Assembly: GCA_020891255.1 (NCBI GenBank)
Contig: BQFW01000015.1
Span: 2,738,633-2,802,632, forward strand
Length of the DNA: 64,000 nt
From: Entomortierella parvispora E1425
Lineage: Eukaryota; Fungi; Mortierellomycota
Reading direction: 5' to 3'
The position numbers were made by a program, and so were the translations under genes. Under the pieces are notes generated by a model, which was not told the DNA's origin, ran no database searches, and worked only from the letters and a program-made list of their open reading frames with translations. This document shows, one piece after another, positions 1 to 64,000 of this stretch. How positions within the stretch are numbered: the stretch's first letter is position 1; every line of letters starts with the position of its first letter.

Positions 1-1131
1 CTGTCTTGGGTCATCTCACCCGTCGCCGCCGGCTTAGTTTGCTCCATTTTCTTCTTGTTCACGAAATACGTGGTCCTCAACCACAGTGACTCATTCCGCC
101 GTGGTTTGATTGCTATTCCAGCCTATTTTGGTGTGGCCATCACGATCAACATCTTCTACATCATCTTCAAAGGCGCACCCAAGTCTGACCTGCAGAAGAA
201 GGCCATCGGCATCCCTGTCGCTATTGCTGTCGGCACTGGCGCCGTTGTTTTTGCCTGGTGCTTGATCTTCCTAAGCCCCTTCTTGCGTCGCAAAATCCAG
301 GATAACGAGGACCTCAAGTGGTACCATATGTTCTACACTCCTTTCGTCGGCACCCGCACCAAGGCTCCTGTTCATCAGGAAGAAGTTGCCCAGGTTGATG
401 GCAAGAACGAAAAGCTGGACTCTTCCGTCGATGTTGAGGTCGAGGGTCAGGCTAACCCGTCGCTGGTCAAGCTCGATGAAGCCGACAAGAAGCAGAGCCT
501 TGCCAAGCGTATCTTTACCAGAGCTCTTGCTGGTCTCAACCATGATATTAGTTCTGGTGAAGACAAGCACACCGTCGCGGCCCACGCGAACGCCACTAAG
601 TTTGATAACGACACTGAGCGTCTCTTCTCGGCTGTTCAGGTCATTACTGCTTGCTTCACATCGTTCGCTCACGGCTCCAACGATGTCGCCAATGCCATTG
701 GTCCCCTTGCCACCATCTACTACATCTGGGAGCACGCCGATATCAACGTCGCCAAGGCCCCCGTCCCTGTGTGGATCTTGGCTTTCGGTGGTGTTGCTAT
801 CGATCTTGGCTTGATGACCTATGGTTACCACGTCATGCGAACCCTTGGTAACAAGGTCACCTACATGTCCCCTACCCGTGGTTTCTCCGCCGAGATGGGT
901 ACTTCGATCACCATCTTGACCTGCTCTAAGCTCGCCCTCCCAGTCTCCTCCACCCATTGTATCACTGGTGCCACCACTGCCATTGGTCTCTTGTCCGGAG
1001 GCGGCTTCAAGTCACTGAACTGGCGGTTGCTCCTTGGAGTCTTTGCCGGCTGGGTTGCTACCCTTCCTGCCGCTGGATTGACCTCTGGTCTGATCTTTGC
1101 CTTTGTCTCCCGCTCTCCTCAGCTACTGTAG
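1..1131 (+). CDS. PHO89: PiT-family (PHO4/Pho89-type) inorganic phosphate symporter, 5' truncated by the window edge
   Basis: Frame is open from base 1. It carries the PiT signature SFAHGSNDVANAIGP and the C-terminal LPVSSTHCITGA segment, with multiple hydrophobic helices. Confidence 0.9.
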   Translation: MSWVISPVAAGLVCSIFFLFTKYVVLNHSDSFRRGLIAIPAYFGVAITINIFYIIFKGAPKSDLQKKAIGIPVAIAVGTGAVVFAWCLIFLSPFLRRKIQDNEDLKWYHMFYTPFVGTRTKAPVHQEEVAQVDGKNEKLDSSVDVEVEGQANPSLVKLDEADKKQSLAKRIFTRALAGLNHDISSGEDKHTVAAHANATKFDNDTERLFSAVQVITACFTSFAHGSNDVANAIGPLATIYYIWEHADINVAKAPVPVWILAFGGVAIDLGLMTYGYHVMRTLGNKVTYMSPTRGFSAEMGTSITILTCSKLALPVSSTHCITGATTAIGLLSGGGFKSLNWRLLLGVFAGWVATLPAAGLTSGLIFAFVSRSPQLL

Positions 1132-1519
1132 TTTAGTCATACTTTAATCATCATAACCATGTAATATACCTATTTTACAAACTGCACCCATTGAGCCATT
1201 CTGCATCTCTTCTAGTCGTCCACACGCGAGGACTGTGAGTAGTCTACACGACTTCTCGATGCTGTAAAAAACATGGTCCATAACACGCTTGGACACTCTG
1301 GAACCTGACCTGTTGGTGGCAAAGGCGGGTTGGTCACTTGATACAAATTCTTAAGGGCTGCCGGATCAGAACGAGTTGGTCACGTGAATCAAAGGAGCTG
1401 CAGCACTGGCAGCTGGCCGCCCCTTTTCTTTCCTCTTCTCTCTCTTTCTATCTTTCAACTCCAACCCGTCCTCCCCTGTTCCCACAACCAACCACCCGTC
1501 CACAGCCCTTGCAACCAAA

Positions 1520-2591
1520 ATGGCCGAAACCACCCCCCGCGACAGCCACGTTTACCTCGCCAAGCTTGCTGAGCAGGCTGAGCGCTACGAAGGTAACCAG
1601 CTGCTGAATATACACCCCCGACAATTTTTCAGACCGCCAGCACCTTTGCCTCGCCACTTTTGCTGTCAATTTCTTTTTATTTTATTACATGGTCCCCCTT
1701 TCCTATCCATCTCTGTAAAGGATGCTCTTTGCCGCCGTGTATTGTTTCAACTTCTCCTGCTTGGCTGAGTGAATTTCTTGCCGAGAAGTGCGTCAACAAC
1801 AACAACAACAAAAATGACAAACGCGTGACCAGACCTGGGTCTGGCTCGTGAGAGAAGGTCAAGAGGTGGGGGTGAGAACAAAAACGTGGCTTACCTTGGT
1901 CTCTGTATGAGGCCTTTTTTCCCGTGTTGTTTTGTGAGTGAACGACGTTATGGACTAGTAGATTTAGCTGGAGACGAACTAATGGACGTGCTGTCATCAT
2001 CTGATGACAACCAAAAGGACGTTATTTTTGGCGCAAAGACGCGGACCGGACGTCCCAGAGTTCAGTCGACAGGACTGGGGCATTTAGACCAGCACATCTG
2101 GAGCAGTTGGCAAGGGCAAGGATGATGGAGATGGTGGGCCGATGGCCCCACCCCCCGTTGACATCGTTCTCTTTCCCCTGTGCGCCTCCTGACGTTCCCC
2201 CAGCTCCTTGTTCCCTTTTTTTCCTTCCAGTTTCTGGGTGTCCCCACCACGTCACATTTTCTATTTCCTTCTCAGTCATTGTCCCCCTTCTCCGCAATAT
2301 CTTGCTGGCATGTCATACATGGTGCAAAGGGGGGCAAGCATAGGCAATCCTTGCCTTTGGATCGTTTTTTTTTCTTTCTTTTGAATTTGTTCAGACTGCT
2401 CTGAGGAGAGAGAAAGGGGGGATTACATGGCCCCCCACTTGTTTTTGGCTGGTGGGAACAAGGTGAGGAAAAACAAGGTTGGAGAGCACGAGGGCTGACC
2501 TTTATGGCTTTTTTTTATCTTTCTTTTGATAGAGATGGTTGAGGAGATGAAGGAAGTCGCCTTCACCGACCAGGAGCTTACCGTCGAGGAG

Positions 2592-2623
<32 letters not shown>

Positions 2624-3425
2624 TATTGGTGCTCGCCGTGCTTCGTGGCGCATTGTTTCTTCCATCGAGCAAAAGGAGGAGTCCAAGGGTGCCGGTGACC
2701 ACGTCTCGATGATCAAGACCTACCGTGCCAAGATCGAGGAGGAGCTCGCCAAGATCTGCAATGATATCCTCATGGTCTTGGAGAAGCACTTGATCCCTGC
2801 CGCAGGAATGGGCGAGTCCAAGGTCTTTTACCACAAGATGATGGGCGATTACCACCGTTACTTGGCCGAGTTTGCCACTGGCGAGAAGCGCAAGGAGGCT
2901 GCCGATAAGTCTTTGGTGGCCTACAAGGCTGCTTCCGAGGTTGCCATCACCGAGTTGCCCCCTACTCACCCCATCCGCCTCGGTTTGGCCCTCAACTTCT
3001 CTGTCTTCTACTACGAGATCTTGAACTCTCCCGATCGTGCTTGCCATTTGGCCAAGCAGGCTTTCGATGATGCCATTGCCGAGTTGGACACCCTCAGCGA
3101 GGAGAGCTACAAGGACTCTACATTGATCATGCAGCTCTTGAGAGACAACTTGACCCTCTGGACCTCTGACATGCAGGATGGTACAGTGCTTTGCCATTTG
3201 AGTGCTTGCCTATCTCCAACGTGACAATCTGTTACTGTTTACTGACTCTTTTCTCTCTCTCTCTTCATATTCATATTCTCCCTGGACTCGATGACGCCAA
3301 TTTTTGTTTTGGAATGATCAACGAACGACACGCCCAACTTTCGATTACCCAAAAACACAACTGTCGACGGCAACCAAACAGCCCCCAGACCTGATGCTGA
3401 GGCAGACCCCGCTCCCGAAGATTAG
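1520..3425 (+). CDS. BMH1: 14-3-3 protein; exons 1520-1592, 2533-3180 and a probable last exon 3382-3425
   Basis: Spliced product reads [16 protein letters not shown]...[20 protein letters not shown]...[16 protein letters not shown]. Introns are GT-AG. The last exon is the least certain part. Confidence 0.95.
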
Positions 3426-3553
3426 AGTGCAGTCTTTGATGACTTTTGTTGACGAGAACACAATCAAAGCCCACCCCCAGAAGAAGACGTATTCCCCCCA
3501 ACCCCCTTTCCCGCATGCTATTAAAGGCACCGAGTTTATTTTCCTTGAGTTCT

Positions 3554-4483
3554 TCAACTACACCGATAAATATAAAATTGCTGTTGACTTCCACCGCATA
3601 CAAGATGTCGCTGCAGTTCTGGGATTTCCCATCGCATGGACAAAACTACCTTTTTTTTGCTTTCAATCACATCAATCAGAAGAGGGGCGAGCTTGGACAA
3701 GGCCTCTGGCAGCAGGTAAACAAAGACGTGGGAGCTGGACCGGATGAGTGCTTCCATTGTTGCAGTGTTTGACTCTTCCAGCTGGGTTGTGGGGACCATG
3801 ATGGGCAGCAGAGGGTCATGTTGGGCGATGATGTCTCCATAGTAGAGTTCTAATCTTGAGAGGATGGGGTCTCCTTCCGCCTTTTGCTGCTTTTCTTTTG
3901 TCAGAAAGGTGTCGCGAGATTGTTCCAACAAAGCTTTGTCCAGATCGACACCAATGGCTCTCTTCAGTTTGGAAGGCGGAAACGTTTCGAGAGCTTGGCG
4001 CAAAACCAGGCCATCGCCACATCCAAGATCGAGAAGGGTATCTTGACCAGGACTCTGAAACTCGACATGCTGGAGCATAGTCTCGAGGAGGTTTTGAGGC
4101 GTTGGCCGGAAGGGAGAGACAAATCCACTGGCCCTGAAATAAAAAGAGTCGAGTCAGATATGTAACAAGAGAACACGCGCCCTTCCATCTATTCCTCCTT
4201 CTCCTCTCTTCTTCCTCTCCTCTCTTCGTGACATTATCCGTATATGTATATCCACAGGGACCCCTCCCAAGGCGATTACTGTTCCTTACCAATCGTAAGA
4301 AAAGAGGCGTGATCCTCCTGCTCCATGGGGCTGGGTCTCGTTCAACAGGTCTGGATTATCCTTGTAGCGATCGTATTCTTCTTCCTTGTCCTCTTGTCCG
4401 ATTTCCATGCCCAAGTCATGCTCGTCAGCGGGGCTTCCTTCCTGGAGCTGTAATGGTGAGTACTGCTGAGTGTTTTCTTCCAT
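3554..4483 (-). CDS. Class I SAM-dependent methyltransferase; exons 4483-4290 and 4133-3554
   Basis: The splice joins YDW-ASGFVSPFRPTP. Motif I LLDLGCGDG and a later VFVYLLP strand are present. Confidence 0.75.
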
Positions 4484-5173
4484 GGTGCCCAGTGAAGAAT
4501 GCGAATGCAACGTTGGGAAACTTGAATGCGAAAAACAAAGGCGCTGTCTTCCACGTGACCGTCGCGTTCAGGAAAAAAAAGTCGCGTTTCGCGCATGCCT
4601 TTTTTTTTTTGCTCCATTCTGAACGACTTGTGCACTGCAGTTGCACTTATCTTGTTGATCATAGTCACAGAAGAAAAACTTAGAAGAGCTGGTGTCCGGT
4701 AGAATGTATCAAAGCCAGGATCTGTATCAAGAAATGGAGAGAGATTGGCACCGTATTCAAGAAAGTCACCAAAGAAAACAACACAGACGAATCAAAGAAT
4801 AAAGATACAAAGAACGATACGAAGGGGCAGGAAGATTGATCGATTGTCCAAAGTATTTCGACCTTGGGACTGGGTCTGACAGTATCTGTCATTTCTTTCA
4901 ACAGATAGCGTATTTTATTTGCTCTGTCATCGTTACTGAGACTTGAGTTAGCAAAGTTGTCTTTCAGAATAGGATAGAGGCCGAGTCGAAGTACTTTGTT
5001 TCAATGGTTTACTTGAAGTCAGTGTTGCCACTCTTCCATACTCCACATATAATGTTCGCATTGGTTGGTCCACATTGTTAATGGACTGTGCCCCTCAACC
5101 CCCCTCGGCATCCACACGTTGGAACTTGATAACAGACTGGCGACAAAGACTTTTATTTTTTATTGTGCTCAGT

Positions 5174-6875
5174 TCACTTGGCTGCAACAGCAGTTGTGGG
5201 CTTTTCAGCCTTGTTCTGGTTTCCCTGCATGGGCTTGCGGTCTGAAGGACCGCCACCACGGGCATTGTTGGCGCGGTTTCCTCCTCCACCACGAGGACCA
5301 TTTTGTCCATGCGACTGAGGTCCTCCTCCTTGGTGGCTATTAAAGGCACGAGGTCCTCCGTTTGCGTTGTTGCTGTTCCGGCGACGTTCCTCCGCCAACA
5401 CAACCTCGTTTCCGACAGGAACTGTGTTCTGCTTCAAAGCCGCGTTCATCGAGTCGGCGGTTGAGAAGTCCATGAAGGCACAGTTCCTCTTTTGAGTGTA
5501 TTCAAGATGGGTGATGTGTCCAAACTTTGAAAATGCATCTTTCAGCTGCTCCAGCGACATGCGTTCCGTCACGTTCTTGATGTAGATGGAGTGGTATTCC
5601 TCTCGTCCATTGGGTCGGCTGCTCTGTGGACGTGGGGATTGGGACGCCTGGCTCGGTGCTTGGACCTTGGTGGCAGAAGAAGGTGCCGATGGAGCTGTCA
5701 CGGGAGCGGTAACGGCGCCAGCCTTTGCAGCAGCTACCTGGGTGCCCCACTGTGTCGAATTCTTGGCAGCGAGCGTTGCCCAGGTGTTTGCCTTGGGTGG
5801 TTGGGGGGCTGCAGGAGCAGGGGCGGGAGCAGACGTGGCGGCAGGCACGGCGTTCTCGGCAGAGTCCTTGACTGGCTCCTGGGTGATCGACTTTGTAGAG
5901 TCAGAGGGGTTCACAGCCTCAGGTTTCTCCTGGATTGAGTCGTCGGCTTTGGTGTCCTTTTTGTCTGTAGCCTTCTTTTCAGTTTTCTTTTCAGTTGTCT
6001 TCTTCTCAGTCTTCCGCTCTGCAGTCTTTTTCTCTCCAGTCTTCTTGGTCTCTCCACTCGTGACCTGAGTCAAAGGGGCGACGGGAGCCTGAATCTCCTG
6101 AACCTGCGTCCTGGTCACAGTCTCTTCCGTAGCCGCAGTAAGATCAGTAGCGGGTGCGCTAGCCTCAACGGCGGCCTGGAGGACGGGCTTTTCCTCCGAG
6201 ATCGGAGCCTGATCATGAATATCCTGAGAAGCAATGACGGCATGGGTTGGATCGGCGTGGTTTTCCAGAGATGCGATTGCCTCTTCCTCATCCTCTTCAT
6301 CATCGAGGTCCTCCTTCAGGTAGCGGAAGAGATCGTTCAACACATAGAATCCTCCGTGCTGTTCCGCCAAAAAGAAGGTCTGGACAAACTTTTGAGCTGG
6401 CCCTCCCTTGTTGGAGAGTTCGCCGAGCACCTGGATAATGATGCCGTTTCCAAAAGATTCCTGACAGTCTACGTTGCTGACCAACACTCTGCAGTCATCA
6501 AACTCGAGGCCTGCAATCTTGGTCTTGATGGCCTAGATAATGCAAGCAGCGGAAGGAGAGGTGGGGCAGTGGCATGGATTAGGACTCAATCAAAGTGTTT
6601 TTTTCAAGTGGCAACCATGGCTCATCCATGATGGAATAGTACGTCATTGTTCAAGCACATGCCTGCAGACCATGGCACGCCTCCACATCCTCGCCTTGGA
6701 AACCATGGCTCAAGGTTGAGTTTTTCTTGTAAAAGAGATGGAGACGCAATGGCTCCTTGTTCAAGAACGTATAGAATTCGTGGACAAAGGCCATGCCGAC
6801 TTCAAGAGGGTTGACGGAGGTGGCGGGGGAGGCGCCTTCAGGGGCGGAGGGGGTGTTGGCGTCGGTAGCAGCCAT
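5174..6875 (-). CDS. G3BP/Nxt3/Bre5-like protein (NTF2 domain, low-complexity linker, RRM, RGG tail); exons 6875-6663 and 6532-5174
   Basis: NTF2 motifs VGMAFVHEFYTFLNKEP and KFVQTFFLAEQ..FYVLNDLFRY, an RRM (SIYIKNV...NCAFMDF) and a Gly/Arg-rich C-terminus. Confidence 0.9.
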
Positions 6876-7133
6876 TATGGTTAAGTTCTGGCTTGGTGAG
6901 GCGGAGAGGAGGAGGAGGGAGGGAGTGGAAGAGAAGGGGATGGGATGGATGAGGAAGAAGAAAAAGAGAGGAAAAGACGATGTGTGTCCCGGGGAGACTT
7001 TGGGGGGTATTTGTCCGCGTCACTCACTTCTTTTTTTCCCTTCTTTTCTGATCACAGCTGCATGCATGTCGAGCGCGTTTATTTGTTGTCTGGGGTCTGC
7101 CCCCCTCTCCATTTCCTTTGCCTTTCGCCATAT

Positions 7134-9406
7134 TTACTTGCTAAAGTCTACAAAGAACTCCCAGCGACCCTCAGCAAGGCCCTTGGCAGTGTCTTCCAAC
7201 ACGACCTCACGGCGGCTGCCCACGTACACTGTCTTGTCGAGGACCTGTTGACGCAACTCTGCAATCTTTTCCCGTTCGATGGGCTTCTCCAATAGTTCGC
7301 TCAGTGCCTCAACTGCCACCTCCAAGTCGCGCTGGTTGTCCTCGAAAAGATCCGTCATGTTGTTTCGGGCCAGGTAGAAAGCAAAGGCATATGTCCAGCG
7401 GAGAGTCATACGGCATGATGTCAAGACATCCACAGCCTTCTTGAGGAACTGAACTTCAATCCAGGACAAGTCACTGGTCCGCTGCATCTCCTCCATCTTC
7501 TTCTCGGTCTTCGTGTACAAGTCACGGTCCAGCTTGGCCGAATGCTCGTGGTTCGCAAAGCGGTTGTAGTACTATCAATTGGTTCAAGAGATCAAAAGAG
7601 TCAGATCGGCAAAGTCGGTGTCCAAAAATCGAGTTGGTCAAAGAAAATGAGAGGAGACTTACATGAAGGTATCGCTCGAGCGATGCTCGGGACTTTGCTT
7701 GCTGATCACGAGCGTCTGTGCTGCTGGTTTCTTCGAAGCGGTTACAGTTATACCAGCTGGTTCCATGTTCGGACCAGGGACCCATGCAGACCCAGCAAAA
7801 CTCGTATTTACACTTGCGGCATGTCATATGGTTGCATCCTCCGTTCTTCTCAATGGTTGACAGACACTTTCCACACTCCTTAGTATGGGCCGAGATCCAG
7901 TTGGCTGTCTCAGAGTCATCGGCGCATTTTTTCTGCCACATCTTGACTAGTCCACATGCAGCCGGCTGATGGTCACCAAGACCGCAACCAAAACAGAACT
8001 TGTACCCACAAGCGCACAAGACTGTCGGCACCACCGTCTTGAATGAAGAATGTGGAAGACGACAGTCAATGGCGTTCTCGCAATTTGGTGCTGGGCACCA
8101 TCGGAGGTTATCAAGGTCGGCAACATACGCTCTATCCTGCAACTGTTGATATCTGTTCCAAGGAGAGAGGGAGGGGGTAGAAAGAGAGGGGAGGGTAAGT
8201 CCTAGTCCACAAGCTCACAAAAAAAGTCAATATTGGCCGAACAGGATGGCCTTCATACTTAGCAATCACCGTGGGTTGCACGGCCTTCTTTATAGTCTCC
8301 TCATCCACGATGGTATTGCAACCAGACTCGGGGCAAAGGATCCGGCGGCACTCGCCTTCCTCAACAATCTTTTGGGTGAGGTATTGTTCATAGCATGGCT
8401 GGCAAAAAACGTGGCCGCATCGAAGTCCCAATGCAGGACCTGCACTGCTATCGTCGAAGCAAATCATGCAAACGAAACCTCTTGGCCGTTTAAGAACAGG
8501 TGTGTGCACATCATCCAGGACAATGCCCGCTTGATTCAAGATCTCTTGAGAATGATCCATATATCGCTCCACAAGGCGCTCCTTGTTCCATTTGAAGCTC
8601 CTGAGCAATGCAGTCGCCTGTTGCAAAGACACACCCAGAATGCCGGAAACATGGCTTGCGGCGGAAGTTTGGGCAGCCATGATATCGGCAAGGGGCAGGA
8701 CTGAGAAATCGACCTCGTACGCCTTTTTGCGTTGCTTCTCTGTAATCATGTCCTGGAACCCCATGTCCCCTGTTTGTCCAAACTCGGTGTCTACAGAACA
8801 AGTGCATAAAACCAAGGAAAAGATCAGTACAGAGAACAGTGGTATCATTCATTGTGCTCGGACTCTGGGCACAGGGGAACGGACAGCGCAGGAGGGCGAG
8901 CATGACAGGCACGGAAAGGGTCACTGCAAGTGGTGGCAAAGCACAATGGAGGTCCTTTTGGAGCAATGACGGGCTGCGCCATGGATCGAGACCAGGGGCA
9001 TTTTTCGCTGCTCGGTTTGAGTCAGCTTCTGCCGCAGCAGCAAACAACCATGGTCGCCATGGTGAGGGATTGTGTCGACACGCATTTGAAGAATGGGGGA
9101 AGAACAGGCGATGACAATAAGGGGTCGACATGCGTGCTTTCTGGAGTCCATTACGACTCACTCCTGGAAATGATTGTGAGCACGAAGTAATTCATCCAAG
9201 ATAGGATTCTTACCAGACTCATCCTCGTCATCGTCTTCAAAGTCGTTCTCGTCATAATCAGAAGAGCCTAATGGAGGTGGATAGCAAGCAACGCCATGGA
9301 GTGAGTTTGAGGATAGGGTCATGAAGAGTGTTGCATTCAATGAAAGAAAAAAAAAAGTCGGCGTCTTACCCTCGAACTCATCTTCGCTTATGGTTCCTGC
9401 GCTCAT
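7134..9406 (-). CDS. ARI1: Ariadne-family RBR E3 ubiquitin ligase; small acidic 5' exons at 9406-9370 and 9267-9214, next exon starts at 8790
   Basis: RING1 (CMICFDD...CGHVFC), IBR (WCPAPNC), RING2 (KECGKC..IEKNGGCNHMTC) and the Ariadne domain (RMTLRWTYAFAFY). Exon phases join in frame. Confidence 0.92.
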
Positions 9407-9648
9407 GGTGTGTGGGTGTGGTGGCTGTAGTGGTGGTGGCGGTAAAAGAATAAGATATAAAGAAGAAGAGGAAGAAGGACACGAGAAAGAGGAGTTGATA
9501 CAATGAGATGGAGTGAAGATGAATGAAGGAAGGAAGAAAAGAAAGAATGAAAAAAAAGCCAGAAGGACGGAAGGGTGGAAAAGGGGACAGGACAGAGACA
9601 GATAGACAGAAACACACACACACGCCTCCAATCTTCCCGCTGCGTTGA

Positions 9649-9680
9649 GTGTGCAGTGTGCAGTGTGCAGTGTGCAGTGT
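9649..9680. repeat. (GTGTGCA)4+ heptamer tandem repeat in the divergent ARI1/RRG8-like intergenic region
   Basis: Read directly from the sequence. Confidence 0.85.
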
Positions 9681-9922
9681 TCCCTGATTGAGCACCGCTG
9701 ACTGACTGACTTTGGCCCTCTTCTTTCTTCCGTCGGATCCCCCCTTCTTCTCCTTTGCCTGTTCTGTTCTGTTCTCCTCCCCTGCACGGGTCGTGTGGTG
9801 GCGTTTCGTATTCTGATCTCATTCTTTGTTCATTCATTCGTTTATTCATTCGCCCTTTTGCTGACTGGGTGGTCTGTCCATTCCTCTCCTCCTACACATC
9901 CCTCCAGCTCATCTCAACGTCA

Positions 9923-11190
9923 ATGGCTCATCGACCGCGCACTCCAGCTTTGCCTCGGCCCCTGCCGCGCTCGTTTATTCTCGACCACATGGCAGCCCCT
10001 CGTCTAAAACGTACACTGGAGCCTACAGCGCCAGGTCGCTCCAGCGAGTTTGAGCTGCGGATGGCTTCCAATCCCTACGGTACTTCAGAAATATGTAATC
10101 CAGTTAGAAAGAAGCCGAGCCACACAACGCATCTAACGCTCGTTCACCACACAGCTGCTATCCTTGCTTCTCCTATCCGCATGTGCATCTACACCAGAAA
10201 GATCCTACCCAACGGTAGGAAAAGATCTCCTCGGCGCTTGGATTTAATGTTTACCGTCGCAGGAAAAAAAAACTGACGCCGATCCGTTGAATAGGTATGA
10301 TGACTAGGCTCATTCAGGCGGCGCCACCTCATGGATCAGAAGATAATCGTCCCTGGATCGTCCCTGATCGGATACTTCCAACAGACACAGCTTCATCGCG
10401 GGCAGGCGCGAGTAGATGGGCATTCTCTAGATCAGACATTTTAGCCGGTGTTGCAAAAGAAGGTAACGCACGCGTTCTCACCCGTAACAAACATGCCAGT
10501 AGATCTTTCAACTCAAATCCTCCTTACCATTGTTCTGTGAATATAGGAAAGTATAAAATATTGAGCGCGTGGGCGCACATGCGCCCTGACACGGCTGAGC
10601 TTGTCTATGCTCAATGGACAATACGGGTAGCAAAGGACTTTCAGGTCGCGGTGAGGGATCGAAAGAGGGGTGCACGTGTCTTTACCGCAGTCAAACAAGT
10701 CAACGCGGGCTCGGATGCCAGCCAAGACTCGTTGGAGACCAACAATGACATAGCATTCGAGATACCAGAGAACAGACGCCTCCAGTGCGTGTTGCATTTT
10801 AAAAGCTATGGGCACGAATCGACGCGTGCTGACTCGACAGCTGATAAGAATCCCCCTGACCTGGGGGCGCTGCCTTCTAAAGCCGCAGTTCCTTCAATTA
10901 GTCTTCCAACGTTCATGCCCCGGAGCCAACTCCAGAGCGAGGTTAGTCTGTGCCGCAAAGGAACGAGCTGCGGCAGAGTGCCAATGTACGACATGGATCT
11001 TTTATTTCACAACAACCCCAAAGGGTTGGAGGCAATACTGAAAACATTCCTGGATCAAGTAAAAGATCCCATGTCTTTACTTGCGGACGAAGATGGACTA
11101 AAGATAGGTCTTACGGCAGCCCCACACACGGTGGAGCTAGCTCAGGGCTTGTTCAAGTTGGTATCCATGCATCCAGATCCTTCGCAATAA
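9923..11190 (+). CDS. Hypothetical protein with an RRG8-like motif (putative mitochondrial); 3 exons
   Basis: Spliced SNPY-AAILASPIRMCIYTRKILP resembles the recalled RRG8 motif SNPxAxxLASPxRxC. In-frame GT-AG introns lie at 10080-10154 and near 10216-10294. Confidence 0.5.
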
Positions 11191-11287
11191 ATTCATCAAC
11201 ACATGTAGAGTAATGAAAAAAGCAAGTGTGGAGTGCATTTTTTTTTGGAATCGTTTTTTTTTATGTATTGGCGCGCTGTCTCCACCT

Positions 11288-12371
11288 CTAGGAGTCGATG
11301 TCCATGCTTTGGTTGTCAGCTGCAGCTGCCGAAGATTCTGCAGTAGCCTTGTTTTCTGTATCAGCATGCTCGTGCTCCTTTACAACAACATCCTCTTCCA
11401 TCTCTTCTTCCATCTCTGCTTGACCTTCATCTAGGCCCTTCACGACCAATTCCACTTGGGCTTCCCGCTTGAGTTCATCGATCTCTACGGGTGCTGGAGA
11501 CAAGCTTTCAAAGTCCTGTGGCGTGTTGGCCTGGGTCTCGACCGGGGTTTCAAGAGAAGGAGTGAACACGAGTCGTCCAGAGTCCGCATCATCATCGTCC
11601 ATTAGATCTGCCCTATTCCTGATGGATTCTGGCCGCGTCGTCGAAGGCTTGGTGGGTGGGTGACTTGAGGCTGCCGCAGGTTTCTCGTGGTCCATGTAAG
11701 CCTGGGAGGTACGGCGGGAAGAATGTCCAGCTCGATCCTCTTCATCTTCGTCTTCTCCTGTAGGCATGGGCGTGGAAGCATTTGTTTCGTCAGCGTCCTG
11801 TAGCGTGGGAAGGGCTGGCAAGGGTGTTCCTGCCTCCTACATAAATGAGGTTTATAAAAAGTCAGCAAGGCTGAGTTTTCACATAATGTCACGCGGCCAT
11901 TACAGGAACCCTCAGATTGCAGCTATGGACAAACCTCCTCTGCAAGACGGGGAACTGGTGCCTGTTCAATCTCCTCATCCTCGTCATCATCATCAAAGTC
12001 AACTTGGCGTTCCGCTAAATATGAGGAGGCGCAAGATTGTCAGAAAATAGAAGACCTGGCTACGATTTCCAGTAACTGTAGTAATTTGCAGCAACAAGAC
12101 GTACATTTCACCCATTTAAACACTTGAAGCCCTTTTCCGTTCTTGGATTCTGCCCACTTTTTGTCCCTGCATACAATAAGGAGAAAGCCAGTCAGTCGCC
12201 TATTTTGTTCCATCGCGATGAGGTTGAGAACCCAGGAGATGTACATGCTTGATGTGTGTCAAGCCCATACCAGCATTGAACTGGCTGCAACACAGCCCTC
12301 TTGAGACGGTCGTGTTCTCCTCCTGCGGTGTTCCTGACTCCTCTGCCTTCTCTTGGACGCGTCGAGGTCAT
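11288..12371 (-). CDS. BCL7-like protein (N-terminal WxKKW...LxxFKWV motif plus acidic disordered tail); exons 12371-12271, 12166-12105, 12014-11935, 11836-11288
   Basis: Four exons with GT-AG introns join into one 263-aa frame starting MTSTRPREGRGVRNTAGGEHDRLKRAVLQPVQCWDKKWAESKNGKGLQVFKWVKSERQ. The gene model is solid; the family call is from memory. Confidence 0.6.
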
Positions 12372-12669
12372 TCTATGAATAGTTGTGGTGGATGGTTTGC
12401 AGGTTGCATCTCTGAGAAAGAGAAGGTGCCAATGTCGATCTATGCAACAAATGCGATTGAGGTCGTACTTGTGCGTGACAATTGGCACGTGACCTGATTT
12501 GCAAAAAATCTCCGAAAAGGCTGCTGGGCTTTGACTCGGACAATCATTTTCTCTGGGTGAGTCAGTGTCCAGGTGGACGCCACCATCTTGGCCTCTGATA
12601 TATGACAGCCTTGCTCGTCAGTTGTTTCCTCCTCCTTCCTCCCTTCCTGCCACTTGAACTATATCCGTC

Positions 12670-13597
12670 ATGGCTTCGACCTCCTCTGTCCGTACTGCCA
12701 CTGTCTCCAGAAAAACAAATGAGACTGACATTCACATCTCTTTGGCCATGGACAGCGCTGGCGCTCAAACCATTGAGATTGACTCGGGCATCGGCTTCCT
12801 CGACCATGTAGGGTTGCAATCCATTGTTTCTACCTCTTTCACCTCAACGAATGTAACTCGCCTGGTCTCCTTTTACAAGGAGCTGACCATATCATGTATT
12901 TTGCTCTCCTTTCCTTGCTTCCCCGTCCCTGATCATAGATGTACCATGCTTTGGCCAAGCACTCTGGCTGGTCTCTGTCCCTGAAGTGCAAGGGCGATCT
13001 TCACATCGATGACCATCACACAGCAGAGGATACCGCAATTGCTCTTGGCATGGCTTTTAAGAAGGCTTTGGGAGAACCTCGTGGAATCAAACGATTCGGA
13101 TCAGCATATTGCCCCCTGGACGAGGTATGCAATTGGACTGGCCATATTGGGAGAGATAAAGACGGAGAGTGAACTCATCTCTTTTTTCATTTATTCTCTA
13201 GGCACTCTCAAGGGCTGTGGTCGATATCTCTGGAAGGCCATTTGCAGATATTAACTTGGGATTGAAGCGGGAGATGATTGGTACGCTTTCTTGCGAGATG
13301 ATTCCTCACGTTCTCGAGTCTTTTGCTCAAGCAGGAGGCATCACATTGCACGTTGATGTCCTCAAGGGCTTCAATGACCATCACAGGTAAGCCGCGGAAC
13401 ATCTGTTGACATTCGAGCCAAGGTTAGCTTTGCGAATGACTTGAAGACTGACTCCCAATGCCAATCCCGATTTTTTTTTATTTTTTTTTTACTTTGTTAG
13501 AGCGGAAAGTGCATTCAAGGCCTTGGCAGTGGCGCTCAAGAGTGCCGTCGAGAGAACAGGCACGAATGATGTTCCCAGCACCAAAGGAGTGCTGTAA
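12670..13597 (+). CDS. HIS3: Imidazoleglycerol-phosphate dehydratase, multi-exon
   Basis: [41 protein letters not shown] and VPSTKGVL* motifs. Confidence 0.96.
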
Positions 13598-14294
13598 AAC
13601 CAATGCACCATAGAACATAAAAATAATACTCGCACGCGTTCTTGTTCGATACCAACATGTCCTTGGTGTATCACGTAATGATGAAAAGTGTTACCAACTA
13701 TTATTGGGCTCTGACCCGCGGGGCGGGGACCAGAAAAATGTACATTTTGGCTTGCACACTTGCTCGACGCGTCATGGCCCAGCAGTGTTTTCGATCGCAT
13801 TTGAGAGCCAATGGGTCAGTGTTTTTTGCGCCAGAACAGGCCGTGGCGTTCTTCAGAATGGAGTAGACGAGGCAAAAAAGATGAAGGCATCCCCGAGGAA
13901 TCCAAGACGCCGACTTCCGTCCAATCTGCATCGCTGGATTGCGTGCGAATGTGCACTCTGTGGCCGCGTTGGCAGCTACGCAAGAGGTTGCCGCGTAAAG
14001 CATGGGAAGGACATAAAAGAGGAGAGACGGCGTTTGATCAAGCTATCTGCTGCGAATGTTTTCCTTGTGCTCTCGGACCAACGAGACAGTGCTGTGGATG
14101 GTAAAACCAAAGCGATCGTGATCGAAATTACTTCTTCTTCCTTTCCTTTTCCTTTTTTTTCTTCCCAACTTCTCTCCCAAACGCACTGACAACGCCCTGA
14201 CACCCCCTTCCTCTTGCCTTCTTGTTTGCTACCCCCACACGCCTCTCCCTCTTCACCCGAACTCTTCTTACCAAGTCAAACACACTTTACATCA

Positions 14295-14650
14295 ATGGCT
14301 TCCACTGCTTCGCCCAATTTCTTTGCCAGACTCCGAATGGCGAAACCCAAGACCACTTGCTCAAAGAATCCTGTATGAGAGAAAGAGAGAGACACAGATT
14401 CAGTTGATATTGGTCATGAGAGTTTGTGCTGACCTTCTTGTCCCTTTGCAACCATCCTCTTTCTGTTCTAGGATGCCCTTCGAATTGGTATCCTTGGTGC
14501 CGCCAATATCGCGCCGACCGCCCTGATCAACCCGGCGAAGAGCATGAAATCCATTATCGTCGTCTCTGTCGCAGCCCGTGACCAGGAGAAGGCCAAGGTA
14601 AGACTAGCAGTGAGAGAGATGCAAACACACGAGGGTCGCACGCAAAAGGG

Positions 14651-14681
<31 letters not shown>

Positions 14682-15770
14682 GGTATCCTTTGTCCGTCTG
14701 ACCATGCTCTTTGCTTCTTTTTGCACTTGCAGGCGTACGCAAAGACGCACGACATCCCCAACACCCACCCCTCTTACGATGCCATCATCAATGATCCCGA
14801 GATTGATTGCATCTACAACCCCTTGCCCAATGGCCTCCACTTTGAATGGACCCGCAAGGCTCTCGAGGCTGGCAAGCATGTCCTCCTAGAGAAGCCTGCG
14901 ACCTCGAATGCAGCCCAGACAAAGATCCTCTTTGACCTGGCCAAGGCCAAGAACCGCGTCCTCCTCGAGGCGTTCCATTATCGGTTCCACCCTGCATCTA
15001 TCTTCTTCAGGCAGTTGTTGCAGGATCATATCGCGGAGGGACACGTGCTTCAAAAGGTGGAATCGATCATGTCCTGGCCTTCATTCTTCCCCAAGGACGA
15101 CATTCGCTTCAACTTTGCATTGGCGGGAGGCATCATGATGGACTGTGGATGCTACACCTTGAACTCGATCCGCTACTTTTCAGGACTGGAGGTCGAAAGT
15201 GTGCAGGAGGCCCGTCCAAAGATTGTCTCCCCAGAGATTGACGGTCGTATGGACGCGGTCGTGAACTTGTCGGGTTCCCATAGTCCAGGCGCCATTGGAA
15301 AGTTGACTGCCAGCTTGACCAACCCTTACTTTTCGATCGACACCTGGCGCAACATCCTGCCGTCGTTCACCGCAGAGACAGATACAAAGATCTTTACGTT
15401 TGGTGTCTTTGTCATGCCCACGGTACCTACAATTGCAGTATCATAGGGATCCTGCTTCTTGAATTTCTAGAAACATAGCGCGTTTATGATGAACTAACCC
15501 TCTAATTCTATCCTCATACGTCAATGATAACGCTAGGCTTATCATTACATCACCGTCAAAGACAAGGCCACGGGTAAAGTCGAGAATCTTCCCAAAGTGT
15601 ACGCTGAGGGGTATAGCACGTACAGATACCAGCTGGAAGCATTTGTCAGTGCTGTCAAGGGTGCCAACACGGATTCCATTCCAGGCTGGGTTAGCGCCGA
15701 GGACAGCTTCAAAAACATGACTGCCGTCGATGACATTTACAGGAGTGCCGGTTTGAAGATTCGCGAGTAA
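14295..15770 (+). CDS. Gfo/Idh/MocA-family NAD(P)-dependent oxidoreductase, multi-exon
   Basis: LRIGILGAANIA Rossmann start, IYNPLPNGLHFEW, GKHVLLEKP, LEAFHYRFHP and GGIMMDCGCY. Confidence 0.9.
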
Positions 15771-15842
15771 GAGCAGAAGGTTTTCCAGAATTTTATTTCA
15801 TAATAAAAGGTCTTATAAAAACAATACCCTATATTGCTTCCT

Positions 15843-17535
15843 CTATGGAGTTGAACTGGAGTATGGATTTAAAGAAGCGTAGTCCTTCACATCTCTGATA
15901 CCATCTGTCTCAATTGCAAAGGGTACAGTTTGATCCATAATATTGGGGGATTTGAACAGATGGGCTGTCCGCTTGTTATCTCCCTGTCGCATCCCGAGTC
16001 GAATTCTATGGGTGCAAAAATTTGCCCAGGTTTCTCCTAAAGCTGGTTGTATGACGCTCTGGTCTGAACGTGTATTGCCATTGCTACTTCCTGCATCGAT
16101 CTTTGTTGTCATTTGATTGATAACAACAACCTGCGCAAAATATAAGAAAAAAATGTCAGATGTTTCGACACAAATTGATTGTAACATCGAATGCTTCTCA
16201 CGTCTTACCGCAACATTAAAGTCTCGAGCAATTGTACTCAGCTGTCTTCCCAAAGTTGCCACAAGTTTGGTCCGTCCATTGATATCACTAAAGTTGGACC
16301 TAAAGGGAAAAGAGATCGAGTCCAACACGATCATTTTGACCTAGAAAGAAAACAAAAGTCGCGGTGCAATGATGTGTCAACATTGCTTTTTGTCTTTGGT
16401 GAGTCCTTCCCGTATGTACCGCTTATGGCAGGTGAGATCACTACCTTGGGCTGTGCCCGCACAATTTCGCTCAAGACTCTGCCCATCGCCACAAGCTCAA
16501 CAGGACTGTGCACTCGACAATACTGAATCCCTTGCAAGAGGACATCTGCCGTCAAGGCCGCTTCCTTATCTACAATAAGATTGAATAGAGGAACATGAGT
16601 TCAGAATTTAGCTGTAGATCAGAGCGAAGAGTTTTCCGTGAGCACATACCGTAGTCGTTCAAAATCTCAGCAAGCCTTTGCAAGCTCGCAGATCCGATTT
16701 GAGCAACCCGACTGGCGATAAGACTCCCTTCTGTGTCTGTAAACAAAAAAAAAAAAAAAAAAAGGATGAGTTTCAAGATTGACAACTAATCAGCGCAGGT
16801 CGCTTCGATATTCGCCACATACCGATAAAGATGGACGTTCCACCAGCACCGCCTGCGGAGGGGGGAAGTTGCGCATTGATACATAACTGCAGCCTATAAG
16901 GGCGGTGTGGAGTAGAAGGTCAATACGGACGCTTACACATTTCTCAAACCATGTTGCTATTGCACATGCACAATACCCTAGTTGAGTTTTTCCCATCCCA
17001 GGTAGTCCACAGATTTCCGTGATCTTTCCTGGAATGATCCCTTGTGAACCTCCAAAGAGACTATCCAATGCTTTGCTCGAGGTCGTGATAGATGCCCAGC
17101 TTTTTTCTTTCTCCCAGTTTTCGTTGGCAGTGAAGGATTTCAATGGTTCAGCTATGGGTGACGTTTGGGGCAAAAAAGATACAGTTAGAAGACGTACATA
17201 TTTGGCGATGGACTACAGCTCATACTACTGAAGATCGTGCCCTACGTGAAGGGTATAGCTGGCGTTTCAGTTCTTCAGTCTGCGCCACGGACAAGCTGAG
17301 CTCTATTCCAGAAGAGAAAAAAAAGTCATCATCCACATTCTCCTGGGACAAAGAGATGGCGAAGAATATTGCGTTAAGAGTGGGCGACAACAGATATCGC
17401 GTGAGCTATACCGGCAACAAGATCAGGCAGAGGCACTGAGCAGAGGTCGGCCACGGTGGTATAGCCCGACCGAAGGACCTTGTCGCGTAGGATGGCAGAC
17501 AGGCGTAGGGTGACGGCGGGACGGGAGGCAGCCAT
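15843..17535 (-). CDS. RAD51C: RAD51 paralog, most similar to RAD51C; multi-exon
   Basis: Short N-terminal helical region (RSGYTTVADL), Walker A ITEICGLPGMGKTQL, Walker B IVLDSISFPFR, VVVINQMTTK and PALGETWA..CTHR. Confidence 0.8.
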
Positions 17536-17922
17536 TGGTGAGTAGGCGGTAGATGAAATGGCAGCGGAGGAAACAGCAAGAACGAAGTTGACGATTGTAT
17601 TTCATCAGTCAAGTACGTCGAGATCCTTGGGCGCGAGGGCTCTTGCATACAAGTTGAGGAAGATCAAAAAGTAGAAACGGAAGATGGTTGCATGCATGCA
17701 TGGACGCTAATCGCCACCAAATTCATTTCATTTCGTGACTGTTTCCCACAGATCAGCAAAGCAAGCAAGCATCACATGCATGCACGCGTTTGCATTTCTT
17801 AGTTCAGCCTCTTCTCCATTTCTTCGTCTATCTCCTCCTCTGGCTCTACGACTGAAGTCGCTTCGATTCTCTTCGATTCTTAGTTCTCGTACCTCATTCT
17901 GCAACCAAAGTCTAGACCAGTC

Positions 17923-19633
17923 ATGGCACCTCTCCTCGAAAAGATCCTCTCCGCGAAGGAAGTCTCGCCATTTGTCCTCATCAAGGACACGCTCGAACAG
18001 TCGGGTCAGCTCCTCGGACTCGAGCTGCTCAGTGCATCCTCTCCAGAGTATGAACTGCTTTGACATAGGGCAAACTATCTTCACCCCTTTATGGATATAT
18101 ATTTGTTCACTGACACATTTCTTTGCTCTAACTTTGGTACGATCTTATAGTCATACCATTGTTCTCATCTGTGCGGAGTCGGCACCTTCCCGGATACTCC
18201 CTCTGATCAAAGGAAAACACAGGCATGTCAATCCGGAGGTCATATCTTTCTTGGAATCTCAATAATACATTTTCAGAGTTCTAATACGCGACAACCTGTG
18301 GCGGACCTCTCTTCATTTTTTTGCTCTGTCCATAGGAAGGTTGTCGTAGATTGTTACTCAAATCCCCTGGGATGGCTTGAGGCCGATACGCCTGAACTGA
18401 AGAAAGGACAGGACGGAAATGAGCTTGTCACCGTGCCTCTGAGGAGTGTGCGAAAGGCGACAAAGACCATCTCCCATGCAATTTCATCTCGTAAGTCGGC
18501 GGTCGAGGAGTTTCTGACAAAAACAATTGAATGTCTCGAAGTAACCTCTTTTCATATTTGTATTCCTCGATTAGAAAACTCCCACTTCACAATCTACTTT
18601 GACTCTCTCTCTCCGTTCTTGGCAGTGTCAGTCCCGGACACTTTTAATTTGATCCGCTCCATCACAGGGCTGTTGACAGGTAAAGGAAAGAGCTCTTATC
18701 TTATACTTTAACTCGCGTCTTTTTTTCATTCTGACATTGACCTTATTCTGTTTTCCAGAGACATCAAGAATCATTGCATTGCATCACGAAGATGTCCCAG
18801 ATGCAGCCAGTTTTCAACCAGATGGATCCAACCCTTTGGCAACCAACAGTCTTGCACATGTGGCGACCACTTTGATTACCCTGAAGAACAGTGAGGCCAT
18901 TCGACAGGATCAGGAAGATCTTCGCAAAGGAGTTGTTGCGGCAAGGGAGTTTAGCTACCTGACAGTGCACGGCAACGCATGGGATTCAGCCGTCTGCGAG
19001 ATTGAGCACAAGCGAAAGTCTGGCAAAGTGGCAAGAGAGGTAATGTCGAGGTCGCAAAGAGTTTGAAAATGGGGACAGAGCTACGCATCAAAGATGACTT
19101 ACAGCATGTATTCTCCTATTCTTTGCCTTGTCTCAAAAGACCAATGCCTATCATCTTGGCGCACCGACGGGCGACCTGGTTGTAGTCAATGTCTGGGATG
19201 TTGTAGGAGACATGCCCGATATTGACAAGTTGGACTTGGAGGAATCTCAGACGGTAATTGATCGAAATCTCAAATTTTTCTCCAATGGATGTCAGCTCTC
19301 GCTTGTGAAGTTGTCTTGCTTACATTGCGCGAGTACATCCCTCATTCTACACCTACTCTAGGCTGACCCTGCTGCCAATCTGTCCTTTAATCTCAATTTG
19401 ACGGAGGAGCAACGTCGTGCTAAAAACGATACTGTGCTGCCATATCTGAAGACTCAAGGTATACATATCTTCTTTTTGTCTCGCAGTCAAGGCCACTTTC
19501 ACTGCCGCATGATCTTGTTATACTCATATTTATTTCCTCTTTGCCTCTAGAAACCTCTGGCGCCATCTATTACGAGCCTGACGCTGCGGATGATTTCGAT
19601 GATGATGATCCTGATGATGATTTGACTATCTAA
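17923..19633 (+). CDS. ELP5: Elongator complex subunit 5, multi-exon
   Basis: N-terminal SPFVLIKDTLEQS and the C-terminal signature FNLNLTEEQRRAKNDTVLPY...IYYEPDAADDFDDDDPDDDLTI*. Confidence 0.88.
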
Positions 19634-19695
19634 ATCTCCACTTGGTAGCTAGTTGGACTAAAGACATTTATTCTGCGATATATGAGCTCTATTTT

Positions 19696-22600
19696 CTAAT
19701 GGTGATGAGCGGGTGCAACATAGCCGCCCATAGTCTCCCACATGTTTTCGGCCAACAGCCAATAGATTTCGTGATTGGCGTTGTGAGCCCTAATGGAGTG
19801 ATCGCTGTCTGTAAAGTAGTGCGACTTGTAACGGTGGTTGCTGGCCATGGTGAGTCGATCCATCAATACCAAGGAGTTTTGAACATGCACATTATCTATT
19901 CCGTCGACAGTCAGTAACAAGAGGAGAGGATAACAATAAGGTTAATTTGATCAGCATTGGTGACGCGGCATCGTACAACTCGACCAAGGAACGACGGGAG
20001 CTCTTATTTACCATCTCCGGTTCCGTGGACAAGCAAAAAGTCAGAGTTCTCAAATCCTGTCATGTTTGAGACAGCCGTTTGCTCATATCCTGCCAGGTTG
20101 ACAGAGGGCAGGTTCATGTAGCGCTCCGTGTAGACAGAATCGTAGAATCGAAAGTCAGACACGGGGGCCACAGACATGGCAGCTCTGAAGACGCCGCTGT
20201 TGGCCTCGGTCACCTTTGCAGCCATGAATCCACCATACGACTATACAAGGAGTGTGAAAGAAGCGCTGTTAGAGCCACATACTTGATCTGGAAGCTACAT
20301 CATCAAAACAACCAAAAATATCAAGATGTTGCCTTACCCATCCCCAAATAGCAACACGTTCAGGGTCGACATAGGGGAGTGTCTTCCAGTGCTTGCCAGC
20401 CGCAATTTGATCCTCAGTCTCAAATTTTCCAAGGTTGTTGACGACCTTGATCCTGAAATCACGACCACGCATTCCTGTACCACGACCATCCACGACCACA
20501 ACAACGTACTTGAGTTTCTCCGCGGCAGACATGACGGCACTGAATCCAAGCTGGAATTGGGTATCGACGATCTGTGAGCCTGGACCTCCATAGCTGTGAT
20601 GATCCGGGTACAGAAAAAGGAGATGAGTGGGGAAATAAGCAGTGAGTACAAACGTCAGAGAGTCAGTCGTCTGAGGGGTTCATAAAGTATCTGTATGTAT
20701 AACATGAACTTACACTTGGAAGAGGACAGGGTGCTTTTGATCCGACGAAAATCCGGGTGGCAAAAACTCCATATAGTTGCATTCTGTTAAGAGCAAAGTA
20801 CAAAATGTAAGTGAGAAGCAGAACAGAGATCAGTAGCCACTGTCATCCCAGCAGATCAGAAATGTTACCATGTCCGTTGAGCTCAACAGTGGACCAGCGT
20901 CGGGTTGGGATCTGTGTATCATTAAGAAGCGAACGCAAGTTCACATTCTCTTCCAGATTCACGTTGAACTTCTCGTCGTCTGACTTTTTCACCTTTTGCC
21001 ACGGGACGTCAGGCCCTCTATAGGAGAGGAGGTAATAGCCAGCTCCAGTGGAAAACGAAGTAGAGTAGTATCCAGGCTGCTCAACATCTGTCAAAGCTCT
21101 CCGTGTGGTTGAGGCCATGTCAACGCTATCAATGAGAGTGTTGATGAATTGAAAGAAGTTAATAACTGCCGATATATCTATCCTCGCGGAAATGGAGAGC
21201 GAAAATCGCTATACCTGTAAAGGTGGCGTTCAACGCTGGATTTTTCTGTCGAAATGTAGAAGACAAGACCCTCCTCATTGTCCACAGCGTCAATGGACTG
21301 AACCTCCCATGTGCCAGAGGTGAGCCACTTGGGGGTTGGGTGGTCGATTGGTGTGTAAAGGGCAATGTGGTTGTAGCCATCGTTGTTGACAATGTCGAGA
21401 TAGCCTCCTTGAGGAACGGCCTTGGAAGGCGCAATGTAGCGGATATTCTGCTGCATGTCGATCCATCCTCCATCTTCCTTTCCAGCATTCCACTCCCGAA
21501 CAATCTTTCCTGTAAGTTTCAAAGGATCCACCAGGACAAGCTTCTCATGGTTTTGAACCCTGTTCTGGACTTTGACCAGCAGTGCATCGGATGACTCGGT
21601 GGTCCACTTGACTTCAGCAATAATCCTGTTGTCCTGCGCGAAAATATCACTGAGATCGATTGCGTCCAAAGGTTGGAGTGCTGTGGGGTGCAGAGCAGAT
21701 CCGAGCTTGTAAATGTGCAGGTTCACATGGGGATTTGGGAATCCAGCCTTGGGGTACTTCATCATGATATCCCGAGGGTAAGCGGGAGCATCTAGTTGGT
21801 TGTCCATGTAAACAGAGTAATGGAACTCTGGCACATCCGTTTCATCAGAGTGCAAAAACGCAATGGCAGTTCCATCAGGCGACCACCAAAGAGCAGACGG
21901 GCTTCCGAGGACCTCTTCTTCGTAGACCCAATCCGTGATACCATTAAAGACACTGGGAGCTCCATCAAATGTGATCTGGCGACGCTCTGTAAGGTCCTCG
22001 TAGACATAAAGGTTGTTGTTTTGGACGTAGGCAAGACTGTGGCCCACAGGACTCCACGCAACATGTTCAACACCTGGTTCTCCTGCAGATTCGATCAAAG
22101 GTGACAAACTAAAATCGTCCCTGTTATAGATGTAGTAGGTCGCATTGAACGAGTGGCGCCATTGCTGCATGAAAAAAAGGGTAAATAACAAGGGGGCGAG
22201 GCCAAAACACTGTGAGTAGGCCGTGTCTCGAACATTTGAGGGCATCTGCATGATTCTGGTAACCTGTGCCTGCTTACCTTGCGTCTATCTGTGCCCAAAA
22301 GTACGTATTTTTCGTCAGGGGAAACTTGAAACGAGAAGAAGGGGATGGGGTGACCATGGGCCTTGGGGTGTCATCGAAAGATTGAGTGTTAGCAACGCGG
22401 CCATAGACACGAAACTGTGACTAGTTCACATGCGGAATGAACTACATCTTTCCTCAGACAACTTACGTCGGTCACATTCTTGGCTGGCAAAAAGACCTTG
22501 GGCTCGGATCCATCGACGTTGTTCAAGATAATGTCCCCATTGGCGTCAATGCGTGAGTAGCCGCCATCTTTGCCTGTGAAAAAGAGCAGTTTCCAGATGA

Positions 22601-23408
22601 GTGGGGATAGCTTGAGATGTCGCCACTGCAGTAAGAGCCAAGTAGGTGACTGTTGTCCTTACCATAGGTCATCCAAGCCAATGACTGGTACTTTGGCGCA
22701 AAAGACTGGTTGAACATATCTTCCAGTCCAAACGACGGACGCATGTCGGGCATGGCTTCTTTGGACATGTTTACTAGATACAGCAAAGGGATTGGCGGAA
22801 GCTGTTAGTTGGCGTTGCCCACGTCCGACGCGATCAAAACTGGTCCTTTTATGGCAACCATAAGACCATAAAAAAAGAGCTTCTTCCACGGTGGCCAGAC
22901 ATCTTTTGACAATTACCCAGTCGAGTGATACCCAGGAACATAGCAAAGCCGACCCAGAGAATGATAAAAAGGCCAAAGATGCTCAGGAAGACGCGATTGC
23001 ACCGAGAGAGCTATGTGGGGGTGAAAGGAGGGAAGATAATAGGGTATCGGTCAGTACTGTTCCATCAATCATTCATCTAGTAAAACAAGAGTTGCGTTTG
23101 ATCCTGGAATATATTGTTGTCCAATGCAGTACCTTTGGAGGATCAGCAAAGGTCATGGAGGGGCGTCTGTAAGGCTTCTCATTGTCCATAGCAGACGAGG
23201 AAGAGTAACGACGACCGCCATAGTAGCTCTCGTCGTCGTCTTCGTCATCCTGGTACTCGTCCTCAGTTATTGAGTCTACGTAAGCCGAGCGCTTCTGGAG
23301 TAGACCAGCGTCAGCCTGTCCAGAAGTGAGCACGGACTGGAGTTCCTCAAAGTCCTGATCATCGTCAACAGCAAGGGTCTCATAGCGACCTCCGCGGTTG
23401 GAGTTCAT
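19696..23408 (-). CDS. Dipeptidyl aminopeptidase (S9B, DPP-IV / Ste13 / Dap2 family), type II membrane protein, multi-exon
   Basis: DPPIV_N motifs ([28 protein letters not shown]), the nucleophile elbow GW-SYGG split by an intron, and [12 protein letters not shown]. Confidence 0.93.
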
Positions 23409-24062
23409 GGTGGCGAATGGGCTGGATTCTGCAGATGTGTTTGGTGAAGGGTGGTGATTGAGAAGGACAGAATGCGAATATGAAAGAGAGAAGAAAGGAG
23501 GATCGAGGTAAGGACGAAGGAGAGGGGCCAGGCGGGAGACGGAAGGAAGAAGGGGGCGAGCAAAGGAAAAGAGAAGAGAAAAAGAAAACGAAAAGGATGT
23601 CAGGCACACATGTCCGAACGTAATGAGACTCTGGTTGCTTTGTTTTCACTGGTCAAGGGCCATGCGCACCCTGCGCTCTCTGTCTGTGGATTTCAATTGC
23701 ATTTTATTCATGCTATCTGTCCTTCAGTCTGTTCGTCCTTTCTGTCGCTGAGCCAACAAATCAAGCGAGGGGTCAAGGGGCGACCCAACTGGCGGGCTGG
23801 CCTGCGGGTGGGCGCAAAGGGGGGGGGGGCTGCTTCCTTCCCTTCTTCCCTGTTCCTTCCATGTCGCAGAAAATTCCTGAATGAACTGCTCGGGTGCAGG
23901 ATATTCATTTGCATCCATGCAGGATCCTTCTTGATGCCTTGATTGATCCAGAACATTTCCGTCTAGTTTTGTTGGTGAGGTGTAATCCGTCCATCAGGAG
24001 TCTCAGTCCTCGGGTATATCGTTCCTGCTCCCCTTTTCGATTCCTGTTTCTTCCAGGGCCGG

Positions 24063-24626
24063 TTACCAAACGCTGCATTCATTCACCATCTCGATTACAT
24101 TTTCGAAAAGATTGCGATCCTGCTTGCGCTGTTGTTCCTCTTCGTCTGCGCTCAAGGAAATGTTGAGGTCGCGGTCGGGTGTCTGCAGGGATATGGTAAG
24201 CATGACCTGTCGTGTCTCTGCAGGGTTCTGGTGAGCAATCATCTGGGAGATGTGGGAGGCGTAGACCAGCTGCAGTTCCCGCTTCTTGGATCCTTCGTGT
24301 CCTGCTCCAAAGAGAAACTTTGAAGTGGTGGCAGCCAATTCGCCTGCAGCAGTTCCATGTGAGGACAGAGACTGGTTGTCGATCGTGGTGCTGATCTAGA
24401 GAAGGAGCAGAGAGACGAGTTTAGTCGAGTTGATATCTTGCTGGTCGGGCTACAGCGGTTGAAGGTGTATTCAAGGCAGAAGACGTACCATGCTGCCGAC
24501 GCGTCCAGTCTGGGAGACAAAGATAAAGATGGTGTCTGTGAATGACTGGACCCAGACCTCGGTGTGCACGCCTTGGACGGTGCGTGCGGTCAGCCGCATG
24601 GGAGCAGGAAAAGGGATGTCGGCCAT
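24063..24626 (-). CDS. Proteasome assembly chaperone 3 (PAC3/PSMG3-like); 2 exons
   Basis: Exon 1 MADIPFPAPMRLTARTVQGVHTEVWVQSFTDTIFIFVSQTGRVGSM matches the recalled PAC3 pattern FP...G..T.v....F.D.i.v.vtQ.G.iG and splices in frame to the 24063-24395 exon. Confidence 0.7.
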
Positions 24627-24640
24627 TGTGAGGAGATGGA

Positions 24641-24836
24641 GGAAGGAAGGAAGGAAGGGAGGGAGGGAGGGAGGGAGGGAGGGAGGGAGGGAGGGAGGGA
24701 GGGAGGGAGGGAGAGCTAAAAAAAAAAAAAAAGGTGTGGACCGTGACGAAAAGACGAAAAGACGAAGGAACGAAGGAACGAAAGAAAGAAAGAAAGAAAG
24801 AAAGAACAGTCCCCCACCCTGTCAGCCGTGGGAGGA

Positions 24837-24882
<46 letters not shown>
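24641..24882. repeat. Compound purine microsatellite block: (GGAA)n-(GGGA)n at 24641-24712, (GAAA)n near 24782-24804, (GA)n at 24840-24882
   Basis: Read directly; lies between the divergent PAC3-like and BCAT genes. Confidence 0.9.
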
Positions 24883-24886
<4 letters not shown>

Positions 24887-25100
24887 TGATCTCACACTCA
24901 CACCGACAGAACACACAGACTCACCAGTGACTAACACCGTGAACTTTATCAGCACCAGTGACGATCCTTTTGCCTTTCGCCTTCCTCGGTCGCTCCTTCG
25001 CCTCTTCCTCCTTCTTCACCTCACTTCTCTTCTCTTCACTTCCCTACTTCCTCCTCCTAGCTCCCCTTCCTCTTCCTCTCATTACCCCATCTCTCTCACG

Positions 25101-26459
25101 ATGACCGCCGCTCTCCCTCCCGCCCCTACTTCTGCCATCGACTGGGACAACCTCGGATTCAAATGGGTCGACACCAACGGCCATGTCAAGTACATCTACT
25201 CCAACGGAAAGTGGGACCAGGGCGAGTTTGTCAAGGACTCTTATATCAAGATGCATGTCTGCGCCCCTGCTCTGAACTATGGACAAGAGGTAAGTTTCTC
25301 TTCTTCTCTGTTTCTTTCTTTCCTTCTCGACAAGGTCCTTCTTCCGATCGATGATCGCCCCTGGACCGTCCAGTTTATCGAACCCAAAACCATGCATGAC
25401 TCTTAACAAATTCTCCGCCTCCCGCGTCTCTTAGTGCTTTGAGGGCATCAAGGCCTTCCGCTGCAAGGATGGTCAGGTCCGTATCTTCCGTCCTGACGCC
25501 AATGCCCGTCGTATGCTCTACTCGGCCGATCTTGCCTGCATGGCCTCTGTGCCTGAGGAGCTCTTTATCGAGGCCTGCGAGAGAGCTGTTGCCAACAACC
25601 TCGAGTTTGTACCCCCATACGGATCCGGAGGAGCCCTGTACTTGCGCCCTCTCTTGTTGGGAACCGGTCCCGAGATCGGTCTTTACCCTGCTCCCGAGTT
25701 CACCTTCTTGGTCATGGTCATCCCCGTCGGTAACTTTTACAAGTCTGGTGTCAAGCCCGTTGACTGCCTCGTTGTTGACTCTTTTGATCGAGGTGAGTTT
25801 TTTTTTTTCTATCTTTTTTGATCCAAGCACCAGACCCGTAGATTTGTTAATCCTCTCGGCTGATCAAAGTTCTAACCATTGTGTATCTTTCTTCTTGTTT
25901 ATTAGCTGCTCCCTTGGGAACCGGTGCTGCCAAGCTCGGTGGAAACTATGCCCCAGTCTTGAAGCACAGCAGTGCCGCCAAGGAAAAGGGCTATGCCATC
26001 ACTTTGCATCTCGACTCAAAGACCCACTCCAACATTGACGAGTTCAGCACTTCCAACTTTGTGGCTTTGACCTACGCATCCCCTGAACACGGCAACAACC
26101 CTGTCTTTTGTGCGCCAGAGAGTCCCTCCATCCTCAACTCGGTCACGAAACAGTCGCTTGTTCAATTGGCAAAGAGCTTTGGCTGGTCTGTCGACAACCA
26201 GGTTGTGCCTTTCACAGATATTCTCAACAACAGATTCGAGGAAGTCGCTGCCTGTGGTACCGCGGCTGTGATCACCCCTGTCAAGACCATCGAGCGTGCA
26301 GGCGTCACGACCGAAATTGGAACAGCCAAGACCCGTGAAGCCATCGGATCCGGTTTCCATCGCCTTTTCACAGCCATGCGTGGCATCCAGAATGGTGATT
26401 TGGAGGACCCCTACGGATGGATGCAGCCTGCTCAGGGCATTGCACCTCGCCAAGAATAA
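25101..26459 (+). CDS. BAT1: Branched-chain amino acid aminotransferase (PLP fold IV); 3 exons
   Basis: LNYGQ-ECFEGIKAFR, IFRPDANARR, ALYLRPLL, catalytic AAKLGGNYA and EVAACGTAAVITP. Confidence 0.93.
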
Positions 26460-26548
26460 GCAACGACAATTGTAATAAAATAAAAGAATCCAGTAAATAC
26501 TAGTTCGTTTTATTGTTTGAAGATCAATAGTGATGGTTGGTTTTTGGG

Positions 26549-29500
26549 TCAGTCCGAGGCGATCTCTCCTTCCTCCAGCTCGCCTTCTTCTCGTTCCGAA
26601 ACATGGCCTGAAGCCTCAACAGGGGCCTTTGGCGTGGGCATTACAGTCGCGTCGACATCCATAGGTGTAACAGCCGGGGTCACCTCCTTTGCTTCTACCG
26701 ACAACGGAGCAGCAGCGGAAGAGAGTGGCGGTAGCTTCGCATCTACTGTTGGTGCTGTCGTTGCCGTTGTTGTCGTTGTTGCCGTCGTCGTTATAGTAGG
26801 TGCAGGTGCCACTGGGGACGAGTGACTGCTTGCAGAAGTCGGCCGTTCAGCAGTACTTGCAAGAAGCCCCTCCTTTGGATGGGTTGATTCCGTAGGGGGA
26901 GCAAGCTTTACGGCCTTTGGCGCGCCAGAGACCGTGGACGTTGGTTCTGAATCGGTGACAGGCCGTTGGCTAGATCCAATGTTGCTAGAATGAGCAGGTA
27001 CATTGGGGGATTGTGTGGCTCCTGAACTTCCAGCATCCTTCTCTGACCGGGATCTCCAAAACAGTCTGCTTACAACACAGAAAACCCCATCCTGCCGAGA
27101 CTCGTCTTCCTCTGACAACAAGTTGTTACCGTTAGAATGAGTGGACCTTACGGTGTTCGCGAGCTGATCCCCACCCTCGGCAGAAGAGGTTGCGTCGACA
27201 CCTTCCATAACAGTGTCCTGCAGATTGAGGCTTTCTGCTGCAGTGGTAGAGCCCGACTGCCGCGTTTGTTTGGATCGCTGAGTCGGCTGAACGACAACTC
27301 CTCGCTCAACCCATTCGAAATCTTGCCAATCCAAGTCCTCATACAGAACTTCTACCAGGTCTGACGTGCCAAGAGGATAGCCTGCCTTGCTCCTGCTGGA
27401 AAGAGAAGTTCGAGGAGAGATGACTGCAAATCGATACTGATCAAAAACCCTTGATCCTGCGCCAGCCCGGTGTTGAAGTGAAATCTCGTACCGCTCTTCA
27501 TCATTCTCCAAGATGAGTACTTCTGTCTTGAATCGCCAACTCGTCCACTTGTGCGACATGCCATCGTCTCTATCCATAACTAACTCTGGCGTATACTTGA
27601 AGCTGAAAAAAGCAGTGTCGTTAGCAACATTTCTATATTCTATTCCATAGCACGCAGTTACTGCGCAAACCGAGTTTCTTCCGGAGCAGAGAACAAAAAA
27701 TATTACCATGGGTCACCCTGGCGTGTAAATTCAAACGTGGCAGTCCTCATGGCTCGCTCGTTTTGTAGACTCTCTGTGCTATCATCCTGTACATTCGTCA
27801 ACACCCTCTGGCGCTCGACATCGTTTTCTTTGATGCGACGTTTGCTTTGGCTACGACCTCGATTAAGGGCTTCTCCCACTCCAAGCTTCTTTGTCGATTC
27901 GATCCGGAAGCTGACGCCATCATGTCCAGTATTCCAGGTTCGACTTTTGATACGATGGCGGATGGATCCCTGATAGCGAACAAGTTTTGGCAATACCCGC
28001 AATGTCACTGATAGATCATAGCTAGGGCATATATGTCTGATCGGGTTGGAAACAAAGTTGTGTCGTTGACTTGTCGTGTCTGGAAGTTCAGTATCAGGGC
28101 TCTGCGGCTCAACAACCGGGATATACTGTCCAGAGTGAATCAGCACTAAAAGTAGAGGAAGTCAAGCCATCGTCAGTACAAGTTCCAAGTATCCACAAGT
28201 TTCTCCTCGACGGTCAATACGCACTTGCTACGATGTCTGAATCATCAGTGTACACATCAGTTCCCCAAAGCTCCCGCTTTTGGACCTTGTAGTTATCATA
28301 GGTCAAGTAAGAGGATGCGACCCGCACTTCCAAAAGACAGTTTTCTTTGCCTTGCATGTCAGGTAGCAACTGAGCCGGATCGTATCGGAAATATCCCAGA
28401 AAGTTTTCCTGCCGTCCCTCCATCTTCAAGTTTGGATCGTTCCTGACAATCAGACGTGGAGGTTTTCGCTCTGAACCATTGAGGGATGGCGACGACAACA
28501 GCGCACCGGACAAATGAGATTGAGCACCCATGGGGCCACTGGTAGGATAATTCAACGCCCCATTGAGTGTAGACTGATGGCCTGACACGAAGGGTGCGTT
28601 CTCAGTAAGTAGTGGTGGATGACCGGAGCTGTCCTGTCTACCATGAAGGATATGGTCCTGTCGACGGTGTACGACGTCTTGTTGGTGATGGTGAGAGGTC
28701 GGACTAGCAACTGAGCCAACACCTGGAAGTCTCTCCTTGCTAGAAATTTGAAGTCCATGGATTGGTTCTGGTAATGGCCGCATGCCTAAAGGTGAGGCGA
28801 GACGATGACGAGAGGGGGCATATCCGCTTACGCCTCCAGACTCCATGACTTCATCTGCAGGGAACTCTTTGGCAGACCCATTTCTAATTGCCGCAGGATC
28901 CTGACCGTGGAGAGGAGACTGAAGCGGTTCTGGGAAGGAGCGACCATACGAAGAATGCCGATCATGCACTTGCCGACTGTCCTGTACTGAGTGATCATAC
29001 ATGTCTCTTTGGTAGGGTCCTGAGCTATGACTTGAGGTAGACCGATAGGCACCTGGTCCTGTGTTGGAAGATGAGGAGACGGGAGCTGTCGGCTTTGGAG
29101 GGGGGATCTGACTTGTAGGTGAAATGAGACCGGTTGCGGGCACAGGAGGAGAGTGGGTTGTGGAGCTGAAGCGGTCGAAAACGTTACTGGAGACTCCTTG
29201 GCGCTGGTCCATATCTTGATCTCCTGCGTCGTCCTCGTTATTAATCAAAAGCGCAGAAAGAGCCATGGTGCTACGTGGTGTATGTGCTGTGGTGCTCGTT
29301 TGATGTCCTTTAGTGACAACGCTGAGTGGCGGGAGAGTAGGAGGTGGGGTTGTCTTCTTTTGACTTGAGGGGGAGGTTTCTAAAGGCGCCTCAGGAGCAT
29401 CGTCTTCCTCGTCCTTTGATGTGGAGTTTTGAGACTTCCCGGCAGAATCGATTAAGGCAGGGGCTGTCAAAGTTGTGGGGACTGCTTCTGTTGTCTTCAT

Positions 29501-30698
29501 GTCCGTAGTCGATCCTGCTGAAGGCGACTGCACCGTTGTAGACTCGATGTTGGTCGTGCCCGAGCCAGCTACTTTGTCGGCACTGTCTGCTGGGTCCATT
29601 GTGACATCTGAGATCTCGGGTAACGCTGCTTCACTAGAAGTGGCCCTGGTCAGGACATCCTCTTTAGACGCTGTCGCAGTATGGGTGTTAGATGGTTGAG
29701 GGGCCGATCCATTTTCAGGCCTATTTTCAATAGCTGTTGGTTCGGTGACACTGACATGATTGCTCTGCTGTTGATCCTCCACGACTGCGGATACTAAAGG
29801 TTGTGCTGTATCTTCGTGCGACTCTTCTGGCATGGGTTCAGTGCTGTTGGCTACGGTAGGCTCTGCACTGGCTGCATCCTCTTTGGTAGATCCGGACGAT
29901 TGGTCAGCCTCGTTCAACATTTCCAGAGTTGTGACCATGGGCTCAGATAGTGACGCCACCGCCAAAACAGAGTCACTAGGGTTGGGAGCATCCTGTGCAG
30001 ACTCTGGAGCCAACAACGCCTGGACCAGATCCTGTCCAGCAGCCTCGCCACCATGAGATTTTTCAATGGACTCATCTAATGGTCGATCAGTACAAAAGCT
30101 GCTGTTAGATTTCATTTTCGTGATAGATCGTTCTCCACAGCATATACGTCGCCTACCAGTTTGCTTTGGCGCCTCATCTTTTTCGCTTGCTTTTGCAACT
30201 ACATCCTTGTTATTTTCGGGCACTGTCTCCACAGGTTGCACTGGGTCGTCAGCTAAAACAAATTGCAACTGGAATATGAGCACGGATATCGAAAAAGTGA
30301 AGGCAGATCAAGCTGTCAGAGAGTATTCATTTACCTTTGGAGACATTGTCTTCATCCATTTGTTCCATGGTACCAACCCACTCTGTGAGTCCTTTGCTTT
30401 CTTGGGATGGGTCAACCAGATCTGTCGAAGGAGAGTAGTCAGACCCGACCTTGTCGGCTTCTTTGGTCAACTTAAGACGTTTGTTGGTTTCGGTGCCATG
30501 AGTCAGGGTTTCCGCAATCATTGTCGCTGCGGTTCCAGAGGCGGGACTGGATAGTGTGGGTATAGGTCCATCTTTAGGTCCATCCACATCCATGGCTGTA
30601 TCAGGATTCGAATTGATCACTTCTGCATTCTCAGACCCTGCTCCGATCAAAGCATCTGCTCCATGCTCATCTTCATTGGGTCGTTTTCTGGAATCCAT
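26549..30698 (-). CDS. RXT3: Rxt3-domain protein (histone deacetylase complex subunit) with long disordered regions; about 4 exons
   Basis: LWGTDVYTDDSDIVA-MLIHSG and DLSVTLRVLPKLVRYQGSIRHRIKSRTW..HDGVSFRI are the Rxt3 signature. The ORF pieces are linked by GT-AG introns. Confidence 0.8.
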
Positions 30699-31631
30699 CG
30701 CGGAGGAGAATTGATTTCAGGTCTATAGAATCAGCATTGCAAAAGAATTCTGGATGGTCAGCAACAGCATAGCAGATGGCTCTATTGAAACGCCAAACAC
30801 ACACACGGCAGTCATGTCCTTGAGACAAGAGCTTGGCTGCTCGGCCATTTGGGCATCAAAAGCGCGCATTACCCGGGGAAAGCCACTCTGGTCCAGAGAT
30901 TTGGGCAAGTGAGGTTCTGTGCAGGGTGGGGAGGTGATTCTATTGTCAATTGGAGAAGGGTGTGCTTGTGTGTTGGAGCTCATGGACGGGCAGGACACGA
31001 AACTGCCACAGTTGATTGATGTCTGCTGGGTCGTCAGAAGCGTGGTCGCGGCGATGGTGGGAGAGAGTGGTAGGTCGTGCGCTCAACAGTGGAGGAGGAG
31101 AGACTCTCTGAAGACGAGTGGGGTTGATGGAGAGCAGGAATGGACAGAGCAGCCAAAGCAGATGCAGAATGGAAGGAAGAGAGCAGGAGGGATGGAGTGA
31201 GAAAGAGAACAGACTGACGGACTCGCAGACGCGACATCGCACACGTGATGCTGTTGCTGCATTTGCGATCATCATTTCTACAGAGACACGTTTTTTTTGT
31301 TCTGATGGAATCAACTTCTCTCAAAAAATGACACGATGCATTACATAAATGAACCCTGCTCTCTGCAGTTCAGCAAGGTCATAATATTGAAAAAGGAGTT
31401 TCTGGTTTGAAAAAAATCCGTTTAATGGTACAATTGTGGAGGAGGTATGAAGTACAAGTCGCTGAAGGAAGAGCTTACAGAATAAACATTCTGAAGAGAA
31501 ATTAAAAGAGAACTACTAAACGACGACGCAAAGAGCTGCAGGACCAGATCCTGCTGTGCTGGTTGCTAAAATGAGGTCGGGCAGAGCTCTTGAGGTTCAA
31601 GTAAAGAGGGGATCGAGGGCTCTCTCTTTCT

Positions 31632-32033
31632 TTACATCTCCTGGGAGGCAGCGCCGCCCTTCTTGGTCTTCTTGGGCAAGAGCGAGTCGTGGATGTTGGG
31701 GAGGACACCACCCTGGGCGATGGTGACATGTCCGAGCAACTTGTTCAACTCCTCATCGTTACGGATGGCCAACTGCAAGTGACGGGGGATGATACGGGAC
31801 TTCTTGTTATCGCGAGCGGCGTTACCAGCCAACTCGAGAATCTCAGCGGCCAAGTACTCAAGGACGGCAGCGAGGTAGACGGGGGCACCAGCACCAACAC
31901 GCTGGGCATAGTTACCCTTGCGCAAGTGACGGTGAATACGACCGACGGGGAACTGAAGACCGGCCTTGGAAGAGCGGGAGGTCGAGTTCTTGGAAGCCGA
32001 AGCAGACTTGCCACCGGATTTGCCGCCAGACAT
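31632..32033 (-). CDS. HTA1: Histone H2A, intronless, C-terminal SQEM (gamma-H2A-type SQ site)
   Basis: [17 protein letters not shown]...[13 protein letters not shown]. Confidence 0.99.
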
Positions 32034-32568
32034 TGTGATGTAGTTGTTGTTGGTTGTTGAGGATGAGTCCGAGTTGGAAATGAGAAAGAGTGATCAGAAG
32101 GGATCAATCAAAGAGCGAGAAGAAGTCGAGGTTGAGGGTAAGAGGAAGCAGAAAAGAAGAGACGGGAGGGAACCCCCGTCGCTCTCCTTTTATACCTCCC
32201 AGCAAGAAGGTGCTGGCGGGTGTGAACAGGCCGCCAAAAACGCGTCCACGACGAATTTGGTTTTTGGGCACCAAATTTGATGTTTTGGCCACCGCCCTTG
32301 CAATTGTGGAAAGGGGCGCGGCGATTTAAGGTAAGTGTGCCAAATTCGCGAACCTGTTTTCGTCAATTTGGCGGGACTCGTTAATTTGGGTCAATTTCGC
32401 AGGTGTACTTTTTGCACGCTCCGCCCCGCGCGTCCTTGGTCGCTGTATATAAACTGCGGCCTCTCCCACTCGCAGCCACTTTCTTTTCCGTTTCCTCTTT
32501 TTTGTCTCTCACTCGTTACCGATCTTTCTACTCTCTTTCTTCAACCACCCCAACACTCTATATCAAAC

Positions 32569-32979
32569 ATGCCACCAAAAGCCGTTGCCGAGAAGAAGCC
32601 TTCCACCGGAGGCAAGGCTCCCGCCAAGACTTCCGCCTCTGCTGAGAAGAAGGAGCGCAAGTCCAAGGCCGAGGGCGGCAAGGGACGCAAGAAGACTCGC
32701 TCCGAGACTTACTCTTCCTACATCTACAAGGTCTTGAAGCAGGTCCACCCCGATACCGGTATCTCCAACAAGGCCATGTCTATCTTGAACTCCTTCGTCA
32801 ACGATATCTTTGAGCGTATTGCCGGCGAGGCTTCCAAGCTCGCTGCCTACAACAAGCGCTCCACCATCTCCTCCCGCGAGATCCAGACTGCCGTCCGTCT
32901 CATCCTTCCCGGTGAGTTGGCCAAGCACGCCGTCTCTGAGGGCACCAAGGCCGTCACCAAGTACACCTCGTCCAAGTAA
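32569..32979 (+). CDS. HTB1: Histone H2B, intronless, divergent from H2A
   Basis: [21 protein letters not shown]...[13 protein letters not shown]. Confidence 0.99.
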
Positions 32980-33606
32980 ATCGACTCTGGATTTGCCCTT
33001 GGCCACTTCCAACCCTTGGGTCCAGGCCTGGCCTCGATTCGACCATGGAGAGCGCTCTTGGCCTTTCTATCTGCTTCAATTGGTCTTGCGCCCTTGAACG
33101 ACACCTGTTTTATAATCCCCCGACCCTCCCGTTCGTTTGTTTAATTAGTTCCAGTCAACCATCAACGTTCAGGATGGCAGTCAGCCTTTATCATTTCAAC
33201 CCCCTCCAATTGTACATCATCCCGTTTTCTGTTTGTAGAAACAATAAATATCATAACCAGAATATCTTTCTCTTTGGATCATCGAATCCTCGAATCAACT
33301 GCCAATTGATAGCGCTTCACTTTCCTCTTGGAAAGAACGTTGGACAAAGATCAGTCAGCAGCGGTTCATTACATTGGGTAAAAAAAAAAGGTCATGTCAT
33401 TACTTGCCTGAATGAATGGAGTTTTTGATTTATTCCTGTCACTCATTGAACATGAATTGAACTTCTGCGTCCTTTCCTTTCTGGTCAAGCATGAAGGAAT
33501 GATTCGAGTTTTCTTTTTGATGTATTTTTATTACAACCTGTTGGGTGAGAACAAGTCGGTTGAAAGTACCAATCCTGACAATGGGGCGAGAAAATGAAAG
33601 AGACAT

Positions 33607-34772
33607 TTAAGCGACCAACTGGACGGCACCACCAACGGCCTTGATCTTCTGCTCAGCGGCACGGGAGACATAGCGGGCCTTGACAATGACGGGCTGCTCA
33701 GGGAGGCGACCCTTGGCGAGGACCTTGCCGAATCCAGCACGGAGGGTGTCAATGACGGGGACGACCTCGGTGTTCTTGGCAGCGTTCTTGCGAGTCTGCT
33801 CGGAAACAAGGGTCCAGAGGGTGTCCAAGTTGACAATGGGGCAGTGCTGGCCGTTGCGGGTCAAGTGGAAGCGACGCATACCGACCTTACCGAAGTAACC
33901 GGGATGGTACTTGTCCATGTTGATGCGGTGATGGTGCTGACCACCAGCAAGACCACGTCCTCCGGGATGCTTGCGGTGCTTGCCTGAAGTACAACGGTAA
34001 AAAAAAATAAAAAATGGTAAGTCGTTTGTTCGCTCAACCTGCTTGAGATCTCTGATGGTGCAGCTGTCAGGTTGAATCCATGTAGATTGTTGCTCGCCAA
34101 AACCAGATCCAGTGGTAAGATGTTCTGTGCTTTGCTGTCGGTTCACTGTTGGTCTGCATTTGGCGCAGGCAGGATAGTTTTTTGCTGGACTTCTTGGGAC
34201 ATCCGTGCAGCCAGAAAAAAGTAAATCGGCCTTTCCAGACTTTTTTCTGGCAGAGTAGGTTGATGTCCGTCGCCTCGAAACAGCAGCTGTCACGTTGACA
34301 AACTGTGAAGGAGCCCCTGTTGTACTGGTGTCGCTCTCATAGGTCAAAGGGTTGCTGTTGATGTCGGTCTCTGATCAGAGCCAATGAAAGGCAAAAAAAT
34401 CACTGTCGGATGTGAATGGCGGCAATCACTTGAGCTTTCAGAGTTTTGATGTCCAATGAATCCATGCAGTCCTCTCATTGCGATAAGTGAAGACTCCAAT
34501 GCCGGTCCTGAGAAAGTTCCTGGTCCTGTTGAGAATGCTTTCGTCTTTGGTCCATGTCTTTTTTGCGAGACTCACCAACACGACCGTGACCGGCACTGAC
34601 GTGGCCGCGCTTCTTGCGGTTGTGATGCAGACGGGTAGGCTATCAAAAAGGACACAGGAGGGAATGTGAGCAGGGAGAATGAGATTGATGGTCATTCAAT
34701 GCCGGATGCATGGATGGATGGGTCCAGTCATGCTGGATGGATGGTGGCTGGGATTCAACAAAAATGTACCAT
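33607..34772 (-). CDS. RPL28: 60S ribosomal protein uL15 (yeast L28 / vertebrate L27a); exons 34772-34770 (ATG only), 34639-34576, 33983-33607
   Basis: Spliced [37 protein letters not shown]...[13 protein letters not shown]. Confidence 0.96.
34024..34505 (-). ncRNA. Candidate intronic structured RNA(s), H/ACA-snoRNA-like, inside RPL28 intron 2
   Basis: Several inverted repeats of 6-13 bp alternate with ACATCA (fits ANANNA/ACA) motifs, and a terminal ACA follows the last hairpin. No guide target was identified. Confidence 0.45.
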
Positions 34773-35041
34773 ATTGTAGGATATGGAGAAGAGAGGGAAC
34801 AAATCTTCTTGGGAGCAGAGACCAGATAACCCGAATCCGAAGCACGTGATGAAACTTCAAGATCGCACATGCTGCATTTGAACACGGTCGTTGCACCAGG
34901 AACGAACAGAGGTCCTTCGTTGGTTCCATCTGACTTTCAACTCTGCCTCCATCCATTCGCTTCATCTCCTTTTCTCTTCATCATCACTCGTATTCCTGCA
35001 TACCCGCTTGCATTCTCTCCCACCCCCCTTTATATATCATA

Positions 35042-36093
35042 ATGTCCGCTGAAGCTATGGTCTTTTTGTTCGGCGTCATCGTCGGCGCCGGTCTTCTCTT
35101 TGTCAAGGTCTTCTTTGTATGTTCTCTCGAATCCCGACATTGACCTCTGTCTTGGCGCCTTCACACGCGCGCCCCATCTTACAATACTCGAGCTTTAGTA
35201 TTCAATCCCTCTTGCAACCAATCGCTAATGCCACTTTTATTAATTCATGTAACAGGTCATTCTAATCAGCGATCTCGAGGTACGCATGACGTGATTGCTT
35301 TTTCGAGGCGGGGCTGTCTGTCAAGAAGATCATATGACGCATTTATCACGGTGTATTGACAATGGTCTGTCCGTTGAACACGTCTTGCATTCTTCTTTGT
35401 CAATATAGGTCGACTATATCAACCCTATCGAGCTTTGCAACAAGTTGAACCAGGTATGATTTTCACTAGTTATCATTGGACCGACTGCCCGTACTGAGAG
35501 CGATCTGATCATCACTTTTTCTGCCTCGTTACTAAGTTTTGGAATTTTCTAGTTTGTTCTCCCTGAGATGGCTGTGCAGGCGTTCTTGACTACTGTCTTC
35601 TTGCTGAGCGGGCAATGGATGGCGACCGCCTGGAACCTCCCCCTTGTTGCCTACAACGCCAACAAGTAAGTGCTTCAGCCATTGGACTGCCAAAGCACAT
35701 GGATCAATCTGGTGAAAATCTCGAGAACGATAGCGACGACCACAACAAGAGCAACAGGACAATCCTTTGGGCACTTGGCTGGAGAGCTTTGAAATGCCGA
35801 CAGGGACTTCTTTTCGTTGGCTAATGGGAGCCTCTTTTGCGCACTGATTAGAATCATGAACGGAAAGCACATGTTTGACGCAACAGAGATCTTCCGTACA
35901 TTGGGCCAACATAAGAAGGAATGCTTCATCAAGCTTGGCTTCTACCTTCTCAGCTTCTTTTACTACCTCTACCGGTAAGTTGCATGACACACAAAGTCCT
36001 TCCATGGATTTTTTTTTTTTTTGAACATGTAGCTAATGCATCGTATGTTTATTCAAATACAGCATGATCCTTGCCCTTGTCAACGACTCGTAA
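35042..36093 (+). CDS. ERV14: Cornichon-family ER cargo receptor, multi-exon
   Basis: [29 protein letters not shown] and [23 protein letters not shown]. Confidence 0.92.
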
Positions 36094-36226
36094 GTCGTAG
36101 TACCAAGGACACTGGATCCCAAATATGATACATCGCCCCTGCTCCTCGCTGGGATGTGCGGTGCGATTAAATAAAGAAAATTTCTTTTCAAATACAATCC
36201 TCAGCTGCCGCATCAACATTGGTCTT

Positions 36227-36875
36227 TTATCTGATCAACTGGGATCGCATCCATTCGTCTGTCAAGGTTTCGGCATCCTGAATATCTACAACTTTGCCAA
36301 GGTTGACAGTGTTTTGAAAGTGGGTCTTGGCACTTGTGTACAGCCTAAAGTGTGTAAAGGGGTTGCAATGATCAGCAATTGCCCCCTATGGTTTAAAAGG
36401 TGAGCTCCACAAGACTTACATGTTCAGTGCTGGTGATACACCCCGTGGTGTATATGAGATGAACACCAGGGGGTAAGATTGACGTCCATCATCGTGCTTC
36501 AGCTAGAAGAGAACAGGGCGATCCAGGTGAGTGAGTGTCCACAGCCAATATTGATACGGGATTTAAAGTCCACAATACCTCATAGCTCAGAACAACATAT
36601 CGAGGCGTGTTCTCGGGGAGAAGCTCGGCCAAATCCTCCAAGCTGATTGAATCCTCATCCTCGTCTTCGACAACCAGGAGCCTGTCTTTGTCAATCTTGC
36701 CTATTCACGTCATCAAGAATGTCAGAGCGTTTCTGGAGAGACAAATGACATGAGAACCAGGGACATGTGACGTTTGTGTACAGATGAGGGCAGCATTCCC
36801 CTGTGAGCGCTTTGCAAAGCGGAAAGCCTCGATTTTCTTCACAAGGGCTGGATCGATCTCGCAGGTGTTTGACAT
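36227..36875 (-). CDS. AIM7: Glia maturation factor (ADF-H fold), multi-exon; absent from the ORF track in its true frame
   Basis: Spliced MSNTCEIDPALVKKIEAFRF...[33 protein letters not shown]...LYTSAK...LTDEWM. Confidence 0.88.
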
Positions 36876-37177
36876 GATGTGTGGGCAAGGAGTGTATGAG
36901 GGGTTGATTCAAAAGAACCGAGTGAATGACGAGGGGTGGTGATCAAATTGAAAGACGCATGTCACGCGTGCACGTGCGACTTTTTTTTGGCACACTTTCA
37001 TTACAGAAGTGGACGAAATGAAGGATCCAAATGTCAAAGAGAATATAGTGTAGTTTGCATGCATGTGCGTTTTTTATTCAGGTTCTGAACGTATCAGCAT
37101 GTGTAGGAGATGATTAATGTTACAAAGGGGATTATAAAAACAAGAGAACAATATTTGCACAAGGGAGCAAGGACCGT

Positions 37178-37750
<573 letters not shown>

Positions 37751-37865
37751 CTAAAGTTGATTCGAGAAGAGGGCAAGATGTGGACGAAATTTTTTGTCAG
37801 AGAGACGAAAACTGGCCCGCGTCGCGTGCAGTTATGGGGAGGGACTTTTGGCCAGAAACGGACTT

Positions 37866-37951
37866 AACGAATTGAGGCGAATTGAGGCGAATTGGGCAAT
37901 TGGGGCGAATTTGACGGTTTTGGCGAATTTCGCAAATTTGAGCCCCAATTG
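37866..37951. promoter_or_regulatory. Tandem CGAATT/AATTT(C/G)GC element array in the divergent H3-H4 promoter; related elements in the H2A-H2B promoter (32252-32400)
   Basis: Five CGAATT copies at 37868, 37878, 37888, 37906 and 37924, plus degenerate copies. The regulatory role is inferred from position. Confidence 0.55.
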
Positions 37952-38001
37952 CAAAAAAAAGTCTTGGGAGATAAGCAAAACTCTGTGGCAGGTTCAATTG
38001 A

Positions 38002-38436
<435 letters not shown>

Positions 38437-39014
38437 GCGCTCGATCAAGATACCACAAGTCGTCGTTCGCATCCAAGCACACCATCCTCTCCGTCTCGTT
38501 TTCTTTTTCAAGTTACTCTGTATAGAACCTCTTCAGCACATGATGACAAGTCCTGTTGCTCACGCACACTTCTAGCTTCATTGCCTTCCCTCCAAACAAT
38601 CTAATCCCTCCGGGATCAACAGTCGACTCTGCCCGTTGCGCGCCTGTCCCTGGATTTGTAAAATAAACAATCCTTTTGCCGACTGCAAAAGATGAACACT
38701 GCATTTTCAATTGTATTTTTTTTTCTTTGTTTCTTGTGCGTGTGGTCCTTGTAGGGAAGAGGGAACGAGAAGAGGACAAAGAGAAAATAGACTATTAGAA
38801 GAAAGAAAACAGGCGCCGGTAAGCCCCAGTAAAGAAGGGAAAGGTTAGTGGGATGAAAAAGGTTCTTGATGGGAGTGGAGAGTGGAGCCTGCAGCTGTGG
38901 AAGGACAGACACACGGGGAAAATAGGGAAAAGATTTCGATCTGATAGCGAGCCAGGGGGGAATCAGGAATCATGACTGGCTGGCTGGCAGTCTGACTGTC
39001 TCGCTGACTGATCT

Positions 39015-39019
<5 letters not shown>

Positions 39020-39055
<36 letters not shown>

Positions 39056-39080
39056 AGACCTTTTTTTTTTTTTTTTTTTT
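39020..39080. repeat. (GT)16 microsatellite followed by a T20 tract upstream of the glutaredoxin gene
   Basis: Read directly from the sequence. Confidence 0.9.
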
Positions 39081-39176
39081 TCCTTCTTTCTTCTTTCTCC
39101 ATCATTCATCCGTTCACCTCTTCATCTCCTTCCCTCCCTTCCTCACTCATTCGCCCGCTCGTCTCATTCTACGATA

Positions 39177-40568
39177 ATGGCCGCCTCCAACTACACAGTC
39201 ATCGCCTCCGACGACGAATTTGCTGCCGTCTTCAAGCCCTCATCTGCCACCGTCTATGCCCTGAACTTCTGGGCTGCCTGGGCCCCTCCTTGCATTCAGA
39301 TGAACGATGTCTTCGAAGAGCTGGCTGCAAAGAACAACAACATCCAGTTCATCAAGGTAATGCTCTGCTGCCAAAGAAGGCCGCAACTTGGATGGATCTC
39401 TCTTTGACTACGACCTAATCTACAAGCCTCTTGTTTTAATAGATTGAAGCCGAGAAGTTTCCCGACATTTCTGAGGAGTATGAGATTGCTGCCGTCCCAA
39501 GCTTTGTCATCGTCAAGGTGAGCAACAGGAGACCAGTCGAGATAAATGCAGGGACCCTATAAGTTAGTTGGAAGACCCTGACGTCGTCGTTCTTTTGTTT
39601 TTAGGAGGGCAAGGTTCTGGATAGGGTCGAGGGAGCCAACGCCCCTGAGCTGTCCCAGACAATCGCAAAGTACTCGAAATCAACTTCCTCTACCACTACC
39701 TCTTCATCTGGAACGGCCGTTGGAGCCCCCTCTGCGCCCTCTGTTACCGCACCCACAATGTCGCCTGAAGAGATGACCGCTAGACTCAAGGAGTTGACCA
39801 GCAGTTCGAGCGTCATGGCCTTCATTAAAGGAACACCAACCGCACCTCGCTGCCAGTTCTCGCGCCAGTTGCTCGAGATCCTTACGGCTCAAAACATCCG
39901 CTTCAGCTCCTTCAATATCCTTGCCGATGATGAGGTTCGACAGGCCATGAAGACCTTCTCTGACTGGCCTACATTCCCCCAGGTATGGCAATCCTCCAAT
40001 TGATCTTGCTTTCTAGTTTGCTCCTTCACAATGGATCCGCTGACTTTTCTTTACCATTTCTCTCATCTCAGGTCTATGTCAAGGGTGAATTTGTCGGTGG
40101 ACTGGATGTCGTAAAGGAGTTGGTCGCTACTGGAGAGTTCCAGGCCCTTGTCCCCGCAGAGAAAGATCTGAAGACTCGTATGGACGAACTCATTCGCAAG
40201 GCACCAGTGATGATCTTTATCAAGGGAAGCCCAGAGACTCCCCGCTGTGGATTCTCAAAGTGAGTATTTTGAAACAATGATTGCTGCGACGCATGCTCTC
40301 TTCATATCAAGTTCTCATACTGGTTTTTACTTTGTTTGATAGGAAATTGGTTGCGCTCTTGGCTGATCAGGGAGTCACTTACGACTCTTTTGATATCTTG
40401 GAAGACGATGACATCCGACAGGGACTCAAGACCCATGTTGACTGGCCTACTTTCCCCATGGTCTTCTTCAAGGGTGAACTGTTGGGTGGCCTCGATATTA
40501 TCACGGAAATGGTGGAGAATGGAGAGTTTTCGCAGGTTGTGGCCGAGGCCAAGCTGCCTGCAGTGTAG
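39177..40568 (+). CDS. GRX4: Multidomain monothiol glutaredoxin (Trx plus two Grx domains; GRX3/4 / GLRX3-like), multi-exon
   Basis: Trx-like WAAWAPPC, Grx1 KGTPTAPRCQFS...WPTFPQVY and Grx2 KGSPETPRCGFS...WPTFPMVF. Confidence 0.9.
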
Positions 40569-40726
40569 TTGACCTATCCTCAAAATAAAAAATTATAAAA
40601 AAAAAACGCCACGAAATCTGCTCTCAGGCAGCCCTTAACAGCATGCATCTCCTTAACAGCATGCATCTCCTTGCATGCACATGCCCATCTTCACGCGACT
40701 ACCATCTGATATCATCCAATACTACC

Positions 40727-42156
40727 ATGGACTCATCGACACCAACTGTCCTCGAAGTCAACTTTAGACGTCTCCTAGCAAAGTGCCAGGCTAGAGCTAA
40801 TGCAGAGCAAGCATTGCAAGGCGCTGACAGAGCAAAGTTTCAAGCAGTACGGCGTTTGACAAGCACATGCATTCAATGAGAAAGGATTGCAGTGATGACT
40901 CATATATGAGTATATTTCGCATTGCTAGACCATTAAATCACTGCGTAATATGATACTGGATCTGGAAAAGGAAACTTCAAACACGTAAGTTGTGCAGCAT
41001 GGGGGTTTTAGCATCATTCAACCACTATCAGACGCCAACCTCTGTCTTGTGCGTGTTGCGACATCTAGGGGACGATTGGATTCAAGGACACTCCAAGAGT
41101 TTTCCAATAGCATAGAATCTCTGGCTCAAATGGAGGAGGATGTAATTCCTGTAGGTATAGGTTTAGAGATAATAGAGCAATTACGCGCATGGACTTCATC
41201 CTAATCGTTCATCTTCAATAGACAAACAAAATTATGACCCAGACTAGGATAATCGCACCCCGCGCAAAGTTCGATGAAGGACTCGATTTTAATACGGATT
41301 CCAATTCCTCCTCCAGCTTGACAGGACTGGGAGTGCAAAGGATGACCGCTGAGCATTCACAGGCAAGCGAAATATCCACCGCCGTTCAAACCAGCTGCCT
41401 GTCAGCAACTTCGACAAATGACTAATTGGGTTTCTGTAATAGACCATTGATCATGTCAGGATAGAACCCGAGAAGGCTGAAAATACCCACGGAATGCGAC
41501 CCAGAGGGTAAGCATACATGTTTCATCCTGTTGAGCCATGCAGAGGAGCGTTGAGGGGCCTGATAAACTGATACATTCCTGCACTTCCGTGGCGGATCTT
41601 TTTTTTTTTTTTTTTTTTTTTCCTGTAGAAACAAGGCTCGGCAAAGTGCGGAACAAATCTCAAAGAGGACGGCTTGGGGCACTGGCCGCCCATCATCCGG
41701 AGTTCAAGACCCTGCTGAAGACCAAGCCCAGGTGGAGGCTGCACTTCAAAATGATCGTGCACAGCGTGAGGAGATGGAGCAAGGAATTTCTAGATTGGTG
41801 AAGCAGCTTCGACACAATGCACTAACCATACAACAGACGCTAGTCGACGAGAAGAAATCCGGGGTCAGTTATCTGCCATTGGTGCACGTTTGGAAAAGAT
41901 GACAACTAGGTATCTGCCAATTTGATGTCAAACTCTAACCACGACCTTGTCTCTTGTGCACTTCTGTACGCCCCAATAGCTGTTCGAGGACGCTGACCAG
42001 GCACTCGACAACAACATATCGAGGCTTGGCAAGGAACGAGCGAGACTCGAGCTCTACTCCAAACAGAGTCGGAAGACAAAGTGGATGATTTGGGGCATTG
42101 TGTTAGGAGTGAGCATTGTGTTCGTCCTGATGTTCTTTGTCATTCGCATCTTCTGA
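40727..42156 (+). CDS. USE1: ER Qc-SNARE Use1-like, multi-exon, C-terminal transmembrane anchor
   Basis: N-terminal LEVNFRRLLAKCQ, SNARE coil (RAQREEMEQGISRLVKQLRHNAL...LDNNISRL) and a terminal TM WMIWGIVLGVSIVFVLMFFVIRIF*. Confidence 0.8.
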
Positions 42157-42217
42157 AATGCATTGAAGAATAGAAAGTCAAACGTTGATAAAAATTACAT
42201 GGTCTATTGTACAACCT

Positions 42218-45200
42218 CTATACACTATTTTCTGCCTCTTCTTGATCCTCGTCCTGCAAGTGAACGACCTTAATCCAGTTTCCAAATCCCACCACGACAT
42301 CACGTCCGCTTGCTCCTCCAGTTCTAGACATATCTCCGTGGCCCTGTCCACTGCCTGGCCGGGACACAACGTGAATGAGTCTGGCCTCCACAAACGGAAG
42401 GAGAGTGGGCTCCAAGCCTTCGTGAACCTCCTGTGAATTACTCGCCATGGGATTTAGATGCAGATTTGCTGACAGCGCACCTGATCCACCGGTGTAAACA
42501 TAGCCTTGCTGATGGCTGCTGGTACCAGTACTAAAAGATCCAGGTCGTCGCTGCAGCCTTGGTCGTGGATAGCTGCCATCCGCCCTACCTACTAAAAACT
42601 CCTTGTCGGCTGGAACGTGAACTGCCATACCTGATCCGTTTGAACTGACCAAGATCTGCGGCAAGTCAACATGTTCCGACGGTCTGTCCTGGAACTGAAT
42701 GTGAGGAGGGACAATTGCGGATGTCTGACTGTACTGTCCTTTGTAGGTGTGAGGCTGCAGGTTGATGGCGCGAACTGCAAGATCCAGGCCCCAAACGCCA
42801 GGGTCCTTAAAAATGCACTGGTACAGGTCTGCCTCCCAAACTTCCCATCCTCGTTTTGCTGGAGCAAATCCTTCATTGTGAATATCCTCTGAATTGGACG
42901 CTTGAAGTACATTCGATCCGCCCTCACTCTTGCGCCTGCTCCTGATTGTGTTTGAACCTGAGCCAAGGATATCTGAAACAGAGGCATGTGCTCGCTTGGC
43001 TGTCCACGCCGTACTGCAGGCCGAAGTCGAGCTTTCTGTTCGTCGAATTCCATAAACGCACGTGTCCCCGACTGCCATGCTCTTGCCACCCCGCTGCTTG
43101 ATGTAGCCGACCAGCCGTGGCACAGGTAGAGACGAGGTAAGCAGATCAGAGACGTTTCTTGACCCGACTTCTTCCAAAATGGGCTCAGTCGGAATTGGTG
43201 AGATGGGGTCGCGTGAGGGAGAGCTACTATGAAGACTCTTCCTGCTGATACTCTCTGACACTGCGGCTTCAGGGAGACAAAGTAGCCCCTCCCACTCTAT
43301 AGCCCATACCATCACCGTTTCGTCGACGCCAGAGGAGAGAACCAACCACACTCGAGGCGCTGGTTCTCCTGTCAAACCGTCCTCCAGCTCCAATGCATGA
43401 AAAAAGAGCCTTGTAACTGCTCCAGTATGTGATGGTTGGTGGCTGTCCATAGGGCCCTGGGATCGTCGGCGGCTCTCGTTGGACAGTTTGCCATTTACGA
43501 TCGTAGACGTGTTTCCCCGCGATAATGTCCACACAGGGTTGCCATGTTCCAAATCCCATACTTTGACGGCTCCATTCGAATATCCTGTTGCGAGCATTGG
43601 CACCTCGGGATTCACACACAGGACAGATACACTGACTCCGATGCCAACTCCACTATGACTCCATCGCATCGCCCAAAGCGACCCCTCTGACTGGGGTGTA
43701 CTCCAGCACTGTATTCCGCCATCCCTGCCTGCAACCAACAAATAGAACTGTGGTCGAAGTCTCAAATCGACCTGAGTTTGAGCGCTGAGAGCAGTGATTT
43801 GAAGCTCTGATATCCCCCCTCGCAGCTTGGTCTCCATTAGGCGTCTTCCCTTTCCAGACTCGAGATCCCACTGCCATATGTCGCCATCTCGATATCCAAC
43901 GATAAGAATCGATTTTGGCAGCGATCCATCAAAGTGCCTGCCCAGCGAAGGGTCCCAGAAGCACATGCTTACAACTCGAGACTTTGATACGTCTCCATGG
44001 GAATCAGGCGTCCGGCATAGCTCCATCTCAGAAATCAAAGAAGGCACCTGGTTTCTACCAAGCCCCGGAGCAGAGTCACACTTCCAAATAAGAACAGTAC
44101 CATCCGCAAACCCCACTGCGGCAAAGATCCCTTTCCGGTGTATCTTCAGACAGCGAACAGCTCGCTTATTGGTTGAAGGCATGGAAGACTGATGCTTGCG
44201 AATAGAGTGACCTTGAGGCCGTTCCTTCAGCTGAGCAATTGGCGTCCTGGCATCTTGACTGTGAATACTACTCCATAGCAATATTATACCATCCATAGAT
44301 GAAGTCAAGATATGGCTGCCCTCTGTAGACACATCCATTTGATCGATATCCGTTTGGTGTCCTCCGAAGCATAGAGTATCAACTGCCCCCGGAAGTGGTG
44401 TACAGAGCCCTTGGTTTTGCGCCAGCTCTTTCGCCTCTGCAGCCAGCAAAGCTTCTTCCATCAGCTTCCTCTTGGATTGATAGTCTCCAGGCAGTACAAT
44501 AAATGGGAAGCTCCACTGCAGATCCACCAACAGCTTTCGTTGAGGGCTGAGCAGGTACGAAAGTAATAACAAAATGGCGGCCGCAAGAATGATGGAGGGA
44601 ATTACAAATACCCGTACGAGCCAAAAGAAGAAGAGGCAAGTAGAGAGTATTGCAGTCCAAAGCAGGCGGAAGCGCGAAGGTCCGACTTTGTCGTCTTTAA
44701 GAGCTGGATCCTGGGATCCGCCTACACCGTCGACTTCGCGCAAAGTGTCATCTTCCCCTGCGATGCATTCGATGGCTCTGGTCGTTCCTGTTGAGATATC
44801 AAGACAATCTGTCTCGTTTACAGTGCTTGAAAATCTCGACAGCGAAATCACAGCTGGGGACTGTAACTCAAGAAAGCCTCCGGTCTGTTCAGGATCCACA
44901 AGTGACCAAAATTCAGCAGACGCCTCGGATGATTCCAATCGCCAATACGATACTAATGCTGGCCCATGAGTGCCTTGAACAACTTGACTGGTTGTGCCAT
45001 AGATATAACCAAGGTAGCCCATCACTCCAACCATCTATACAGCACATATGTGTTTTTTTTAGATCAGCTTCAAGGGTCATCAGCATCACAATCCTAATGG
45101 TCCGAGTTGAGAGGATATCATACCATAATCGAGGTGAATATTCGACCCTTTGGGTTTGGACGAGTTTTACGGGAACTACTCTCCACATCGTTTTCTGCAT

Positions 45201-47387
45201 GGGCAGAGTCGGCGCTGTCACGTCGCTGTTGCCTGTTCCAGTTGTTTTCAGCAGAGTGTCGAGTTGTTGACGTGGGGTGCAACAGTAAGCGCGCAGTCTC
45301 GGAACTGCCAACTGAGACTCCAGTTCTTGTAGCAGGGTCATGCTGGGGGTTGAACTGATATCGTGAATAGGTTGGATACACCGGGCGGATGGCCAGGTCG
45401 GAAAGTTCCAGGCGCCGAATATCAATTGAAATGACTGTGATAAAGAATGTCATCTGCAATAGATAATCCATGATGACAGCGGCAATTGCAAAGGTGCAAA
45501 ACTCTTGAACAGCTGGGATTGTCGTCATAGCCCCAATTGCTAGCAGGCAGAGTTCAGCTGCCAATGTCAAGGTGATGGAGACTCCAACGGCCCCCAATCC
45601 TCGTCCAACGCGTTCCTTGACAGGTAGATCCATGGATGTTTCAACAACAGCGTGGACAAGAATGTTGATATTCTCCACACCAACTACAATAATCATAAAC
45701 GGTAATATCTCCCTGAAAGGTCCGGGAACAATTGCGTCAATACAGGGAATGGTATGTTGTAAATAGCAGTTAAAACTCCGTACTTCTTCCTTACCATGGC
45801 ATTAGAGTTAAAGTGACCCCAAAGACGGAGCAGAGACCGATGGACATGAGTAGAGATACAAACACGGTCGCCACTGCTGCAATTCCAAGGCCATACTTTG
45901 ATTTCACGAGATCGACCCGGCCGACAGAGAGCGATATATACAAAAACATGACAAAATATGCCATCCCAAGCAGCCAGTACTCAGCAGATATGTTTGTTCG
46001 TGGCCGTGCATATTCCTATGATATTGAAAGAGTCGGGCCATCAGTATCCGTTATAGTTGAGAAAGAAAAGCTGTGGCCAGACGAGAATTTTTACCTCTGA
46101 AACAATTCTTTTTGATCCTCCACCCTCTATTGCCGGGATAACCCTGGCCCAAAACTCGGCACGCTGATCTTCTGCCGAAAGCGATGACCTGGAAACATTT
46201 CCAGTATCAAAAGTGCGGATGGAACCCGTCTGAATGGCCATGTGGGCCACGTTATCCTCTTTCTCGAGAGGACGGTGTAATGCATCAGCTGCTTCCTCGG
46301 CAAGATTCGACCTCAAGCGGTCAATAATTAGCGCCCAAATGCGTCTGACGTCCAAGTCTTTGTAATTGCCTGGCTGCGCTTCCTTTGATTTTGAATCGGC
46401 AAGATCACCTCGGAGAAAAAAAGTTATCACAAGTGACTTGGGCAACATAGGACTGTGTTCATCTCCGGGAACAACCCCTGAAAAGATATTTGAGAGTAGG
46501 TCCTGCGAGTTGTCTAGTCGATCGTCGTCTCCATTAGCATTCATGCTGCCTCCGTGGAGCCCTCCTTTGTCATCGCCATCCCTTTGCAAAGCAGGAGAGT
46601 GTACAATGCAATTGCCGGCTGCTGATTGTGAGGCTGATCCTTGGTGGTCGCTGGATCCCACTACTGAGCCTGGAGGCGATTGAAGACAGATGTCCTTGAG
46701 TGTAACAACCTGCGAAACTCCTCGGTTGACGCCATCAGTGCTGCTGTCAAGTTCGACTTTAATTGACCGGATCTTTTCCTGAATTTGGGAAGCGTATGCG
46801 AAGAGGTTCAACCCTGCAAAAGTGCCGTTGTGGTCCAATGCCGCCTCCGCATTAAACTCGTCTGGGAAGAGGTTCGAAGCGTTGATGATGAGCGGTGCAA
46901 TAAGAACAAGCGGATCCTTTGAAGGTAGCCGTCCGTCGAACACATCCGGATCCTGAGACCAAGTTGGTGCCATAATCTTGTTGAGCCAGAATGTGTCTAG
47001 ATCAGGGACCTGTCGCGTGAAGGGTCGACTGACTGGCCTAGAACTTTTCAGGGCATCTCCAGCATGGTTGATCGTCACGCCAGAGGGGACAAAGGGAGGT
47101 CGCGGGGAAAATGAAAGGCTGACAGACTGAATTGAGCTCCGTTGACGAACGTAGGCCGATGAGTTGTATGAAGCGACTATCCCAGGGTACGAAATCATTC
47201 CTACGAAGAGAATAACCAGGACCATGACAGTGGCCTGGTTCGAGGCACAGAGGCGGCCATGGTGATAGAAGCGCTGGGCAAGAGCGTCATTGTAGCGGCG
47301 AAGAGTTGGGTTGGCACGGAGTGAGAATGAAGAGGCGATGGCGCCGACAAGCGGAGCCAGTCCGGGAATCCGAGACAGGGCGGACAT
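42218..47387 (-). CDS. SCAP: SREBP cleavage-activating protein (sterol-sensing domain plus C-terminal WD40 repeats), multi-exon
   Basis: FYHHGRLCASN N-terminus, sterol-sensing domain PFMIIVVGVENINILVHAVVET..PVKERVGRGL...QEFCTFA..AVIMDYLLQMTFF, and WD40 repeats (ILTSSMDGIILLWS, LATGYSNGAVKVWD). Confidence 0.9.
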
Positions 47388-48047
47388 TCTCCTAGATGTG
47401 CGAATGGTAAGAGCAGGTAGGAGAGGAAGAATCGAGTCAGTTCACGGTTGCCCAGGGTAATGTCCGGAATGCAACGCTGTCCATGACCTGACTATCAATT
47501 TACATTTATCGATCGGTCGGTTGGTTTATGTGTCTGTCAAAATGAGTCGAGAGTCAAGTCAACCGAGGTTTTGGAATGTCAGATCAAATTCGCTCTCATG
47601 GCCGTGGATTCGAGGGAACAGAGGCGACGCTGCCGAGTCAACAGGCGGTAGAGAGAAGAGTGTATGCGTGTGACAAAGACCAGCTAGCGAGGCGATGGAG
47701 AAAGGGTAGAGAACGAAGGCAACGACAATGATGAAGAGAATGGAGGCGGAAGGTGAAGATCCTGGACCTGGAGAGCGGTGAGTCACGTGTTCGGCTTATT
47801 TTGCCCATGATGTTGACAGAAGGCTGTTGGGGTGTGGCGCTTTGAGCCTTCTCTGCTCTCGCTCCATGTCCCTCAAAAATATAATCCAAAGCTGGAAGCT
47901 CGGCTACGAGCTTTCTTCTTTCGTGTCTTTCCTTTATTTACCGCGAGGGAACAAAGCACCAGTCTCCAAGCCAATATTCTTTTTTTATAATTTGTTGCAA
48001 CTGCCGCCGTCGCCGATGCGCTGAGCTGTGCATACTACCCTACGTGT

Positions 48048-48452
48048 CTAACGCCTTGAGTCTGAATCCCGTTGCTGCTGAAGAATGATGACAGGGGGAG
48101 TCTTGAAACGCTTGCTGTTGTTAAATTCCAATGATGAATAGTCGATCGCTTTTGCCTCTTCGCTTCTGATAACTGAACCGATCGCCATGAAGAATGCAAA
48201 CGTGGCTGTGGATGAGAGCATTGTCTGCGCAAGATTGTTGACATAGCCGCGAGATCCTGGTCCGTTGCTATCATAGATGAGAGAAGAGTGTTAATAAAAA
48301 AAAATTGAAAATGGGAATCATGGACTGAATCACCTTGAAATGCCCATTTACCGCATGGCAGAGATACCGCCAAAGACAAGACCAATGCAGAGACCAACGG
48401 CCCCTCCCATCATGGCGCCGACCTTGGCGCGCTCGAATTTTGTAGGTTCCAT
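48048..48452 (-). CDS. MGR2: Mgr2/ROMO1-family mitochondrial inner-membrane protein; exons 48452-48352 and 48267-48048 (106 aa); absent from the ORF track in its true frame
   Basis: Spliced MEPTKFERAKVGAMMGGAVGLCIGLVFGGISAMR-NGPGSRGYVNNLAQTMLSSTATFAFFMAIGSVIRSE. Confidence 0.9.
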
Positions 48453-48955
48453 GCTGAATATGCGCCTGTTACTGGAGGGTTGATGATCAAAAACCTACGA
48501 AAACCAGAGGCAATGTCTTCCGCGCTGAAGAGACACTGAACGAAACACGTGATGCTCGAAGCCTGCCAGCGTGACTGTGTCAAAAACTCCGACGACGAGG
48601 AGATGCATGCAATGCCCATGCATGCTTTTCTTGCATGCACTCCCTTTGCCTTTTTAACATCACGTCAGCGTTCCGCCTTTGTTTTTTCAAACCACCCTCT
48701 ACTGCTTTGCTATAGATATCGCTCTCTCCCCGAGCACTGTATTGCTCGACCCTGCACAAGTAAGAATACTGATAAAAACTGCACGAAAACGAACCATGTC
48801 GTGTCTGTCTGTTGCCATGCATGAATAGCGAGGAATGCACTTGCGTGTCAACTTACCCCATCTCTGCATCTTTTTGTAGAGCAAACCAAAAACTCATCGG
48901 CTTCTAAACTGCCCTCTGTTCCTTACTCCCGTGTTAATCCCCATCAAAGAACTTC

Positions 48956-51592
48956 ATGAAGCCCGAGACACACAACAGGTCGTCGACCAATGGTCAAAGT
49001 GCTGGTCCAAGTAGTCGCAACGACCAGGAGGATGTGCCCATGACTATGACTGTTGGAAGTCCAAACCCAAATGTTTTGACCCCGACAGGATTCAACCGAC
49101 ATGAGCTTGTACGATTGATGGTACAATCACTTCAGAGTCTTGGGTACAAGTACGTAGACAGGACAATGTCTTGGATATCAAAAGCGGGTCAAATATGTAT
49201 CTAATTAGTCTGTTGCTTCTAGGAAATCTGCCCATGAACTGGAAGCCGAATCAGGATTTCAACTTGAGAGTCCGGCTGTGACCTTATTTCGTGAATGTGT
49301 CTTGCAAGGAAAATGGGACAAAGTGGAAGAATTGATGGACGAGTTGGATTTGGACCCTGTGCATGGCTTACCTGTAAGTGTACACCATCAACTTCTGACA
49401 TCTCTCATCAAAGGCTATTCGTCTAAATGGTTCTCCTTCATGAATATTTCCCAGCTGGTCAAGTTTTCGATACGCGAGCAAAAGTTTCTCGAACTGTTGG
49501 AGGCACGCCAAATTAAAAGTGCACTGGTCGTACTCCGTTCCGAATTAACTCCCTTGAACCAGAACATTGAACGTGTGCATACTTTGACCAGGTTTGGCAC
49601 CAGTGATCATTCTACCGGCTCATATCAAATTGTCTGAAAATCAGCTTTAGGCTAACAGCCGATTTTTTTTTCTAGCTACATGATGAGCTCAAGTGCCGAA
49701 GACTTGCGACAGCGCGCACAATGGGATGGAGTTGCCGGATTGTCTCGACAAACTCTGCTGTCGTCTCTGCAGAGTAAGAGACAGGCTATGCATCTACGAC
49801 AGTGAAAATCCTTGTTCATGAGAAGGTCCCTTTACTAACTCTTCTCTCTAGAGTTCATATCACCTGCCGTTATGGTGCCACAGTTGCGACTGGAAACAAT
49901 GTTACGCCAAGCAACCGAGCTCCAAGCGAAGAATTGTATCTACCACGACAATCGCAGCACCTCGTACAGTCTCTACAGCGACCATATTTGCGACAAGTAG
50001 GTTTGATTCGTTGAACAGTATGATTCCAACGGCCGACCTATTTACCTTGCATTGATATTGTTCGTAGGTCAGGAATTCCGTCAGTGACCAAGAAGATTCT
50101 TGACAATCACACGAACGAGGTCTGGTACATTACTTTTTCGCACGATGGTAAATATCTTGCTTCAGGTTCAGCAGATAGCAGGATTATTATTTGGAGCTTG
50201 GAGGTAAAGAGAATCATTCAAGCATAGGAATGCATGAGTTTCCTGTAGTAGATACGCATCCATTGACCATCCCTTTCTGCCTGTGACAGTCATTTGAACC
50301 TGTACACACTCTGCAAGGACACACAAGCAAAGTTTCTTGTTGTGCCTGGTCACCAGATGACACACAACTGCTTACGGCAGGATACGATAGAACTGTGAAG
50401 CTCTGGGATGTCAAGGTAAACAACTGGGACCGTATATTGGCCTTTTTTTTTTTTCTCGAAATTGATGAACCATGTTTGCTGACACCTTTTCGAGTTATTC
50501 TTTTCACATCAGACTGCTGTTCTGAAATCAACCTTCCAGCGACATAGTGATGTTGTTTCTTGCCTCGCATGGCTTCCTGACGGCGAGCGCTTTGTCTCTG
50601 GAAGCGACAAAAATCTATATTTGATGGTAAGTTCCACTGAACAAGCAGAATGATATCCAAGTAAATGCCTGACTGGAACAAATTGTTGTTTTGCTTTAGT
50701 CGTACACGGGTGATATGCTTCGACAGTGGCAGTTCCCTGTGAGAGATTTGGCTATTTCTTTCGACGGCCAAACCCTGGTGGCCATGGGAGGCACCATCGT
50801 CCGTCTGATAAGCCTCGTTGACTTCAGTGAAATCAGGTAAGCCACTCTTCTTGGCGATGACTTTGGTTGAACTGGCTGTCAGTTTCTTACCGACATTGTG
50901 AAACAGCAAAATAGAGGAGACGGACAGCATCACCGCTATTAGTTTATCCAAGGATGGATGCCATCTTTTGGTCAGCACCACTTTGAAGGTAGTGGAGCTC
51001 CCATGTTTGAGGTCATATGAATACACCAAATTTGACTCAAAAGACTGACCGCTGAGAACCAATTCATCTTGTTGTAGCCTGACAAACTCCCTACAATGCG
51101 CGAGATTCACTTGTGGAACCTGGCGGAAGGGCGGATTGAGCGTAAATATTCGGGATTCAAGCAAGGCCTCTATATTGTACGATGTTGTTTTGGCGGATGG
51201 GATGAGCGCTTTGTAATCAGTGGCAGCGAAGACTGCAAAGTTTACATTTGGCACAAGGAAAACGGCAGTTTGATCCAAACGCTGGAAGGGCACTCGCGAG
51301 CCGTTACCTCCGTTGCATGGAGTCCAACGAATCCGGCCATGTTTGCATCTGCAAGCGATGACCACACAATCCGGATGTAAGTGAATGCGCCCATTGCCTT
51401 TGATAGTTTGTTGGTCTGACCTGGGTATATGCAACGTACCCAACAGCTCATCGCGTGGAGTAGAAGGGTCGGAAAGGCTACCCACGTACCCGGGAACCCT
51501 TCTGGTTCTAAAAATAACAACAATATCTTTGATCTAGATGGGGTACGCCTGAAGATGATCAACCGCAGGTGTTGTCTGCGAATAGCCCGTAG
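48956..51592 (+). CDS. LisH/CTLH plus WD40 protein (WDR26/Gid7-like, GID/CTLH E3 complex), multi-exon
   Basis: RHELVRLMVQSLQSLGY, LFRECVLQGKWD, IREQKFLELLE, HTNEVWYITFSHDGKYLASGS, FVISGSEDCKVYIWH and PAMFASASDDHTIR. Confidence 0.9.
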
Positions 51593-52543
51593 CTGCCTGT
51601 GAGACGGATTTAGGACTCAGAACGTGGCGTGGGCAACACAGATGCTCTTGTCCAGTTGATCTTTGGCGCGACTCTCAGTCATTGGACATTTATCCATTTA
51701 CCGGAAGACACTTGTTTGAAATAAAATGCAGGGCTCCCGTCAATCATTATCTTACTGGACTGACTTTTCCCGGGGAGCTATGTAGATCTTGGGACGTTAT
51801 GGTGGTGCAACCCAGGGGTGCCCCTGACCATCATGAATCTGAGACCACGTCGAGTTTGCTCAATTGGATCTCAGATTTCAGTCACTTTTTGGTTCCTGGC
51901 CAAGCAGAATCAAGCAGAAAAGCAGGCGATGTATCAACTGAGGACTCGGCCACCCTGATCCAGTTGGGGGATGAAGAAAACGGACATGCGCTGTAGATAG
52001 ACTTCGTTTTGACGAACAAGTCCCAAGGAAATCGTCAAGCGAGCAATTGTCCTTCCGAATCGCATCAAAAGATGCAGAATTTTGGAGCCCAACACCCTTT
52101 GAGAGCTTTGGTGTCTCGGACCCTGCTTCTCGAGCGGTGATCAGAAAGATGTGTAGAGCCCAATCGCAGTCTGTGGCGGCGGTCTGTTCCTCATTCAGTA
52201 ATCAATGGTTTTCAGCAAACAAAAACAGAGACAGACCCTGATCCGAGAGACTAAGACAGGACAGCGGTGCCCTGCTTTTTTTTTCATCCTTTGTCTTCAA
52301 AAAAAAAAAAAACGTCGACTCCGCCCAAGCGATACGATGAAAAGATGGACGGACTTCGTACTTTTACCCGGAATGGGTGACCCTGCAACAATGAATTAGT
52401 AAAAGAACACGCCCCCTGGTCATTTACCGATGTACAACTTTCTTATAAAAGAGGCCCTCCCCCGGGTTCATCCACAAACATCACTCATCTCGAAGTCTTG
52501 ATATCTACCTCCTCTCATCCTCAAAACAACCCTTACTATCATC

Positions 52544-53014
52544 ATGTTCAAGTCATACATCCTCCTTGTAGCCGCTCTTTGCGCCTCCGTCGTCTTGGCT
52601 GCTCCCATCACAGGCAACCGTGCCACCTCCGCTTCCGCTTTGAGCAAGCGTGGTAACCGCCATCACCGCAATAACAACAGCAATGACAATTCCGATGAGA
52701 CCTTCCATGGTCGTGGAACCTGGTTCTCTGACGACTCTGGTTCCTGCGATATTGACTTCGATCAAGATGATATGATTGTCGCCATGAACGAGGAGCAGAT
52801 GGGTGCTCTCCAGGGCCCTAGCTCCCAGTGCGGCAGGATGGTCCGCGTTCACTACGGAGGCAAGTCTGTTGACCTCAAGGTCGTCGATACCTGCCCCTCT
52901 CAGTACTGCGACGAGGGCGCTCTTGACCTTTCCCAGAAGGCCTTCAAGATGCTTGCTGGCGGTCTCTCCAAGGGTGTTATTTCTCTTGACTGGGAGTTCA
53001 TCGAGAAGCAATAA
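52544..53014 (+). CDS. Secreted RlpA-like double-psi beta-barrel (expansin/loosenin-like) protein, intronless
   Basis: Signal peptide MFKSYILLVAALCASVVLA, GRGTWF...GSC, IVAMN, CGRMVRV, VVDTCPS..C...LDLS..AF and GVISLDWEF. Confidence 0.88.
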   Translation: MFKSYILLVAALCASVVLAAPITGNRATSASALSKRGNRHHRNNNSNDNSDETFHGRGTWFSDDSGSCDIDFDQDDMIVAMNEEQMGALQGPSSQCGRMVRVHYGGKSVDLKVVDTCPSQYCDEGALDLSQKAFKMLAGGLSKGVISLDWEFIEKQ

Positions 53015-54619
53015 TCGCCCTGGACTTGATCGAAGAAGCCGTGCTTCCTCATACCACTCATTGTATTATACTGCATCATATCACAAATAAATTATATGCT
53101 GGGTGCTGGTCACCTGCACACACAGTAGACGCTCGCCATTGACTTTGTGCAAAACTACTAGAGTCTGTGGAATACCGATGTGAATGTTCCTTGAGCTGAT
53201 TCCAACCATCGATGGATCTCCGTTGTGCTGAGGCCATGCCTCATGACCTCGTTATATAAGACTACAAGAATGACTTATTGCGTCCAAGTACGAGAAATAA
53301 AATGCTCGCATCATTAAGATCCAAGTAAGATACTCTGACCAGGGAGCACCTACGACACCAACAATATACATTGAGATTTGTTGCCAGGAAACGAATGACC
53401 AGTCTTCACTGGTCAAAACCCCGCCGCAGGGGCCACAAAGCAATTATTTGGATATTATTGGAGTCATCCGTTATTCGGAGCTTTCCAACTTTGGCGAGTC
53501 GTTGGGATCAAAGGTGAGCACATCATATCGGAGAGGCCATACTGTCGCACTCTTGCTGGTCATTCAATTGAGCCAAAGCTCTCAAAAATGGTCCCTGCGC
53601 TACGGGTCACAGGGCGATGCAATGATCTCTCTTTGTTGCTGGGAGCATTCTGGGATTTCCCGTCTTGCCGCGCCTGTCGCACATGCACGCTTTCCTTCTT
53701 TTCCTTGTTGATATCCTTTCTCTATTGCGTATCTTCTGCTTTAACCCACTATCTGGCATCGTCCCCGACGTTTTGGTATCGACTAGTACTAGTATCGACA
53801 CATGGGACTGGCTACGTCTTTGAGCCAAAACCCTGCAATTGCCCTTCTGTATCTGTAACTGTTGACGTGGCAATAACAATGCATACGGCTGCTCGTTGAG
53901 GTACCAGTCGTTGAAAGTGTTGCTACATAAGTATTCGTCGTCGCCCTCAACCGTCGCACTTTTTTTTGTTGATCCACAAGGCCCAACATGTCAACTTTTG
54001 ACCATCGCATTTCCAGCACCTCCTCTGATATGAGTATATTTCATGGTATAGCGTTGGCCCATCTTTCCTGGCATTTGAGAACAGCAGCGTTTCTGATGCC
54101 TTCTCGACTTGAATTATGTCTTGCCAGAGAAACTTTCAATCACTCAATCGTCCCCCATAATTGAGTTTTGACGCGTATCAGCTATCCATGGAGCCATCTA
54201 AGTCTCTGCTCCACTACAGGGGGGTACCTCTCATCGCTCTGATGAAACTCTTCCGATGGTGTACACTATGTTTTAAAAAAAAAGAGAGAGATAAAAACAC
54301 TTTGTCGTTGTCATCAAAAATGTTCCCATCCCGCCAGATGAGTTTTTTTTCACTTGAACGTTTGCTGGCCTTTTCAAGTTTTCATCTCTTTTTCTCTCAT
54401 CCTTCTTGCTTGCTGCATTCATACGTGCCTCTTTTTTTCCTCTGTCTCTCTTTACCCCACCCGTCTCCTTCGACTCTACTGCCATTGCAATTGTATCCCT
54501 TGTTAACTCTGATTCACAGGACACGCAGCATTGGCGACACGACAAAAAGAAGGACGTGCCTTCATCCTTTTGACTCTTTTGTTCCTCATATCCCACCCAA
54601 TAATCCTACTCAATTCACC

Positions 54620-55487
54620 ATGTCGTTCCCTCTCCTTTGCATGGGCTTATCAAGTTCCCCGATGTGATCTACATTGCTGGCGGTGCCAGTCAGAACACCG
54701 CCCGAGGTGCCCAGCGCTGTTTGCCTCAAAAGTCCGTTGTGTTTGTTGAAGCAACTGCTGATGACAAGTTCTGCTCCCGCCTTGTCTCTGCCGCCATTGC
54801 TGACGGCCTCACCACTGAGTATGTGACCATTCCTGGCAATCTCCCCGCCGGCACCTGCGCCGCCTTGATTTCTGGCCATGACCGTTCCCTCGTACTGTCT
54901 GCAGCCGAAAAGTTGACAGTTGATCACATCCGTGAGGCAAAGACTTGGAGCCTGGTCAAGGGTGCAGAGATCTATTACGTCGAGAGCTTCTTCCTTAATA
55001 TTACTCCTGAGAGCGTCCTCGAGGTTACCAAGAACGCTGCCGCCGAGATCAAAATCTTTATTCCCCAATCCTTCACCGAGGTCCTCGGTGAAATCTTGCC
55101 CTACTTGGATGTTGTTTTTGGGAACGAGAGTGAGCTGAGGCCTATGCCCTTGCCCACAACTAGGACGTCAAAAATACAGCCGTTTACATAGTAAAGAAGC
55201 CCAAGGCCAACACTCAGCGCGAGCGTCTTGTTGTCTTCACTCAGGTTGCTAACTGCACTATTGTTGCCAAGACTGACGGTACCATTGAGGAATACCCCAT
55301 CATTGCCATCCCTCATACGAAGATTGTTAACTGCAATGGCGCTGGCGATGCTTTTTGCGGTGTTTTTGTTGCCAAACTAGTCCAGGATGCTGACATTGCC
55401 ACTGCTGTTGCCAAGGGTCATTATCTTGCTCACCAGGTCATCCAACAGTCGGGCCCCACTTACCCCCGCAATCTCAACCAGGATTAA
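54620..55487 (+). pseudogene. ADO1: Adenosine kinase (PfkB family) pseudogene
   Basis: Remnant motifs IAGGASQNTARGAQ, GTCAALI..HDRSLV, FGNESE and NCNGAGDAFCG. Lesions: frameshifting deletion near 54646, frameshift near 55134, and an in-frame TAG at 55161-55163. Confidence 0.85.
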
Positions 55488-55529
55488 GAGATGAAGGAAG
55501 CTCGCAAATAGAAGTGATTTACATTACAG

Positions 55530-57835
55530 TGGCAAGGTGCGGTATTTATTTTTTATTGCAAGTCGAGAAAGGCTCAGGTAGCGCTGAATCAGTTAGATCC
55601 TGGAACGCTGAGCGCACTCCAGCTCTTCCATCATCCAACCTCCTAGATGCTTGAGCCTGCTCCGACACTATCTCAAATCCTGCTGCAAAGAGTCCCCTGA
55701 TATTTTTGCTGTCGATTTGCAATGGCGATCTCAAAGATATACTCTTCTACTCTCCGTGGTTCATTGTAAGATACTTATCCTTGAGTGACTTCGGCTGCAG
55801 CTGATACAGTGATTGTCCGCCTCATACAGAGCGAGGAAAGAGCGGCGGCACAATAGCTCCATCGTTCCCGGAATCATGACAGAAATGAACATTCATAATC
55901 TGTCCCAAGCTCATGACTTTGTGCTAGGGGGTCCGTAATATGCTTCCTTACCCAATGATATCTGATTGCGTAGGGACATCTCTTGCAGATGCATCGCGCC
56001 GTTGAAAATGTCTTTTGAGACGATCTTGTCGTAGAGTATCCCTTTCAAGTTTGCTTGTATAATGAACTCCCGATTCCTCCTATGAGCAGCTTCCCGAGAA
56101 CATTTCGCTTGTATGTATCGTTGGTGAAAGTATCCAGAATCCGTCCTTAAAAGAGAGAAAAAAAAAAGGGTCTGCTTCCATAAACATACAACTCATAGAT
56201 CACAGAGTAGCCTGAGTCCTTGTGTCCTCGAATCAGGTCAAACGCAGCCGCTATCAACTCCATGAACCCTTCCTTGTACGGTCAAGATCCCGCCCTCCTT
56301 GATAAAAGCCACTCTGTCCTTGATACGTTGGAATCGGGGGGCAAATGTCTTACGCTTCGACTGGGACGAGTACCGACGAGTTTGGCACAGAGGTTATCGT
56401 GGATGAGTTCCTTGTCAATAGTTTCTCGTTGAGATATATCTGTTGCCAGTTCGATATACAAAGTCGTTGAAGCGCTTCGTCCACGTCATCGAATCGCTGT
56501 TCCAAAGCAAGTCTTCAATGATGGATACGATAGGCTAATAGCGGAACCGGTGGCGCAAATCGCAACAGATCTTTTGACCACATCCTGACAAAGAAGACTA
56601 GCGAGGCGAGCCCTGCTCCAAAGTCCAGCGCTCGATCCTGATCTAGCAGATTTTGCTATTCGTGCATCCAGAAAGTCAACAAAACACCGGATATAGAGTC
56701 ACTAGACCATTCCAGCTCATAGTGGCTCAAGCCCGCCTCTCAAGGTATGGATGCAAATCTTGACGTCGTCCTGCATTGTTGCAATTCCTTGGAATTTGTG
56801 GAGTGAGTTGAACCAGTATGGGCTGAATGGTTCTATGGTCAATGTTGGGAGGTAGTCCACCGGGAGCCTTCCCAGCACTTGAACATCATCCCGAATCAAA
56901 ATAAACTTGGCAGTGCCTGTGGTGCACGATCAAAGGGTCGCCTTAGTGTCTCTTTCATGCAAGTCCACGCACAGGGTTGGTGATATTGAGGTTCCATCCA
57001 CGAATCGGAAGCCGTGAGCCACCAGTCTGACATCCTTGAAAAGGCCCTCAAACACATACAGGAAGGCTGGTGCTGCGCAGGAATGTCCGCCTTCCGCACG
57101 AGAATCTGGTGGATGCGCACTCTGTACTCCAGAATCAAAAACCGCAAATACAGAAGGCCGAATGTCAAATCTCGCACGCGGTCTGTGATTTGTTGTTTGT
57201 TGTTCGCTCAACGGATGTTTGAGGTATCTGACAAGGCACATATAACGGCGCGCATGTCGTTCAATCCGGGATCCTTCTCACCAACTTTGACGTAAAGGCC
57301 ACATGTTTTCGACTGCACCTCAGGACGTTGGTGGGTCCATGGATAGTTGATCAGGACATGGTTGGCGCCACTTATTGGGCTTTTGAATGTGCAGATTTTG
57401 TCAAACCGAAAACAACGGCGATAGAGCCTCTTGAGCCATCACTTGTCCGCGCTTCCCAGCTCCTGAAAATCCTGAGATCCTGCCCGCATGCGATAAGCCC
57501 TGTCCTATGGTGGTCAATGCGACTATTTTGAAGAGATGAGCAAAGCGGTAATGGACGCAGCTGGGAAGGACGCGCGCGATTAACTTACCAGGTACACCTG
57601 GGTATAGAGAAGGGGAAGCGGGGAGACCTTGGAGAGAGATGAGCAGATACTGGAGCATGGACATCGGACTGAGCGCTGCTGTCACGGTTACGTTGACGCA
57701 CTGATACCCAACCATTACGCTTAGAAGCAAGAGTAGTTTGTATGAGCGCACGCACGTACAAGGGTTTTCGCAGCATTAACGAAAAACGCAGACATTACCT
57801 GATGGTGGTCCTTGGGCAATGAAGTCGGTGTGGTC
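55530..57835 (-). pseudogene. Decayed coding region of unrecognised family (protein-like fragments broken by stops and frameshifts)
   Basis: Overlapping short ORFs in shifting frames (56930-57241, 56896-57177, 56717-56899, 55546-55734) with protein-like composition and intron-like signals near the 5' end. No family was recognised. Confidence 0.35.
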
Positions 57836-58734
57836 ATCGAGATTCTCGGGAAACAATCGTCCGTTTGTTCTGCCTGGTCTTCACTTCAAGGGCGTTGATC
57901 ATTTCGATTGAGTCCGGATTGCATCGGGATTGGAGACGCACCAGAGGAAAGGTATGTGTGTTTGAGGTTTGTAAGTCTGTAGATTTTCTTGACCTTGATT
58001 GTATCGTTGAGGTTCCAATTGTAATGGCAGAGTGCATGTCGACAGGGATGGCTTTCCACGAAACAAAGCAGCATGTTGCGCGTGTCTCTGAGATGAAGAA
58101 ACACCGCAAGCGCCGCAAGGGGGAAATTGGAATGAAGGCTCGAGATGAGAAAAGTAGGAGCTAGGACACAGCGTCGAGATGGGAATGGCGTGGAAGAAGG
58201 AGGAAGAAGAGGACGATGTGTGGGTCTCCGATGTATGTTGGAGGGAAAGGGAGAGAGACATCATCAGAAGCATCAGCATGGTGCGAGCTGCTGTCGTTAT
58301 TTCCTACTCTGCAGGGAAATAAAGAGACCATGCCTGCCTGGACCAGCACTTACTTTTTTTTTCGATTTTTTTTTGTGGGTTCAGCATCGACCTTTGTCTT
58401 CCTCGCTCCCTTCCACATCCTTGAATCCCGTTCCATGGACTACCGCGATAGATATCTATAGATCATCCCGCCTTGCTGACTGACTGGAGAACAATAATGA
58501 CGAGATAAGGCCATCGTGGTCACGGTTGACCATGCCCTTGAACTTCCTTCTCCTGATAATTATCCATAGGTCTAGCCTGTTATTAGTACCCTGTTGTTGG
58601 ATCGTCTCTGAAGAACTTCTAGTCCGTTTTTCTCCCTCCCTTACCTTCCCTTGCCATCTCTCAACCCATCCCAACTCATCCCGTATCGTGCACCCCTCCC
58701 AAAGGCCTTTTGTCTCATTTCCTCTTCCACATAT

Positions 58735-58763
58735 GAAACGAAACGAAACGAAACGAAACGAAA
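58735..58763. repeat. (GAAAC)n pentanucleotide microsatellite
   Basis: Read directly from the sequence. Confidence 0.85.
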
Positions 58764-58937
58764 ACCCAAAATCCCATACGTCATAAAGCAAAAGGTCCTC
58801 TCCAACAGTCCCAATGGTATATCTGGATTTCGACCAACATTGCGCATCAGGTGGCAAGCCAGGGATCTCTTCTTTTTTTTTTTTTTCAAACAACAGGATC
58901 AGCCCATTATACTGCGCTAATTCTCCATGCAGAATCT

Positions 58938-59144
58938 TTAATAGCAAATGCACCTGTAGCCTGCAATCATTGGGAAGCAAAAACCCGAAGATTTATGTTC
59001 GTCAACTTGACAGTGTCCAATGCAATCATCAATATAGCCAGGGCATCCATAATCAGCCCATACAGGCTGTACGCTTGTCAGCAAGATGACCAGCGATGAT
59101 GCAAGTGTGAGAGCAACATACTTTCTGGCGCTTGGGATATACAT
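58938..59144 (-). CDS. Secreted CS-alpha-beta (plectasin-type) defensin-like peptide, 68-aa precursor
   Basis: Hydrophobic signal peptide ending ...VQPVWA. Predicted mature peptide DYGCPGYIDDCIGHCQVDEHKSSGFCFPMIAGYRCICY has spacing C-x6-C-x3-C-x10-C-x8-C-x-C with GxC and a terminal CxCY. Confidence 0.8.
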   Translation of the reverse strand: MYIPSARKYVALTLASSLVILLTSVQPVWADYGCPGYIDDCIGHCQVDEHKSSGFCFPMIAGYRCICY

Positions 59145-61939
59145 CTTGAGACAGGAAAGTGTTACGAGACGAGCAAAGTGTGGGCTTGTGCAGTTGAAAG
59201 ATACTTGAGAGGTGTCTCTGGTGCTCTCGAAACGTTTCTAAAAGTACTTGTGTGAGTGCTGTAGGCGCTGTTGCAAGCGACGTGAAAGAGGGTGAAAGAA
59301 ATGATATTAACTAAGTCGAGGGAGAAAACAAATCATCAAGGATGCCAACAAAGACGTGGAGGCAGAAAAAGATGGAAATCTGGGAGGGACAGCGAAAAAA
59401 AAAAATATGGGAATGCAGAACAAAGGGGAGGGATGGCAAAAAAAAAGGGGGGGGGGAATGCCAGATGAAAGAAAAAAGGTAGAGGCAATGAAGATGGATG
59501 GCGAAAAGATCACGGTGCAGCACCCCCATCTTGCGCTCGCAAAATCGCATCCAGCGCCAGATCTATTAAGTGAAGTTTTATCGAAGTAGCGAATAACTAC
59601 AGTACATGAACCATGAGCAGTTAGATGTACCCAGGGGAGTCGGAGGGATCTCACAAAAAGTGGACAGAGAAGAATAAAAAAAGTCGGAAGGCCGAGGCGC
59701 GTTTTTTTTTTATCATTTTATTTGCTATGTCAAGCCAAAAAAGTGAAGTTCGAGACCAAACTTCCTACAACCTGAGCAAAACCACATGGTCTGGGGGAAC
59801 AAATGACCCAGGATCCCTGCGCAACAAACGCCACGACTTCTTGCTCTGTAATGAGTAAAATGTTACAAAACATGGTTCTTCCCCATCTCTTCTAGTGTCA
59901 ATAACTGAACCTAGCCACGCACGCACGCTGGTCTGTCAGTTTACTGCTGAGATTGTCTTCGGCGCCGGGGCAAAGGGTAGTCCAATCTGGTACCATAGGA
60001 CTGAAGCACGATTTGATATTTCTCCTCCTGCTGAGGGCCCGTAAAACCATGAGCGAATGTTGAGTGAGTACTTTTCAGAAACGACCGGTAGCTCTTGTAG
60101 TTCAGTAATTTGAAGGATCAGTTGCCTGTTGCTGAGAAAAAAAGAGCTGGATTAAAGCAACTCTGGGACCAAAACTCTAAGGTTGTCTTGAACTTTCTTC
60201 CGGCATGGACATGTAGCAAGAGTTCAAGGTATCCTAGGCTAGAGCAAGAAGTGATATTTCTCCTCATCGAGAGCCCATAGAACCATGACCGGCGGTGAGG
60301 GAATGTTGCGACCTTTCAGAACGACAATAATCAGATCTCGGGAACATCTTATCCGTTATTGTTCCCTTGTTGCACCTCTCTATCGTAGCTTTCATCTTGC
60401 CTGATGAGAGGATAACCTGCTCCGTGTCTTCGTCGTGCATGCCCTTCTCTTCAATCCCTGGATCGCTGAGAGAAGAAGCACAGATACATGTCCAGTGCTG
60501 GGTTCGATTGATGGGTGAGCGCGTAAGAAGAAGTCATGGAGGGAGACCCACAGCATTTGTTCATGGTCGGATTAATGCAGACCCGATTGTCCTTGACTTG
60601 GAACCAAAAAAAAAAAAAAAAAAAAAATCGCGTCCTGACGCGCTGAATCAGTCCTCTCCGCTGAATCACAAGCCATCGCAACTCTCGCTCGTGCCTGCAT
60701 TGGGATGTAGGGCAGCCGCTGGCACCAAAAAAAAAAAAAGTCAGCGACTCTGCACCGTGTTTTTGTTCCTGAACTCTCTTTCTCTTGCCCCTCTCTTCTC
60801 TTCCCTTCCTTCTCGACTGATCGTCCCTGAAACTGGTCTCTTTTTCTCTCCCATTCCCTCTATCTTTCTTTTCCTCCAACCTTCTTGGGCTTGCCATCTC
60901 GTCTTTTCTTCTTGTCTCTTCCATTCCTCTTCTCTCTTCCATTTACAGCATTCGCTCGTGGCCGGACTGAGGGTGCTAACTCGACCTTGGCTTGTTGGAA
61001 ACAAATGCCTTTGAACTCGAGCAGCAGAGGAGACTTCAGAAAAAAAAATCTCGTCGGCCAAATTCCTCATTTTCTGACGGGTTGATCCAGCCCTCTCCCT
61101 GCGCCGTAACAAACGAAGAGACCTGTTGCGCTGCCGACCGTGGCAACCTGTCTCCGCATCAGAGTGGACATGTCCATCTAAGGGAGGAGTAATTCTCGGA
61201 GGAGCAGTTTACTGCTGCTGGCGAGGAAAAAAAAAAACCAAGACCCTGCCCCTTGCTTTTGTTTGTTGTTGCATGGACTGATTATTGTTTCCTTCTCTTT
61301 CTTTCTTCCCTGTTTTTTTCCTCTCTCTTACACTTGTCCGTTTGATCTATCCCCTCTTGGCCTTCAAGCTCTTGATTGTGACAAACCCCGTCTGCATCCC
61401 CACGGGTTGTCCATGACGACCCAAGGAATGAAGACGCTGCTGTTGGCGCCAACAAAAAAAAAAAATAATCAGGGATCCTTTGCGTGGATGAGTCCCCACA
61501 TCTGATCGAACTTTGTTTTTGCACTGTTGCACCGCCAGACGGACGCCATGTCCATGTCCTGGCTTGTTTGTCTCGGATCCGCTGTTGTTCTTGTCCCTCT
61601 CTTCTCTTCCCTTTTGTCCCTCTCTTCTCTTCCCTTTTGTCCGTCTCTTGTTTTCTCTCACGTCCCTCTCTTCCTCCTCTTCTCCTCTTCTCCTCCCTCT
61701 TCTCCCTCCTCTTCTCTTGTCTCTTGTCCCTCCTCTTCTCTTCCTCCTGTCCTCTTCCTCCCAAGACCATTGTTCTTTTGGATGGGGGCAGTGCAGCCTC
61801 CATTTGTCCAAAAAAAAAAAAAAAGGCCGAAGGGGGAGGGAGAAACGGGCGGTTGTTGTTTGTTGGCTGGAGCGTCCCTGGACTTGTGTCTTTTTCTCCG
61901 GTCTGTCTCCCTCCCTTCTCTTGCCATCTCAATCCATCC

Positions 61940-62580
61940 TCCTTGCATCCCTCTCATCTCTTGCATTCACCTCGTCCCCTCCTTCTCGTCCCTTGCATCC
62001 ATCTCGTCCCTTGCATTCCTCTCATCCCTTGCATCCCTCTCATCCCTTGCATCCCTCTCGTCCTTTGCATCCCTCTCGTTCCCTGCATCCCTCTCGTCTC
62101 CTGCAATCATCTCGTCCTCTCCCTCTCGTCCCTTGCATCCCTCTCATCCTTTGCATTCCTCTCGTCCCTGGCATCCATCTCGTCCCTTGCATCCATCTCT
62201 TCCCTTGCATTCATCTCTTCCCTTGCATTCATCTTGTCTCTTGCATTCATCTTGTCTCTTGCATCGTTCGACCTTCTTGTCTCCTGCATTCCACAATTCT
62301 CGCATCCCTCTCTCTTGTCTCCTGCATCCCTCTCTCTCTCTCTCGTCTCGTTTTTTGCATCCCTTTCCTCTCGTCTCTCCCGTCTCGATTCCTGCATCCT
62401 TCCTTTCTCCTCGACTTTCGCATCCTCACCCTGTCCTCCCGTGTCTTGCATCCGTCCTCTTTTTTGGATCTTTCTCCTCTCTTGCATCTCTCGTCTCCTG
62501 CATCTCATTTCCTTTTTGCATCTCTCTTCTCTGTTGCATCTCTCTTCTCTGTTGCATCTCTCTTCTCTGTTGCATCTCAT
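61940..62580. repeat. Subtelomeric degenerate 18-bp minisatellite (consensus CCTTGCATCCCTCTCGTC; variant TCTCTCTTCTCTGTTGCA x3 at 62521-62574) within a pyrimidine-rich tract
   Basis: Read directly. The recurring TTGCAT core is spaced about 18 bp apart. Confidence 0.85.
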
Positions 62581-63646
62581 CTCGTACATCCTTCTCCTCT
62601 CAAGAATCGAACTCACATCTTTCACCTTTTGCAGCCGCCATCTCAACTGACCCAATGAACCAACTCGACTCTTGCATCAAACATGAGCGTGTCTTTTGTG
62701 ACCCTGTCTTTGATTTCGCCCTCTTCTTCTCTTCGTGTTGTCGCAAGCTTGGGCGTTTCCTCGTGCTTTCTCCTTCCTTTCTCACGCGTTGCTCGCTACT
62801 CCTTCCCTTTGTCGTCAACCACAACTTCTTTTACATCTAATCATACGGAGAAAGCTCATTCGTTCTAGCCATGAACCAGAGTGGACATGCGACAAACGGG
62901 AGGCATGCAGGAAACATGAAGTCCTTAATTCAGGGGCGCGCACTTCTCAGGTAAGTCCTCTCTACCATCCTCTACCATCAACTGCTAGATTTCTCTGGCC
63001 CTCAGGCAGAGCATGCAGTAGCGAGGAACGAGACGGTTCCAGGGCAAAGTTACCGCGGTCTCATGTGTTCCTCGTCTCTGCCATCTTGTTCCTACTTTTG
63101 TCTAGCGTGTACAACTTTTAATAAAAAAAACTACGTGACAACTGCACGAGCTGATGTTCTTGTCTACATGCACGATGAGGAGAGTAAACACTGCAGACTT
63201 GGCTCTTTTTCCTTCTCGTACTTCATGAAATGCAGCCACGAATTGTCGTAAGTGGCTAGCTCTCGGCTCCTGTCACCACTTCACTCCTCCATCTTACAGA
63301 TGAATTTTTTTTTTAAAAAAAACGAAATCTAAGAACAGCAATTACGCATCAACTACATTGTCAATCATCGATTTTTCTTTATGAATATAGACCTTTGATG
63401 AATAGGAACCTTCCCATATGAAAATCACCTTGGTCGTCAACGTAGATATCGAGAAATGAGCGTTCGATTTTCAAAAAAAACGAGATTGAAAAATGCAATT
63501 GCTCAAGATCCACCTTATTGATTGACGATGTTTTTGGCCGGGTGGAATACTTGTGAGGGGAGCTATCTAATACACCATATCTTATGTCTCTACGAAGGAA
63601 AAAAAGCACCTTGTTTTTATATCTTCAGAAAAGCAAGGCCGAAGCC

Positions 63647-63657
63647 GGATTCGAACC
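63647..63657 (-). promoter_or_regulatory. Isolated RNA polymerase III B-box (GGTTCGAATCC)
   Basis: Exact match to the tRNA B-box consensus, with an A-box-like TGGCTTAG at 63703-63710 and a T4 run just downstream on the minus strand. No complete cloverleaf forms. Confidence 0.4.
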
Positions 63658-63858
63658 CGGGAGCAAAAGTAAACAAAAGGAACACGTAATAGTCCAGGAA
63701 GTCTAAGCCACATATTCTTCACATATTTCCTTTTTAGGACAAAACCAAAAACGCATCGTACGGTAGATCTGAACGGCGCAAACAATGCACAGACGCTCCA
63801 GGACGTCATTAAACTGTTCAAATACGCGAGTTTAGGGCGAATAAACCCTAAAATCAGG

Positions 63859-64000
63859 TTTAGGGTTTTTTAGGGTTTTTTTAGGGTTTTTTAGGGTTTT
63901 TTAGGGTTTTTTAGGGTTTTTTAGGGTTTTTTAGGGTTTTTTAGGGTTTTTTAGGGTTTTTTAGGGTTTTTTAGGGTTTTTTAGGGTTTTAGGGTTTTTA
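63859..64000 (+). repeat. Telomeric repeat array, unit TTTTTTAGGG (T6AG3)
   Basis: 11 perfect T6AG3 units plus T3AG3, T7AG3 and T4AG3 variants run to the end of the window. The G-rich strand points 5'->3' toward the end, as expected for a right chromosome end. Confidence 0.95.

Follow-up and report, generated by a model that had tools for sequence, protein, structure and literature searches.

Fungal defensins such as plectasin serve as templates for antibiotics against Gram-positive pathogens, and the Mortierellaceae, a fungal family abundant in soil, live in close association with bacteria. Wu, Gao and Zhu (2014) described 69 fungal defensin-like peptides (fDLPs), 24 of them malpisins from two strains of Mortierella alpina; several malpisins carry a net charge of −1 to −3.5 and 14 of the 24 are missing a propeptide, and the plectasin-like pyronesins have a net charge of about +1 to +2 (PMC4165938). 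Plectasin contacts lipid II through F2, G3, C4, C37, and H18 (PMC3418506), and its acidic N-loop patch, 9-DEDD-12, binds Ca2+, by which its activity is enhanced (PMC11222147). An oyster defensin is also reported to bind lipid II (Schmitt et al. 2010, as cited in PMC3418506). AfusinC, an anionic defensin of Aspergillus fumigatus, kills Gram-positive bacteria with MIC values of 4–64 µg/ml; peptides with the CS-αβ fold have various non-antimicrobial functions, and some are without antibacterial activity (PMC6181372).

The window, by which we mean the whole 64-kb stretch of DNA that was analyzed, encodes a predicted peptide precursor of this class on its minus strand (58938–59144). The ORF is intronless and consists of an ATG start, 68 codons in all, and a TAA stop, and its translation is identical to the peptide quoted in the first-pass annotation. 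Residues 1–30 (59055–59144, minus strand) form a predicted signal peptide with a basic n-region (R7, K8), the hydrophobic core VALTLASSLVIL, a maximum 12-residue Kyte–Doolittle value of 2.45, and VWA ahead of the cleavage site, with V at −3 and A at −1. DYGC follows directly, so that, judging from the sequence and the predicted cleavage site, the signal-like N-terminus abuts the six-cysteine peptide without a propeptide, as had been described. The mature domain of 38 residues (58941–59054, minus strand), DYGCPGYIDDCIGHCQVDEHKSSGFCFPMIAGYRCICY, begins DYGC, ends CICY, and has the cysteine framework C-x6-C-x3-C-x10-C-x8-C-x-C (C4, C11, C15, C26, C35, and C37 of the mature peptide); its dN/dS is 0.20, and we assign it to the CS-αβ class on the basis of AlphaFold models and structural matches. 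Its five acidic residues, two basic residues, and two histidines, counts on which we agree with the first-pass annotation, give a net charge of approximately −2.8 at pH 7 and a pI of 4.7, and the computed monoisotopic mass of the 38-mer with three disulfides is 4258.7 Da. The length of the ORF is by itself unremarkable, as there are 29 ORFs of 30 or more amino acids in the surrounding 2 kb. When all six frames of the 64-kb window were searched for the six-cysteine framework, however, it turned up in this ORF and in just one other, unrelated frame (54513–54746).

The gene is located near a chromosome end. A telomere repeat on the plus strand (63859–64000), composed of approximately 14 copies of the 10-nt unit TTTTTTAGGG (T6AG3) with a 95% match, runs to the end of the window; because the repeat begins at 63859, the gene start lies 4.7 kb from the telomere, consistent with the 5 kb first estimated. 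The T6AG3 unit differs from the canonical TTAGGG, and our search of the literature on telomeres and subtelomeres of Mortierellaceae found no relevant work. On the side of the gene away from the telomere is a subtelomeric repeat element (55835–58560) that is 79–91% identical to at least 10 contig ends and whose homology stops exactly at 58560, and on the telomere-facing side are two segments (60359–60605 and 60831–61302) that are approximately 80–83% identical to many chromosome ends. This repeat scaffold (55835–58560 and 60359–61302) is found at the ends of contigs C2, C4, C9, C10, C11, C12, C13, and C14 and at the other end of C15. The sharp breakpoints are common to the comparisons with the other ends: homology is lost at 58560 and is back at 60359, and from this we place the gene in a unique island of 1.2 kb (58561–59761), of which there is no copy elsewhere in the genome, inside a recombining, apparently non-coding scaffold. 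Six other chromosome ends have another conserved segment, of approximately 1.2 kb, in the slot that the island partly fills; these slot segments are 88–99% identical to one another and unrelated to the 1.8 kb of the window. The adjoining segment at 59762–61500 is 98.9% identical, in reverse orientation, to positions 2577–4315 at the end of contig C18, which suggests either that one end received a segmental duplication from another very recently or that C18 is an end fragment left unplaced.

Protein and profile searches indicate that the gene is single-copy in this genome of 38.9 Mb and 20 contigs. Genome searches with the protein, the profile, PF14866, and PF01097 gave only weak matches, none with the six-cysteine framework, with a search prefilter that tends to lose short peptides (the true locus itself escaped the PF14866 search) and could let distant fDLPs elsewhere go unseen; on inspection the weak matches were chance matches in other frames or genes. 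We also considered whether a decayed copy of the defensin persists at other chromosome ends, a search for paralogs there having been proposed as a check, and tblastn of the six slot segments detected no relic (E ≥ 1), leaving six ends that carry an unrelated segment in the slot. Nor do we find support for the statement that the gene stays intact among pseudogenes, because no gene relics were detected among the ORFs from 55.3 to 63.1 kb; what surrounds the gene is non-coding repeat sequence of the subtelomeric kind, together with CT-rich tandem repeats. Pfam searches of 20 ORFs at 54.1–63.1 kb identified only a PfkB gene and a DPBB gene further in and one sub-threshold zinc-finger match.

A word-indexed search of 5.8 billion proteins returned a single relative: in Podila humilis (Mortierellaceae) there is a 68-residue hypothetical protein with 78% identity to the window protein, the same length, start, and stop, and all six cysteines. 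The two ORFs are 83% identical at the DNA level. Nei–Gojobori estimates for the whole ORF (dS 0.46, dN 0.13, ω 0.29; Fisher p = 0.0007) and for the mature part (dS 0.48, dN 0.10, ω 0.20; Fisher p = 0.003) reveal a significant depletion of non-synonymous changes, which, as one pairwise comparison between this gene and that of P. humilis, supports the proposal of the first-pass annotation that the gene is under selection, and the selection is purifying. Alignable DNA between the two loci is limited to approximately 300 bp (58907–59202), composed of the ORF, 58 nt on its 5′ side, and approximately 32 nt on its 3′ side; outside this footprint the identity is 31–44%, the level expected for unrelated sequence. 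The conserved 5′ block (59145–59202, minus strand; 71% identical to P. humilis) is a probable 5′ UTR or core promoter, and the 3′ block (58907–58937, minus strand; 75% identical) lies right behind the stop codon. As far as an alignment can tell, the footprint fits a small gene with short UTRs.

These data bear on whether the ORF has any current function. A frame that two species keep intact at a dS of approximately 0.46, starting and stopping at the same positions, together with ω values of 0.2–0.3 that are significantly below 1, is difficult to reconcile with a silent or decaying subtelomeric ORF or with a chance ORF, even though the surrounding DNA is repeat-rich, probably heterochromatic, and only 4.7 kb from the telomere, ORFs of similar length are common locally, and protein searches returned no existing database entry for the window copy. 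The conserved island is composed of the gene and short UTR-like blocks only, 17 positions are invariant across two fungal subphyla (see below), and the fold is confidently predicted. We consider it very unlikely that the ORF is without current function, and we are highly confident that it is a real, functional gene for a secreted CS-αβ defensin-like peptide.

The assignment to the CS-αβ superfamily draws on several sequence and structure comparisons. The first-pass annotation had proposed a comparison with defensin models using HMMER, and the outcome is divided: the window protein matches Pfam PF14866 (Scorpion_toxin_alpha-beta; the CS-αβ domain of long-chain scorpion toxins) with 19.3 bits (E = 0.0014), below the gathering cutoff of 27 bits, and PF01097 (Defensin_2; arthropod defensin) is absent from the families reported at E values up to 10. 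All five members of the subfamily described below match PF14866 (best E value 2.1e-6), and given that the window protein scores below the cutoff we interpret its similarity as being at the clan level and not as curated membership. A sequence search of the PDB with the window protein yielded marginal matches to brazzein, oyster defensin, micasin, eurocin, and a scorpion defensin; the family profile matched the oyster defensin 2b68 with E = 0.02, with FGCPG, HC, GYC, and RCxC aligned. AlphaFold2 models calculated from alignments of two and five sequences (pLDDT 83.5 and 85.7) agree on a helix at residues 8–17/18 and strands at residues 24–29 and 32–37. Nearly all Foldseek matches of the model are CS-αβ proteins, with the weak E values of such a small domain, and rescoring with VIA-align covered 33–38 of the 38 residues at 1.3–2.2 Å. 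Independently of Foldseek, an exhaustive alignment to 48,161 PDB representatives placed eurocin at the top (Z 4.5, 38 residues aligned, 32% identity), followed at lower ranks by plectasin NZ2114 (Z 3.6), copsin, drosomycin, plant defensins, and scorpion toxins, where structural Z-scores of at most 4.6 are as expected for 38 residues and are not decisive alone. A protein language-model look-up gave clusters of drosomycin-like peptides, invertebrate defensins, and termicin, at scores (0.80–0.83) that serve as leads only. Because the Pfam, PDB profile, AlphaFold2, Foldseek, VIA-align, and exhaustive PDB results concur, the CS-αβ assignment is well supported. The peptide has the cysteine framework of the superfamily, and its predicted structure is a helix packed on an antiparallel sheet; the fold of the plectasin and invertebrate defensin type recognized in the first-pass annotation is thus supported by the predicted helix and two strands and by eurocin as the best structural match. 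Its fungal origin, signal-like N-terminus, framework, and similarity to malpisin2-4 likewise identify the predicted peptide as an fDLP.

An HMMER profile of two mature domains (window and P. humilis) was compared with 1.84 billion cluster representatives and identified four credible relatives, each annotated as a hypothetical protein: the P. humilis protein and proteins of Gongronella butleri (66 amino acids; E = 1e-12), Phascolomyces articulosus (107 amino acids), and Zychaea mexicana (114 amino acids). Relatives among the matches of this search are confined to Mucoromycota fungi. Repeating the word search with the five-member profile gave no further relatives, and 63 pattern matches in metagenome contigs yielded no confirmed locus. 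The five mature domains align without gaps, and 17 of the 38 positions are invariant (G3, C4, P5, G6, Y7, C11, H14, C15, G24, C26, P28, I30, A31, G32, C35, C37, and Y38), which includes the complete six-cysteine framework; homologs with conserved cysteine spacing, whose absence the first-pass annotation would have taken as a refutation, therefore exist. All five genes are intronless. The subfamily motif can be written as (Y/F)GCPGY-x2-3-C-x2-HC-x10-C-x-P-x-IAGY(K/R)C-x-CY. Four of the five mature peptides are net acidic, with a charge of −5 in P. humilis; the Gongronella peptide is cationic (+2). The Gongronella precursor has a short pro-segment with a KR dibasic site immediately ahead of the same DYGC start, which supports D31 as the mature N-terminus of the window protein. 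The Phascolomyces and Zychaea homologs (8001–8324 and 8001–8345 of their respective loci) are eight-cysteine variants with long propeptides and two extra cysteines; an additional cysteine lies in an N-terminal extension, and a CCC occurs near the C-terminus. On the evidence of these alignments, we place the window peptide in a small subfamily of Mortierellaceae and several Mucorales that had no name before and appears to be distantly related to the published Mortierella malpisins.

The malpisins and the window peptide share their occurrence in one fungal family, the six-cysteine CS-αβ framework, and small precursors with signal peptides. The closest resemblance is to malpisin1-4/2-4. Malpisin2-4 (DYGCPSNPPCSLHC...CLCYGG) has a DYGCP start, HC at the third cysteine, and CLCY near its end, as does the window peptide with its CICY; hhalign of this sequence, taken from a machine-read supplement and possibly containing errors, against the family profile gave a probability of 89.9% (E = 1.7e-6, 39% identity). 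The malpisins differ from the window subfamily in that they do not have the hallmark motifs GCPGY and P-x-IAGY(K/R)C, and they occur mostly in tandem clusters, unlike the single-copy window gene; malpisin2-4 has a propeptide ending in KR, whereas the window precursor has none. The window peptide is not among the 24 published malpisin sequences, and malpisin2-10, used as a query with the same reservation about the machine-read supplement, had no match in this genome. We considered identity with malpisin1-5/2-5, which coincides with the window gene in its 204-nt ORF, mass (4259 versus 4258.7), and charge (−2.8) and lies at contig positions 4894–5097 (the window gene is at 4857–5060 from the window end). 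The sequence in the supplement, GHGCW(V/I)FDASEC..., is that of another peptide; we therefore regard the numerical agreement as a coincidence.

The first-pass annotation singled out the anionic charge and the missing propeptide as atypical. We disagree, because several malpisins are anionic as well and 14 of the 24 are likewise made without a propeptide (PMC4165938), and because the anionic AfusinC is antibacterial (PMC6181372); both features are ordinary for the class. The general picture of fungal defensins is accordingly unchanged, with fold, anionic charge, and propeptide-less precursor all documented: the defensin class is known, and the peptide is a new member of it. The gene is one more antibiotic candidate, and it defines a small subfamily common to Mortierellaceae and Mucorales.

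The lipid II binders of known structure provide the basis for a functional proposal. Eurocin (2lt8) and plectasin (NZ2114; 9e3v) are ascomycete lipid II binders with the CS-αβ fold predicted here, although the sequence similarity to eurocin is marginal (E = 8–9). Plectasin and the window peptide both have an N-terminal aromatic-Gly-Cys, a histidine before the third cysteine, and a C-terminal C-x-C-Y. The window peptide also has acidic residues directly before the second cysteine, comparable to 9-DEDD-12 of plectasin, but it has only two acidic residues in an N-loop of six residues, as opposed to ten residues in plectasin, and its precursor differs further in having no propeptide. The oyster defensin Cg-Def (2b68), the best match of the family profile among sequences with solved structures, also has a six-residue N-loop; it is 43 residues long as compared with 38 here, and the hairpin sequence P-x-IAGY has no counterpart in it. 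Cg-Def is cationic and has a fourth disulfide. When positions are equated through the cysteine framework and the alignment to 2b68, the plectasin contacts F2, G3, C4, C37, and H18 correspond to Y/F2, G3, C4, C35, and H14, which are conserved in all five subfamily members, with position 2 varying between Y and F. AfusinC belongs to another fungal phylum and fDEF family, and we liken it to the window peptide by description; its Lys32 may be set beside K/R34 of the window subfamily.

Based on these resemblances, we posit that the 30-residue signal peptide is removed and that the product would be a 38-residue peptide, DYGC to CICY, with three disulfides in the canonical pairing. This peptide would act outside the hypha against competing Gram-positive bacteria by way of lipid II, as do plectasin, eurocin, and oyster defensins, and its acidic residues may recruit divalent cations in the manner of the acidic patch in the plectasin N-loop. 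The net charge of −3 (−5 in P. humilis), as compared with +1 to +2 in the plectasin-like pyronesins (PMC4165938), should weaken attraction to anionic bacterial membranes. Taken as one statement, that the gene encodes a functional, secreted CS-αβ peptide that acts on Gram-positive bacteria through lipid II, the proposal has our cautious preference; the antibacterial lipid II mechanism itself we put forward tentatively, with rather less than even confidence.

A real, secreted CS-αβ peptide could also have a conserved role other than antibacterial lipid II binding, for example as an antifungal of the drosomycin or plant-defensin kind, or a toxin or channel modulator directed against soil micro-fauna; it might also inhibit proteases, bind metal, or carry signals between fungus and bacterium. 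The net acidic charge of four of the five members would agree with such a role; the Gongronella peptide, however, is cationic (+2), and the anionic AfusinC is antibacterial by experiment (PMC6181372). The best Pfam match is a scorpion-toxin CS-αβ model, the nearest language-model clusters include drosomycin-like peptides and termicin, both antifungal, and the structural matches extend to ion-channel toxins, antifungal plant defensins, and brazzein, but the closest matches of known mechanism (oyster defensin, eurocin, and plectasin) are lipid II binders, and we identified no feature specific to channel toxins or protease inhibitors. The invariant H14 and the conserved D/E18 are one helical turn apart and, with histidine at positions 20–23, may form a metal site; H14 is also among the equivalents of the plectasin lipid II contacts kept in all five members. 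CS-αβ peptides with non-antimicrobial functions, and some without antibacterial activity, have been described (PMC6181372). We treat a role of this kind as a doubtful but serious possibility. The peptide provides a natural test case of how far lipid II targeting is compatible with a negative net charge and of whether divalent cations compensate.

The genomic context of the gene differs among the subfamily members. In P. humilis the ortholog (JAMKHU010000181.1) is at a contig end, where a eukaryotic LSU rRNA gene (Rfam RF02543, 457 bits, 10494–11335 region) has its 3′ end 287 nt away; the gene there borders an rDNA array and not a telomere. In the window genome, Sas10/Utp3, the other P. humilis neighbor, maps to the contig that carries the defensin-like gene, approximately 1 Mb from it, and we found no synteny with P. 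humilis outside of the gene. The gene has thus changed its context but kept a location of the chromosome-end type, an rDNA border in P. humilis and a telomere-proximal island here. The Mucorales homologs sit among ordinary genes; those of Phascolomyces and Zychaea share a neighborhood composed of PAC4, an aldo-keto reductase, the defensin-like gene, a dual-specificity phosphatase, and an MFS sugar transporter. A PfkB kinase lies in the neighborhood of the window gene and also of the Phascolomyces gene, which raised the possibility of ancient synteny; we rejected this when tblastx of the Mucorales loci against the window matched the defensin domain alone. In a modest way, the locus exemplifies how a gene under selection can sit among chromosome-end repeats that recombine and are otherwise non-coding. 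We also considered that the gene represents an old, Mucoromycota-wide, mainly acidic subfamily with a metal-dependent binding mode or a non-antibiotic role and with selection for regulation specific to chromosome ends. If this were true, D/E at positions 9–10, H14 and D/E18 on one face of the helix, and histidine at positions 20–23 would provide a binding mode dependent on divalent metals; the alternative role could be the management of associated or endosymbiotic bacteria, and the moves between a telomere-proximal island and an rDNA border would reflect selection for end-specific regulation. We consider this combination unlikely.

Several minor features of the region complete its description. 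Recognizable genes end, ahead of the subtelomeric repeats, with a DPBB_1 ORF (52544–53011) and one exon of a sugar kinase of the PfkB family (54637–55188); DPBB_1 is the RlpA/expansin-like double-psi beta-barrel domain. CT-rich tandem arrays occupy 61589–62583, for example 18.5 copies of the 18-bp unit CCTTGCATCCCTCTCGTC at 61941–62265, and long spurious ORFs are present in all three plus-strand frames of this region because stop codons are rare in pyrimidine-rich arrays. A perfect (GAAAC) microsatellite of approximately six copies (58735–58763) is located inside the unique island, 175 nt on the 3′ side of the stop codon of the defensin-like gene.
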